DNA from: Okamejei kenojei
Lineage: Eukaryota
Length of the DNA stretch: 64,000 bases
Reading direction: 5' to 3'
NCBI GenBank assembly: GCA_035221665.1
Contig: CM069174.1
Span: 9,672,001 to 9,736,000, forward strand
Shown: one piece after another, positions 1 through 64,000 of the stretch
Layout of the letters: each line of letters starts with the position of its first letter
Numbering within the stretch: the first letter of the stretch is position 1
Notes under the pieces: generated by a model
Database searches by the model: none
What the model was told of the DNA's origin: nothing
The model's input: only the letters and a program-made list of their open reading frames with translations
Translations under genes and position numbers: made by a program

Positions 1-132
1 AGAATGATCTGCAGAAAAAAAGTAGTTTTTCACTTCTGGCAAACAATGTGACTTTTAGTTTTTTTATTTTCAGTTCAAATAAAATAGTTTCAACTCTACA
101 CACAACTTGGGCATACAAATAGGTATACCTAT

Positions 133-693
133 CCAGTTGGGAGGTCATGTTGCAGTTGTATAAGAAGTTGGTGACATTTAGAATATTGTGTTCAGTTCTG
201 GGCACCATGTTATAGGAAAGATATTGTCAAGCTTGAAAAGATTTACGAGGATGTTGCCAGGATTATTCACTGCAGTTTAGCAGGATAAGGGGGGAATCTT
301 ATAGAAACATATAAAATTATAAAAGGACTAGACAAGCTAAATGCAGGAAAAATGTTCCCAATGTTGGGCGAGTCCAGAACCAGGGGCCACAGTCTTAGAA
401 TAAAGGGGAGGTCATTTAAGACTGAGGTGAGAAAAAAACTTTTTTTACCCAGAGAGTTGTGAATTTATGGAATTCGCTGCCACAGAGGGCAGTGGAGGCC
501 AAATCACTGGATGGATTTAAGAGAGAGTTGGATAGAGCTCTAGGGGCTAGTGGAGTCAAGGGATATGGGGAGAAGGCAGGCACGGGTTATTGATAGCGGA
601 CGATCAGCCATGATCACAATGAATGGCGGCGCTGGCTCGAAGGGCCGAATGGCCTCCTCTTGCACCTATTTTCTATGTTTCTTTGTTTCTATG
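133..693 (+). mobile_element. CR1 LINE 3' fragment
   Basis: RT C-terminal remnant (RGNLIETYKI, SRTRGHSLRI), CR1 3' UTR and (ttctatgt)n-like tail. Confidence 0.9.
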
Positions 694-695
694 AC

Positions 696-1137
696 TAGAG
701 GATGTGAGCTACAGGGGGAGGTTGAGTAGGCTGGGTCTCTATTCCTTGGAGCGCAGGAGGATGAGGGGTGATCTTATAGAAGTGTGCAAAATCATGAGAG
801 GAATAGATTGGGTAGATGCACAGAGTATCTTGCCCAGAGTAGGGGAATCGAGGACCAGAGGACAGATTCAAGGTGAAGGGGAAAAGATTTAGTGGGAAAC
901 CGAAGGGTAACATTTTCACACAACGGGTGGTGGGTGTATAGAACAAGCTGCCAGAGGAGGTAGTTGAGGAACGAACTATCCCAATGTTTAAGAAACAGTT
1001 AGACAGGTGCATGGATAGGATACGTTTGGAGGGATATGGACCAAACGCAGGCAGGTGGGGCTAGTGTAGCTGGGACATATTGGCCGGTGTGGGCAAGATG
1101 GGCTGAAGGGCCTGTTTCCACACTATCACTCTATGAC
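696..1137 (+). mobile_element. CR1 LINE 3' fragment, second subfamily
   Basis: ORF 704-892 LGLYSLERRRMRGDLIEV; tail gggctgaagggcctgtttcc...ctctatgac. Confidence 0.88.
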
Positions 1138-1834
1138 ACTCCAGGTAGCATTCCAAAGCTTCCCATGTAGTGTGTGATTAGTAGTGTTTGTAAATAATTG
1201 GTGTCTGTAGTTGTTTAAGCTTACTAAAACACTGACATTGCAGTTGCTTAAAATTACTGCTGAGCTGAAAGTGTCTCTAATTCTGTAGCCTCGCCCCACA
1301 ATCAATTTCGATTCGGACAAGCAGCTTTCATTAATCTTAACAATTCTAGTCCTTGACTAGGGTGGGGAAGAACAGTCAGCATTTAAAAATAATAGATATA
1401 CAGATTTTTCAAAACGCAAAGTGTTACAAGCAATGTGCTGTTGGGGATTCCAGTTTTAAAATCTTGCTTTTTTTTAACTGGGGGAGGGGGGGGGAGAAAG
1501 AGGAAATGTGTTTAATTTGTACACCATGCTATAGTTGCCATAATTGGATGTGTGTGTTCTGTGGCAAATGTAGAATTTTTCAAACTTTTTTTACTGGGAA
1601 TCAACAGTTCCCAGAATTCCGTTGGAAGTCTTATTATAATGGCTATAAACTACTGGTTAGTCTCTAATAGTAATTGTTTACAAAGTGTTTTGTATCTGCT
1701 ACACAAGAACACAAATAGAAGCAGGAGTAGGTCATTTGGTACCTCTATATTGCCCTTCAATAAGTTCATGGCTGATCTTTAATCTCAGTGCCGTTGACAA
1801 CAATTGGATTGACTACCACACCTAATCCATTCTA

Positions 1835-2530
1835 TATCTCCAGCAGCCTGGCTCCAAACCAAAGATCCACTCTAAGATCTTTGCTCCAAACCATTAGTAT
1901 CAACAGAAATGTTGCCACAGGAAGATCAATATCAGAGCTCTTAACCATAAAATGAGCTTGTCTCAGACGGTGCCTCACAGATAACCTGGCAAATCTCTGC
2001 TTCCAGGAGTCACAGAATATCCACAGCAGATAGGAGCTCTGAAGTCCAGCATAAAGGACAATCCAAGACCTTGCCCCACTGAGAGTTAGGAACTGAGGTG
2101 AACTAATCAGGGACAGAGGCATTCTGTGCTTGCTAGAAGGAATGCTTTGAACAGTTCCTTAACTATGACCCTCCATGATGTAAATGACTTTGACTCCATT
2201 CACCAGCAACACATTTAGTCCAGCCTTGCCACCACTCCTGACAAAAGTCAAAGGCTATATCAAATGAAAATAACAAGGCCCCTTCCTAAAGCTTCGTGCT
2301 GAAGATCTTCAGTCATTAATCCACAACCTTGCGGCTGTGACATCTACAAGAAAGGAGGCATGACTGAGTATAGTAACACCAGAGGAGTCTCCCACAGTAA
2401 AGTCTTCACCATAGACTTCAATCGCCTCCTAGTGGCCAAACAACTGCTTCCAAATTGCAGTATATCCATCCAAGGGCACAGTGGGCCTGAACTTCACTGT
2501 GTGGTAACTCCAAGAGAATACTGGGAGTAG
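1835..2530 (+). mobile_element. Old degenerate retroelement-like coding fragment (family uncertain)
   Basis: Coding-like composition with broken frames inside an intron; no diagnostic motif read with certainty. Confidence 0.35.
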
Positions 2531-3336
2531 CATCATTTGTTCCACTAGGTTCTTATAAATCTCACCTGAAACTTTTGATTCCATTTAAAAATAGTGATTG
2601 GAGCACTGTCCTCGTAAGGCTGTCCACAGAAACGTGTCTCCAAAAAATGCTATAAAAGTACCAAAGATATGAGAAGATCTCCTCATGCAGATGAAATAAA
2701 ATGTTGCATGAGAGATCCGTAACTAAAGGACATAGCTTTATGTTCAATAGTTAGAAATTTAGAGTTGACTGTGGATAGCTTTATTTCTCTCACTTACATG
2801 GGTGTTTCTAATTCACTGACTGACCGGCTGGTGGAGGCAGAAACCCTCTCCACATTTAAGAGATCTGGATGAGCACTTGAAGAGCCATAAACCACAAGTC
2901 AAATGAGATGCGATTTAAATTTAAGTCAATTTTTGGCTGGCATGGACACTGTGTGCCAAATGATGATTTCCTCAACTTCAACCATGTTGGTTAAACAATA
3001 TTAAATAGCAATTTGCTTTGACTATTTGCTGTTTTATCTGATGCTAGGGTGAGTCTTCCTCGGGCCACTTGTGATTATTAATATCATGAGAGGTATTGTG
3101 AAGATTTTCACCTTAACTAAAGTGTGTGTTTGCATTGAGAAATATTGAAAGGATCAAACATTACACCATGCAAGGGTAATTTCCAAGCCAGAGATTATTG
3201 CGTAAACTTAATTCTAAAGAGTGCAATAGAGAATTACGTAAACACTCTGGAGAAAGCTGCATTGTAAATGCTGCGAACACCCTGGATTGATTTATTAATT
3301 AGTTTATTAAAAATTGGCAATGTTTCCTTTTCACAG

Positions 3337-3378
3337 ATCAACTTCCAAGATCTCGAACGTGCAGACTGGTTAAACAAG
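3337..3378 (+). CDS. ESYT1: ESYT1 exon 2 ([14 protein letters not shown])
   Basis: tcacag|ATC...AAG|gtagga, 42 nt, start of SMP domain. Confidence 0.93.
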
Positions 3379-6300
3379 GTAGGAACTTCTACTTTGTCTA
3401 CAATGGACTTTTCTAACCTGTGCAATAGAAGGTTGCTCAACCAGACACTGAGGTCACTGACCCAAGTCGTATCTCCAGCATGTGGGAAAATGAGACTGGA
3501 TTAGCAAAAGTCATGCAAATTTAATTTTATTTTATTCAAATTTAAATATTTTGTTTACATGCACTGCTTGGATTTCAATCATGCCTTTACCCTTTCTACT
3601 ATCACATCCAGTCAGTGGTTGTTATTTATGGATAAATCTTGTCAGATTCAGTGAAACTGGGGATATTAAAATGTATATTCCTCACAACTACTTGGTTGGG
3701 ATCAAAACTACTCTTTCTGACACAATTACAATTGGCAAGGGGATGTCTGAGTTTTAAAACCCCTGTTTTAATGCGATTGATGCATAAAGTAGGTTGGTGT
3801 GTAACATTTCATTCTAGTTAAACCTGCTTTTAACCCCTCAAGTGGTTAGGTGTAAATGTGATTTTTTTTTTAATGAATGAACCCTATAAAATGAAATATC
3901 TCTGGTTAACCCTAATTAAATTAAAATTGTTTTTTCAAGATTTAAGTTGATTATTGTTTTAAAGTGTGTAGATTGACCATTCACCAAGCACAAAGGGGAA
4001 GTGAAGTAAACTTGGAATGTGAGTTTCCATGGGATTGCTCCCCCATGTTGCCTGGTGAATGGTTACTGAGCAGCCTGGAATCCTAAATGAGATGAGGAAA
4101 AATTGTTGTCTGGGTTTCTGCATGTGTTAGATCTAAGATCAAATGCCAAAATGTAACAAATCTAACAGAGACATATTTTCTTTGGTAGGTTTTGCAGCAA
4201 GCATGGCCATTTGTTGGCCAATACCTGGAGAAGCTGTTGGTAAACTCCATCGCTCCCATTATTCGGAGTTCAAACAATCACCTACAAACATTTGCCTTCA
4301 CCAAAGTCTGCTTTGGAGTGAAGGTAATGTAATATCTGCATGATTTAAATTATATTCCAGTAACATGTTTATTTTTACACATCTTGTCTCTGGAGTTTCT
4401 TTGTTTGATGTAGTGAATCCTGTATGTACAGAATAATTGGATGTCAAGCTATTTGCTGCCATTTTGAAAATGGGTCCTGGTGCTGCAGTCTACCCTGCAC
4501 ACTTGTGTATTGTGCTCAAATGGCAGGGCTTCTCATTTTGAGCCTCGACTACAAGTGTTAGCAGGCTGGATGACCATTTCACCAAAGTGTAAGCCTGTTC
4601 TTATTTGGGCCTCTGCAAACTTCCCTTAATTGGTAAGAGAAATTGTCAACTAAAGTTGCACTAGAAAACAGCTTTAAGCTAGTGTTAATGTGTGAGCTGA
4701 TTTCCAGATAGCAATCAGTTTGGTTTGCTCAGTGGTGGATTCAACAAATGAACGCATTGGATAAGAATGTGTTGTCTGGAAGCAGGGAGAAGACCATATG
4801 GCTTGTCCCATCTAAATTTATCATTCATTAAGATTGTGACTGATCCTTTAGATCAAATTCATCTTCCTTTCTCCCCCCCCCCCCCCCCCCCCACCCAACA
4901 CACACAATGCCAATGTTGCTTGATCCCCTTAAATTTCAAAGATCTATCTATTTGATAAATCAGCATTACTTAACGCGCAGTTTATTCATGGTACCTTGCC
5001 AAATGAAAAATCCAGATATTGTACATCTAATGTCTTTATCTACCAGGGGTACACAAAAGGCTGGAGAAACTCAGCGGGTGCAGCAGCATCTAAAGGGCGA
5101 AGGAGATAGGCGACGTTTCGGGTTGACACACTTCTGAAGAAGGGTCTCGACCCGAAACACCGCCTATCTCCTTCGCTCCTTAGATGCTGCTGCACCCACT
5201 GAGTTTCTCCAGCCTTTTGTGTACCCTCGATTCTCCAGCATCTGCAGTTCCTTCTTTAACTCTTTATCTACCAATTGGTTACATCCTTTAAAATACTTCT
5301 TTGTTTAATGCCTCCATTTGTAATTCACCCTGATAGTTGAGCCTTGCCCTGCCTTTACCAATACTCAAGTTCATGCACTTTTCAGTGGAGGTCAGTAGAT
5401 ATCAGTTGCCATGAATACCATAACAAGCCCCTTTGTAATATCGGGTTGTGGCATTTTTCAACACTCCATAGGACCTGCAGCTGCTCGCTTGCTAAATTTT
5501 CTGAGTCACTCAGGAAGCCTTTGCTGTAACAAGCATGTTTACCACAAACCAAACTGATGGAAATAGGTTCCAAATACATTGTTGTTAAAATATATGTAGT
5601 TGACTGGAGATCAAATCAAACCTCTGAAATGTCTTTCAGCCTTTGAAGATTCATGGAGTACAGGTGCACACAGGTGCAGACAAAAGGCAGGTCTTGCTTG
5701 ACCTGCATATCAGGTAATTGATTCTTCAATTCCACTTTCTTGTTTCACTCCAAGGGAAAATAGCTTTTCATGTACGAATGCAAGCTGGCAATCATTTTTT
5801 GGATTTATTTGATAGCTCCTGCTTGACATATGAATACAGTGTTCTCACCTGGCCCTTTAATGGTTGTTTTCTGTAATAATTAGGCCATATGACATAACTT
5901 GATATTTTTTATTATGCTTACCCCAAGCATCTGTCATTGTTACTGGGGTAGGACCCCGGACCATCACAGTTACCCCTTGGCTATGCTGCGGGCAGTCATT
6001 TCACAGATGCTTATTATACAGAATTAGTTATTGCATATCTAACTCCATATGCAGGAATCAATGAATCTGTGATGTGAATTTGTGCTTTAGATAGGTGATC
6101 TGCATATAATCTGGTTACTTTACTTTCCCAATGTCATTAGTACATTGGCAAATTAGTTTGTGTTGCCCAGATTTTTTAAAGGGGCAGATGATAATTGGCT
6201 GTCTTAAACTGTACTTGCATTGCCTCGGAGGGCGGTGGAGGCAGGTTCTCTGGATGCTTTCAAGAGCGAACTAGATAGGGCTCTTAAAGATAGTGGATAT

Positions 6301-9300
6301 GGGGAGAAGGCAGGAACGGGGTACTGATTGGGGATGTTTAGCCATGAACACATTGAATGGTGATGCTGGCTTGAATGGCCTACTCCTGCACCTATTGTCT
6401 ATTGTCTATTGATTTCAGTTCAGTTTTTTGGGTCTTTTCCTTGCATAACCTGAAATTCGACTTCCTCCATGTAATCTATACTTTGTGCCTAGCAATGCTC
6501 TTTGAGAATATCTGGTCACCAGGTGGCCTATTGGAATATTAATAGGCAGAGTACTAAAATTGTAGTATGCTTGAAGTTGTTGATTTCGGCCACGGAAAAT
6601 GGAAAATTAAGGTTTCTGGATGCATATTTATGCTCTTAAACAAGGAACACATTGGGAATGGGAAGTTAATTGTCGTCCCCATTAATATCTATCTTGCCTC
6701 ACCCGCCAAGCGATGCAGAAGCACCTGGATACAATATGTATTGGATAAAATTATAATTGAGGTACAGGAAGCACTTGAAGAATGGAAGAGTCAAAGAATT
6801 TTAATCAGAATAATTGCCTCTTTGTGCTCATTGTTTGTTACCACAAATAATCTCTTGGCACTAGTAGGGATAATTGTTGCAGTCATTATTGTTCCTAGGT
6901 GCTGGTGGCAGGTGTGACCCAAATAAGATTCTGTTCCCCTTTTTAGTCACAAGTACCCTGTTGACATTGTTTTACAGGAAACAACTGCTACTTTAAACAG
7001 TGAAAGCAGATATGTTCTCTTAATCCCAAGATCAAAGCAATCTATAATATGAACCATCATGGGAATGTTTGGTAATATTACTGGCATGAATAGCTGTAGC
7101 AATGTCAGACTAGTAGCTGGACACCCATGCATCTGATGGGTTACATCACATACATGGCCATGTATATCAAAGATTTTGTGACATTATGGATAGATGAACA
7201 ATGCTGGAGTAACTCAGCAGGTCAGGCAGCATCTGTAGAGAACATGGATAGGTGATGTTTTGGGTCGATCTTTCACCCAGATACATTCTGAAGAAGGGTC
7301 TCGACCCGAAACATCACTTATCTATGTTCTCTAGAGATGATGTCATATGAGGAAAGATTGAAAAGACTAGGCTTGTATTCACTAGAGTTTAGAAGGATGA
7401 AGGGGATCTTATAGAAACATATAAAATTATAAAAGGACTGGACAAGCTAGATGCAGGAAAAATGTTCCCAACGTTGGGCGAGTCCAGAACCAGAGGCCAC
7501 AGGCTTAGAATAAAGGGGAGGCCATTTAAGCGATAGTTAGATAGAGCTCTAGGGGCTAGTGGAGTCAAGGGATATGGGGAGAAGGCAGGAACTGGTTATT
7601 GATTGAGGACAATCAGCCATGATCACAATGAACGGCGGTGCTGGCTCAAAGGGTTTGCATTGTTCCATGTTTGAGATATATATATATGAAATCCTCTCCT
7701 TTCATTCTGACCTTTGTATTTAACAGCATATGAGGATTTGGAGAGAAAGTTGTAATAGATCTCTCCTAAAAGGGAGTGGCTCACAGCCCTGCAACCCTCT
7801 TGTGCAAGCAGTAGCTTGGGGCAATGGGGCCACGTGACTCACAGTGTGGAACTGAGGAAGAACTGGTTCTGTTGATTTGAGCAGTCATTACTAGCATCAT
7901 TTTTTCATGCAACCAGAATTAAACATTTAGCTTGTTACTGGGAAAGGATGAAATTTGTCAGTGCTGAATATTGGATTGTTTACTTGTTTCATGCACATAA
8001 AGGTCAACTAATAACTGACAGCAGCACTAAACTGGAAAAAGCCAGCAGTGAAGATGATGGTGGTGGTGCCTCTCACCTCCTGAGCCTTGGTGTTTTGCAA
8101 ATTGGCTGCAGTTCTCCATGATGAAAATGGCAACCATAAGACACGGGAGCAGAATTAATCCATTCAGCCCATCAAGTCTGATCTACCATTGGATCATGAC
8201 TGATCTATTTTCCCCTCCCAACCCCATTCCTCCTACCTTCTCCCTGTAACCATCGACATCCTTATTAATCAAGAACCTATCAATCTCTGCTTTTAAAATA
8301 ACCATTGACTTGGCCTCCACAGCCGTCTGTGGCAATGAAGTCCACAGATTCACCACCCTCCGGCTAAAGAAATTCCTCCTCATAGAGAAAACCTACTGAT
8401 CTGCTCCCTGTAGATGCAGCTAGGCTTGGTCATTAGTGGATCGGTGCGCTATTACATGGTTAGTAACACATTGGTAGGCAACATTAGTCCCCAAAGGGGA
8501 ATCTTGCTTCACTTGTATACAAACTAATTCCCCTCACTAACTTCACCTTTTGCTTGCCAACCACAGGGTTCATTAAGTTGAGTTTAATTACCTTGTACCA
8601 GTAGACTGCACCAAAAAAGCATTAAAAAAAAAAATACTGCAACAAAAAAAACTTCAAGCCTGTTTTACTCTACAAGATTCCATTGGTCTTTTTTTAAAAT
8701 GGGGTTTGTGGTGGTGGTTGAGATGGGACAAAGCTCCAGTCCAAAACAATGCAATGACATCAGTTATATTTTAACATTGCATCAAGAGCTTTACTGAGGC
8801 TGACACGAGCTGTGTGGGCACAGTGGCGGCTGGCGCAAAATCTTGCAAAGGAACTAAGTTTAAAGCGTTCGCAAGGCCATATTGCACCCACTATGAGAGC
8901 TCGCAAAGCCTTCCTTTTCCTGAGCACTTTCTTACTAACCTGTAGCTTTATTGAACTTCCTAGTATTTTTCTAATAGGAGTTTCAACAGAATTTCTCTGC
9001 GTGATGTACTGAGCAATGGCAACCCTTTATAGTAGCCATTTTTTAAAAACTGATTTAGACTTTAGAGATACTGTGGAAACAGGCTTTTCAGCCCATTGAG
9101 TCTGCGCTGATGAATGATCACCCTAATAAATTTTTATACAACCAAGTTTGGAGTGTTTTTTAAATGGACTGAACTTAAGGAAATGCCTACTCATGAAATT
9201 TAGTTTTTGACCTTTTCTCAGCCTTTCCTGATACCATCATGACATGACCGGACAATTGGTGACAGCTTTGATCTTTGTAAATGCAGCTTAATAGAGCTTT

Positions 9301-12300
9301 GGTGGGTTTGACTTTTCTAAAATTTCCTTCAATTGTCCAAAGAAAATCTGCTAGTGGGTTTAACTTTGGGTTATCAACCACTGTATTTATAAGTGAATAG
9401 TATAGGCGAATTCCTAATCATGTGACTTTCACTTCACAATCCAGGTTAGTGCTTAGTTTTGAAATAATCCATTAAAAAAACCCAGCAGTCTGCCAGTACA
9501 CTGTACACTCTGAGAATATCTAAAATGGGGTTTCCTCTGTTGTCTTTCCTCCGTAGTTACATTGGTGACTGTGAAATCAATGTTGAAGTAAAGAAGTATT
9601 TCTGCAAAGCTGGAGTGAATGGTATCCAGGTAGGTCACTTGATGGGGAAATAGCAGAGCTCAGTGACCCTTGTAACTCAGTGTCTCCTATTTTAGAGTTC
9701 CTTTTTGCAAGAGACAATTAAAGGAGAAACACAATCTGTTCAAAATGCCACCCTCGCTGACACAGTGGACAAATGCATCATTGTGTATGAATCCGAAGGT
9801 TCTAGGATCATACCTTGGACTGTTGTGCTCACTGATGGCAACTGGCGCAGCAATAAGGACACTATCTAGTCTCTCGGCCCAGCCTATGGGATGGAAAAAT
9901 GAGCCAAAATCCCCATCTTATATGTGCCTCATGATTTAAAAACATCTGCTGACTATACCGACAGCAACCATTAAAATTGTGGAAACAGCAAAGTACGCAT
10001 TTTGCCACGCGCAGCTAATTCGCATTTGCAGCCACCTAATTGCATCAACTCCTTTGCGCTAGCAGCCAGTTTGGAGCCAGCCCCCTCATAGATAACACGC
10101 ATCATCTGGTTTTGCAGCAGCCAGTGAATGAGACAGTATGGTCTCAATCGCTGGAGAAAAATGGTTGTTTATAAGAACGCACATTTACATAAGCATTAGA
10201 GTCGGAATGATGGCAAAGAAACAAACTGGGAATGAGCAGGGGAACAGAGACTCTGGTACAGTTGAATGTAATTTTGCATCATGTGTGACGGATTTCTCCT
10301 GAGGTGGCTCGGGGCTATTGATTTATTGTCTGCTCCCTGGGTTGCTGATTTTGTTTTTACCCTCTCTTGCAGCTCCATGGAATGCTCCGTGTGATCCTTG
10401 AGCCCTTAATTGGAGACATGCCATTGGTGGGAGCAGTGACCCTGTTCTTCATCCGCCGCCCAGTAAGCATGTTGTTGTGGATGGAGAAACCAGCCAGTGT
10501 GACAGAGGCTGACGGATCAGTGAGATCTTGTACAGGGCTACACAGGGAATGTTGAGCCATATTTCATGTGCTAGCTCCACGTTGCTTGTTAATTTGACTG
10601 TAACGAGTAAAACGATCAGGCCAAACTGTGACATTTCCCAAGATTGAATAGCCAGGATTGAAGGCACCCACTGCCTCGCTTCTCATTTAAAGTATGACAG
10701 CCAAGTTGGAATTCCTCACCCAGTATGAGTCGATGTCATTTGTACAGATGAGAAAATTGACCCAAAAATAACCAGACCTAATATGACCAGTAGGCAAGCT
10801 GAGATATGTTATTATTAATTATTTAATCAAAGGATAAAACACAAATCGGGAGAGCCTGCCTTCAAAGCTACTGGACCACAGATGGGAGTTTAGTTCACAT
10901 TGCCTAATTTTCAGTGTTATAGTATTGCTTTTCGGGGTTGAGTAAACTATAGATGATTTTTGCAACCAGATAAACTTGAGCCTAGATAAATTTGAATGGC
11001 ATGTTAGTCTTAGAGTTGCAAGTCTGACTGAATGTCAAATGTTTTAGTTGTGAATTGACACCTATCTCTAATGTACTAAATTACCACTGATATTTTGAAA
11101 CGTTGTCCTTTTTCAGGTGCTGGAGATTAACTGGACAGGACTCACCAACTTCCTGGATATTCCAGGGCTGAGGTAATGATTGTTCATAGGATCCCAATCA
11201 AAAATAAAGATAAAATATTTGTAAGATTCTTCCAAGAACAATATGAAGTTACATTCTTGAATTCTGGAAACTTCTCACTCTTAGATTGAATGGTAGTAAT
11301 AAAGTAAAACCAAAATATATCGAAAAATATAATTAATAATGCAATTTCACAAGTATGCAAGTTTTGGAGTCGGATGATTTCATGAGAAATTTAACATTTG
11401 TTATAGAAACGGATGAGCACGAGGCCCCCCTGGGGAATTATCTTGCAAGTAATATTTCTCACCTTATAACATTGAAGGAGGTCATTTGGTCTATTGAATC
11501 TATGTTCATGAAGCAATCTCATTAACACCATTCCCCATTTATTTCTACGTAAGGTATTCTCCCTCCATTCCCATCAATTCCCTGTGATGTTCCAATCACT
11601 CGCCTACATATAGATGGTAATTTACAGAGGGCCAACTAACCTACCAACCCGCATGTCCCTGGAATTGAGGGGGACCCGGAGCCCCCCGGGGGGGGGGGGG
11701 GGGGAACCTATGTGGTCACAGGGAGAATGCAAACTCCACACAGACAAGATCCGAGGTCAGGATTAAACTTGGGTCTCTGGCGCTATGATACAGCAACTGT
11801 GCCACCATGCAGAAAGCAACATGTTTGAAAACTACCAGGAAGCAGCTGAAATACTTGTGGAACCATAATTAATATTCATGGTCCTCGCCTCTAGTTAAAT
11901 TCAACTTTTTTTTGTAGATCAGTTTGCATTAAAACTAACAGTGCTCCTTTAGGGTTGCATTTTCTGCAGTTGAAGCCCCTGATTAATGTTTTGTTTTTAT
12001 CTCCCTATCTCCTACTCTCTTCTCTTTACACACCTTGCTCTGCTTTTTCTTACTTGGAACAGTTCAAAGTCTGACACCGTACTTATGGACACCATTGCCT
12101 CTTTCCTGGTTTTGCCAAACCGGATTACCTGCCCTCTTGTTTCAGACCTCCATGTGGCTGAACTCCGTTCTCCTTTGCCTCGGGTATGTATAACGATATG
12201 TTTTTACAAAATTGTTACCAACAAAGTCAATTTTGGTCGTGAAATTATTCCAGGATCAGGCGGTGGATTTTTTGGGGGTATGTCTGGCTATTAAATCACC

Positions 12301-15300
12301 TAATCGCCATTGTTGAAATCAGCAGTGTATAAATGCACTTACTAATAATATTAGGCTAGGTAATGATAGTGCATTGAAATAGCTTGTTCCTTTTGCATTT
12401 ATAAAACGAGGGGAGGGATACTTTTTCCTACCTAAGCAGTGAAGCAAATCACCTGGTACTACTCACTCATTTTTTGTTGTGTTCATTTCAATCAGATAAA
12501 AGTTGGTTCAGTGAAAGTCTACTTTACCCTCTTACTGTGCAGGCTGGGCGAGAAGGCTTATCATTATGATTAGATGCTACCTTCCCTGTTTTACGTCTTT
12601 ACTGAGTAGAGGTTCCAATGCCTGACTCTCAGAAAACTCAAGTGTAAATAACTTAGCCAGGAAGTAAATGAGGACAAAATTAATTAGTTAAAATTAGTTA
12701 AGACCAAAGTTGGACCCTTGAATACCGAAAAAGGTGAATTTATTATGGGGAGCAAGGAAATGGCTGATGAGTTGAACAGGTACTTTGGATCTGTCTTCAC
12801 TAAGGAGGACACAAACAATCTTCCTGATATAGCAGTGGCCAGAGGATCTGGGGTGACGGAGGAACTGAAGGAAATCCACTTTAGGCAGGAAATGGTGTTG
12901 GGTAGACTGATGGGACTGAAGGCTGATAAATCCCCAGGACCTGATGGTCTGCATCCCAGGGTACTTAAGGAAGAGGCTCTAGAAATCGGGGATGCATTGG
13001 TGATAATTTTCCAATGTTCTATAGACTCAGGATCAGTTCCTGTGGATTGGAGGGTAGCTAGTGTTATCCAACTTTTTAAGAAAGGCGGGAGAGAGAAAAC
13101 AGAATTATAAACCAGTTAGCCTGACATCGGTGGTGGGGAAGATGCTGGAGTCAATTATAAAATATGAAATAGCCGCACATTTGGATAGCAGTAACAGGAT
13201 CGGTCCGAGTCAGCATGGATTTACGAAGGGGAAATCATGCTTGACTAATCTTCTGGAATTTTTTGAGAATAACTAGGAAAATGGAACTAGGAAAGCTTTT
13301 GATAAGGCCCCACATAGGAGATTAGTGGGAAAAATTAGGGCACATGGTATTGGTTGTAGAGTGCTGACATGGATAGAAAATTGGTTGGCAGACAGGAAAC
13401 AGAGTAGGGATTAACGGGTCCCCTTCAGAATGGCAGGCAGTGACTAGTGGGGTACCGCAAGGCTCGGTGCTGGGACCGCAGCTATTTACAATATACATCA
13501 ATGATTTAGATGAAGGGATTCAAGTAACATTAGCAAATTTGCAGATGACACAAAGCTGGGTGGCAGTGTGAACTGTGAGGAGGATGCTATGAGAATGCAG
13601 GTTGGGGGAGTGGGCAGATGCATGGCAGAAAAAGTTTAATGTGGATAAATGTGAGGTTACAAAAACAGGAAGGCAGATTACTATCTAAATGGCGTCAAGT
13701 TGGGAAAAGGGGAAGTACAACGGGATCTGGGGGTCCTTGTTCATCAGTCTATGAAAGTAAGCATGCAGGTACAGCAGGTAGTGAAGAAAGCGAATGGCAT
13801 GTTGGCCTTTATAACAAGAGGAGTCGAGTATAGGAGCAAAGAGGTCCTTCTGCAGTTGTACAGAGCCCTAGTGAGACCACACCTGGAGTATTGTGTGCAG
13901 TTTTGGTCCCTTAATTTGAGGAAGGACATTCTTGCTATTGAGGGAGTGCAGCGTAGGTTTACAAGGTTAATTCCCGGGATGGCGGGGCTGTCATATGCTG
14001 AAAGAATGGAGCGGCTGGGCTTGTACACTCTGGAGTTTAGAAGGATGAGAGGGAATCTTATTGAAACACATAAGATTGTTAAGGGTTTGGACATGCTAGA
14101 GGCAGGAAATATGTTCCCGATGTTGGGGGAGTCCAGAACCAGTTTAAGAATAAGGGGTAAGCCATTTAGAACAGAGACGAGGAAACACTTTCTCTCTCAG
14201 AGAGTTGTGAGTCTGAGGAATTCTCTGATTCAGAGGGTGGTGGAGGCTTCTCTGGATACTTTCAAGAGAGAGCTAGATAGGGCTCTTAAAGATAGCAGAG
14301 TTAGGGGATATGGGGAAAAGATAAGAACAGGGTACTGATTGGGGATGATCAGCCTTGATCACATTGAATGGCGGTGCTGGCTCGAAGGGCCAAATGGCCT
14401 CCTCCTGCACCTGTTGTCTATTTTCTAAATCACATCCTGGTGATAACAAGTCTAGAAATTGGGAATTTACAGTGCAGCAAGCATGTGCAAGGCCTAATGG
14501 TGCTCTGGGTAGCTAGCCTACTGTATATTCCGTTAATCCGCATGTCACATACAATAATACCGCCCTTTGGAAAGGGAGATTTGAATTTTATGTTTTTATT
14601 TTTAGGGAATAGTACGGATTCACCTCATTGAAGGGGCAAGCCTGGAGTCAAAAGATACATATGTCAAAGGAATCATCAAAGGAAAATCTGATCCATATGC
14701 AATTGTACGAGTGGGCACACAGGCATTCATGAGCAAGACTCTCAGTGAAACCTTGAATCCCAAATGGAATGAAATGTATGAGGTGGGTGAATCTCATTGT
14801 TGTCTGTCACCCATTCATAGAAACATAGAAATTAGGTGCAGGAGTAGGCCATTCGGCCCTTCGAGCCTGCACCGCCATTCAATATGATCATGGCTGATCA
14901 TCCAACTCAGTATCCTGTACCTGCCTTCTCTCCATACCCCCTGATCCCTTTAGCCACAAGGGCCACATCTAACTCCCTCTTAAATATAGCCAATGAACTG
15001 GCCTCAACTACCTCTTTCATCATCACCCTCTTTAAAAGTGAATGGCTGCAATTGCCAGCAGCCTGGTGGGACAGTTCTGTCAAATGTGTCCAGCTGTGGA
15101 CTTGAATGAATGCATTTTCTCCATTTGCTAATTGTGATAAAGTGTTTTAACTATACCACGTGAAGAAGCGTCCATACACTTTCAAGCTGTTTCAGACAGT
15201 AGGAACTTACCTTTTGAAAGTTATCTGCCAGGCAGGATATGAGTGATGAACAATGCAGGCTTGGAACAAATTACATTTGAATGAATAAAATGGAGCTTCT

Positions 15301-18300
15301 AAAGATGGAGAATTTAGATGTCAGCAGTTGAAAATTACGGTTCATCTCAAAACTATTTCACTGTATCTTGTTTTCCACATACCTCAGGTGATTGTCCACG
15401 AAGTTCCTGGTCAGCTGTTGGAAATTGAAATGTTTGATAAAGACCCAGATCAGGATGACTTTCTGGGCAGGTGAGAGCTCTGTGTGTGTTTGTGTGGTGT
15501 GCGAGGCTGTGTACACATACGCAACTCGTGTAGTAATCTGCATGCAAGTACATGTCAGTGTCCATTTTTTGTTTATAAGTCTCTAAGTTTGTGTGTGTGT
15601 GTGTGTGTGTGTGCGCACCCGCATAGGTGTGTACTCTGCTTTGCATTAACAAAAGACTGACAGCTTCTCGGATGCTCCAAATTACCTCAGGTAAAATATA
15701 TTCATTCACACATGACAGAATAAAACGTGTGCAATAGAAAATCACAGCCAGGGCTCACGAAAGAAGCTGGCAGAGAGCCTGTTGCACAGAACTGCTTTCA
15801 CTTGTAGTAGATTTTAGGCCAGTTACTTTGTATCATATTTAGTGAAATATGATAAAGAGGTTTTCTCTTACAGTATCTCAGTTGGGCTGTTCTGGTCACT
15901 GTTGAAAATAGTAAATATATCCCAGCACTTTCCAGATGACTCCTACTGAGATAATCATGCTTGGTGGTATGTTTTTATTGTTTCTTTCAGAATGCGTCTG
16001 GATCTTGGGGAAGTGATGAAGAACCAAATTGTGGATGAGGTAAAGATTTGAAGAAATTCAAAGATAAATGCAAAACGGGGATAAAAGTGGGTCGGGGAAA
16101 TGCTGTCATAAAAAAATTGTCAAAGCTAAAGTGTTAATTTTGGTGGTAGTGTAAAAACCTTTAGCAAGTTGTGCCATTTTCTTCACTTGGCTATCTCAAA
16201 ATAAGCTTAAACCATTTAAGTAGATCAAACCTTCCTTTAAGTTGAAGGAAATTGTTGCCTATTAAAGCTAATATAATTTCTACCAATGTTATGTTGGGAA
16301 GGAAGGAGAGCTGCAGGTATTGGGTTTCATTTATGGCATCATCTCACAAACAACTAATTTGCATTGTTATGTTGCCAGATCTTTAGCAAGTAAAATATTT
16401 GGCGAACTTTTTCTGAGAAGTTTAAAATTATAACCAATAATATATGATCTTTATTTGAGTAGTTTTTATTTGGGCTGTCTCAAAATCGGGGTCATAGTTA
16501 CATGATCAAGGGGGTGGACATTTAAAACTCAGGTGGTTGGGAATTTCTCACCAAGGGAGGTGAATCTCTGGAATTATTTTCCCCGGAAGGTTGTAGGGGC
16601 CGGATCACTGGAGGGATTTAAAGAGGGGGGAGATGTGAAAACTGGGAATTGGAGCCTGTGTGGAACTGGCACAGAAGAGACTTGGCCTGGAGCAGATCAG
16701 CCATGCTCAGATTGAATGGGGGAGGGTGGGAGGTGTGTTTTTTTTTTTTGTGTATGCTCACTGCCAGACTATAATCCTCTTGACTATTTTCTTATGTAGT
16801 GGTTCACTCTAAAGGATGTGGAGAGGGGAAAAGTTCACCTGAAACTGGAGTGGCTGACCTTGTACGCTGACCCAGCAAAACTGGAGCAGGTAATCCCAAA
16901 GCTGATCTTTGAAGATGCTAGTGCTTCACATTTGAATCACACCTTGCCCGATGAACAATGCAGTGATCAACAAATGATACGTGACTCTGTATGTAATTTG
17001 GAATACAGTTTATTCTTTAGTTCAAATTGATGACAAAATGAATTCTTAGCTTTAAATATGAGTAGACAAATTGCTCTTGAAATGAAGTGAGATATTCTCT
17101 CCCAATATATCTCGCTAGCCATGCAGTAACTTGACAGTAACACTTATTGACATGTATGGCCAATGAGATATATTGGGAGAGGGAAAAAATGGATTCTCCC
17201 CCTTCAAAATTAAAATTTACGAGCATTGTGCTTTTCTCTTTAGGTGCTTCGTGTAAATAACTCCATTGGTGCACAGAACAGTGAGGAACCCTCCGCTGCC
17301 ATTATGGTTGTCTATGTGGACCAAGCACAGGATCTCCCGGTATGTTCAGTGGTTGTGAGGTGAATGGCTGTGATTTGAAATTGCCTGATACGAATCTGTC
17401 TGTCAACTGTCTGTAGCTCTTGGGAAAGTGATCCAGGGAATTATAGTTCCCTTCCTGGCCGGTTTCTACCCCTCTGTATTTCTATTCATCTATGTCTTTG
17501 TTTCTATTTCCATACTTATTTCCTTTTAGTCACTCAGCATCCACCATTTGCTGTTTCTCATGAACTCTTACTTTTCTTTTTATCCACAGCTAAAGCAAGG
17601 AACGAGAGAACCGAATCCTTTGGTACAGGCTTCACTATTGGACAAAACCTTCGAGAGCAGGGTATGAATGGGCATTTCTGAGTGTATTGATTATGATGAA
17701 TGTGTACTTCAGAATCTCGTAGCAGAGGGGTGTAAAAACAGAGGGCAAAGATGGAAGCATTAGAGGGGAAGTGGGCAGAGGGCAGACCAACTCACTGGCT
17801 GAAAGGGGACCAGAGGAGCAGTCACTTCCCCTGTTTGAACCGTGCGTGACGAGCCTTGACCTGCAGGGCTATGGATCCAGTATGGTAAACTAGATTTAGG
17901 TTGGGAGCTTTTTTTTTCAACTAGCATGAACACAATCAGCTGAATATCTTACTATATTGTGGATTCTCTATGACAAATGGAGCAGGCAAGAAATACTAAT
18001 GGGTACTATAAGCCAACCCATTCACAATTTCTTGATTACCAGACCACCCCAGTTTCTATTCCTGTCAGATTTTGTTATTATCATTAACATGCATATCACA
18101 GCAGATACTCCCCCAGTATCTCTCTTATCCATGAAAAAGAAAGGCTTTCATTTCGTTAGCGCCTTTTACATCCTTGGGACATCCCAAAGTGCTCCGGAGC
18201 CAAAAACGTCCGGTTAGATATTTACTGTTGGAAACATAGTGGTCATACAGCAGAATCCCATGAATAATGGATAGTTAATCTGGTTTGATGATTTTGTTTG

Positions 18301-21300
18301 AGGAATACCTATAGAACCGTGACTCTTCTTCGAAGTAGCACACCACGGTCTTTTTGGACAACTGGAGAGAACAGACACGGCCTTAGTTTAGCATTTCAGC
18401 CAGTAATACAGCACCCACCCACAATGCAGCATTCCCTCAGTATTGCATGGGAAGAACATCCTGTATTTCGCTGTAGTGGGACTTGAGCCCACAGCCCTCT
18501 GACTTGGAAACACAATGTTGCCCACCAAGCAGCTGGTGGTGTAGAATGTTGGAGTATGTACCAGCAAATACCATCTCACAATGCCAGTTACATTTCCTGT
18601 TTTTCAACAGACATGCAAAGTCGATGTTGTTTTGCCTCTCTGAGATTTCACTTTCTTGCCTCTTTCCACAGACTGTATATAACACAAATGCCCCAGCCTG
18701 GGAGGATGCCTTTACATTCTTTGTTCAGAATCCACAGCAACAGGAGCTGGATATACAGGTAATTTCCATAAACTTGTGTGCTAACTGTAACTTAGCAACA
18801 ATCTGGGTTTTGCCTTAAGTATTGCACAATTGCAGGAAGTTTGAATGGTGTGAAACATTGTTTTCAACAGCTCCTTTGAGCTTTGGATTTTGGATTTCAC
18901 TGTGAGTACATCACTGTAGAAATGAAACCATTTCTCTCACTTCTGGTGAACAACTTCCATTTACATAGCCTCTAACATAATAAAATGGCATACAGCATTT
19001 TGCAAGAGCTAATGAGACAAGTGTCAAGTCAAGTTTATTCTTCACATACACATACGAGATGTGCAGTGAAATAAAGTGGCAATGCTTGCGGATTGTGCAA
19101 ACAAACAAACAAACTACAAACAGAATGGAACAGAAACACATATCCACTTACCACATTACCCAGAGTTAAGTTTTAAGGAACATCTTAAAAAGAAGGCAAG
19201 TTGGTTTAGGGAGGGCAATTCCAGATCTTGAGATCAAAGCAGCTGAAAGTACAGCCGCCAGTGGAGGCTTAATTTGGGTGTGTGCAAACCATGTAAAACA
19301 ACATTGATGCAACTTTAAATGAAAGTATGACACTGAACAGGAAAAACTAGGCTTTGAAAGACTAAAATGCACCACAGGAGTTAATCACTGAAGCAAACAC
19401 CACTGTTTGGAATGGACTTTGAGCCTTTTCAGTGCAAAAGGCATTACAGAGGGGAGGGGATTTTTTTCATGCAAGTGAATTTCTTCGAACCAGCAGAGCA
19501 AGAATAGCCCTGAGGAAATTCCTGGCTACTATCCATGCTTGAGAGTCAGTTGGAAGGGTTTAAATAAAAGGAAGAAGGGAAAGGAAAACTGGTGCAGACA
19601 GCTTGACACTGTCCATTGGAATATTTCAATCTCCAGTTGCATGGTGTGTAAGAGGAGGGATGTAATAATTCCAAAATATTCAATTTTTAAAACTAATTTT
19701 GGCCATTGAACAAGAGTTAAGACAAACATTGAAACTAGGATAACGGTGAAAGAAATAGATTTAAAAAAAATTACAGCCTGCACTTTCAGCATTTTGGTTA
19801 AATCTGTACATCTGATTTTCATTTCTAGGTTAAAGATGATGACCGTCAGTTGAGTCTGGGATCCCTGTCCCTGTCTCTGTCACAGATTCTGATGAGCCCA
19901 AATATGACCATTGATCAGTGGTTCCCACTAGAACATTCTGGACGTAACAGCCAAATTTATTTGAAAATCATAATGCGGGTGAGTGAACGGGCAACCTTTA
20001 TACAAAGACAGTCTATGGATTGAAGCTAAAGAAACGGTGCTGGCACTGATACCAAGAACAGTCCGCCATCTGACTACAGAATTCAAGCAGGATAAGTGAG
20101 AAAATAGAACATATGGATACATATTGTTACTCACTGTCTGCACAGTAATGTAGTGCCCACCAGCATAGAGTCTATCTGACTCATTCCAGTTATTTCAGTG
20201 AAGATCCAGGTGGGGTGATGAAGCCATAAAAGGAAGGGTGATGCATTTTGCCCAAGAACGTTACGTGGAATGCACCCCTTTCCCTTTTTATCCTTTTTCA
20301 ATTTTTAAATTTTCATTCTGTGTTGTTCTTCATTGACCTTAGGGCTATTTTTTAAATTCTGTTTCCGTAACAACTTAAATTTGAAATATTTTAAGTTTGC
20401 TGCTTTGTAAGATTAAAGATATTTGTATTATTTAACGTACAGTTTAACTTCTGCTTAAAATTCAAATTTGAACTGCTTGAACTCATTTTTTTGAATAGTG
20501 TTAAATTAGGACACAAATAGATTATGTGAATGGTTGAAGAAGCCAGCTCCTATGCACCCTTGTGTGTATCACCTACCCTTCCCCTCTCTTACTTTCTCGT
20601 GCCGTTTCTACCTGCACCATTGGCCTCTCGTAACATTTTCACATTCTAGTTGGTGGGGTGTGGAGAAGTGATAAATGCAAAAAGAGGAAACGTGCTCCAT
20701 AACAATTTTCACTGAACAAAGGTATAAGAAGGAACTGCAGATGGTGGTTTAAACTGAAGATAGACACATAAATCTGGAGTAACTCAGTGGGATAGGCAGC
20801 ATCTCGGGAGAGAGGAATGGGTGATGTTTTGGGTCAAGACCCTCCTCAGACTGAACGTCACCCATTCCTTCTCTCCAGAGATGCTGCCTGTGCTGCTGAG
20901 TTACTCCAGTTTTTTGTGTCTATCATTGAACAAAGGTACCTTCTTAGATTTGAAATATAACTCAATTAATTGTTGCACATAAATTACTTTGTTTTATTAA
21001 AATAAATCAAAGTTAATCAGGTACCACTTTACTTCTCTGCCATCTTTTACCATTGTGTGTTTGATTGGCAGGTGCTTGTTCCTGATGCTGTTGATCTTGA
21101 GAAAATTCCCAGAGCTCGGAAATCTACAATGGACAAAGTGCCAGGGTCATCCAAGCCCGACAAAATAAATGCGACTACTTCTAAGTTAGTGGAGGCCTCA
21201 GGATTCGGGGGTCTGATTCAAGTTCCCTTACCAACTGAAAGCAGTGCTCCCTGCAGTGTGGGGACTGAGGTATGGGTCGCTTTATATTTCCACATGAGTA

Positions 21301-24300
21301 AGCATTTGCTATTGAGGTTCGTATAGATCAGGCTGAAGCTTATGTCAATGGAATATCATTAATCAACATGCTTGACTACCAGCGTTTGATTTTGATTTCT
21401 AGCCTTGACATTTAAAATGGTGTCGCAAGAGGTGTCCCAATAGCTGCGGTGAGATAATAGATTGCCGGTGATTTATGGTGATTTATTGAATGCAAGGATT
21501 GATTGAGCTTTGATTAATGGGGATAGATTGATTGGTTGATTGATTGGTGTTGGTTATGGTGATTAATTGATTGTAAACATTTGTAGAAAAGACACATTTA
21601 AGGAATTTGCATTAAAATCATAGGTAATATGTGGATAAATGTGAGGTTATCTACTTTGGTGGCAAGAACAGGAAGGCAGATTATTATCTGAATGGTGTCA
21701 GATTAGGAAAAGGGGAGGTGCAACGAGACCTGGGTGTGCTTGTACATCAGTCACTGAAAGTAAGCATGCAGGTACAGCAGACAGTGAAGAAATTGGCCTT
21801 CATTACAAGAGGATTTGAGTTTAGGAGCAAGGAGGTCCTATTTCAGTTGTACGGGGCCCTGGTGAGACTGCACCTGGAGTATTGTGTGCAATTTTGGTCT
21901 CCTAATTTGAGGAAGGGCATTATTACTATTGAGGGTGTGCAGCGTAGGTTCACCAGGTTAATTCCCGGGATGGCGGGACTAACATATGATGAAAGAATGG
22001 GTCGACTGGGCTTGTATTCACTGGAATTTAGAAGGATGAGAGGATATCTTATAGAAACATATAAAATTCTTAAAGGATTGGACAGGATAGATGCAGGAAA
22101 AATGTTCCCGATGTTGGGGGAGTCCAGAACAACAGGTCACAGTTTAAGAATAAGGGGTAGGCCACTTAAGGCTGAGGTGAGGAAAAACGTCTTCACCCAG
22201 AGAGTTGTGAATCTGGAATTCTCTGCCACAGAAGGTAGTGGAGGCCAATTCACTGGATGTTTTCAAGAGAGAGAGAGATTTAGCTCTTAGGGCTAACGGA
22301 ATCAAGGGATATGGGGGAAAAAGCAGGAAATGGGGTGCTGATTTTAGATGACCAGCCATATCATATTGAATGGCATTGCTGGATCGAATGGCCTACTCCC
22401 GCACCTATTATTCTATGTTTTTAATGTAATTTACGAGAATATACTGTGCAGATTTTTTATTTTAACTTTATGTTGAAGTTATTTTGAAATTCAAAATCTG
22501 TAGAAAATGATTACTTTGGAGATTCACTTCAAACAAGTTATTTTATTGACATGCTGTGAAATCTTGTAATACAACGTAACTTGTGAAATAGTACACGTCA
22601 AAAGAGGTTACCAAGCCAAGAAGCCCAGATTCTGAAATGTGCATGGAAATTAGTTAAGCACAATATTCTGGACATTACTTAAAAAATTTGGGGGTCCAAG
22701 TTCATATAAAGGAAACGCTGATAGTAGGTGAGTAAACAAGTAATCAAGAGTGAAGATGAGTTGCGATCCTGTTGAATTGTGCAGCAAATTCAAGGGTCTG
22801 ACTCTTGTTCCTGTAAAGTCGCATTTACCGACTTCTGCTATTTCAGGGGGTGATCCGCATTCATTTGTTGGAAGCTGAGAACCTGATCGCAAAGGACAAC
22901 TTCATGAGGGGAATGGTAAAAGGGAAGTCTGATCCCTATGTCAAAGTGAGAGCAGGAGCCCAAAGCTTCCGAAGTAGAACTATTAAAGAAAATCTCAATC
23001 CCAAGTGGCACGAGTTGTACGAGGTCAGTATGTTCAGACCATGCCGTTTGCAGAATAAAGTAAAAACCCTTCATCCTGCAGGGCAAAATGGATACCTAAT
23101 GGGTGGGTCTGAGTAACAAGTGGGCTATCGGAGTTTTCATTTTAAAATGTATTTTAAAAACTTTTTTTACTCTTATCTTTCCATTGCTGAGAGTCCAATT
23201 CCTGGATTTGGGCCAGCCATTGAGTCTCTTTCACTTTTATTCCTGGATTTATTATAGTAGTAGATTCTTTCATACTTGCTGTAGAATGTTAGACCCCTGA
23301 TAATGATTCCTACTGAATACGACTTAATCGCACTCTACCAAAATAATATTCTGATTTGTGGTAATCTCTCTCCCCTTTAGGTGATTGTAAATCAAATTCC
23401 TGGTCAGGAGCTTGAATTTGAGCTCTTTGACAAGGACGTGGATAAGGATGATTTCCTCGGAAGGTATGTCAATACACCGGAAAATTGTGTGTTGTGCAAA
23501 GTTGCCGTGGTATTAGAACAAAGAGGTTGCCTTTTCATTAGAACTTTGACCCTCTAGTGCCGCTAACTGGCTCCTCAAATATGTTGATGAATTTGTTTAT
23601 CAATTTGAAGAGTCATACAGCACGGAAACGGGCCCTTTGGCCCAACTTTTCCATACTGACCAAGATGCCCCATTTAGGCTAGTCCCACCCGCCCTCTAGA
23701 GAGGGAATCTATGGGGTGTGGAACACAATCCTATTCCAGGCAAGGGGATATTACATTGGGAGAATGCAGTCCCATCAACCACTCCCATTCTTCCTCTTCC
23801 TGAAGATCGGAAATACCTACCTACCTGCAATCAGTGTGGCGCAGTCGTAGTGTAGAGAGCAGGAGACTGTAATGGGGGGAGCTGGAGAGAGAAAATCTGG
23901 ATTTCATCAACTCTAACCGATGGAAAAGTGGAAAGAAGGTTTTAAATTAGCAAACAAGACGATACATTATAAAATTTTAAAAGGTTGGTTAGTCGAGTGC
24001 AATGCAAGAATCTCACAGGGACTTCTGAAGGACACATATTTTCCCCCATCTTGGCACATGTAATTGTCTCCCTTTTGAAGAAGGGTCTCAACCTGAAACA
24101 TCACCCATTCCTTTCTCGCCATTGATGCTGCCTGACCTGCTGAGTTACTCCAGCTTTTTCTGTCTATCTTCCCGGTCCCTATTGTCTGATATGTGTCAGC
24201 TGGAGATGTCTAGGTGGAGAAAGTTTCTCTTTATACCTTGAACTTTGGAAAGAGCTTGCCCATTATCAACTGTCCTGGGTGAAAATGCCTCTGAGGTGAA

Positions 24301-27300
24301 AGATCCAGCAGAAAAAAAACCATCATCCTTAGCCTTCCTCTCCCTTTATCACCTGTATTAATTATTCCTCTCTCTAACATGTTTTTATTATTTCAACTGG
24401 GGTGAATATGTCTCTGGGACCCCATGGCCATTTCATCCTCTTTGGTGTAGCCCTATTACACAGATGCTGCAGCTGCTCCTCTGAGTCTGCAACCAAATGT
24501 GACTATAGAGGAAGACACAAAGTAACTCAGCATTCAGGCGGCATCTCTGGAGAACATGGAAAGACAATGTTTTGGGTTGAAACCTTTCTTTAGATGATAG
24601 AGGCTTGCGTAAAGACTGTGGGTGAAGTTCCCGGCCCTTCAACTGTTTTTATAGCCTGTTGGGTATATGGGAAGGATTAATTTTTCTGATGAGCGTGTAG
24701 AAACATTGCACGTTTACCCTGTCAAGATCTCAGGCTCTTGCATGTTTCAATCGAGTTCCCTTCCATTCATCTAAACCCCAGCAGATACAAGCTCAGCCTG
24801 TCAAAGCTTTCTTCATTAAGGCAGCCCATGTAATCTAGTAAACCTTCTCTGAACTAGCACCTTAACAATTGCCTTCTGTAAGTCTGAGCGTTGTATTAGT
24901 AGATCTACTCTAGGACAGTATGCACTTTAGTTGCATTCACTTACAATGTAAATGAATTTCACCCGTGTCTTTGATTTGAATTAATTCCTTGTGTGCAGAT
25001 TGAAGATCACCTACAAGGATATCATGAAGAGTAAATTTATGGATGAGGTATGGAAACCTGGTTAATTAAAATTGTATAATGGGACATTTTCTCTGTTGCT
25101 ACATCTGGAGGTATTGGATCTCCAGATATACCAACAGCTCAGAGATCAAGTAAAAAGGAAGAGCGTACATAAATTTCCGCTGATTTGGCATGATTGATCT
25201 CTTCCAGTCATGACCCCTGATTTTAGCTGAACTTTCAGATGCTGATCTGGAAATGTTACACATTGAACTGGAACTGGAAGTTTAACTGGGTACGAGTTGT
25301 GAGCACGGAGTGGTTGGCTAATTAGAACCATCCTATCCCTTGCAATGCCTGGCAGAGTTATCTCTAACAGTGTGAGCACAATCTTGGGTGCTTCTGTTTT
25401 CTAGATGTGAGGCCAGTGAAAATCTCTCCATGAATTGGAACAACTAAAACGAGCTGTTCAGTCCTTCAAGACTGTCTCCTCATGAGCCACCTAATCAAAT
25501 CTTACAAATATGTGAATTACAAGCAGGTGTAAGCCATATGGGCCCTCAAGCCTGCACCACCATTCAATAAAGTTTCAGCTGATTATTACCCTGGCCTACC
25601 CCAGTAACCTTTCACTCTGCTTACCGGGAATCTATCTACCTCTAGCTTAACAATACAGGGACTTCCCCATGCTACAGATGACCTGACATACAGAAATCTG
25701 AATTTATGCAAATTATTTCACGCATTTTTAAAGCGTTTTAAGATGTTTTATTAATAACGTTATGCAATATGTTCCATTAGTTTAATTATGGGTAGTGTTA
25801 GTGTGATTATTTGTTGAAATGGAAGAATTATAGCAAGTATGTAGAACATTATAAGAGTTGTGATGGAAAACGGACTAACAGAGAAATTGGCTCAGACAGT
25901 TCCCAGTAACAGAACCCTTGTGTAACCAGGAACTGCGTGTATTCAAATCCTAATCAGCCCAACCTTTCTTCTTAAAGACAATCTGCCCATTTCAGTTATT
26001 TGTCCAGTAAGACTTCTCTGAAATGTTTTCAATGCATTTCTATCTTTCCTTGTATAAGGAGACCACTACTATACATTTCAGATATAGTCTCTCCAGAACT
26101 CAATTTCCTCGGCTGTTTGTTTTTATTTCATATTTACGTGCTGTACCCCCATACTTGTCTTTTGTCAGTCATGCATTTTGACACTCGGATTACTCTGCAT
26201 CTCAGCTCTGTAATGTCTCACTATTTGGAGAATATGGTTTTTTTAAATCCTGCTAATATTGCAATTTTACAATCTTCCATATCATTCATTATTTGTGAAA
26301 TGTTTGCCCACTCACTTAACCACCCACTATCGTAACCACTATGCACTGCAACATTATGTTTCATTCCCTTTTTATGCAGTGGTTCATGCTGAACGATGTC
26401 AAATCGGGAAAACTTCATCTGAAGTTGGAATGGTTGCCACCAAGTATGGAATCGATCATGTTGGACCAGGTACCAGTCTCCTTCTACAACCCATGCAACA
26501 TTTCCACATGATTTATCTCTTTAGCCAAGATGCTGGCATAATGTCTTTTGAGCACCACGTATTGGGAATGGTAGTGGTGGGGGCTTTTGTCTGCAAGCTC
26601 TTTTGTGGAATTCCAAATAACTTGGAGGGAATTCTTGAGGAAAGAGCCTGTGTTTTAGATGGTGGAGGGAGAGACAGTTTTCAGCTTGATAACTGAGCAG
26701 GGTTCAACGCAATTTTGGCTTCAACGCAAATACATACACCATGGTTATTGTACTCGGCAGGCATTTATAGGCCTGACAAAGATTGGTGGTCTCCAGTCAC
26801 ATCATAGCCTCTGATCGCGGTCGTCCCCGTGTTAATTAGAAATAGTTATCAACAGGGCTGGGCTCTCTTTGTTTTGGAAAAGGGTTATTTTGGAAAATAC
26901 AGCAGAAGTGAGATCGACCAACTGACCATATGGTGCCAGCACAACAACCTGGCTCTAAATATCAGCAAAACCAAAGAACTGATTGTGGATTTTGGAAGAG
27001 GAAGGTTGAGGACCCACAATCCTGTTTACATCAATGGGACGATGGTGGAGAGGGTCAACAACGTCAAATTCCTGGCCGTGCATATTTCCGACAATCTTTT
27101 CTGGACCCAGCACACTGATGCAATCATAAAGAAAGCACATCAGCGCCTCTACTTCCTGAGAAGATTACCGTGATTCAGCATGTCAAAGAGGATTCTCTTG
27201 AACTTCTACAGGTGCACAGTAGAGAGCATACTGACTGATTGCATTGTGGCCTGGTTCGGCAACTTGAGCTCCCAGGATCAGAAAAGATTTTTAAAAAGTT

Positions 27301-30300
27301 GTAAACACTGCCCAGGCCATCACCGGCTCTGACCTCCCCACCAAAAGGCTGCCAACATCATCAAGGACCCACACCATCCTGGCCACACACTCATCTCACC
27401 GCTACCATCAGGAAGAAGGTACCGGAGCCTGAGAACTGTAATGTCCAGGAACAGCTTCTTCCCTACAGCCATCAGGCTATTAAACACTACAACCTCATAA
27501 GCTATGAACTACAATAGACTATTATTATTATTGTTGCACTGTTATTGTTTGTTCTTTTTTCTGTGTTTTTGTTATTATTTATTATGATTACATATTCTGT
27601 TGTGATGCAGCAAGTAAGAATGTCATTGTTCTATCTGGGACGTGTGACAATAACACTCTTGACCCTTGAATGAAGTGGCATTGTTAAATTTCTGTACCTT
27701 GTGCAAGTATTGATTCATGTTAAATGTCAGGGGACATTGTGACCAGCTTGACTGAAAATAGATTTTATGCTATCTGCTTTTAACTTTTAAATGGGAAGTT
27801 TGAAATAAGCTGCTTATCCCCTCCTTTTAATGAAGAGAGCTGGTATTTTCCATTAATAGTAACCCCTCCCTTCAACATTTGTTTACAGGTGCTTCAAGCC
27901 AACAAGACCATTTTCACACAGAATGAGGTGGAACCATCTGCTGCCATCTTGTCCGTCTACGTGGACAGAGCACATGAGCTTCCTGTAAGCCTTGGGTTTC
28001 TTGATTGTAAATAAAATGTTAATTTCTGTCCCAAGAAACTGTATGAATCTTGCCATCATAAGGATGAGACCGCATCTATGTTTGTTAGTTTGTGCGAGTG
28101 ATACTATACCACATTCAATGCTTAGCCATTCTGCACCTGGTCAATCATTTATTGAGGTAAAGTTGCTGTCTTCATTTTTTTGTGATTCTGACAGTAGATT
28201 TTTCATTTTCATAGCTGAAGAAAGGAAAGAAGCTTCCCAGTGCACTGGCTCAGCTCACTGTCGATCACACCACATTTAAAAGTCAGGTAAAATAAATTAG
28301 TTTTGAAACTTTCTTGTTCACGAGAAAATTATGCTGAGCCTATTCCTGGTATAGGAGATCTTTACTTCCCTTCATGGAAACGTCATTTAGAATTGGGCTA
28401 GTGATTTGCCATTGCAAAATATTGTTGAAAATCGGTACCTGTAAAAACCAAGAGAAACAGATTTGTCAAAGGTTGTAGCTTTGTTGGAGTGTAGAAATGG
28501 CTGTTGGGGAAATGATATGGCAGCACACATTTGAGATTGATGCTAAATGAGGTATCTTAGTGAGATTGTGTGGAATTCTGTCTAATCTAAGGTCCAATTG
28601 ACCCGAGAATGATTGATGGCACTTTTTTCCTGGCAATAAGAATCTAAAAATTCAACCCTTGTTTAGATGGATAAATTTAAAACTAAACAAACCAAAGTGT
28701 GATGCAGTGGTTAAAACAGTCCACCTGGAGTTTGAAGATGAAGGTCTTGTTGCTGAGAGCTATATTCTGTTAAATTATTCCTATTCTTTGTAGATTAACA
28801 TTGTCTTTATCTGTCACAGGTTATTAATAGCACAGACATACCTATTTGGGAGGAGTCGTTTTCATTCCTTGTTAAGAATCCAAATGCGGATCGTCTGGAA
28901 GTTCAGGTAAACAGCACCTAGCCTGAATATGAAATGTTTTCAATCTGATACTTTATATCTTGAAAAGGCACTTCTGCAGAAAAACACTCTCGCATGCCCA
29001 CCTCAAAAAGCTGCTGGAAATATGAAAGAAAATGCTAGCAAGAGTCGGTATGTTAGGGAGTGCCTCTGGATAAAATATGTTTCAGGTTGATTATCTTTCA
29101 TCAGAACTGAGAAAGTGTGAAATTGAGTGTTTTGAGTTGCAGGGGTGGACAGAACCAGAGGAATATTTGCAATAGGGTCAAGATCAAGATTAGCCAGTGA
29201 ACAGGTACAGGTATTTTTTCTATCCCACACTGACCCCTCTGTGTTTGGCCTTCTCTGACAAAGCCCAATGGAAGCTTAAGTAACAGCATCTTATCTTTCA
29301 TCTCTGTACCCTGCAGCTCAGACTCAATATCAAATTCAATAATTTCAGATAATCAACCTTTGCTGTTGTGTATCTGAACCTGTCAGTTGTTTTAGGTGAT
29401 CCACATGTAACATTCACTCAGTTCTTTCCACAGATGCTGCCTGATATGTTGAGTATTTTCCAACATTCTCTTTTACTTCTGATTACCATCAACGGTTATG
29501 TTATGCTTTTCACACTTCCAGCATTGTAGTTTTTCACTCGACTGTCTTCAAATGTTAAGAAGTATTCACTCCCCCTCTCAGATGATACCAACAGCATTTG
29601 TGTTACCTGGGCACCTTTTACAGGCACTCTTCACCCTCCCCTTCTCTGCAACACAAAGTAAAGGTTCTAGACCTGATATGTTAATTTTGTTTCTCTCTCC
29701 ACATAAACTGCCTAGCCCGCTGAGTGTTCCCATTTTCTGTGTTTTATTTCAGCATACCCATCTCGATTTGTCAGCAAATTCTCAGCATGTCAACACTCTC
29801 AGCTCAATGCACTTAGTTTTTAGAACACAACACAATTTAAAGTACTATATCTGGGATCACTTTTGTTAATTTCATTGGTCAAATACATGCCTTATTCATT
29901 TGTTTCAAAATTTTCTCCTAGGTTAAAGATGACAATCACACCCTGGGGACTGTTACCATTCCACTCACTGAACTGCTGGTCTGCAAGAATCTGACCTTAG
30001 ATAAGTGGTTTCAGCTGGAAAATTCAGGACCCAATAGCCAAATTATGTTGAAGGTTATTCTTGGGGTAAGAATACCAAACGAGTATTAACTGTATATGTC
30101 TCTATGCCTGCAACATGTGAACATATTGTGACTGATGCCCTTTGTTAGGAACTGGGCTCTCTGACTATTGTAAATGCTTTGATGTTCTTTAATATATTGT
30201 TTTTACCACATAGATCCTAGTTTCTGAGCATTCCAGCGAGCTTTTCTCAATTCAGACTCGAGATCCAACCAGCCATGAGGTGGAAAATGTAGCATTCTCA

Positions 30301-33300
30301 GCTTCAGCTGGTGATGAGAGTGAACTGAAAGCTGCTTCATCATTGGTTAATGATCCCAGCATCCATTCATTGGCCTCCTTCACTTCAGAGCAAAATGCCA
30401 ACATTCCAGAGAGCGAGTCAGCATCATCTGAACTGGATCTGCGTCAGAGAATGAATCGGTAGAGAAAAACTATTTATTTTCCTGCTAAATGCATGCTTTC
30501 TTTTGTGTATGTTTTCTGAAAATAGCTTTGTATAGATTAAAAGATCAAGTCATCCCATTATGTTTTATTAATTAAGGTCCATTGTATATGTCAGAGGATG
30601 GTAATTTAACACTAGCTGTGCTGTGGTTGAAGAGCCATTCTGAGTTTGCAGCTGTAGATCAATCTCAGTACGAACATACATGCAGGGGAGATCAGTTGGA
30701 AAAATCTCTCTAAAAGTCAAAGGCATAACTTTAAACCTTTTTCAGATACAGGATAGGTGATTGACAGCCCATCTTCTTGTTTTGCTGAGGCGATGTGGTA
30801 TCGATCTGGAATCTCCCACGGTCATAAGTACATGTTTGATGCAGAGGGCATATGTGTTTCAATTATACCAAATTCCTCACTCTAAAATATTTAGTGATTC
30901 TAACACTTGGCCCATTCAGTTTCTGTTCCATTGCATCAATGTCTGTTATCTGGTACATTTATTCTGCAGCAGGCATAGGAAATACCACGTGCACGTTCTC
31001 CAAATGCACTGGATGGCAACCCAACACAAACATTTTCACCCAAGACAACTCACTGATGTCCTGGTTATTCTCAGTTAGTTACTTTGTTCATGTCATTTTT
31101 GTATACCCAACACAAGAATCCTGAAACAGGTGCACTATTCTGAGCACTCTGGTGGGAAGGGATTACCAGGTGGAAAGAGGAAGAGAATCAATTATATTCT
31201 AAGGCTCCTTGAAAATTGCAACATCCCCAATAACTCATGGGTACCTCTGGTCTATGACTGCTTAAAATGTACTGTATTGAAAACGTGCATCTGGTGTTGA
31301 ACAACATTGGGCCAGTGGCTAGCATGTGGATTGATTGCTCAGTTGTTGTCTCATCATATAATTGCAGTCCTCTTCTTTCAGCAAAATGGATGTTTCAGAG
31401 TCACCACAAATTAAGCTGACACTGCTGTATAGCATGCAACAAGAAAGACTGCTGCTTGTAGTGCATTCCTGCAGGTAAGTGGGAATAATTGTTCAACTTT
31501 ATTGCTAATAAATCTTTACATTTCACAGATCAGTGAAAATTTGCTATTAATTTCATGCATCCATTTGTTTGGTTGTGAAGTGAAATTATTTTGCCTCACT
31601 AGGACGACCTCTTGCAGCTCCCAGAAGTAACTCGTGGGAGAATCACCCCATAATAAATTTGATTTGTTCTAATGCTAGGAGCAAATTAAGGTCACTACCC
31701 ATCCCGAGTCCTAAGTTTGTTTGGTGACTTTGAGGAAAATGATATAGAATAGTAGTCTGTACTGCATATGTAAGCCACCATTTAAGTAGAGTGTTTAGTT
31801 TAATGTGGTACAGGGACACCACTGATTTTCCGGCAACTGATGGTCTGACACCCCCTTTAATTACAATACAGAAACGATTCTTCACAGCTGCAGTATACGT
31901 TAGCACCCCATCTTCCCCATGTCTTTGTTTCCACTCATGAGTTGTGCTTCCTTGTCCTTGCAATCTTTCAACTCCCACCTCCAGCACTCAATTCTAGCTT
32001 TTACCTGTTGGAACACCTGAGCAGGTTGCAAGCCGTGGGTCCCACCCCATGCGCAGTACCTCGGTCAGAGGCACGAGCAGAGGGTTTGACACTCTCGTGG
32101 CGCAAGGCTGAGGAACAAGAAGGAGGATCTGTCCTTTGCTACCCAAGGAATCCTTTTTTTTGTGTTAAAAAAATCTGATTGGGAGTGTGTATGAGCCTCA
32201 GGGCTGCGAGTTGCCTGATTCGAGATCAAGTGAGTGGACCTGGCTCAGGGGCAGATGGAGAGCATAGCAAAGCAGTCCCTGCGCAGCAGCTGAGCTCTGT
32301 TTGCTGTGAGCTTTTACTTAAAGTTGTGTGCTGGTGACCGTGTTGGCGCTCTCCCATCTTCACCCTCCTTGTTCTCTGCATAAATGAACATGTCCAGAGG
32401 GAACAACCCGCATTATTATTACGTGACCTCTGTTGGTCCAGTAAAACGGATAATCCAGCAAAGCTCTGGAACAAAGGATGCCGGAAAATCAGTGGTGTAC
32501 CTGTACTATGGTAACATTCCACCTCCACTCTCTGCAATTTACTTCCCACCACAGTTAAATCCCCCTTTCTCGCACCCATCTTCCTATCTCCCCTTCTCAT
32601 CCTTTTCCTGCTCTCTGGGCCTCCTGTCCTTCCATCCCAGGCCCTTTCTCCATCCTCTGCATCTGTCTTACCCACTCATTTTTATTGGGGACTTTTGGTG
32701 GAGGCTGTAATCTAAGCAGCCTAGTTTTGGAGTACACAGATTGCACAAAAGGCAGCATGGTGATTGGATCATGACCTCTGCAACACAATGTATTTTAAAA
32801 GAAAGACTAATGAGTATTAATTGTTTGCTTGTTGCAGGAATCTAAGACTCCATTCCAGGGAGATCCCGGACCCGTATATCTCTCTAATTCTGCTCCCTGA
32901 CAAAAATAAAGTGACAAAGAGAAAAACAAGTGTGAAGAAGAAAACAATTAATCCGGAATATAATGAAACGTAAGAAATGTAGGGGAGATAAGGAAAGGTT
33001 GTAGAGCGAAGAGAATTGGAGAACAAGAAAAGGCAGCGGCAGAAGAAACCCAGAGACAAAAGGGAGCAAGAGAATGGAAAATTAATGAATAGACATGGAA
33101 ATGAGGAAGAAATATCCAATACTGTTAAAGAGGCAGTTACCATCAAGTTTTTTTAAAATACTGATAAACAGGTCAATTATTTGAATATGCTGTTGTGTGA
33201 AACATTTTAACAGCAAATTTAGAGCATCAGTTCTGATGACACAAAGACCTATAGGCTCCAGCAGAACTTGCCAATCAGTTCCATTCCCCCTTTCCTTATT

Positions 33301-36207
33301 CCCTGGAGACCACCATCCCACCTTCAACTCCTTTTTGCTTATTTTGTCACCAATAAAGGGTAGTTTCGAGTCACTAATATGTCTCCCAGCACATAATTTT
33401 AGGTGGAAATCCGATCACCCAGCTCTTAGCCCATTGTCCTGTGGTTTATCATGCATTAAGGGCTCATCCAGGTATCTATACAAGTTGGCACAACCGGTAG
33501 AGCTGCTGCGTGGCAGTGCCAGAAAACCAGGTTCAATCCTGACCTTGAGTGCTGTCTGTGTGGAGTTTGCATATTTTCCCTTTGACCGGATATGGGCTTC
33601 CTCTAAGCACTCTGGTTTCCTCCCCCATCACAAAGACATGCAGGTTTGTAGGTTAATTGGCCTCTGCAAATTGCCACTAATGCATAAGGAGAGAAAGTGG
33701 GATAACAGAACTAGATGAATAGTTGGTGCGGACTCGGTGGGCTGAAGGCCCTGTTTCCATGCTGCATCTAAAACAAAAAACTAAAATCCTTGGGGGCAGA
33801 AGAAGAATATGCAAAGTCCACAGTCAACACCAGAGGTCAGGATTGAACCCACGTTCTGTTTTAGTTTTAATGAATCACAGTTCTTAAGATAATTCACAAT
33901 GAGAAACACATGAGAAATGTATGGGCGGCTTTAAACAAAATATTAACTTTAGAGGCATCTAGGCTTGATACATTATATTACAGCACTTTCAATAATGTAA
34001 TTCCTCTTATTCCAATTGTCACCAGATTCAGTTTAAAAAAGAAACACATTTATGTTGAGGGGTTTGGTTTGAGTATGTCCTTCGCACCTCCCTCTAACCT
34101 GTGTTCCGATCAGAAATTTAACTTATTCCCCTCTCCCTTCCTTAGGACAGTGGGCATTTGAAGCTATTTTAGGGAACTTTGAGGGATTATGGGCTAGGGC
34201 TTTATTTCTTCATAGGTTGAGGAAAGGAACTGCTGTCCCAAAACAGGGATGGGGGGGTGTGTATGTGTGTGAGTGTGTGTATACGAAAGTAGGGGATAGA
34301 AGACTTAGTGAATTTGTATGAGATTCAACATAAAGGCACTGACTGGTGTATGAATGATGCTCTGAATTAAGTTTTCCTTATTCTATACTTTATTCTTGTG
34401 CTGTTTTGTTTTCCAGATTTGAGTTTGAAATATCGTTGGAGGAAGCAGAGAAGAAAAAGCTGGACCTCACTGTAAAAAACAATGTTTCCTTCATGTCCAA
34501 AGAGATTGGAAAGGTAAGATTCACTTATGGAGAATTTTTTAAAGGAAAATATTCTGTGTCAAATTCTGTAACAAATATAGCACAAGTAGTTAAAGACAAG
34601 GCTGAAAGGATTAGGGAACCTTGGCTGATGAAGGACATTGAGGTTCTGGTCAGGAAGAAAGGAGGAATGTGTCCGGTACAGTCACTCTTAGATCTACTTC
34701 CTGCAGTCTAGGGGCAATTTGCAGAGGCCAATTAATCCACAAACCCACATGTCTTTGAGATGTAGGAGGAAACCCACGTGGTCACAGGGAGAAAGTGCAA
34801 ACTCCATACAAATAGTTCCCAAGATCAGGATTGAACGGGAGTCTCTGGCACTGAGGCAACAGCTCTAAAAGCTGCGCCACTGCGCAAGACAGTGTACATT
34901 TACAATGTTTGAAGACATTTGGACAGGTACATTGATACAAAAGGTTTAGAGAGAAACGGGCCAAATGCAGACAAATGGGATTAGCTCAGGTAGACTGCTT
35001 GGTCGCCATGGATGAGTTAGGCCAAAGGGCCTGTTTCTGTGTAGTATACCTCTACACCATACACAATTCCTACAATAATTTTTTTTACGGGCATGATTGC
35101 ATTGGAGAAAATGTGAATATGTACAAATTCTTTGACTGCACTTCCAAAATCAGGGAGCTATACCACTTAAAGGCAGCACGTTCAGGGAGACACCACCACC
35201 TGAAAATTCCCCTCCATGTCACACACCATCTGACTTGGAAATACATCATTATTCCTTCATCATTGCTGGGTCTGAATGCTGGAACTTTGCCCAGTGGCAC
35301 TGTGGAGGGACATCTGCATTATGAGATCTTCAAAGTACTGGATTTGCAAGGGTTCCCAACATACCAGGAATTATTTTTTTAAATAGTCAAAAGAAATCCA
35401 TGTTAATTTAAAGAAATAAAAAATAATTTTGGAGCAATGTTGGAACTTGCTGCAGAACGTGCTTCGCATTTCAATATTAAGACAGATTGTGATCATTTCA
35501 TAAATGTGATCATATCATAAATTTCATAATATGATACTGAGAGTAATTTAAGCCTCTCATTACTTCTATGTTCATTATTCTATATTTTGTGCCCCGACTC
35601 CTTAATTTTGCGTTTTACTAAATTTAGGTTCTAAACAGATCTTTCTGTTTCTCTTCCAGCTCCATATTGATCTTTCACTGCTTGACCTGAGTCAGGAAAT
35701 AGTGCAGTGGTAAGTGAGCAAGCCAAAGTTTTGAAGAAGAAAAATGGGCCAAACTGATTACCTATTTTCTTACTCATGTTTACCTTTACTTATAATTGAC
35801 CTTATAACAAATCTTAAAGTTTTCTTCACATTTAAAAATAGGTTATTCTGCTCATGGTTAACATCATGGTTCTATGTTCATGCCTTCAGAAAAAGATGTA
35901 TTAGAATCCAAACCTTGATTCAGCCCCAGTGAGATACCATTTAATTGTCAGAACATGTTAGGTGCCAACAGTAATAGAAAATTACTCTTGTGAGGAATAG
36001 CTAGCTGTTCTTAATTGTTGCTAAAACTGTCAACATTCATTGTCTGGTGTGAAGTATGAGCATTTTTGTGAGACCTTGGAGAGTTGTTGGTGTCCATGGA
36101 CTGTACCCAAAGTGTCCAGAGGAGCAAAGCATTAAGATTTAAAATATTTACTGCATAATTTTAAAACCTTTTCTTCATTTTGCAGGTTCGATTTGAAGGA
36201 AGAATAA
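3337..36207 (+). CDS. ESYT1: Extended synaptotagmin-1, exons 2-31 (5' exon with membrane hairpin is upstream of window); SMP + C2A-C2E
   Basis: 30 exons bounded by AG/GT join in phase into 3030 nt (1009 aa + TAA). Motifs: [37 protein letters not shown] x2, FDKD.D.DDFLG x2, [13 protein letters not shown]. Five C2 domains distinguish ESYT1 from ESYT2/3, which have three. Confidence 0.96.
4189..4323 (+). CDS. ESYT1: ESYT1 exon 3 ([17 protein letters not shown]...TKVCFGVK)
   Basis: ggtag|GTT...AAG|gtaatg, 135 nt, SMP. Confidence 0.95.
5046..5260. mobile_element. Penelope-type foldback element with hammerhead core
   Basis: Inverted arms 5047-~5125 / ~5145-5226; ctgaagaagggtctcgacccgaaac at 5134-5158; flanking 13-bp duplication tctttatctacca (5033-5045, 5261-5273). 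Confidence 0.8.
5640..5713 (+). CDS. ESYT1: ESYT1 exon 4 ([25 protein letters not shown])
   Basis: tttcag|CCT...AG|gtaatt, 74 nt. Confidence 0.95.
6222..6410 (+). mobile_element. CR1 3' end
   Basis: gcctcggagggcggtggaggc...cacctattgtctattgtctatt tail. Confidence 0.85.
7190..7340. mobile_element. Penelope-type foldback fragment
   Basis: gctggagtaactcagcaggtcaggcagcatct...ctgaagaagggtctcgacccgaaacatc. Confidence 0.75.
7341..7655 (+). mobile_element. CR1 3' fragment with internal deletion
   Basis: Near-identical to the 290-660 CR1 sequence. Confidence 0.85.
8135..8382 (-). mobile_element. CR1 3' fragment
   Basis: ORF 8183-8383 [17 protein letters not shown]. Confidence 0.85.
9557..9629 (+). 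CDS. ESYT1: ESYT1 exon 5 ([24 protein letters not shown])
   Basis: ccgtag|T TAC...CAG|gtaggt, 73 nt. Confidence 0.95.
10373..10462 (+). CDS. ESYT1: ESYT1 exon 6 ([30 protein letters not shown])
   Basis: ttgcag|CTC...CCA|gtaagc, 90 nt. Confidence 0.96.
11117..11172 (+). CDS. ESYT1: ESYT1 exon 7 ([19 protein letters not shown])
   Basis: tttcag|GTG...AG|gtaatg, 56 nt. Confidence 0.95.
11560..11810 (-). mobile_element. tRNA-derived V/HE1-type SINE
   Basis: Reverse strand reads ggtggcacagttgctg...gacccaagtttaatcctgacctcgg...tgtgtggagtttgcattctccctgtgacc (V-SINE core). Confidence 0.75.
12063..12183 (+). CDS. ESYT1: ESYT1 exon 8 ([20 protein letters not shown]...LRSPLPR)
   Basis: aacag|T TCA...CGG|gtatgt, 121 nt, end of SMP. 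Confidence 0.95.
12695..14425 (+). mobile_element. CR1 LINE, 5'-truncated ~1.7 kb, ORF2 (RT) with frameshifts
   Basis: [55 protein letters not shown]. Confidence 0.95.
14606..14782 (+). CDS. ESYT1: ESYT1 exon 9, C2A ([10 protein letters not shown]...GKSDPYA...NPKWNEMYE)
   Basis: ttttag|GGA...GAG|gtgggt, 177 nt. Confidence 0.96.
14815..15013 (-). mobile_element. CR1 3' end, 33 nt downstream of ESYT1 exon 9
   Basis: Reverse complement of the 43680-43876 CR1 end. Confidence 0.9.
15388..15470 (+). CDS. ESYT1: ESYT1 exon 10, C2A ([28 protein letters not shown])
   Basis: cctcag|GTG...AG|gtgaga, 83 nt. Confidence 0.96.
15588..15613. repeat. (GT)n microsatellite
   Basis: gtgtgtgt run. Confidence 0.9.
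15991..16039 (+). CDS. ESYT1: ESYT1 exon 11 ([16 protein letters not shown])
   Basis: tttcag|A ATG...GAG|gtaaag, 49 nt. Confidence 0.94.
16485..16720 (+). mobile_element. Old CR1 3' fragment
   Basis: gggtcatagt...gtgaatctctggaatt...agatcagccatg...attgaatgg. Confidence 0.65.
16800..16889 (+). CDS. ESYT1: ESYT1 exon 12 ([30 protein letters not shown])
   Basis: atgtag|TGG...CAG|gtaatc, 90 nt. Confidence 0.95.
17244..17339 (+). CDS. ESYT1: ESYT1 exon 13, C2B start (VLRVNN...[17 protein letters not shown])
   Basis: ctttag|GTG...CCG|gtatgt, 96 nt. Confidence 0.95.
17590..17661 (+). CDS. ESYT1: ESYT1 exon 14 ([24 protein letters not shown])
   Basis: ccacag|CTA...AGG|gtatga, 72 nt. Confidence 0.94.
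18135..18520 (-). mobile_element. Ancient SINE (Deu/SacSINE-like)
   Basis: ggacatcccaaagtgct...cagcattccctcagtattgca...ggacttgagcccacagccctctgact pattern typical of chondrichthyan Deu-domain SINEs. Confidence 0.55.
18672..18758 (+). CDS. ESYT1: ESYT1 exon 15 ([29 protein letters not shown])
   Basis: ccacag|ACT...CAG|gtaatt, 87 nt. Confidence 0.95.
19829..19978 (+). CDS. ESYT1: ESYT1 exon 16 ([11 protein letters not shown]...[22 protein letters not shown])
   Basis: ttctag|GTT...CGG|gtgagt, 150 nt. Confidence 0.95.
20725..20926. mobile_element. Penelope-type foldback element
   Basis: Inverted arms; 12-bp duplication tgaacaaaggta at 20713-20724 and 20927-20938. Confidence 0.78.
21072..21269 (+). 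CDS. ESYT1: ESYT1 exon 17, C2B-C2C linker (VLVPDAVD...SVGTE)
   Basis: tggcag|GTG...GAG|gtatgg, 198 nt, open frame, phase 0-0. Confidence 0.88.
21440..21580. repeat. Low-complexity (GATT/GGTT)-rich tract
   Basis: Repeated gattgattg/ggttgat units. Confidence 0.6.
21625..22420 (+). mobile_element. CR1 LINE 3' part
   Basis: ORF 21631-22290 [32 protein letters not shown]. Confidence 0.95.
22847..23023 (+). CDS. ESYT1: ESYT1 exon 18, C2C ([17 protein letters not shown]...GKSDPYV...NPKWHELYE)
   Basis: tttcag|GGG...GAG|gtcagt, 177 nt. Confidence 0.96.
23381..23463 (+). CDS. ESYT1: ESYT1 exon 19, C2C ([28 protein letters not shown])
   Basis: ctttag|GTG...AG|gtatgt, 83 nt. Confidence 0.96.
24075..24170 (+). 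mobile_element. Penelope-type arm (degenerate hammerhead core)
   Basis: tgaagaagggtctcaacctgaaacatcaccc...gctgagttactccagc. Confidence 0.65.
24999..25047 (+). CDS. ESYT1: ESYT1 exon 20 ([16 protein letters not shown])
   Basis: gtgcag|A TTG...GAG|gtatgg, 49 nt. Confidence 0.93.
25656..25939. mobile_element. Tc1/mariner (Tigger-like) non-autonomous element inside an old CR1 end
   Basis: ta|cagggacttcccc ... ggaactgcgtg|ta; imperfect TIRs with flanking TA. Confidence 0.5.
26380..26469 (+). CDS. ESYT1: ESYT1 exon 21 ([30 protein letters not shown])
   Basis: atgcag|TGG...CAG|gtacca, 90 nt. Confidence 0.95.
26905..27670 (+). mobile_element. Rex1/Babar-like (L2-group) LINE 3' part
   Basis: [21 protein letters not shown]...[13 protein letters not shown]; tail gtgacaataa...cttgac. 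Confidence 0.85.
27889..27984 (+). CDS. ESYT1: ESYT1 exon 22, C2D start (VLQANK...[17 protein letters not shown])
   Basis: ttacag|GTG...CCT|gtaagc, 96 nt. Confidence 0.95.
28215..28286 (+). CDS. ESYT1: ESYT1 exon 23 ([24 protein letters not shown])
   Basis: tcatag|CTG...CAG|gtaaaa, 72 nt. Confidence 0.94.
28820..28906 (+). CDS. ESYT1: ESYT1 exon 24 ([29 protein letters not shown])
   Basis: tcacag|GTT...CAG|gtaaac, 87 nt. Confidence 0.95.
29922..30065 (+). CDS. ESYT1: ESYT1 exon 25 (VKDDNHTLG...[22 protein letters not shown])
   Basis: tcctag|GTT...GGG|gtaaga, 144 nt. Confidence 0.95.
30214..30458 (+). CDS. ESYT1: ESYT1 exon 26, Ser-rich linker (ILVSEHS...[10 protein letters not shown])
   Basis: acatag|ATC...CG|gtagag, 245 nt; ILVS.HS and LRQR motifs as in vertebrate ESYT1. 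Confidence 0.88.
31382..31474 (+). CDS. ESYT1: ESYT1 exon 27, C2E start ([17 protein letters not shown]...LVVHSCR)
   Basis: tttcag|C AAA...AG|gtaagt, 93 nt. Confidence 0.92.
32838..32969 (+). CDS. ESYT1: ESYT1 exon 28, C2E with polybasic patch ([34 protein letters not shown])
   Basis: ttgcag|G AAT...AC|gtaaga, 132 nt. Confidence 0.96.
33483..33785 (+). mobile_element. tRNA-derived V/HE1-type SINE
   Basis: A/B-box-like head (ggttcaatcc), V-domain gtgtggagtttgc, CR1-like tail gggctgaaggccctgtttcc. Confidence 0.8.
34417..34513 (+). CDS. ESYT1: ESYT1 exon 29 ([32 protein letters not shown])
   Basis: ttccag|A TTT...AAG|gtaaga, 97 nt. Confidence 0.95.
34690..34885 (-). mobile_element. V/HE1-type SINE fragment
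   Basis: Reverse complement of the same SINE head and core. Confidence 0.72.
35660..35709 (+). CDS. ESYT1: ESYT1 exon 30 ([17 protein letters not shown])
   Basis: ttccag|CTC...TG|gtaagt, 50 nt. Confidence 0.93.
36186..36207 (+). CDS. ESYT1: ESYT1 last coding exon (FDLKEE*), followed by AT-rich 3' UTR
   Basis: ttgcag|G TTC GAT TTG AAG GAA GAA TAA; completes the W-F/Y-D-L C-terminal motif of C2E. Confidence 0.9.
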
Positions 36208-37299
36208 TATGATACTGTTGCCTTAATAAGCCCATCGTTCAGTTTGGTTTATGACCAACTATTTTAAAATAGTTTTGCTTCCACTGAAGTATTTTGTGCT
36301 GCTTTGAGTATTATGTTCACATTTTTTTTTTTTTTTAATGGTTTTTATATTCATTGTTCATGTTTTAGCTTTAATTCACAAAGCAATTCCAAAGACTATA
36401 ATCGGAGTATTAAGTAAGTCACTGCTCATTCTGTTTACTATAATTCTCGCTTGAAAACTGTTATCTTGTTTCAGCATTTTATATTGCATAAGGTCAATTC
36501 TAAGGGCACTTGGTTGTGTTTGTCTCTTGGAAACCGTTTATTTTCCTCTCAGATCCAGTGGGATGGAAGTGAACAATAACATCCTATATGGGAGATCCTA
36601 CTAAGGGTTTTTTTTCTCCTAAGGGTTACAGAACTGCTTACCATTTAATGGAGAATGGGCAGGCTCACCAGAAGGATAGCTGGTGTGAGAAATGGGTGAC
36701 TGGTGCAGCTGAACATGTGCATGTGGGAGTGAGGCAGAACTAACGTGGTAGCTTCATTATGGATCTAAATTGTGCGTTTCTTGATAAACAAGTAGTGGAA
36801 AGCAGTTTCATCGACAAGACTTAAAAAAAAAAATTAAGATAATAATCTAAAATGACAACCTCCATCGCAAGAAATGTAAGACAACATTTTATTTTTAAAG
36901 TCCATAAGAGATAATACAAGCATTGTTCAAAAATAGTTCAATCACAGATTAAATCTGAACTTTAGACCCATCATTATCCTGGTGGGGAGATGTGCTAGTG
37001 CTACTTGGGAACATGTAAACTAGTCTGGCAGGGAGAAGAGACCCAAAGCAGTAATGTGGCAGATGACAAATACAGCCTGATATAGATGTTAATGTGGGTA
37101 AATTTAGTAGAGAGGAAAAGCAAGGAGCGAGGAGGTCAAAACTTCATTTATTTCATTGGAAGAAGCCCCCCTGATAATGTGGAATTGTGTTTCCAGGAAA
37201 GTTTAAAAAATACAATACAGCCACCCCTATTTGTGAGGGGACAATTTAGGAACAACTCGGGAACAAGGTGACTGAAGTGCCATTTTTGGACCAGTGACC

Positions 37300-37740
37300 A
37301 TAAATCTATTAACTTTTAAATAGTTATGGGGGGAAAAAAACAGGTTTTGAAGGTATTAGACAGGAACTTGCAGAGTTTGATTGAGAGATACTGTTCACAA
37401 GTAAAGGAATGTCTGGCCAGTGGGAAGCTTTTAAAGGTGAGATGGAGAGAGTTCAGGGACAGCATCTTTCTCTTGGAGTAAAGGGCAAGGCTGGCTGGTA
37501 TAAGAAACCCTGGTTGATGAGGGATATTAGGGTGCTCATCACCAACATGGAGATATATTTTGGTATAGGCAGCTGGAATCAAACATATCCCTTACAGAAT
37601 GTAAGGATTATATGAGTATAGAGTTGGGGGGAGAAATCACGATGGCAAAAAGAGAAAGTGCGAGCTCTGACAGACAAGATCAAGGTACATTCTAAGAGAT
37701 TCTACAGGTACATCAAGAAAATAAGGACCCTTTAATGATC
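37300..37740 (+). mobile_element. Old CR1 ORF2 fragment
   Basis: QWEAFKGE..RVQ...KPWLMRDI, typical of the CR1 endonuclease-RT linker. Confidence 0.6.
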
Positions 37741-38227
37741 AACATTTTCATATGCTGAAATCAAAAGAATTGTTGGAAACGAGTAGTTAAAAAAAGCCTA
37801 CTCTTTATTTATGTAGCCGGGGGGGGGGGGGGCATCCTCAGCAATATAACAGCACTAGTAAAGCAGCTACTGACTGGGCAAAAGTGCACTAACCCATCCT
37901 ACCCGCTGTAGTTTGGATCAATTTCAACCAATTAAAAAAGTGTTCAAAGATTTTAACAAGTCAGTAAGTAAAAGAACAATATACTAACAAGCAAAGCTGT
38001 GGAACCACTGGAAATCAGCAATTAAAAACTGAAAACATTGAAAACCCTCAGTTTTCAGGCAGCATCTGTGAAAAAAGATGTTTCAGATCAAAGATTCTTT
38101 ACTGGATCAAATTACTAAGAGAAGTGAATGTATTCTTTGATAGGTTTATTTACCATTACTATGTTAATAACCTGACAAAATCAGTAATCTATAGGAAATA
38201 TGCCTGAAGCCAAGTACTGGGGCTCAC

Positions 38228-38566
38228 CAGATCATACACTGGGTCCCATACCAGGTGAAGTACCAGTGAGCTGTCTCATGCCACTTATCTATACTCTCCT
38301 TCCCAAAATCTCAGCAAGCTCAAAGGCTCAAAAGTCCTGTGGATAGAATGGAGAGAGGGAAAAGGAAGCAGCAAACACAACCAAGCAGTGGCCATTTTAT
38401 TGTGGAAACAGGAACATGGAATATCTTCCAAATGGGTCTGGTAAATATCTATTCTTTGGCAAACTTAAGAATCAAAAACAGAATGGTGTTCACTTTTCCT
38501 CTCACATCCTAACGTATTGAATGGGCTTACTTCAGGTTTGAGGCAGGCATTCAGAACTCCCAGCAG
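38228..38566 (-). ncRNA. Two candidate exons (38531-38566, 38228-38336) of a spliced, probably non-coding antisense transcript
   Basis: Acceptors ctttcaaattag and ccttttccctctctccattctatccacag; donors gtaagc and gtgagc; the 109-nt exon has stops in all three frames. Confidence 0.45.
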
Positions 38567-38959
38567 CTAATTTGAAAGTCTCTAATTACTCGAGTGGTGG
38601 TTAGAATGCTAGATGTTGTCTGGAAAATTAGTCCAAACCAACCCCAGTCCTAAAAATTAGGCAACAGACAGCCACCATAAGGATAGCCAGCAACTGGAAT
38701 ATCTTTATACCTTTAGCCAACCAGCCTTTTCTGAAATTCCAGACCACTCTCTTCCAATCTTAATTTTTCAGTGTTGGTGTGCCTGGACACTTAATTGTGG
38801 GGTGAAAAAGACCATCGCCCCATTTTTTAAAATCAGAGCAATTTGAGAGCCCTTTTCTGGTTAGCTCTTCTAGAATACCAGTTTAAGTATTCCAGTAAAA
38901 ACGGGGGACTCAGTAATTCAGGCATGAGATTTATCTGCGGACTTTGAAATTTGGTTAAA

Positions 38960-39190
38960 AAAACCTGCTATAAATGTCTTTCCTCGAGAGTGAGCCACTG
39001 CGCCGATGGTTGAGTGCGTGGAAATCCTTGGAGTCGATTTTAGCGGAAAGCGTGTAAACGGGTGCGGGCCGACCGTCTTTACATGCACATCTCTACGGCT
39101 AGCGCTCAGCTCCGCACATGTAGTGTAACGGTTTTCCTCTGTCCCCTAGGCCTAGTGTACAGGGGTTGGGGCGGGGAGCAGAGTTATGTA
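38960..39190. promoter_or_regulatory. Small CpG-rich promoter-like island
   Basis: Local CpG enrichment in AT-rich DNA; TATAAA 38969-38974; GC box ggggcgggg near 39168-39177. Confidence 0.5.
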
Positions 39191-39264
39191 CACAAACACA
39201 ACGCTCACAATGCATTCAAGAGTCTGTATGTCATAGACACTACAATGTTTTTTTTTAATACCCG

Positions 39265-39670
39265 ATTCAATCAGGTAAAATGTGTTATTGTATGGTATAA
39301 TTAAAAGAAAATACAGTATAAATTAAAGGTAAACAAGCAAGGAAATGGGGTCATTTCAAGGTATAATTATCAAAAAATTATCCAAAATTTCCTGTGTAAA
39401 GGATACTTCTTTCTAATTGGAGTGAACAAGCAAGGAACAGGTATCATGTTACAAGTAGGTGTAATATACAATATTTTCAATATGACAAGTGTAAACAAGC
39501 AAGGAGTTGGTGTCATTTTAAGGTATGATTTTCTGTGTAAATTAAGTGACGAGCAAGTAAAATGTGTTATTTTAAGGTACAATTTAAAAAAAAAAATTAT
39601 AGTATAAATTAAGGGTAAGCAGGCAAGAAGAGAGTGTCATTTCAAGGTACAATTATCATAAATGTGATAA
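39265..39670. repeat. Degenerate tandem repeat (~60-90 bp units)
   Basis: Recurring aaacaagcaagga...tgtcattt(t/c)aaggtataat and caagtaaaatgtgttatt...tataaattaa.ggtaa. Confidence 0.7.
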
Positions 39671-42274
39671 TTGAGACCCTCATCTCTTCCTCGGTTTTCA
39701 GTTTTTTTCCTGGCTCGTGCCTGGTAATTGTTAAAATATATCTGGGCAGCAGTGAACATTTTGACAATGAAAATATTTTGATTGATATTCCTCTTTAAAG
39801 TCTGCAAGCACCTGTCCCTCCAGTGAATGATGGAACCACAGCATGTCCCTGTAAAGACCACTTTGCTTTAAATGAATTAAAACTGAAGTTGAAAGATTGA
39901 GTTAATGTCCTCAAGAATGGGAATAACCAGAAAATAACTGTCCTGATGACTTCCTTAGCTTATTCCCATGGTTTAACCAACTGGTCAGGAACAACAACTT
40001 TACATGTGCCTTGTACTGTATATTCACATCTTACAGCTCACAAATATAACAAGTCTAAATGAAAATAAACATGAACAAATTTCCACAGTGCAATGTTTTA
40101 ATGTTAGGTTATATACCTCACTTAAACCATGCTACAAGTTTTCAGCACTGAAAACGTATCTCACATTATCAAAATGTCATAATATATACTTTAAAAAATG
40201 TGTCCTGTTTCACATTATGATCCCTGCAGCCTGAGCTCTATTGACATTCAGTAGTTATCACAAAAGCAAGGACGGAAGTATTCTAATTATGAAACACCCA
40301 CATGCTTCAGTGCAATTGGCAGCTTTAGTTCTTAAAACATCTGGATAATACATGAAATGAAATCAGGAAAAGATGAGCATTCCTTAGCTCAATCAACTCA
40401 CTTCATCCACCATTCATTAATTATTCTGTTAAGGACAACCTATGTGCCCTTACTCTATGAAGCACAAAATTGGTCCTTCACCTTCACTAAAAATATTGAA
40501 TCAGCTGTTGCTATCTCTCCCAACTTAAATTGCTATCAATGTAGCTCCTTTTAAGTTAATTAAATCAATTACCACCAATTGAGGACATTTTGTGTCCATT
40601 TTTAAACAGTTGTAAAAAAAAGGGATTGAGGTTTAATGGTTAACAATTCTAAACAGACTGGAAATTCTGTAACATGAATACAACATCTCAGATTGTATGT
40701 AAAAGCCATTGGTGTAATTATGCATCCATGAAATATCAGTTGAAATTCAAAGTTCTTATTTAATGTTCAGAGGTGCAATTGCCTTGTATTCCCACAAGGT
40801 GTTGCTACTATGCTTTCTAATTACAGACTGAAATTACCATGCATCCAGGTGACAGCTCTGCATGGCAGGAAGGGGTGGTATTGCACTGTTTCTGATTGCT
40901 AAATAGTAAATTGGTATGCAAATAAAAGTCAGAGTTAGGCTCTTTCCCCGCAGCCACATTATATCAAAACTATCAAGCCTATTTTTCTTTTTTTTTAAAC
41001 TCAGTTTTAATTTCAGGAAAAAGACGTATTGATATCCATTATGTTTAGAAAAACAAAATCTGTCTCAGTTAAAATAATGGCACTTTAGAACAGAGTACAT
41101 CAACCAATCTCACTGAAATAAACTAGTTAATTATTGCAAAAATTGCACCATGAAATTTGATAACAGTCAAGAATGATCAATGCAAGTGTAAGCACATTTA
41201 GACAAAATATTTTAAACTATTTAATAACCAAGGCCACTAATCTTAATATTTTTGTGTTTACACCCATCTAAGCTTTGTAAAAGAACAAAAAAAGGTGGGT
41301 GTGCTGGAGCTGAGCTTACTAAATAATGACTTCCCCAGACAGAAGCTGGTCTTCAGACAATTTTGCAAGGGCAAGCTTCTTTCTGGTTTGAGTATGATAC
41401 CATTTAATGGTTTCATTATAGTTCTTGCTTATTACTCCTCTGCCTTATGTTTCAAACAAAATGTAACAGGACGTTACTACACGTTGAAAAATAAATAAAA
41501 TGCATTTGCAATTTGAATTCTTATCTTCAATTATTACAGAGGATTCCTTCCAATAGGAATTTGGTTGATGCCATTCTGAATATCTTGAATGTATCAGTTA
41601 TTAAACATGACAAACGTAAATTAAACTACTACGCTTATGGTTAAATGTTGCCAAATTATAGTATAATTGCATAATAGCACATTGTGATTCAGGCACTTAT
41701 GTATATCACATTACGTGAATTTAAATGAAAGATGAATAATTCTGCATGTACATTTATTGTTTTGCTGTATGTATATATAATCTTAATAAAGTAACACAAA
41801 TGCAGCCACAATTATCGATGTTTACTTCTGTGATACCACACTTACTCTTTTGTTTAAAATTGTTCAGTGGCACCAGTTCTCCTTCAATGGCAGTAGGTTC
41901 TGAGTTAAGCCTCACTCCAGAGACTAAAGCATATAAAACAAAAGCCAAATAGTGTGAATGTCAGAATTCTGAAATAAAACCAGAAAATCCAAGAAATATT
42001 CAGCGTCAGAGAGGAATGATTATTCTGGTCTGTTTTATGATAGGACATTTAACCCAAGACAGTAACTTCATTTATCTTTGTATCATGACCAGTTAAGCAT
42101 TTTCTGCAATTTGTGTTTGTGATACTTCAGTGCTGGACTTAAATGCAGCACACTGGGTAGTATTACTTCTCAGATTAACCAGAAATGTACACAATGCTCC
42201 AAATGTGACAATACCAACATCTTGTACAACCGTTACATGACTTCCCAACCACTGCAGAAACTAGTCTACAAAAA

Positions 42275-42421
42275 TAGACACAAAGTGTTGGAGTAACTCA
42301 GCAGGTCAGGCAGTATCTCTGGAGAACATGGATAGGTGACGTTTCGGGTCAGGACCCTTCTTCAGACACTTCTCCAGTGATGCCACCTGACCCGCCAAGT
42401 TACTCCAGCACTTTGTATCTT
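42275..42421. mobile_element. Penelope-type foldback with intact minimal hammerhead core on minus strand
   Basis: Minus strand 42365-42338: CTGAAGA AGGGTCCTGACCC GAAAC GTC. Confidence 0.78.
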
Positions 42422-42775
42422 TTCCTGTACTCAATACCCTTATCAAAGAACACAAACATATAAAACATGTTTTTCATCACCCTGTCAGTTTCACCATTTT
42501 CAAGGAATGTACCTACACTGGTAGATTTGTATTCGTACTTTTTTCCTCTTCATTTCAGCCTTTCAGTAATGCAGTACAGCCACAACAAAATTTCATGTTG
42601 TGTGATTTTTCTCTACTTTCCATTTTCTTAGAAGAGTTTTAATCCAATACAGTTATCTCATAGGAGCTTGCTTAACATGTAAAATAATGTTTCATTGGCT
42701 TTCACATTCTACCAGGCTTAGCAGCACGTGCTCAAGGTGGAGAATTGGCGCACAGCCATAGGGGTCATTGAATGT

Positions 42776-43876
42776 GAATAGAGAACTGGCTGGCAAACAG
42801 GAAGCAAAGAGTAGGAGTAAACGGGTCCTTTTCACAATGGCAGGCAGTGACTAGTGGGGTACCGCAGGGCTCAGTGCTGGGACCCCAGCTATTTACAATA
42901 TATATTAATGATCTGGATGAGGGAATTGAAGGCAATATCTCCAAGTTTGCGGATGACACTAAGCTGGGGGGCAGTGTTAGCTGTGAGGAGGATGCTAGGA
43001 GACTGCAAGGTGACTTGGATAGGCTGGGTGAGTGGGCAAATGTTTGGCAGATGCAGTATAATGTGGATAAATGTGAGGTTATCCACTTTGGTGGCAAAAA
43101 CAGGAAAGCAGACTATTATTTAAATGGTGGCCGATTAGGAAAAGGGGAGATGCAGCGAGACCTGGGTGTCATGGTACACCAGTCATTGAAAGTAGGCATG
43201 CAGGTGCAGCAGGCAGTGAAAAAAGCGAATGGTATGTTAGCTTTCATAGCAAAAGGATTTGAGTACAGGAGCAGGGAGGTTCTACTTCAGTTGTACAGGG
43301 TCTTGGTGAGACCACACCTGGAGTATTGCGTACAGTTTTGGTCTCCAAATCTGAGGAAGGACATTATTGCCATAGAGGGAGTGCAGAGAAAAGGTTCACC
43401 AGACTGATTCCTGGGATGTCAGGACTGTCTTATGAAGAAAGACTGGATAGACTCGGTTTATACTCTCTGGAATTTAGGAGATTGAGAGGGGATCTTATAG
43501 AAACTTACAAAATTCTTAAGGGGTTGGACAGGCTAGATGCAGGAAGATTGTTCCCGATGTTGGGGAAGTCCAGGACAAGGGGTCACAGCTTAAGGATAAG
43601 GGGGAAATCCTTTAAGACCGAGATGAGAAAGACTTTTTTCACACAGAGAGTGGTGAGTCTCTGGAACTCTCTGCCACAGAGGGTAGTTGAGGCCAGTTCA
43701 TTGGCTATATTTAAGAGTGAGTTGGATGTGGCCCTTGTGGCTAAGGGGATCAGAGGGTATGGAGAGAAGGCAGGTACGGGATACTGAGTTGGATGATCAG
43801 CCATGATCATGTTGAATGGCGGTGCAGGCTCGAAGGGCTGAATGGCCTACTCCTGCACCTAATTTCTATGTTTCTA
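42776..43876 (+). mobile_element. Young CR1 LINE, 5'-truncated
   Basis: ORFs 42847-43407 and 43326-43787 ([17 protein letters not shown]); nearly identical to the 58366-59410 copy. Confidence 0.96.
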
Positions 43877-44164
43877 AGCCTTGAAGACAGACTGAGTTTG
43901 CTGCTCATTGGTAATGAAAAGCCATCACATCCACATATCATATTTGGAAACCACAATAAAAAAGTGAGGTTTAGCTGTTTAGGAATTGAGTATGTTACTA
44001 CATGACAATAGTGACTGTGCCTAGGCCTGAGGAAGAATAGCCATGATCATATTGAATGATGAGGCAGACTTAAGGAGCTCAATGGCCTACAACTCCTTCA
44101 ATTTTCTTAAGTTCTTAAAAGTTCTTACTGATTTGACCATTCCCCACTGCCCGACAAATTACCT

Positions 44165-44745
44165 TCACAGTTGTAGAGCCCTAGTGAGACCACACCTGGA
44201 GTATTGTGAGCAGTTTTGGTCCCCTAATTTGAGGAAGGACATTCTTGCTATTGAGGGAGTGCAGCATAGGTTTACAAGGTTAATTCCCGGGATGGCGGGA
44301 CTGTCATATGCTGAGAGAATTGAGCAGCTGGGCTTGTACACTGGAGTTTAGAAGGATGAGAGGATATCTCATTGAAACATATAAGATTGTTAAGGGCTTG
44401 GACACACTAGAGGCAGGAAACATGTTCCCGATGTTGGGGGAGTCCAGAACCAGGGGCCACAGTTTGAGAATAAGGAGTAGGCCATTTAGAACAGAGACGA
44501 GGAAACACTTTTTCTCACAGAGAGTGGTGAGTCTGTGGAATTCTCTGCCTCAGAGGGCGGTGGAGGCAGGTCCTCTGGATGCTTTCAAGAGAGAGCTAGA
44601 TAGGGCTCTTAAAGATAGCAGAGTCAGGGGATATGGGGAGAAGGCAGGAAGGGGTACTGATTGGGGATGATCAGCCATGATCACATTGAATGGTGGTGCT
44701 GGCTTGAAGGGCCAAATGGCCTACTGCACCAATTGTCTATTGTCA
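44165..44745 (+). mobile_element. CR1 3' part
   Basis: RPHLEYC.QFWSP...; same subfamily as 12695-14425. Confidence 0.93.
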
Positions 44746-46602
44746 CATTTGTCTAATTCGCTTTTAATCGCTTTTGATTCAGCAGCAGATACAGCAACTA
44801 TCTACATTTTTAATTTTGAGATAATTTTTTTGGAATTAGTGCCAAAACCTGATCAAGATCCAAGTATCACTTGTCACAATAAATTATGCATTCCTAGATT
44901 TTAACCAGACCCATCTTGAGGGTTACTTCCCAGGCTGGTTAAGCAGATTTCATGGAGACAATTCATACCTCTATTCTCACTGCCAATACCACCGTTCACA
45001 ATCACATTGACAGACTTCAGATTTCCTGATTCTTCCCACACCTCAAAAGCATCTAACCTAGACTGTACCCCACAAAACAGGCAAATGGATTTAAGTGTAT
45101 ACACATTTTTAGGACATAATAACTTGGAATAGTTTGTATCCATTTTATCAATGGAACGTGCATTCATTGTGCCTCTGCAGAAGGACCTTCTACTGTTGGG
45201 GGAAAATGCCCAAAACATGTGCCCCTTAAGTAATTATATCAGAGGCCAAATATCTGTTTAAAGGACATTTAAAAAAGCGTGTTAAGTGTCAGTGGGGGAG
45301 GCATCACAAGTAACAAAAAGGTTTCGTAAAAAGCTTACATGGCGCCAGGAGGAAATCTCTCCTCACCACATCTTGCCAGAGGCGGTGAGGATGGAATAAG
45401 ATTTACTCAACCTTTCTGGAATATTTTATACTATTTTAGTCACGGGCAGTTGACACTATCAAACAGGAGGAGCCCCAGAATAATCTTGCCAAATTTGGCA
45501 AATTTTTCCCGCCTCAATTCTTAAATGTGGTGTTACACAGTCCAAATACCAGACAGGTATTTTGCACAGGTGAAACATAATTTTCCTTGATTTACAATCA
45601 ATAAATGGGTTAACAAAACTACAATAAACTAATTTCCAGAATGCTCCAATTTGAATGTTCCTTTAAGAAAAAAAAATAGTATGCCATGGAGTGAAATCTT
45701 GACATTTTTATTTTCACAAGTTATATTTTTTTGCTTTGAAAACTGAAAAATGTCAAACATATTTTGTTTTACCCTGAGGTGATGGATTCCGATCCAAAGT
45801 TTGATCAGTGGCAGAAATTATGTCTTGTAGGCTAAGATCAATTGGGGTTGAAGGTACTGTAAAATCTGAAATGTAACACATGTTGGCATTATGTAAATAT
45901 TGATCAATATGCTTGTTTAGCTTACTTAAATTAAACTTGTGTGTAATAATTATACAATCTCCAAGCATACTGTATTAATAACCAAAATATTTTATTGAAG
46001 CGTTTGAATTTATAGGCACAGATTTTCCCCAAGCATTCTAATCTCCAGCTGAAGCTTTAGTGCAAGATTGGCAGCAACTCTGAGAAACAACGTAAATAGC
46101 TATTTCAATATTTTCTGCAGGAGTTGCAATAATCTTCTACTCAAATTACAATGAGAGATTAAGAAAACCCGCCAAAAATTCCACTCCAGCATGAGCTACT
46201 TTAAAACATTTCAGAATTGATTAGTACAAAGAGCCTGGCTGATTATACAGGTAAAATAACAAAAACACTAACATTTTATACAGTATGATAATGCTCCTCC
46301 AAACATTTGGTAAAGCTTCAGTGAAAGATATGCTATCCTCTAGGAAAGGTAATCAGCGCAGTAAGTCACCATAAACAATTATCATTCCAACCAGTTATCA
46401 CCCAGTTTTCTCGGACAGGGAGGGTCATGCAGCTCAGGAGAGTAATTTGTGTGAGGGAGAATTAAAATTTACCAGTATCCTGGGAACTCAGCATTTTCTC
46501 AGAAGTATCACTGAAAGGCGAGGCTGGCACATCTTGGTCCCTGTTACCAACTGAAGAATGAAATCAGTATTACATAAGATTGTCAGCTTTACTTGAGTAA
46601 TG

Positions 46603-46796
46603 TTAACCAGCTTTTTCAAAATTACCTTCTTCCATCATTTCATAAACCCAGATGTCAAACCACTCAAGACCAGATCTTTCAATCTCGGGCACCAGATGCA
46701 AGGGTGATTCTGGTAGTAGAGATGCAAACCGCCGACTGTATGGAGAGTAATAGGTAGAAGTTGTTTGATGACTTGCTCTATGTTCCATTTCAAACA
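46603..46796 (-). CDS. Candidate terminal exon / 61-aa small ORF (MEHRASHQ...GLEWFDIWVYEMMEEGNFEKAG*), unidentified
   Basis: Acceptor tgtttaatattccag at 46797-46811; ATG at 46788 in gaaATGG context; two of three frames stay open for more than 50 codons. Confidence 0.35.
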
Positions 46797-47079
46797 CTGG
46801 AATATTAAACACATAAAACTATCGATCCCATCCAAAAATCTTCAATTTGTAACCTGTATTAATATTTTTAATGTTTCTTAATGAGAAAGTGGTGGATATG
46901 AATGATGAAAGGAATTGAAAATGGCGCTCATATTTCAAAATGTTCTTGAGAGGTTACAGACAAGAGATTACTGGGAGAATTTCAGGGGATGGGTGGCAAA
47001 TTGGGTCAATAACTGATAAGGAGTGATAAAATAAAGAACAAATTATGGACAGTACTCAAGTGAAAGGAAGGGCATTTGG

Positions 47080-48530
47080 TTTAGCCAGAAACATTTGGCT
47101 CCAGACCTCATTGCAGTCTTAGCCCAAACATGAAAAAGAGTAAAATGCATTAGTGTGGTACAACCTACTGGCCTTAAAAGCCAGCATTTGACTGGAAATA
47201 GCATCAAGAAGCCTTGATAGCGTTGAAGTCACAGTGAAAAAACAGTCCAATGGCTAGAGTCAATAATAATATTATTCCACTTGCCGGAATGAACTCAGTT
47301 CCAATAACTCTCATGAATCTTGACACCATCCAGGACAAAGCAGACTGCTTGAGTGGCACCCTATCCATCATCCTAATAATATACCTGGCACAAAAGAATA
47401 TGATTGGGTTGTTGTTGAAGAAGCACCAGGACATCACCACAGGACATTTCCTCAGGTCAGTGTATGCTAGGCCCAGCCATATTTATACAGAGATGCCAAC
47501 CCTAAATTTAGTTCACAGTAACATTCAACCCATTTGTCCGTAACAAATGGGGTTAAATGCATTTCTCTCTGTAACATACTCACTTGGGGTTGTTGCCGGC
47601 GGCTATGCGCCTGCGCACTGGTGCAGATCAGCGGGCTGCCGGCGGGCGGGTGCGGCACATGCGCACTTGGCAAGGTTGCCGGCGGGTCTGCGCCTGCGCA
47701 CTGGGTGGGGGTGGGGGGGAGGCCCGGTGATGGGGCTGCCGCGAGCGGCCGGCTGGCGGCAAGAAAGTGCCGCTGATCGCGCGGGCCGGCGCCGCCCGGG
47801 CTCTGGGCCGGGCGTGGCTGCGAGCTGCCAGGCTGGCAAACCGGGGGCACATGGCGCCGGCGTTCACCACGGGAGGAACACCGGCGCGGCGGTGTTCCGT
47901 AACAGCATGTTTGGCTGCCGGAACACCGTAAAAAGGTTATTTCGCCGGGACAAAATACGGCGAATCCGGGACACTTGGCATCTCTGTTTATACCATCAAT
48001 AAACTCCTTTCCATCATAAGATCAGAAGTGGGGATGTTTCCTGATGATTGCACAATTCTCAACTCCATGATGATTCCTCAGATAATGAAGCAGTCAATAT
48101 CTACATGCAGCAAGATCTAGACTACATTAGACTACATTAAGGCATGTGCTGATGAGTGGAAAGTAACATACGTGCCAAAAAAATGCCAGCCAATTATCAT
48201 CACCAACACAAGACAGTCAAACCATCCAATCTTAACATCAGCATTGCTACCATTGGGACTGCACAATCTACATCCTCAAGATCACTGTCAATCAGGTACT
48301 TAACTAGAACAGTCACATAAATACTGTGCTTGCAAGAGAAGAGCAGAGCAGAGGCTGGGTATCCTGCCCGAGTCACTTGCTTCCTAACACTCTAAATACA
48401 CTCCACTTGCCGGAATGAACTCAGTTCCAATGACTCTCATGAATCTTGACACCATCCAGGACAAAGCAGACTGCTTGAATGGCACCCTATCCATCATCCT
48501 AAACATTCACTCCCTACGCTGCCAAAGCGT
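47080..48530 (+). mobile_element. Old L2/CR1-group LINE RT fragment interrupted by a MITE
   Basis: Degenerate PQ.SV.GP and IRSEVGMF.DDCT (YADD-type) motifs, QQDLD.I..AD.W. Confidence 0.7.
47488..47986. mobile_element. GC-rich hAT MITE with 6-bp TSD
   Basis: 12-bp TIR CAGAGATGCCAA / TTGGCATCTCTG; perfect TSD TTTATA (47482-47487, 47987-47992); internal blocks shared with 54290-54365. Confidence 0.88.
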
Positions 48531-49264
48531 ATCTGCCAAGAGCAGATCTTTTGGCAGATATGCTTATCTGCCAAAGCTACTGTGATGTTATGTTCTCATG
48601 ATTGCAGTGGTTTAAAAAAAAAACCTCACCAATCTGAGATGGGAATTGTAACCTTGGCGACATCCAGTAAATTGAATATAAAAATAAAGTGGTACATTTC
48701 TGCTTTTACTTTTGTTCACTCTATTTAATATTGTCCATTAAATGCGTTGTCCAAACTTCTATTAATCAGAATAACAAAGGACAGGAGGTATCCAAATATT
48801 AACCAATTCTTGCCTTCATATTATGATTCGTTCTGCATCCTTCATAACTTTCACAAAGTATATTCCAGATCATAACAAATTGTTGGGTAAAATATATTCA
48901 CATTTCACCTCATGTTCTTTCACTATTAATCCTCAATTTATTTTAATCAAAATCCTTAATGATATTGAACATTGCTTTCAACTTTATCCTTAACTTCCTC
49001 TAAAGAGAACACTCTGCTTTTCAAGTTGCTCCATTTAATCAGTTTTGCACTGTCAAATAAATTATTTCTGAATGTTTTGACATACTTACTAAAATCCAGT
49101 ACCTCGGACCAATTATTTATAAAGGCTTATCATAACCTCCTGCAGTCTATGCTTATAGATACAATCCAGGATTCCATATGCTGCCTTGAGCAGCTTCAAA
49201 GATCTGTTGGGGAAGTCTTACCACCCTCCTGGGCCTGGAGGGATTGAGTCATAAGGCTGCATAA

Positions 49265-49875
49265 GTCATATGCTGGAGCTGTTTTCACTGAAGCATGGGT
49301 GGTTGAGGGGTATCCAAACAGAAGTATATAACATCACCAGGTGGATGGTCTTTTCCCCCAGTATAGGGGAATCTAACACTAGAGGTAGAGGGCATAGATT
49401 TAAGGAGAGAGGGAAAGATTTAAAAGGGATCCAAGAAACAGGTACAATTATAAAAGACATTTAAACACGCATATGGACAAGAAACGTTAAGGAGTCACAC
49501 AGGGACGGATTAAGACCCATAGAGGCCCTAAGCACTTAAAAGATTTTTGTTCCCCCATATATATGTAATTCAAAATATAAACAATAATAAACCATAAAAT
49601 AAATTTTTATTTTTCAAAATGAAACAAAACTAACAGTAAGATGGAAAATAATGTTTATTTTTGTATACTTCCACTTTATTTATATTTGAAAAGTTTTCTC
49701 CTACTTTCTGTGGTGCCCCCTTCCCTTGATGCCCTAAGCACGTGCTTATTTTGCTCAATGGTTGATCCAGCCCTGAGTCACACACAGGTAAATGGGACTT
49801 ACTTAGACATCTTAGTCAGCATGGACAAGTTGTGTCGAAGGCCCCGTTTCCCTGCAGTATAATTTTGATTCTATA
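49265..49875 (+). mobile_element. Old CR1 3' fragment (host of a MITE)
   Basis: LELFSL...TRGRGHRFKERG; tail gaaggccccgtttcc. Confidence 0.7.
49500..49775. mobile_element. hAT (Tip100-like) MITE
   Basis: TIR CAGGGACGGATTAA / TTGATCCAGCCCTG; flanking duplication agtcaca. Confidence 0.8.
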
Positions 49876-50056
49876 ATTAAATGTTGTAACTGTATAGTAC
49901 TGTACTCAAAGCTTAGCTCGATCCGCAAATCTGGTGTGCAGATCTTGAGTACTACAGCCAGAATGTGCGATTTCCTGGATTCTATGCCCTCTGCTGATTC
50001 TTGACATCACGCAAAGTGAATTAATTAAGCTGAAGTCTGACTTTTGTGGCACTTAC

Positions 50057-50166
50057 CGAATACTTGTCCACCCAATGTTTCTCCTGAACCACTTGACCTT
50101 TGACCTCATCAGTCTTGGTCCATACATGGAAAAAGCCAAGGTGAAGCACTGATGCATCACCTCTGG
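50057..50166 (-). other. Candidate exon of an unidentified minus-strand transcript
   Basis: catattcag|CCAGAG...TATTCG|gtaagt; two frames open throughout. Confidence 0.4.
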
Positions 50167-50900
50167 CTGAATATGGTTCCAAATACTTCAACATGGCCAT
50201 GAAATCTCACACTGGCATTATTAAGAAGTTTAATAATTAACTCTTTACAACATTCACAATTAACTCTCCGCAACGTTCACAATTAGATGTTGTTGGACTC
50301 AATCTAACCCATTATTGTGCATTGCCTTGTTTTATCCACCCTCCTGAAACCCACACTTCCCCAGGTTGATTTTTATTTGCCAGTTCTGTACCATCACAGC
50401 CAGTTCTTACATATCTCACTGTAGCCTACCAATTTATTTTTGTCAACCCCACTGCTGATTTTGGTAAACTTAACCAAACCATTTGTTTCAAAGCCATTAA
50501 TGTATTTTAAGAAAAGGGGCCACCCAGTACTGTACACAACCCTCCATTCACTAAACCTTTACTAATTATTTCCCTTTATCTTCTCTCACGGAGCCAACTT
50601 CCCTTGGATCCCATTTGCTTTAATATTCATGACTTATGCACTTTTGTCAAACACCTTACCAAAATTCCTGAACTCTACATCAAGCCTGTTCCCGCCACAC
50701 CACTCAACCAATCACAAAATACAGGAGAATAAACATACTCACTTGTAAACCTGTTTACAAAGCACCGAGGAGCAATTGACCAGTTGGACAACCCTCAACC
50801 TTTCAGGTTGTACATGTGAATGGTCAATGGTTAATGTAGCGATGTTATAATACCTACCTTCAGCGGTGCCGCAGTTCTGCCACTGGCCGTGTGCGCAACT

Positions 50901-50933
<33 letters not shown>

Positions 50934-51364
50934 GGGGGGCGGGATTAAAATCCAGTTTTGTACCGCTTATCAGAGATGGATTTCCTCGGGCTGCGAGTCG
51001 ATGTAGAAAATTCGATCGGACTTCCCTTCCCGTTTTTATTTTTATTTTTTATTTTTTTTAAATCGCTGTACAATTTAATAGTTTGATTAAAATAAAAGGC
51101 GACTTCTAACGCCCTCAACGCCTACAACGTGACGGATCGCAAAAACGGGACAAAACAAAGGGCAAGTCCAGACCTCCCAACATTTGATTGTCAAAATTCA
51201 TAATATTTCCCCTCAAAATTCATATTTTTTTAATGAAAATTCATAATATGTCGCGGCGCCCTATTCGGGGGTCCCATGTCACAAATTCTAAATTGTGAAG
51301 AAGTATTTTAAATGCCAAAAATGTGAAAAAGGTACATGTATGCTGAAACATTTATAATTCTTTG

Positions 51365-53951
51365 TTAAACTTTGATAAACTTGGCACTAGACTCACCTTC
51401 ATGTACGTATGTATACACATGCAGCTCATCATGCAGCTCATCATTTAAGTTTGCTGTAAACTCTGATATAGTCACTTTTGCACTTTTGCAAAAGTGCATT
51501 GAAAACTTCTGTTCATAGCACACAGATTTTTTTGAGATCATTGACTGCTTCTGTACAATCAAGTCACTTAGAGTATTTGTTTTCATGCTGGATCTCATTT
51601 CAGTCTTAGTTTTTGTGACAAAGCTGAAAATTCGCTCACACTCCGCATTGCTGTGAAAGATAACAAGGACTGACTTCATGAGTGTTGAGAGATGAGGATA
51701 TTTCTCATGCTGGGTGGATCCTTCATGTTTCCAATGAGATGCCACTGCTTGTCTACTCTTTGGCAAGTTGAGATTTCCTCTGGGAATTCTCTAACTGGAA
51801 AGAGATGAACTCTTTCTCTAGTTCATCCAACTTTCAGCTTGCTGAAGCCAAGCACTGCATTCTATGTGCAAACTTCACAGATGAGAATGTCATTGCTTCT
51901 CTCTTTTTAATGTCAGCAACCTCAGCATGCCTTAGGAGGTCATCAGATAGAGGAAACTTGGCTAGCATGTAATCTAATGCACGCTTGTAGAAGGCCCTCA
52001 CTTTGCTGAAGAACATGACCCTGTCTATGTCTTGATGGTCACTGAGAAATTCTCTGGCAGAATTACCAATGAATAGTTCATCATCAGTTCTTTGGTGATC
52101 CTTATTGCATATGGTACTTGAAGCAAAGAGTGCTGCTTGATTGACATAGGCTTAACTAGATAAGACATGAGTTTCCTTAGAGTGGACATCAGTGTCTGGT
52201 GAAGAACATGTATACAAGGATCATCTCTCTGCAGAAGAAGATTTGCTTCATCAAATACTGGGAAGAACAGTACTTAGAAATAAGCAGTACAGTTTGGTTG
52301 TTTTGTCATTCAGAGCCAGACATACTCTTTCAAGTCTTGATTTCCCAGCACTGAACATGCTGAAGCAGTCTTCTGTTGGGTAGGTTTTGAAGTAGCTTTC
52401 TTAGAAGAGTTACATGCAGAAGAAGAGGATGATCCAATCAATGGCTTTTGTGCTGTTTTGGATGTAAGATCTGTCTCAGATTTTTTTGTTAGACTCTTCT
52501 GTGATACTGTTTGAGGTACATGGTTTGTGCATCTGTCCTGCCACAGCTACTGATGATTTCAGTTTAGATGATGGTGCCTGACTATCAGACTTTTGTGTCA
52601 TAGACTTCAAAGTTGGTATCTTGAACTGTTTGAGAAAGGCAGAAGAAGATGAAGATGATCCACACAACATATTTGATTTAGTCTTTGATGGAGCAGATGG
52701 CCAAGAACTAGATGTACCTGTTCTTTTCTCTGCACAAGATGATTTAGGGTGGGCAGACTGAGTTAACAGAGGCTTCTTGGCACCACCTGTAGCTGATTTG
52801 GCTTGGATGTTGCATTCACGGTAGTTTGTGACTGACCCGTTTTCAAAATGTTTTCATGACAGGAGGATCTCCACTACCCTTCCTCTTTTGTGCTGTTGGC
52901 TTCTTCTTACCACCCTGCTGTAATTCGCTATTGAAGAAATCCGTCAAAGCTGGCCACAACATCAAAATCCTGTCAATGCATGTTTTCAGTGACAACCACC
53001 TTGTGCTCACATGTTTGAGGATTTTTCTTACCTCTGTGTTGTGCAGGCACTGAAAGTCTCTCAGTACAGCCTTTCTCTTGCTACTTTTGTCGAGATAGTA
53101 ATATATATCTATCAATGTCTCTTCAACATGGATGGGCAGTTCACTTTCTGCCTTCTCAGCTGCCAAGTGCAATAGATGACATGCACATCCAACGATATAC
53201 ATGTTTGGATTTACTTTCAGGAGATGCGAGGCTAGTCCGGTCTTGAGACCCTGCATAACATTGCATTGTCTGCTCCAAATGAAAGACAGTTATTCCAGGT
53301 GTTTCTCTTTGTCAGCTCTTCATCCAGCAACTGAAAAATTTGGGCAGCAGTCGACTCTCTGCACTCGGCATACAAAGTAACACAGTAGATACACCACCCT
53401 TTGAGTTATCAAAATAACGTACAACAAGGGGGTAGAGTTTAACATCATCCATATCACTACTCATCAGTAGCTAAACTGTACGGTCCACTTATCATAGCTT
53501 CTGTTATTTCTTTTTCGGTGTCTCTCGCTAAGGTTTGGACAATTGATTTAGTCTTTGTCTGTCCGCAATGGAAATCTTTGGCTACTGGATTGTTGGGAAA
53601 CATCTTGCGAAGCAAAGGACCCATGTGGTCAGCTACGGCAAAAGGCAAATTATGTTCTACAACAAACTTGTAAATAATACTTCAGCATTAATGACACTGA
53701 AATCTTGTGAGAAGCTCGAAAATGATGTCAACTTTGGTATTTTTTGGACACTGCAACTGCTTACAATGCTTAGCAGAGTTCACATGTTTCACACAGTCAC
53801 CTCGTCCTGCATGACTAATCACAAAATCGGCACCACAAATACTGCAATGTGCTTTAAATTCACTTACTCTGCTGGGTCCAAGACATGGAAACTCCTCCCC
53901 ATATCTACGTAGATAACGTTGGTACTGCTTTGCTTTTTTAGATGAAGCCAT
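51365..53951 (-). pseudogene. hAT transposase with frameshifts and stops
   Basis: N-terminal Zn finger CSIC...H...H; SLATDE (first D); GADNA (second D); CACH; STRWLS; HSNAECERIFS (catalytic E, dimerization domain). Confidence 0.92.
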
Positions 53952-54174
53952 CTTTATAAAATGTTGAATCTAACTTCCATTTGCAAAGCTACTTGTACTC
54001 ACAAGTGACAGTCGACAGTACTGTTTGGATCTGGATTGTGTTGTAACCCCGCCGGACGCCGCCACTGACGCGTTAAATTTGGGTCGTCGAGGCAAGATCG
54101 TGTTGCAGAGTCAATGAGTAATGCATGTCTCTGGGCCGGCGTGGCGTGGCTCGAAATGGCGCCAGGCCCGCAAA

Positions 54175-54298
54175 CCCTCCCCCACTGCGCACGCGCGGCC
54201 ACTGGGGCCCGGCAACCCTCCCCCACTGCGCACGCGCGGCCACTGGGGCCCGGGCAACCCTCCCCCACTGCGCACGCGCGGCCACTAGGGCCCGGCAA
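54175..54298. repeat. Three tandem ~41-bp GC-rich units in the transposon 5' subterminal region
   Basis: ccctcccccactgcgcacgcgcggccact(g/a)gggcccgg x3. Confidence 0.9.
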
Positions 54299-55689
54299 AG
54301 TGCCGCTGATCGCGCGGGCGGCAAACCGGGGACAAACGACGCCGGCGTTCTCCACGGGAGGAAGAATTTTGCGGGATAATTAGGGTAAAAAGCGGGATGG
54401 CGGGAAGGGCACCTAAAAAGCGGGAATATCCCGCCAAAAGCGGGATAGTTGGGAGGTCTGCAAGTTGTTTATTTTACACATAATCTTGCTTCTTGGGGTG
54501 GCTTTAATCTAATTTTACGTTGCGAAAATGTGATTTGGGTCCCATACGAATCTATCCCTTTCAAATTCACTGCAAATGCAACGTTCCAATCCAGAAACAC
54601 GCTCTCGCAAGATGATTAAAATTCTCTTTTTTTTTTTGGACAATCATGTCATAAGAACGTCTATATTTTGTGTAATTGTATAATCAATATTTTTATACTA
54701 AATATACACAACAGCTTTAGCCACATTTATTGTGCAAAAAATAATAATTTTGATTATATTGAAAGTTGATGTTTCTAGATTAATTTATGGGAATTTAAAC
54801 ATTAAATTCCTTCCATCTGGCATATGTTCATAGTGAGATTTAAAAAGCATGTGAATTCTTGTGTGAATGGGATTAGTTTGTTATTTGGATACTTAGGCTA
54901 TTTAAAACAATTATCCTTTTCTTAAGAAATTGAATATACAGGACATTGTTAATGGGAAAGTAGTGGGCAGAAAGGCATGTCATGCGTGGTTTGAAGAGCA
55001 AAAACTTGTAGTTTACAATGCCAAATTTGAAAAGTTGAGGAAAAACAAGGTGTACAGTTGCTTATTGGTTACAATCTGAGGAGTATGATGATGCTACTGA
55101 TTATGATATGCCAATGTACCAGCTAGCAACTAATCTGCTCCATAAAGATTTGGTCTAGTGCTAGAAATTGTAATTTATTTACCTATCTGTTACGGACATA
55201 CAGCATATAATACAATAATACTAAACTTCTGATCTTGAGAATATCACATTTTTTAATTTTCAAGGCAGTCTGGATGTTTATTACTATTTCCGTCACAACG
55301 GTCAATTTTGTAATTAACGACAATTAGGTAACTATCTAATTATATGCTTTAATTTCAGGTCATCCAAGTAAGATGTTTCATATTTGTTTCAAAATGCTTC
55401 AATCTATAATAACTGAAAATGTCATTCAGTTCTCTTAATTTTTTAAGAAAGTTATGGGCTTTTGACTGTCCTCGATCACAGCTTTTGAGTTAAGTCGATG
55501 GAAAAGCAATAGGGAACAAGATGCTAATTTCCGAGTATGAAAATGGCCATAACTTTTTAATACTGAAGATTTGAAAGTGAATAAGGTGTCAAATTAAACT
55601 TATTTTTATGCTTTATCTGATGTGATAAATTGCAGACTTGATTTTTTAAATCTCAAATTTTTGTAACATTAGTTAATGTTGGCCTATCC

Positions 55690-56500
55690 ACATGGGACGT
55701 GCACCCGCGCCTTCTGTTCAAAGACCATGACTACTTGAAACTCTGAGGGGGAGCCTGCACGCTGTTTCCCCAACACACGCTAGGATCTTCAGACTGGAAC
55801 ACTAACACTCATATTTAACCGTGTCCACAGAGTTTAGCCCTCTTGACTCTCCTTATGCAGGGCTCCACAATCCCGATAGTTGACCAGACGCAAACTTAAT
55901 CGATACCTTTTGACACGATGATTTAATATCCCTCATTATTTCCACCAATTTGCACCCAACCGACCCGCAGTTACTCAACCGATTCCTCTTTTTAAAAAAA
56001 CACTGGCACCACATCGGAAATTTTCCGCGCCTCTAGTCAAAATACGTATTCGACGCTGCACGGTTACTCCCCACCAAGATTGTAGGGGTCGAAAACAAAT
56101 GTTCCTTGCGTACCTATTGTTACCACAATTTATTTTCAAACGGAGCGAGTGCCTGTGTCGCGGGAGGGAACGCACACCATTGACGCCACGCTCGAGCGCC
56201 TGCCTGCTCCCGGGTGAAAGCTGATTGGCTGTTAACAATTGCGCGCGTTCGGCGCATGCTCCACCGCCCAAACAATGAAGCCGTTGCCGCGCGTTTGGGT
56301 CAAACCGCCAGAAAGCGCGAGGCGGGCGGTTGGGGCCGGGGCCGGCGACGACGACGACACACCTTGCGTGACTTGCTTCCCCCCTCCTTTGCTGAAACTG
56401 CCCCACAAACCAACCTCCCTTCCATTTACTCCATCTGCACCTCACGATGCCTCGGCAAGGCCAGCAGCACCCCCGTCACTCCCTCTTCTGTACCTCTTGC
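55690..56500. promoter_or_regulatory. CpG island / promoter-like region
   Basis: High CpG density; reverse CCAAT ctgattggct at 56221-56230; GC boxes gggcgg; gcgcatgc NRF1-like motif near 56252. Confidence 0.65.
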
Positions 56501-57830
56501 CCGATGGGAAAGGGGAGAAGTGTGAAACCGTACATCTCCAGATTCAGGGAGAGTTTCATCTCAGCTATTATCAGGCAACTGAACCATCCTCTCACCAACT
56601 AGAGAGCTGTCAGACCTCCCATCTACCTCATTGGAGACCCTTGGACGATCTTTGATCAGACTTTGCTGGCTTTACCTAGCAATGTTACAACATTTTGAGA
56701 TTTAAAAAAATCAAGTCTGCAATTTGTCCCATCAGATAAAGCATAAAAAGTTTAATTTGACACCTAATACATTTTCATATATTCAGTATTAAAAAACTGA
56801 TTTTCCTGATTTTCATACTCGGAAATTAGCATCTTGTTCCCTATTGCTTTTCCATTGACTTAACACAAAAGCTGTGATCGAGGACAGTCAAAAGCCCATA
56901 ACTTTCTTAAAAATTAAGAGAACTGAAATAAATTTTCAGTTATTATAGATTGAAGCATTCTGAAACAAATATGAAACAATCTTATTTGAATGATCTGAAA
57001 TTAAAGCATATAATTAGTTAGTTACCTAATTGTAGCTAATTACAAAATTCAATTACTAGATCTAAACATCTATCAATTTCTTAAGAAAAGGTTAACATTT
57101 TTAAATAGCCCAAGTGTCCAAATAACACTCACAAGAATTCACAATATAACATGATTTTTAAGTCTCATTGTCATGAATTTATAGGCCAAATGGAAGGAAT
57201 TTAGTGTTTAATTCCCATAAATTAATGGCCATTTAAATCATCTTGTGAGTGGGATTTTGTGGAACGCGATCGTTTGATACGTTGCATTTGCGGTGAATTT
57301 AAACCCCATATCAGCAGGAAAAATACTGCCGGTTCGTATGGGGCATAAGTCACCTTTTCGCAACATGAAATTTTGATTAAAGGCATCCTAAGAAGCACGT
57401 TTATATGGAAAAATAAACGGCGTACCTTGCTTTGTCCCGTATGTGAGATCCGCCCTGTTGTCGGCTTTAGAAGACACTTTTTAATTTACTCCTGCTATTA
57501 AATTATCCAGCGTAGTTTTAAAAAACTTCAGAGGACGTATGTCGGAGCGATTTTTCTTCAGCAACTAAACAGCCTGACAAAGATCGATTTGAACAGGCCG
57601 GAGAAAACAGCATTTTAAACCCGCCCCACTCTCAAAGGCGCCAAAGTCGCGCACATGGGCAGTGACAGAACTGCAGCGCCGCTTAAGGTAAGTTTTGTAA
57701 CATACCTATATCATGTATATGTACCCTGACTGGGTCGATTGTAATCATGTATTGTCTTTGCACTGCCTGGTTAGCACGCAACAAAAGTTTTCCATTGTAC
57801 CTCAGTACACATGACAATAAACTAAACTTA
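56500..57830 (+). mobile_element. Rex1/L2-type LINE 3' tail split by MITE copy 2
   Basis: ttatcaggcaactgaacc...ctttacc [MITE] tatcatgta...gattgtaatcatgtattgtcttt...tgacaataaactaaact. Confidence 0.65.
56677..57708 (-). mobile_element. hAT/Ac-like non-autonomous element (copy 2), inverted relative to copy 1
   Basis: TIR TAGCAATGTTACAA / TTGTAACATACCTA; reverse complement aligns with 50837-51160 plus 54461-55671. Confidence 0.82.
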
Positions 57831-57919
57831 AATAGCTGTACCAACAAATGGTTTATGTGACAATCAGTCTCCATTAACATTGGTCAAAGCAATAAATGTG
57901 CAGATGTGATAATATCGAT

Positions 57920-58218
57920 CATAGGAAATAGGTGCAGGAGTAGGCCATTCGGCCCTTCGAGCCTGCACTGCCATTCAATACGATCATGGCTGATCATCCA
58001 ACTCAGTATCCTGTACCTGCCTTCTCTTCATACCCATGATCCCTTTAGCCACAAGGGCCACATCTAACTCCCTCTTAAATATAGCCAATGAACTGACCTC
58101 AACTACCTCTGTGGCAGAGAATTCCACAGGCTCACCACTCTGTGTGAAAAAAGATCTTCTCATCTCGGTCCTAAAAGACTTCCCTCTTATCCTTAAACTG
58201 TGACCCCTTGTTCTGGAG
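57920..58218 (-). mobile_element. CR1 3' end
   Basis: [20 protein letters not shown]. Confidence 0.9.
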
Positions 58219-58365
58219 ATATAGGCAAGAGCAATGTAGCACTTCTCTGACACCACTTTCACAGCAACTTATAGGTTTCTGGGACACATGTAGAGCAAAC
58301 AATAGTATGCTGGGATGCGCGTGCACACACAGAGGAAAATGCAGTTACATATCAGTTTGATCACA

Positions 58366-59410
58366 CTGGTCCTTTTCACAATGGCAGGCAGTAACTAGTG
58401 GGGTACCGCAGGGCTCAGTGCTGGGACCCCAGCTATTTACAATATATATTAATGATCTGGATGAGGGAATTGAAGGCAATATCTCCAAGTTTGCGGATGA
58501 CACTAAGCTGGGGGGCAGTGTTCGCTGTGAGGAGGATGCTAGGAGACTGCAAGGTGACTTGGATAGGCTGGGTGAGTGGGCAAATGTTTGGCAGATGCAG
58601 TATAATGTGGATAAATGTGAGGTTATCCACTTTGGTGGCAAAACAGGAAAGCAGACTATTACTTAAATGGTGGCCGATTAGGAAAAGGGGAGATGCAGCG
58701 AGACCTGGGTGTCATGGTACACCAGTCATTGAAAGTAGGCATGCAGGTGCAGCAGGCAGTGAAAAAAGCGAATGTATGTTAGCTTTCATAGCAAAAGGAT
58801 TTGAGTACAGGAGCAGGGAGGTTCTACTTCAGTTGTACAGGGTCTTGGTGAGACCACACCTGGAGTATTGCGTGCAGTTTTGGTCTCCAAATCTGAGGAA
58901 GGACATTATTGCCATAGAGGGAGTGCAGAGAAGGTTCACCAGACTGATTCTGGATGTCAGGACTGTCTTATGAAGAAAGACTGGATAGACTTGGTTTATA
59001 CTCTCTGGAATTTAGGAGATTAAGAGGGGATCTTATAGAAACTTACAAAATTCTTAAGGGGTTGGACAGGCTAGATGCAGGAAGATTGTTCCCGATGTTG
59101 GGGAAGTCCAGGACAAGGGGTCACAGCTTAAGGATAAGGGGGAAATCCTTAAGACCGAGATGAGAAAGACTTTCTTCACACAGAGAGTGGTGAGTCTCTG
59201 GAACTCTCTGCCACAGAGGGTAGTTGAGGCCAGTTCATTGGCTATATTTAAGAGTGAGTTGGATGTGGCCCTTGTGGCTAAGGGGATCAGAGGGTATGGA
59301 GAGAAGGCAGGTACGGGATACTGAGTTGGATGATCAGCCATGATATATTGAATGGCGGTGCAGGCTCGAAGGGCTGAATGGCCTACTCCTGCACCTAATT
59401 TCTATGGTTC
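58366..59410 (+). mobile_element. Young CR1 LINE with 18-bp TSD
   Basis: RT motifs; catatcagtttgatcaca at 58348-58365 and 59411-59428. Confidence 0.95.
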
Positions 59411-60166
59411 CATATCAGTTTGATCACAATGCGGTTGAACTGATTATCAGGTGGATTTTCCCCAATTTCACTCAACTAAACCATTACATTACCAAAATGA
59501 GAATAGTCTTCACAATTTTACTCGTAATTTTCCAAAGAGGGCTATTTTACTTGTCACATTAAAGTAAAGCTTAAAGCTGAAAGTTCCTTTTATATTTTTA
59601 ATTTACCTCAAGCATCAATTAAGACATGTTCTAAAAGCCAATTCAAAACAAGATAGCAGCTTCTGTTTCACGATTCAAATTCTTATTCCTCTCTTATCTC
59701 CTATTAGAAACTACCTCTAGATGATACATGTTACAATTGTAATTCATTATTGGAAATCACAAGGTGAAATCCATATCCATGTCAAGAACCACTGTACCAG
59801 AAACTGATCACGTGCAGTATTCTATTTGAATCCATTAAAACAATAATAATCAAGTCATTGCATTTTAATCACTTTTATTTCCTTATAGAAATAAATTACA
59901 ATTTTCCCCATTCACATTTTCAGCATTTAAGTCGACAGTATTCCTGCTATTAGTCTAAAGAGGCTGCACTTAATGATAATTCACACATTAATAAGACGCC
60001 ATAATATTTTGAACAGAAATAAAAATGTTTCCATTTATTGATACATACTACAGACCAACCCCAAAAAAACGTTTCTAACCTCTTGCAAAATGCAGACCGA
60101 TTTAAATGAGGAATGTTGTCTCTTTAAAAAGATACAGTTCATGTTACAGTTTAGGAGTACACTTAC

Positions 60167-63100
60167 TTTATCTGTTTCTCTATTTTCACTACAAGTGTAC
60201 AACAAAGGACAAGATAAACAACAGTATTACCTGACCATACAGCACTTTTACACAATTCGTCCAGTATAACAAATAGCTTTAACAACTCACCTTGAACTGA
60301 ATCAGTAAACACATTACTGCACTTAAAGATATAACCTGGGTCTTCACATCTAAATCCCAGGACGAAAGAGGAAAACAAAATGAACTTCACTAAAATAGAA
60401 GCCACATTGGCTTTTACTCTACATTTCTATTTCTTAGTTCAAGGGATCTATGGTCATGTTATTTAATTCAGTTATTAGCTCATCCTTCAGATTTAAGCCA
60501 ACATACTGCTATTTGGTGGACCAGGTGAATCAGATTGCTGCTTGTACTTATTTACATTATAAGTATCATAAGACTATAGGTTTTCTGCAACAAAATAATC
60601 TATTAATATATTTCTTTAAGTTTATCCAAATAAAATAACGAGTCTCTATTTCTACATGTAGTTCACTAGAAAGAAGCTATATTAAAAATTTGTGCCTGCA
60701 CTTTTTCTTAAATTCAGTAAGGATATATTTTTATTTTCTTTTGGTATGTATTACATTCAAAATCATAAAATCATGACAATTGCTTGCTTGGTTAGCAGTG
60801 TTTCTCCAGGAAATCAGACAAAAACAAATGTCCTACATGTGTGACAGAACAGCAATGAATTCTGCAGGAGTGAACTGAAGTATGTGAAATGAGTTACACC
60901 ATCAGAATGGAGAGATTGGTTTATTTTATTGCCGGTGCCCTCAACAGCCTACAATCAGCACAGGTTTTAAAACTTATAAGATCAATCGGAGGACGATTGC
61001 AATATATCAGGCATTGGTTAGGCCTGATGAATGGTACCTTGAGGAGCAGAAACAAGCTAACTTACACCAAAGCATCATCGTTTCATCCTCCCTCCTCCTC
61101 CTTCTCTTCATTCTCCTCCTCCCCTATTCCCTTTTGAAAACACATTCAGACATCAGCATGTTTGCTTTCAGAGTTCAGGGATATACAGTAATCCAAACGA
61201 ATAAACCACCTCAGTTGGCTGTGGATATTAGTATTCAGCAGCCGCTTCATGATTATCCACAATTTATTAATTTGGATCTCGTTTGGATTGAATTACAGTC
61301 ATGACACTTACCCAAGGATCACATCCAAACAAATGGCAAAGGGTCGAATGTACATTTTAAAGTTTATTCTATTTAATGATTTACTGGTACTATTCCACAG
61401 CACTAAGTATAAATAAAAATGCTTTGTGTATTGTTATATTATTGCACTGAATCTTCCATCGACTCGAAAGAATTGATTAAAGAAACAGTTAATAAAATTG
61501 TCAGTGGCAATGTTTTCTTGCAATTTTAATTGTTAAGTCAGGAGACTTTATACATGCTTTTGGAGGAAGCAGCTTAAATCAACGTACACGATAAGATGCA
61601 TTTCATGATTTTGCATTTCATTTAGCATATCTTTGCAAGTAAATTTTGGAAAATATTATTTTCTAATTAGAGACAAGGAACTACAGATGTTGGAATCTAG
61701 GGCAAAACAGAATTAGTTTCAAGAATGGTCTCGACTCGAAACATCGCATGTCCATTCCCTTCATAAATAGTGCCTGAACATCTGAGTTCCTCCAGCACTT
61801 TGAGTTTTGCTCTTTTCTAATTAGATAATTTCTAATTATAATTACAGCATTTTAGGATTTCAAATAATTATTCCCTCATGCAAATTACTTATAACTGGAG
61901 AAAAATCATGCAATTGGTAATCATGTGTTTTGCGTCCCCTCCTCAAGGGTCTTAATAGGAATATTACTGCTAGCAGGCTGATGAAGGGTACAAATGACAA
62001 AGGCCTCTCCAAACTATTAGTAAGGAAGTAGAGAACATTTTTAAAATAACTGGCCATGTGGTATGTTAGTAGTGATTTTAGTTTGTACAGTATATTGCAC
62101 AGCAAGTTGCTTTATTACTTTGTACGGTAACATTTAGTGATCAAGATACATGTAAACATATTTGATAGTCAGAATTCTTTCATGCAGAGACATGAAAACA
62201 TATTGAAGTGTAGAAATCATTAAACAGCACTAATAATCACAATAATTGTGATAAGTACATAACAACCTAATTAATTATTTCAATCTATATATCAAACATC
62301 TCAAATTATATGCTGGTTAGAGATGAAAACCTTTCAAAGGTTACGTTTTGTCAGTCAGGCTTTGTATTACAAAACTGAAAATTTTAAAAATATGCAAAAT
62401 TACACTGACTTTCTTCCAAGAATTTAAATGTATTAACTTCTGGCCAATCTAATTGCAACAACAACAAAAAAAAATCAAAATTAAAATTAAATTTAAAAAT
62501 TTGGACTTTTCTTTGAAAGGCCTTATTGGGGTTCTGAGTACTTAAAATGACAATGTGCTGCCTTCAATTTGTTTGTTTCCAAGGATCTTCCATGAAGTAT
62601 TGCGAATATCCAATTGCAAGTCTTTCTATTTTGGCTCTTCCCTGAGTCAATTACAACTTCATCCCTCTTTGTCAAGGTTTGGATTTAATCCTAAGAAATA
62701 AACAAAAAACTCAGCATTTCTATTATGTCAAAGAAAAGGATAGTTCAGAGTACTTTGAAAAAGAGTAAGAACATTGAGAAATTGGGGTGGGAGCTGAAAG
62801 GGATGAAGACATGATTAGAGGTTTATTTTTAAAAAGCACACACTTGAAGGTAGAGAGATAGCAATGCAAAATACCTTTAAAGGAGATGCCGGGGACATAA
62901 GCATGGCCTGTAATAACCATTTTAGCTTGTTCGGATATACTTAACATTAACAGACTTAATAACTTAAACCAACAGAAATAGTTGTTGAAAGACTAAAAAC
63001 TAAAAAAGTTTTTAAAACAAAATTATCTAAACCTAAATCAAGAGAAGCATGGTACCAACAATTCTTATTTAAAGTTGAAATGATCCCATAGTATTTCATT

Positions 63101-63397
63101 GGGTACATGTATTAGTTCCAAACCACAAAGGTCCATAGTTTTGCCAGAGGTACAGTAATACCAGGGAGACTGATGTGCAGAATGGAAATTTCAATCTGGT
63201 GTAATGTGGCTGCTCCTAGTCTTGGGTTAAACATCATAGATAAAGTGAAGTAGGCAAAACTTTTGCTGGATCTGACCCATGGTATATAGTCTAAAATGTA
63301 TTTTAATTAAGACAAAACTTCACATTAAAAAAAAACTAAGCTTTGACTCACCTGATTCAAGGTACCATCGTTTTACATTGGTTTTTCAATGGAACTG
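60167..63397 (-). other. Candidate exons of an unidentified minus-strand gene (63352-63397; starting 62690; 60291-60349; 60167-60188)
   Basis: Polypyrimidine-AG acceptors; gtgagt, gtgagt and gtaagt donors; coding status unresolved. Confidence 0.4.
61672..61812 (+). mobile_element. Penelope-type short element
   Basis: aaggaactacagatg...aagaatggtctcgactcgaaacatc...ctgagttcctccagc; 13-bp duplication ttttctaattaga (61659-61671, 61813-61825). Confidence 0.72.
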
Positions 63398-64000
63398 CTG
63401 TAAAAAAAAAGAAATGAAGAAAAAAAACAAATATGTTTCTTTTTAATAATTAGTGGCAGATTTTCATCTTGCATGTAGATCAGGTGGAGCAACTCATCAT
63501 GATTATTGCAAGAGGCCGGAACCATTTTCATGCTCATGCCATTGGTAAAATGCCACTGATAAATAAGCTTTGATCAATTAACTTGCCATTTGCGGTGGGT
63601 AAAGGGTAAACATTTGACTGTTTCTTTGTAGAGCAAAATTAGAATTAAGCATTTGAAGAGTAGGAGACCATTGAATTGCTATCAATGGTATGGAAGATTT
63701 TAAGAGACGGTTCAAGGTTTCAATTCAGAGCTGCATCAAGCAGTCCCAGTGAGGATTACTGGTTAGGCTGCTCTATGTTCAGTGCCAAATCAGCAGAACA
63801 ATCATTCAGAACATGTATTTGAAAATTTCACTGGAATTCTACCACCAGTTTAAATCATACACCAAGACCGTCATCAAATGTAGGAGTGTTGGCTGATCTT
63901 TTAGGAGGATACTGAAAACACTAAGCTGAGCACATCTCAGATGGCATGTAATTTTAAAAAAAAATGCTCATGTCATTTTGTCTGCTTACCACCTGTTTTC

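Follow-up and report, generated by a model that had tools for sequence, protein, structure and literature searches.

Two young hAT families with mostly 6-bp target-site duplications, likely hAT6, and a probable nested MITE history in the Okamejei kenojei genome

The window, a 64,000-nucleotide stretch of Okamejei kenojei DNA, carries a miniature inverted-repeat element (MITE) of a hAT family that we designate A and a transposase-coding element of a second family, B, whose features are collected in Table 1. Both elements are genuine and young, and both occur in many copies: the genome (G000) holds 2215 exact matches to the left 24-mer of the MITE and 547 to that of the family-B element, the latter mostly in non-autonomous derivatives of 0.5-1.2 kb. 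The original prediction described the termini and flanks of both insertions correctly. The MITE has a terminal inverted repeat (TIR) that is perfect over 12 bp and a TTTATA target-site duplication (TSD) on both sides, with no match in 8-bp windows, and when the MITE and one of its TSD copies are taken out, a LINE-type RT motif (LGPAIFIPSINSFPS) returns to register, as judged by eye against a LINE frame elsewhere in the same window. The family-B TIR is perfect over 13 bp, and its flanks read CAAGTC and CAAGTT, with a G directly after the right copy. The previously proposed CpG decay of the right copy (CAAGTC to CAAGTT) is plausible, with indirect support from contigs that join across the insertion site and read CAAGTC with G or A as the next base; these contigs probably represent paralogues of the host repeat, the exact empty-site pattern has 0 matches in G000, local BLAST for the empty site returned only 67-74% paralogues, and a sequencing error is a possible cause of the mismatch. 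In the window copy the transposase gene is broken: relative to the majority it carries 21 small indels, of which 17 are of 1 bp, together with 9 substitutions. Intact copies do exist, with the frame open over 842 aa in two sister copies (L008 and L010).

Table 1. Positions, within the window, of the family-A and family-B elements and their parts
Feature	Position	Strand	Remark
Left TSD of MITE	47482..47487	.	TTTATA
Family-A MITE	47488..47986	.	499 bp; 12-bp TIR CAGAGATGCCAA
MITE end from 3′ end of family-A transposase-coding element	47488..47577	.	95-97% identity (L121, L126, L130, L131, L137, L139)
MITE interior	47578..47895	.	GC/CpG-rich; absent from family-A long element
MITE end from 5′ end of family-A long element	47896..47986	.	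95-98% in four copies
Right TSD of MITE	47987..47992	.	TTTATA
Left TSD of family-B element	51163..51168	.	CAAGTC
Family-B hAT element	51169..54460	-	3292 bp; 13-bp TIR CAGACCTCCCAAC
Transposase gene	51445..53951	-	single exon
Family-A MITE remnant within family-B 5′ end	54130..54363	.	
Three 41-bp tandem repeats	54173..54298	.	TGCGCACGCGCG in each
Native 5′ terminus of family B	54365..54460	.	GCGGGA subterminal repeats and TIR
Right TSD of family-B element	54461..54466	.	CAAGTT, one mismatch

The two elements had been read as a non-autonomous/autonomous pair, in which the blocks in the MITE would derive from the 3.3-kb element, and several of the observations behind this reading stand: the MITE interior, which also holds two TGCGCCTGCGCA motifs, shares with the larger element the blocks D9 (23 nt, 100%) and D4 (44 nt, 89%), the TIRs are identical at 10/13 bases, and both elements make 6-bp TSDs. 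A common pair should nevertheless share its termini and subterminal sequence, and here the subterminal repeats differ, BLASTN of the MITE against family B matches only the interior block 344-391, and the MITE ends match family A instead, at 95-98% over 90 bp. Indeed, L126, a transposase-coding family-A element of 5786 bp with a 7-bp TSD, carries the ends of the MITE (bases 1-90 and 409-499 match at 96-98%), and a search of the family-A long element for the MITE interior (bases 91-408) found it absent. The family-A transposase is 41-43% identical to the family-B protein and falls in another supported clade, and family B has non-autonomous derivatives of its own, bearing B ends. Furthermore, the shared blocks are missing from the native family-B form L017, which represents the empty site, and in family B they are confined to MITE insertions with flanking TSDs and to what remains of such insertions. 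Contradicted by L017 and by the insertion-bearing copy L014, the pairing of these two elements is thus highly improbable.

The sequence shared by the MITE and family B is instead accounted for by a family-A MITE copy that once landed in the B 5′ end. Its remnant stands in place of ~430 bp of native B 5′ sequence, its three tandem repeats are also present in 44/64 stand-alone A-MITEs, and A-MITE sequence was found in 24/24 and 34/35 positionally sampled two-ended B copies in two samples. Two TSD-flanked A-MITE insertions in family B survive, as do deletion intermediates, consistent with a history in which a native element of the L017 form would have been hit by A-MITEs at two positions separated by 5 bp (L014; L015, L016 and L018), a deletion would have fused B upstream sequence to the MITE interior (L010, L012), and a second deletion would have taken off the right end of the MITE to yield the type seen in the window. 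Shared substitutions set long-5′ copies of family B apart from deleted-5′ copies; L010, L012 and L013 share one with the long form, and L008 combines marks of both groups. With 0/15 branches starred in the B-copy tree, the order of these events is read from structure and from a small number of shared substitutions. In our assessment two distinct young hAT families with mostly 6-bp TSDs, likely hAT6, are very probably represented in the window by one copy each, the shared blocks being a family-A MITE remnant in the B 5′ end. Each MITE family would owe its mobility to the transposase of the element that shares its ends, and the nested history is a warning that internal sequence in common is no proof of an autonomous/non-autonomous relationship.

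To determine the TSD length, we tabulated 210 two-ended copies from four related families, A, B, C and D, with family D represented by 20 places fetched at greater length. Families C and D have 545 and 250 left ends in the genome, respectively. As predicted, 6 bp is the rule: 146 copies have perfect 6-bp TSDs, the length that defines hAT6. The rule is not strict, since unambiguous 7-9-bp TSDs occur in 31/210 copies, and in families A and B they make up 31 of the 143 resolved copies. Perfect TSDs of 7 bp, the rule in the fungal hAT7 elements of the Ac/Tam3 clade, were found in 25 copies, and the named homologues of the elements described here are animal; the 8 bp of canonical hATs (Ac, Buster, Tip) were perfect and unambiguous in 5, the 5 bp of hAT5 occurred once, at a damaged end, and one copy has a perfect 9-bp TSD. 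A further 13 copies carry one mismatch, 11 of them at 6 bp, and 15 have no TSD. The duplications are not due to chance, as random pairing of flanks (50,000 pairs) gives a perfect 6-mer in 0.08% and a perfect 7-mer in 0.01%. TSDs longer than 6 bp are unevenly distributed, with 17/85 in family A (20%), 14/58 in B (24%), 1/20 in C (5%) and 0/17 in D (0%), and the share in A and B differs from that in C and D (Fisher p=0.007) in a comparison that is post hoc and whose copies are not fully independent within a family. Family D, which has the same 12-bp TIR as family A, stands at 6 bp in 17/17 copies and serves as a control against error from the same assembly; the loci examined for 8-bp-TSD relatives that could act as an in-genome control (L132, L133, L138, L140) yielded no usable TIRs.

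The base composition of the duplications offers a clue to how the longer ones arise. The six-mers (n=146) have A at position 2 in 63 cases and T at the penultimate position, n-1, in 64; the seven-mers (n=25) keep the same bias, with A2 in 14 and T(n-1) in 16, vs A3 in 9 and T(n-2) in 4, and it is absent from the five 8-bp TSDs. A2 and T(n-1) keep their distance from the nearer edge as the duplication grows in between, so that the two active sites likely each recognise a separate half of the target. By analogy with Hermes, the DDE transposase (D164, D231, E779) would cut at the TIRs and join the ends to target DNA in a staggered manner, 6 bp being the usual offset, and in families A and B a loose spacing between the two sites would let this offset slip to 7 or 8 bp in roughly a fifth of insertions. 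Gap repair after a 6-bp insertion, a second, cross-mobilising transposase or assembly error might also generate 7-9-bp TSDs, considering that several related transposases are present together in the genome and that the assembly is indel-rich in these repeats (183/210 indels are of 1 bp). However, a perfect 7-mer requires an identical extra base on both sides (chance 0.0001), families C and D from the same assembly show 1/37, the 7-mer target bias is anchored at both edges, and a 7-bp TSD is also found in an unrelated record (L312), all of which render such an origin unlikely. We tentatively propose that the hAT6 stagger is not fixed, and that the frequency of slippage beyond 6 bp, to 7-8 bp (0% to 24%), is a heritable property in which sister families of the same genome differ, with each active site anchored on its own target half; family B may in addition have spread better once a rival MITE gave it a CpG-rich, promoter-like 5′ cassette.

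The hAT affiliation made in the original prediction is borne out at the protein level. The family-B transposase contains the Pfam domain Dimer_Tnp_hAT (PF05699, E 3e-7), matches the Hermes profile (E 2e-11) and has a predicted structure (pLDDT 82) whose best match is Hermes (VIA Z 23.8, rmsd 3.7, 402 aligned), so that a DDE transposase, a hAT C-terminal domain and a predicted Hermes-like fold are found together. The 12- and 13-bp TIRs lie within the 10-25 bp given for hATs (PMC3942097) and are accompanied by the subterminal repeats AAAATTCATA and GCGGGA. Membership in hAT6, named from the TSD length and the hAT protein, is likely, in keeping with the hAT6-like label proposed earlier. Relatives from unrelated assemblies fit this assignment by their termini: loci at 32-42% identity have CA(G/T)A..CAA(C/G) ends, and those with paired TIRs (n=33) show TSDs of 6 bp in 27 cases, 7 bp in 1 and none in 5.

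Could the 6-bp lineage described here have arisen independently of the named hAT6, within Blackjack-like animal hATs? According to the accessible part of PMC12730594, TSD length changed more than once in hATs (hAT5 and hAT6, with hAT7 in a separate fungal clade), and the hAT6 name stands on no protein match. The same portion of that source, however, places hAT6 among animal, Blackjack-related hATs, and the present clade, whose protein matches span teleosts, echinoderms, arachnids and molluscs, shows 6-bp TSDs wherever its ends could be located, so that Repbase is unlikely to have overlooked a lineage of this breadth; we consider a separate origin doubtful. A quick tree of rows projected onto P0001, built with the insert omitted and with no named outgroup, does not unite the four families of the genome in one clade; this points to separate origins and names no donor. 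A search for horizontal transfer found no near-identical copy in records labelled with other organisms (two records carry no label) and no relatives in viral contigs, the best protein matches being 45-56% identical.

The hAT6 group (Kapitonov and Jurka 2007, Repbase Reports 7:1192-1204, as cited in the accessible part of PMC12730594) is known but little-studied, and most of its description appears to lie in database reports. It is not new to vertebrates, as a cichlid annotation already names it (PMC8497601). A literature search without Repbase Reports and most subscription journals found no paper on hAT6 in cartilaginous fish and none on mixed 6/7/8-bp TSDs in a hAT family, and the portions seen of PMC9804982 and PMC8721813 (hATx-6, 8-bp TSD) have no bearing on either. 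New here are the family-specific TSD slippage and the nested origin of the shared blocks. By description, the elements resemble hAT6 in their hAT transposase, animal host and 6-bp rule, and differ in that two families have 20-24% of their TSDs at 7-9 bp. As far as PMC9004415 and PMC12730594 were available, hAT5 and hAT7 are likewise hATs with TSDs below 8 bp, but hAT5 has a length seen in 1/210 copies here, and hAT7 elements are fungal and cluster with Ac and Tam3. Animal Pack-TIRs, in the accessible text of PMC8277862, are similarly TIR elements with interior DNA foreign to the autonomous partner, spread over many loci with differing TSDs; the MITE resembles them by its foreign interior, which may or may not stem from a captured host gene, and the passenger in family B is the MITE of another transposon.

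Transposon superfamilies are diagnosed by TSD length as though it were fixed, and pipelines that require 8 bp for hATs miss these elements, thousands of them in this genome. With a very young family whose single-exon transposase is intact, and with sister families of unequal TSD fidelity, the stagger determinants of hAT transposases become directly testable, and an unfixed hAT6 stagger, if true, would provide a natural series for the evolution of TSD length between hAT5, hAT6, hAT7 and canonical hATs. Hermes, as described in the part of PMC10368747 available to us, is alike in its fold (predicted for the family-B protein), DDE triad, CxxH and RW motifs, N-terminal zinc-finger-like region and short TIRs with subterminal repeats; the insertion-domain residues C259, H262, R321 and W322 are invariant in 93/93 sequences. 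It differs by its 8-bp TSD, nTnnnnAn, from the 6 (7, 8) bp with nAnnTn bias observed here, by an identity of ~17%, and by the ~195-aa disordered Ser/Thr/Lys-rich stretch, at about residues 350-540, that follows the RW helix of the family-B transposase. An intron as the origin of this stretch is not favoured, given that L008 and L010 keep an open frame and that the coding stretches of homologues vary in length there. Three sequencing runs guessed to be RNA, and possibly DNA, cover the entire B element including its ends and contain no splice joint. Among the 93 homologues, the Ser-rich stretch ranges from 4 to at least 199 aa.

The original prediction, which treated a MITE and a 3.3-kb long element as the non-autonomous and autonomous partners of one hAT6-like system with 6-bp target-site duplications (TSDs), was accurate in its description of both: their terminal inverted repeats (TIRs) and flanking hexamers were reproduced, and the blocks common to them are real (one of 23 nt, identical throughout, and one of 44 nt with 89% identity). 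Nevertheless, the two are not a pair, but represent separate families joined by nested insertion: the long element defines family B, whereas the MITE carries the ends of family A, its bases 1-90 and 409-499 matching family-A termini (96-98% in the 5786-bp copy L126). Excision of the MITE with one TSD copy restores, as compared by eye, the register of a LINE-type reverse transcriptase motif, and contigs joining across the long-element site, probably paralogues of the host repeat, retain CAAGTC followed by G or A. The latter fits the proposed CpG decay of the mismatched CAAGTT copy, although sequencing error is another possible source of the mismatch.

Elements and host repeats in the window
Feature	Window positions	Description
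MITE	47488-47986	perfect 12-bp TIR; TTTATA flanking each side
Long element (family B)	51169-54460	perfect 13-bp TIR; flanks CAAGTC/CAAGTT
Direct repeat in LINE-like sequence hosting the MITE	47276-47376 and 48402-48502	101 nt, 98% identity
Older dispersed repeat hosting the family-B element	50840-51168 and 54467-54620	
Paralogue of the dispersed repeat	57333-57525	74% identity

A protein search of the genome examined for copies (G000) revealed further families at 40-50% identity, 20 places of which were fetched for examination. Family A, represented by L126 as well as L121, L130, L131, L137 and L139, shares the TIR of the MITE, and, over the structured part, its protein shows 41-43% identity to the 842-aa family-B transposase (P0001); gaps bounded by GT..AG break up its coding region, as read by eye. 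Two other relatives of A and B are family C (TIR CATACCTGCCAAC, 545 ends) and family D (A-like TIR with other subterminal sequence, 250 ends), and in a quick tree the four families do not form one clade among their homologues. The transposase genes of A, C and D (L126, L127 and L123) appear interrupted in an intron-like manner, and that of family B (L008) is a single open frame. The long family-A copies L130, L131 and L139 have 5' ends 81-86% identical to the MITE end, with a CCCTG terminus in L130 and L131, which suggests a subfamily with asymmetric TIRs. The family-D copies L424 and L425 (G000:C2, ~97 kb apart) have identical flanks and thus reflect segmental duplication rather than two insertions.

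The origin of the shared blocks can be followed through individual loci. L017 retains the native family-B 5' region, free of MITE sequence; L014 carries a whole A-MITE within that region, with CATAATA on both sides; and L015, L016 and L018 contain a second A-MITE insertion 5 bp away, with TATACA flanks where both ends survive. At this latter site the MITE left end and TSD are present in 2-3 head-to-tail copies. L010 and L012 have lost the upstream 430 bp of family B together with the left part of the MITE but keep its right TIR, which is also gone from the window-type elements. Among 18 long family-B copies, 13 are of the deleted and five of the long type, a split matched by shared substitutions except in L008, while a tree of the 18 gave no resolution. 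Of 64 stand-alone A-MITEs, 44 contain the 41-bp repeats seen in the window element, and A-MITE sequence is found in 24/24 and 34/35 B-ended copies sampled by position. The remnant in the window element is located between 180 and 410 bp upstream of the ATG. GC content is 60% in the remnant-bearing 5' region, which contains three GCGC-N2-GCGC motifs, against 43% and no such motif in the native one. We take this motif to resemble an NRF1 site, with a putative promoter role. A B-ended MITE subfamily (L143, L150, L153, L155, L157, L159, L163, L164 and L166) combines 44 bp of the B left end, most of an A-MITE with its right TIR intact, and the B right end, and is thus an element carrying an internal end of another family.

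The predicted 6-bp TSD proved predominant but not exclusive. Two-ended copies were obtained from 94 of 120 loci for A, 76 of 100 for B, 22 of 30 for C, and one of 30 short plus 18 of 20 refetched loci (17 distinct) for D. In the pooled 210 copies, perfect TSDs measured 6 bp in 146, 7 bp in 25, 8 bp in five, and 9 and 5 bp in one each; four were ambiguous (two 4/6, one 4/6/8, one 4/7), 13 had one mismatch and 15 no TSD. Random flank pairs yield perfect 6-, 7- and 8-bp matches at frequencies of 0.00076, 0.0001 and 0.00006. Among resolved copies (leaving out the 4/6/8, 5-bp, mismatch and no-TSD classes), TSDs above 6 bp account for 17/85 in A, 14/58 in B, 1/20 in C and 0/17 in D (A+B versus C+D, p=0.007 in a post hoc comparison). 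The 6-mers are enriched for A at position 2 (63 of 146) and T at the second-last position (64), as are the 7-mers (14 and 16 of 25), where one base further in neither is enriched (A 9, T 4); no such bias was seen in the five 8-mers.

Exact matches in G000 number 2215 for the MITE left end and 547 for that of the long element, and reversed controls gave none. Identity is 98-100% in the 40 best MITE copies, and the 18 long family-B copies each carry 1-42 substitutions relative to their majority sequence over 2723 columns. Since indels roughly equal substitutions in number, 183 of 210 being 1 bp long, many frameshifts, including the 21 of the window copy, may be assembly errors. The 842-aa frame is open in two of 28 loci examined, L008, a copy with both TIRs present and a perfect 6-bp TSD, and L010. 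The latter (G000:C4:119108800) lacks a TSD, and its left end (CATAGCTACCAAC) looks foreign and may be a hybrid end or the product of a rearrangement.

P0001 matches PF05699, and a 93-sequence profile detects Hermes at E 2e-11, aligning D164, D231, W322 and E779 to Hermes motifs. Hermes is also the best structural match of the AlphaFold model (mean pLDDT 82.3, residues 363-533 mostly <50), with a Foldseek E of 2.6e-8 and VIA Z 23.8 (rmsd 3.7, 402 aligned). After the RW helix lies a disordered Ser/Thr/Lys-rich stretch, whose length among homologues ranges from 4 to at least 199 aa (median 77). Of 7994 sequences scored, 181 are homologues at E<=1e-10, with 34-56% identity in the 120 listed; those named among the listed matches come from teleosts, echinoderms, a spider, a tick, molluscs and a nemertean. 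Carp (P0007) and pipefish (P0008) transposases are very close in the tree (branches 0.05 and 0.11), making horizontal transfer between teleosts possible.

hAT transposition is described as cut-and-paste by a DDE enzyme whose zinc finger reads subterminal repeats, staggered joining generating the TSD (PMC10368747). Beyond the observed anatomy, families, nesting and TSD spectrum, we propose that the stagger in these hATs is 6 bp and slips in families A and B because the spacing between the half-sites read by the enzyme's two active sites is loose. Each MITE would owe its mobility to the family with which it shares subterminal sequence, and family B presumably stayed mobile after replacement of its 5' region, as deleted-type copies have different TSDs. 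Such family-specific slippage, together with an intact enzyme for testing, is the point most deserving specialist attention.

An 8-bp TSD is the hAT norm in PMC3942097, which also gives one hAT6 name without sequence. hAT5 and hAT6, named from Repbase Reports 2007, are placed among Blackjack-related animal hATs (PMC12730594); hAT5 is treated in PMC9004415, and hAT6 serves as a standard annotation class (bioRxiv 10.64898/2026.07.01.735963), applied to cichlids (PMC8497601). Both window families are probably new members of this known, thinly described hAT6-like kind, as assigned from TSD length and a hAT-type protein. Mixed 6/7/8-bp TSDs within an hAT family were not found described in the literature searched, outside Repbase Reports and most subscription journals. 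A scan for relatives found nothing in viral contigs and 79 loci in a metagenome collection, 33 with paired CA(G/T)A..CAA(C/G) TIRs (28 from a single assembly). These show 25 perfect 6-bp TSDs, one 4/6, one 6-bp with a mismatch, one 7-bp and five without, so that 6-bp duplication characterises the lineage more widely, including relatives with as little as 32% protein identity. In one metagenome-collection assembly (WLWD01 contigs, L315-L369), many near-identical full-length copies of 2.3-3.0 kb, from several families of the lineage, carry different 6-bp TSDs and apparently represent a very recent burst.
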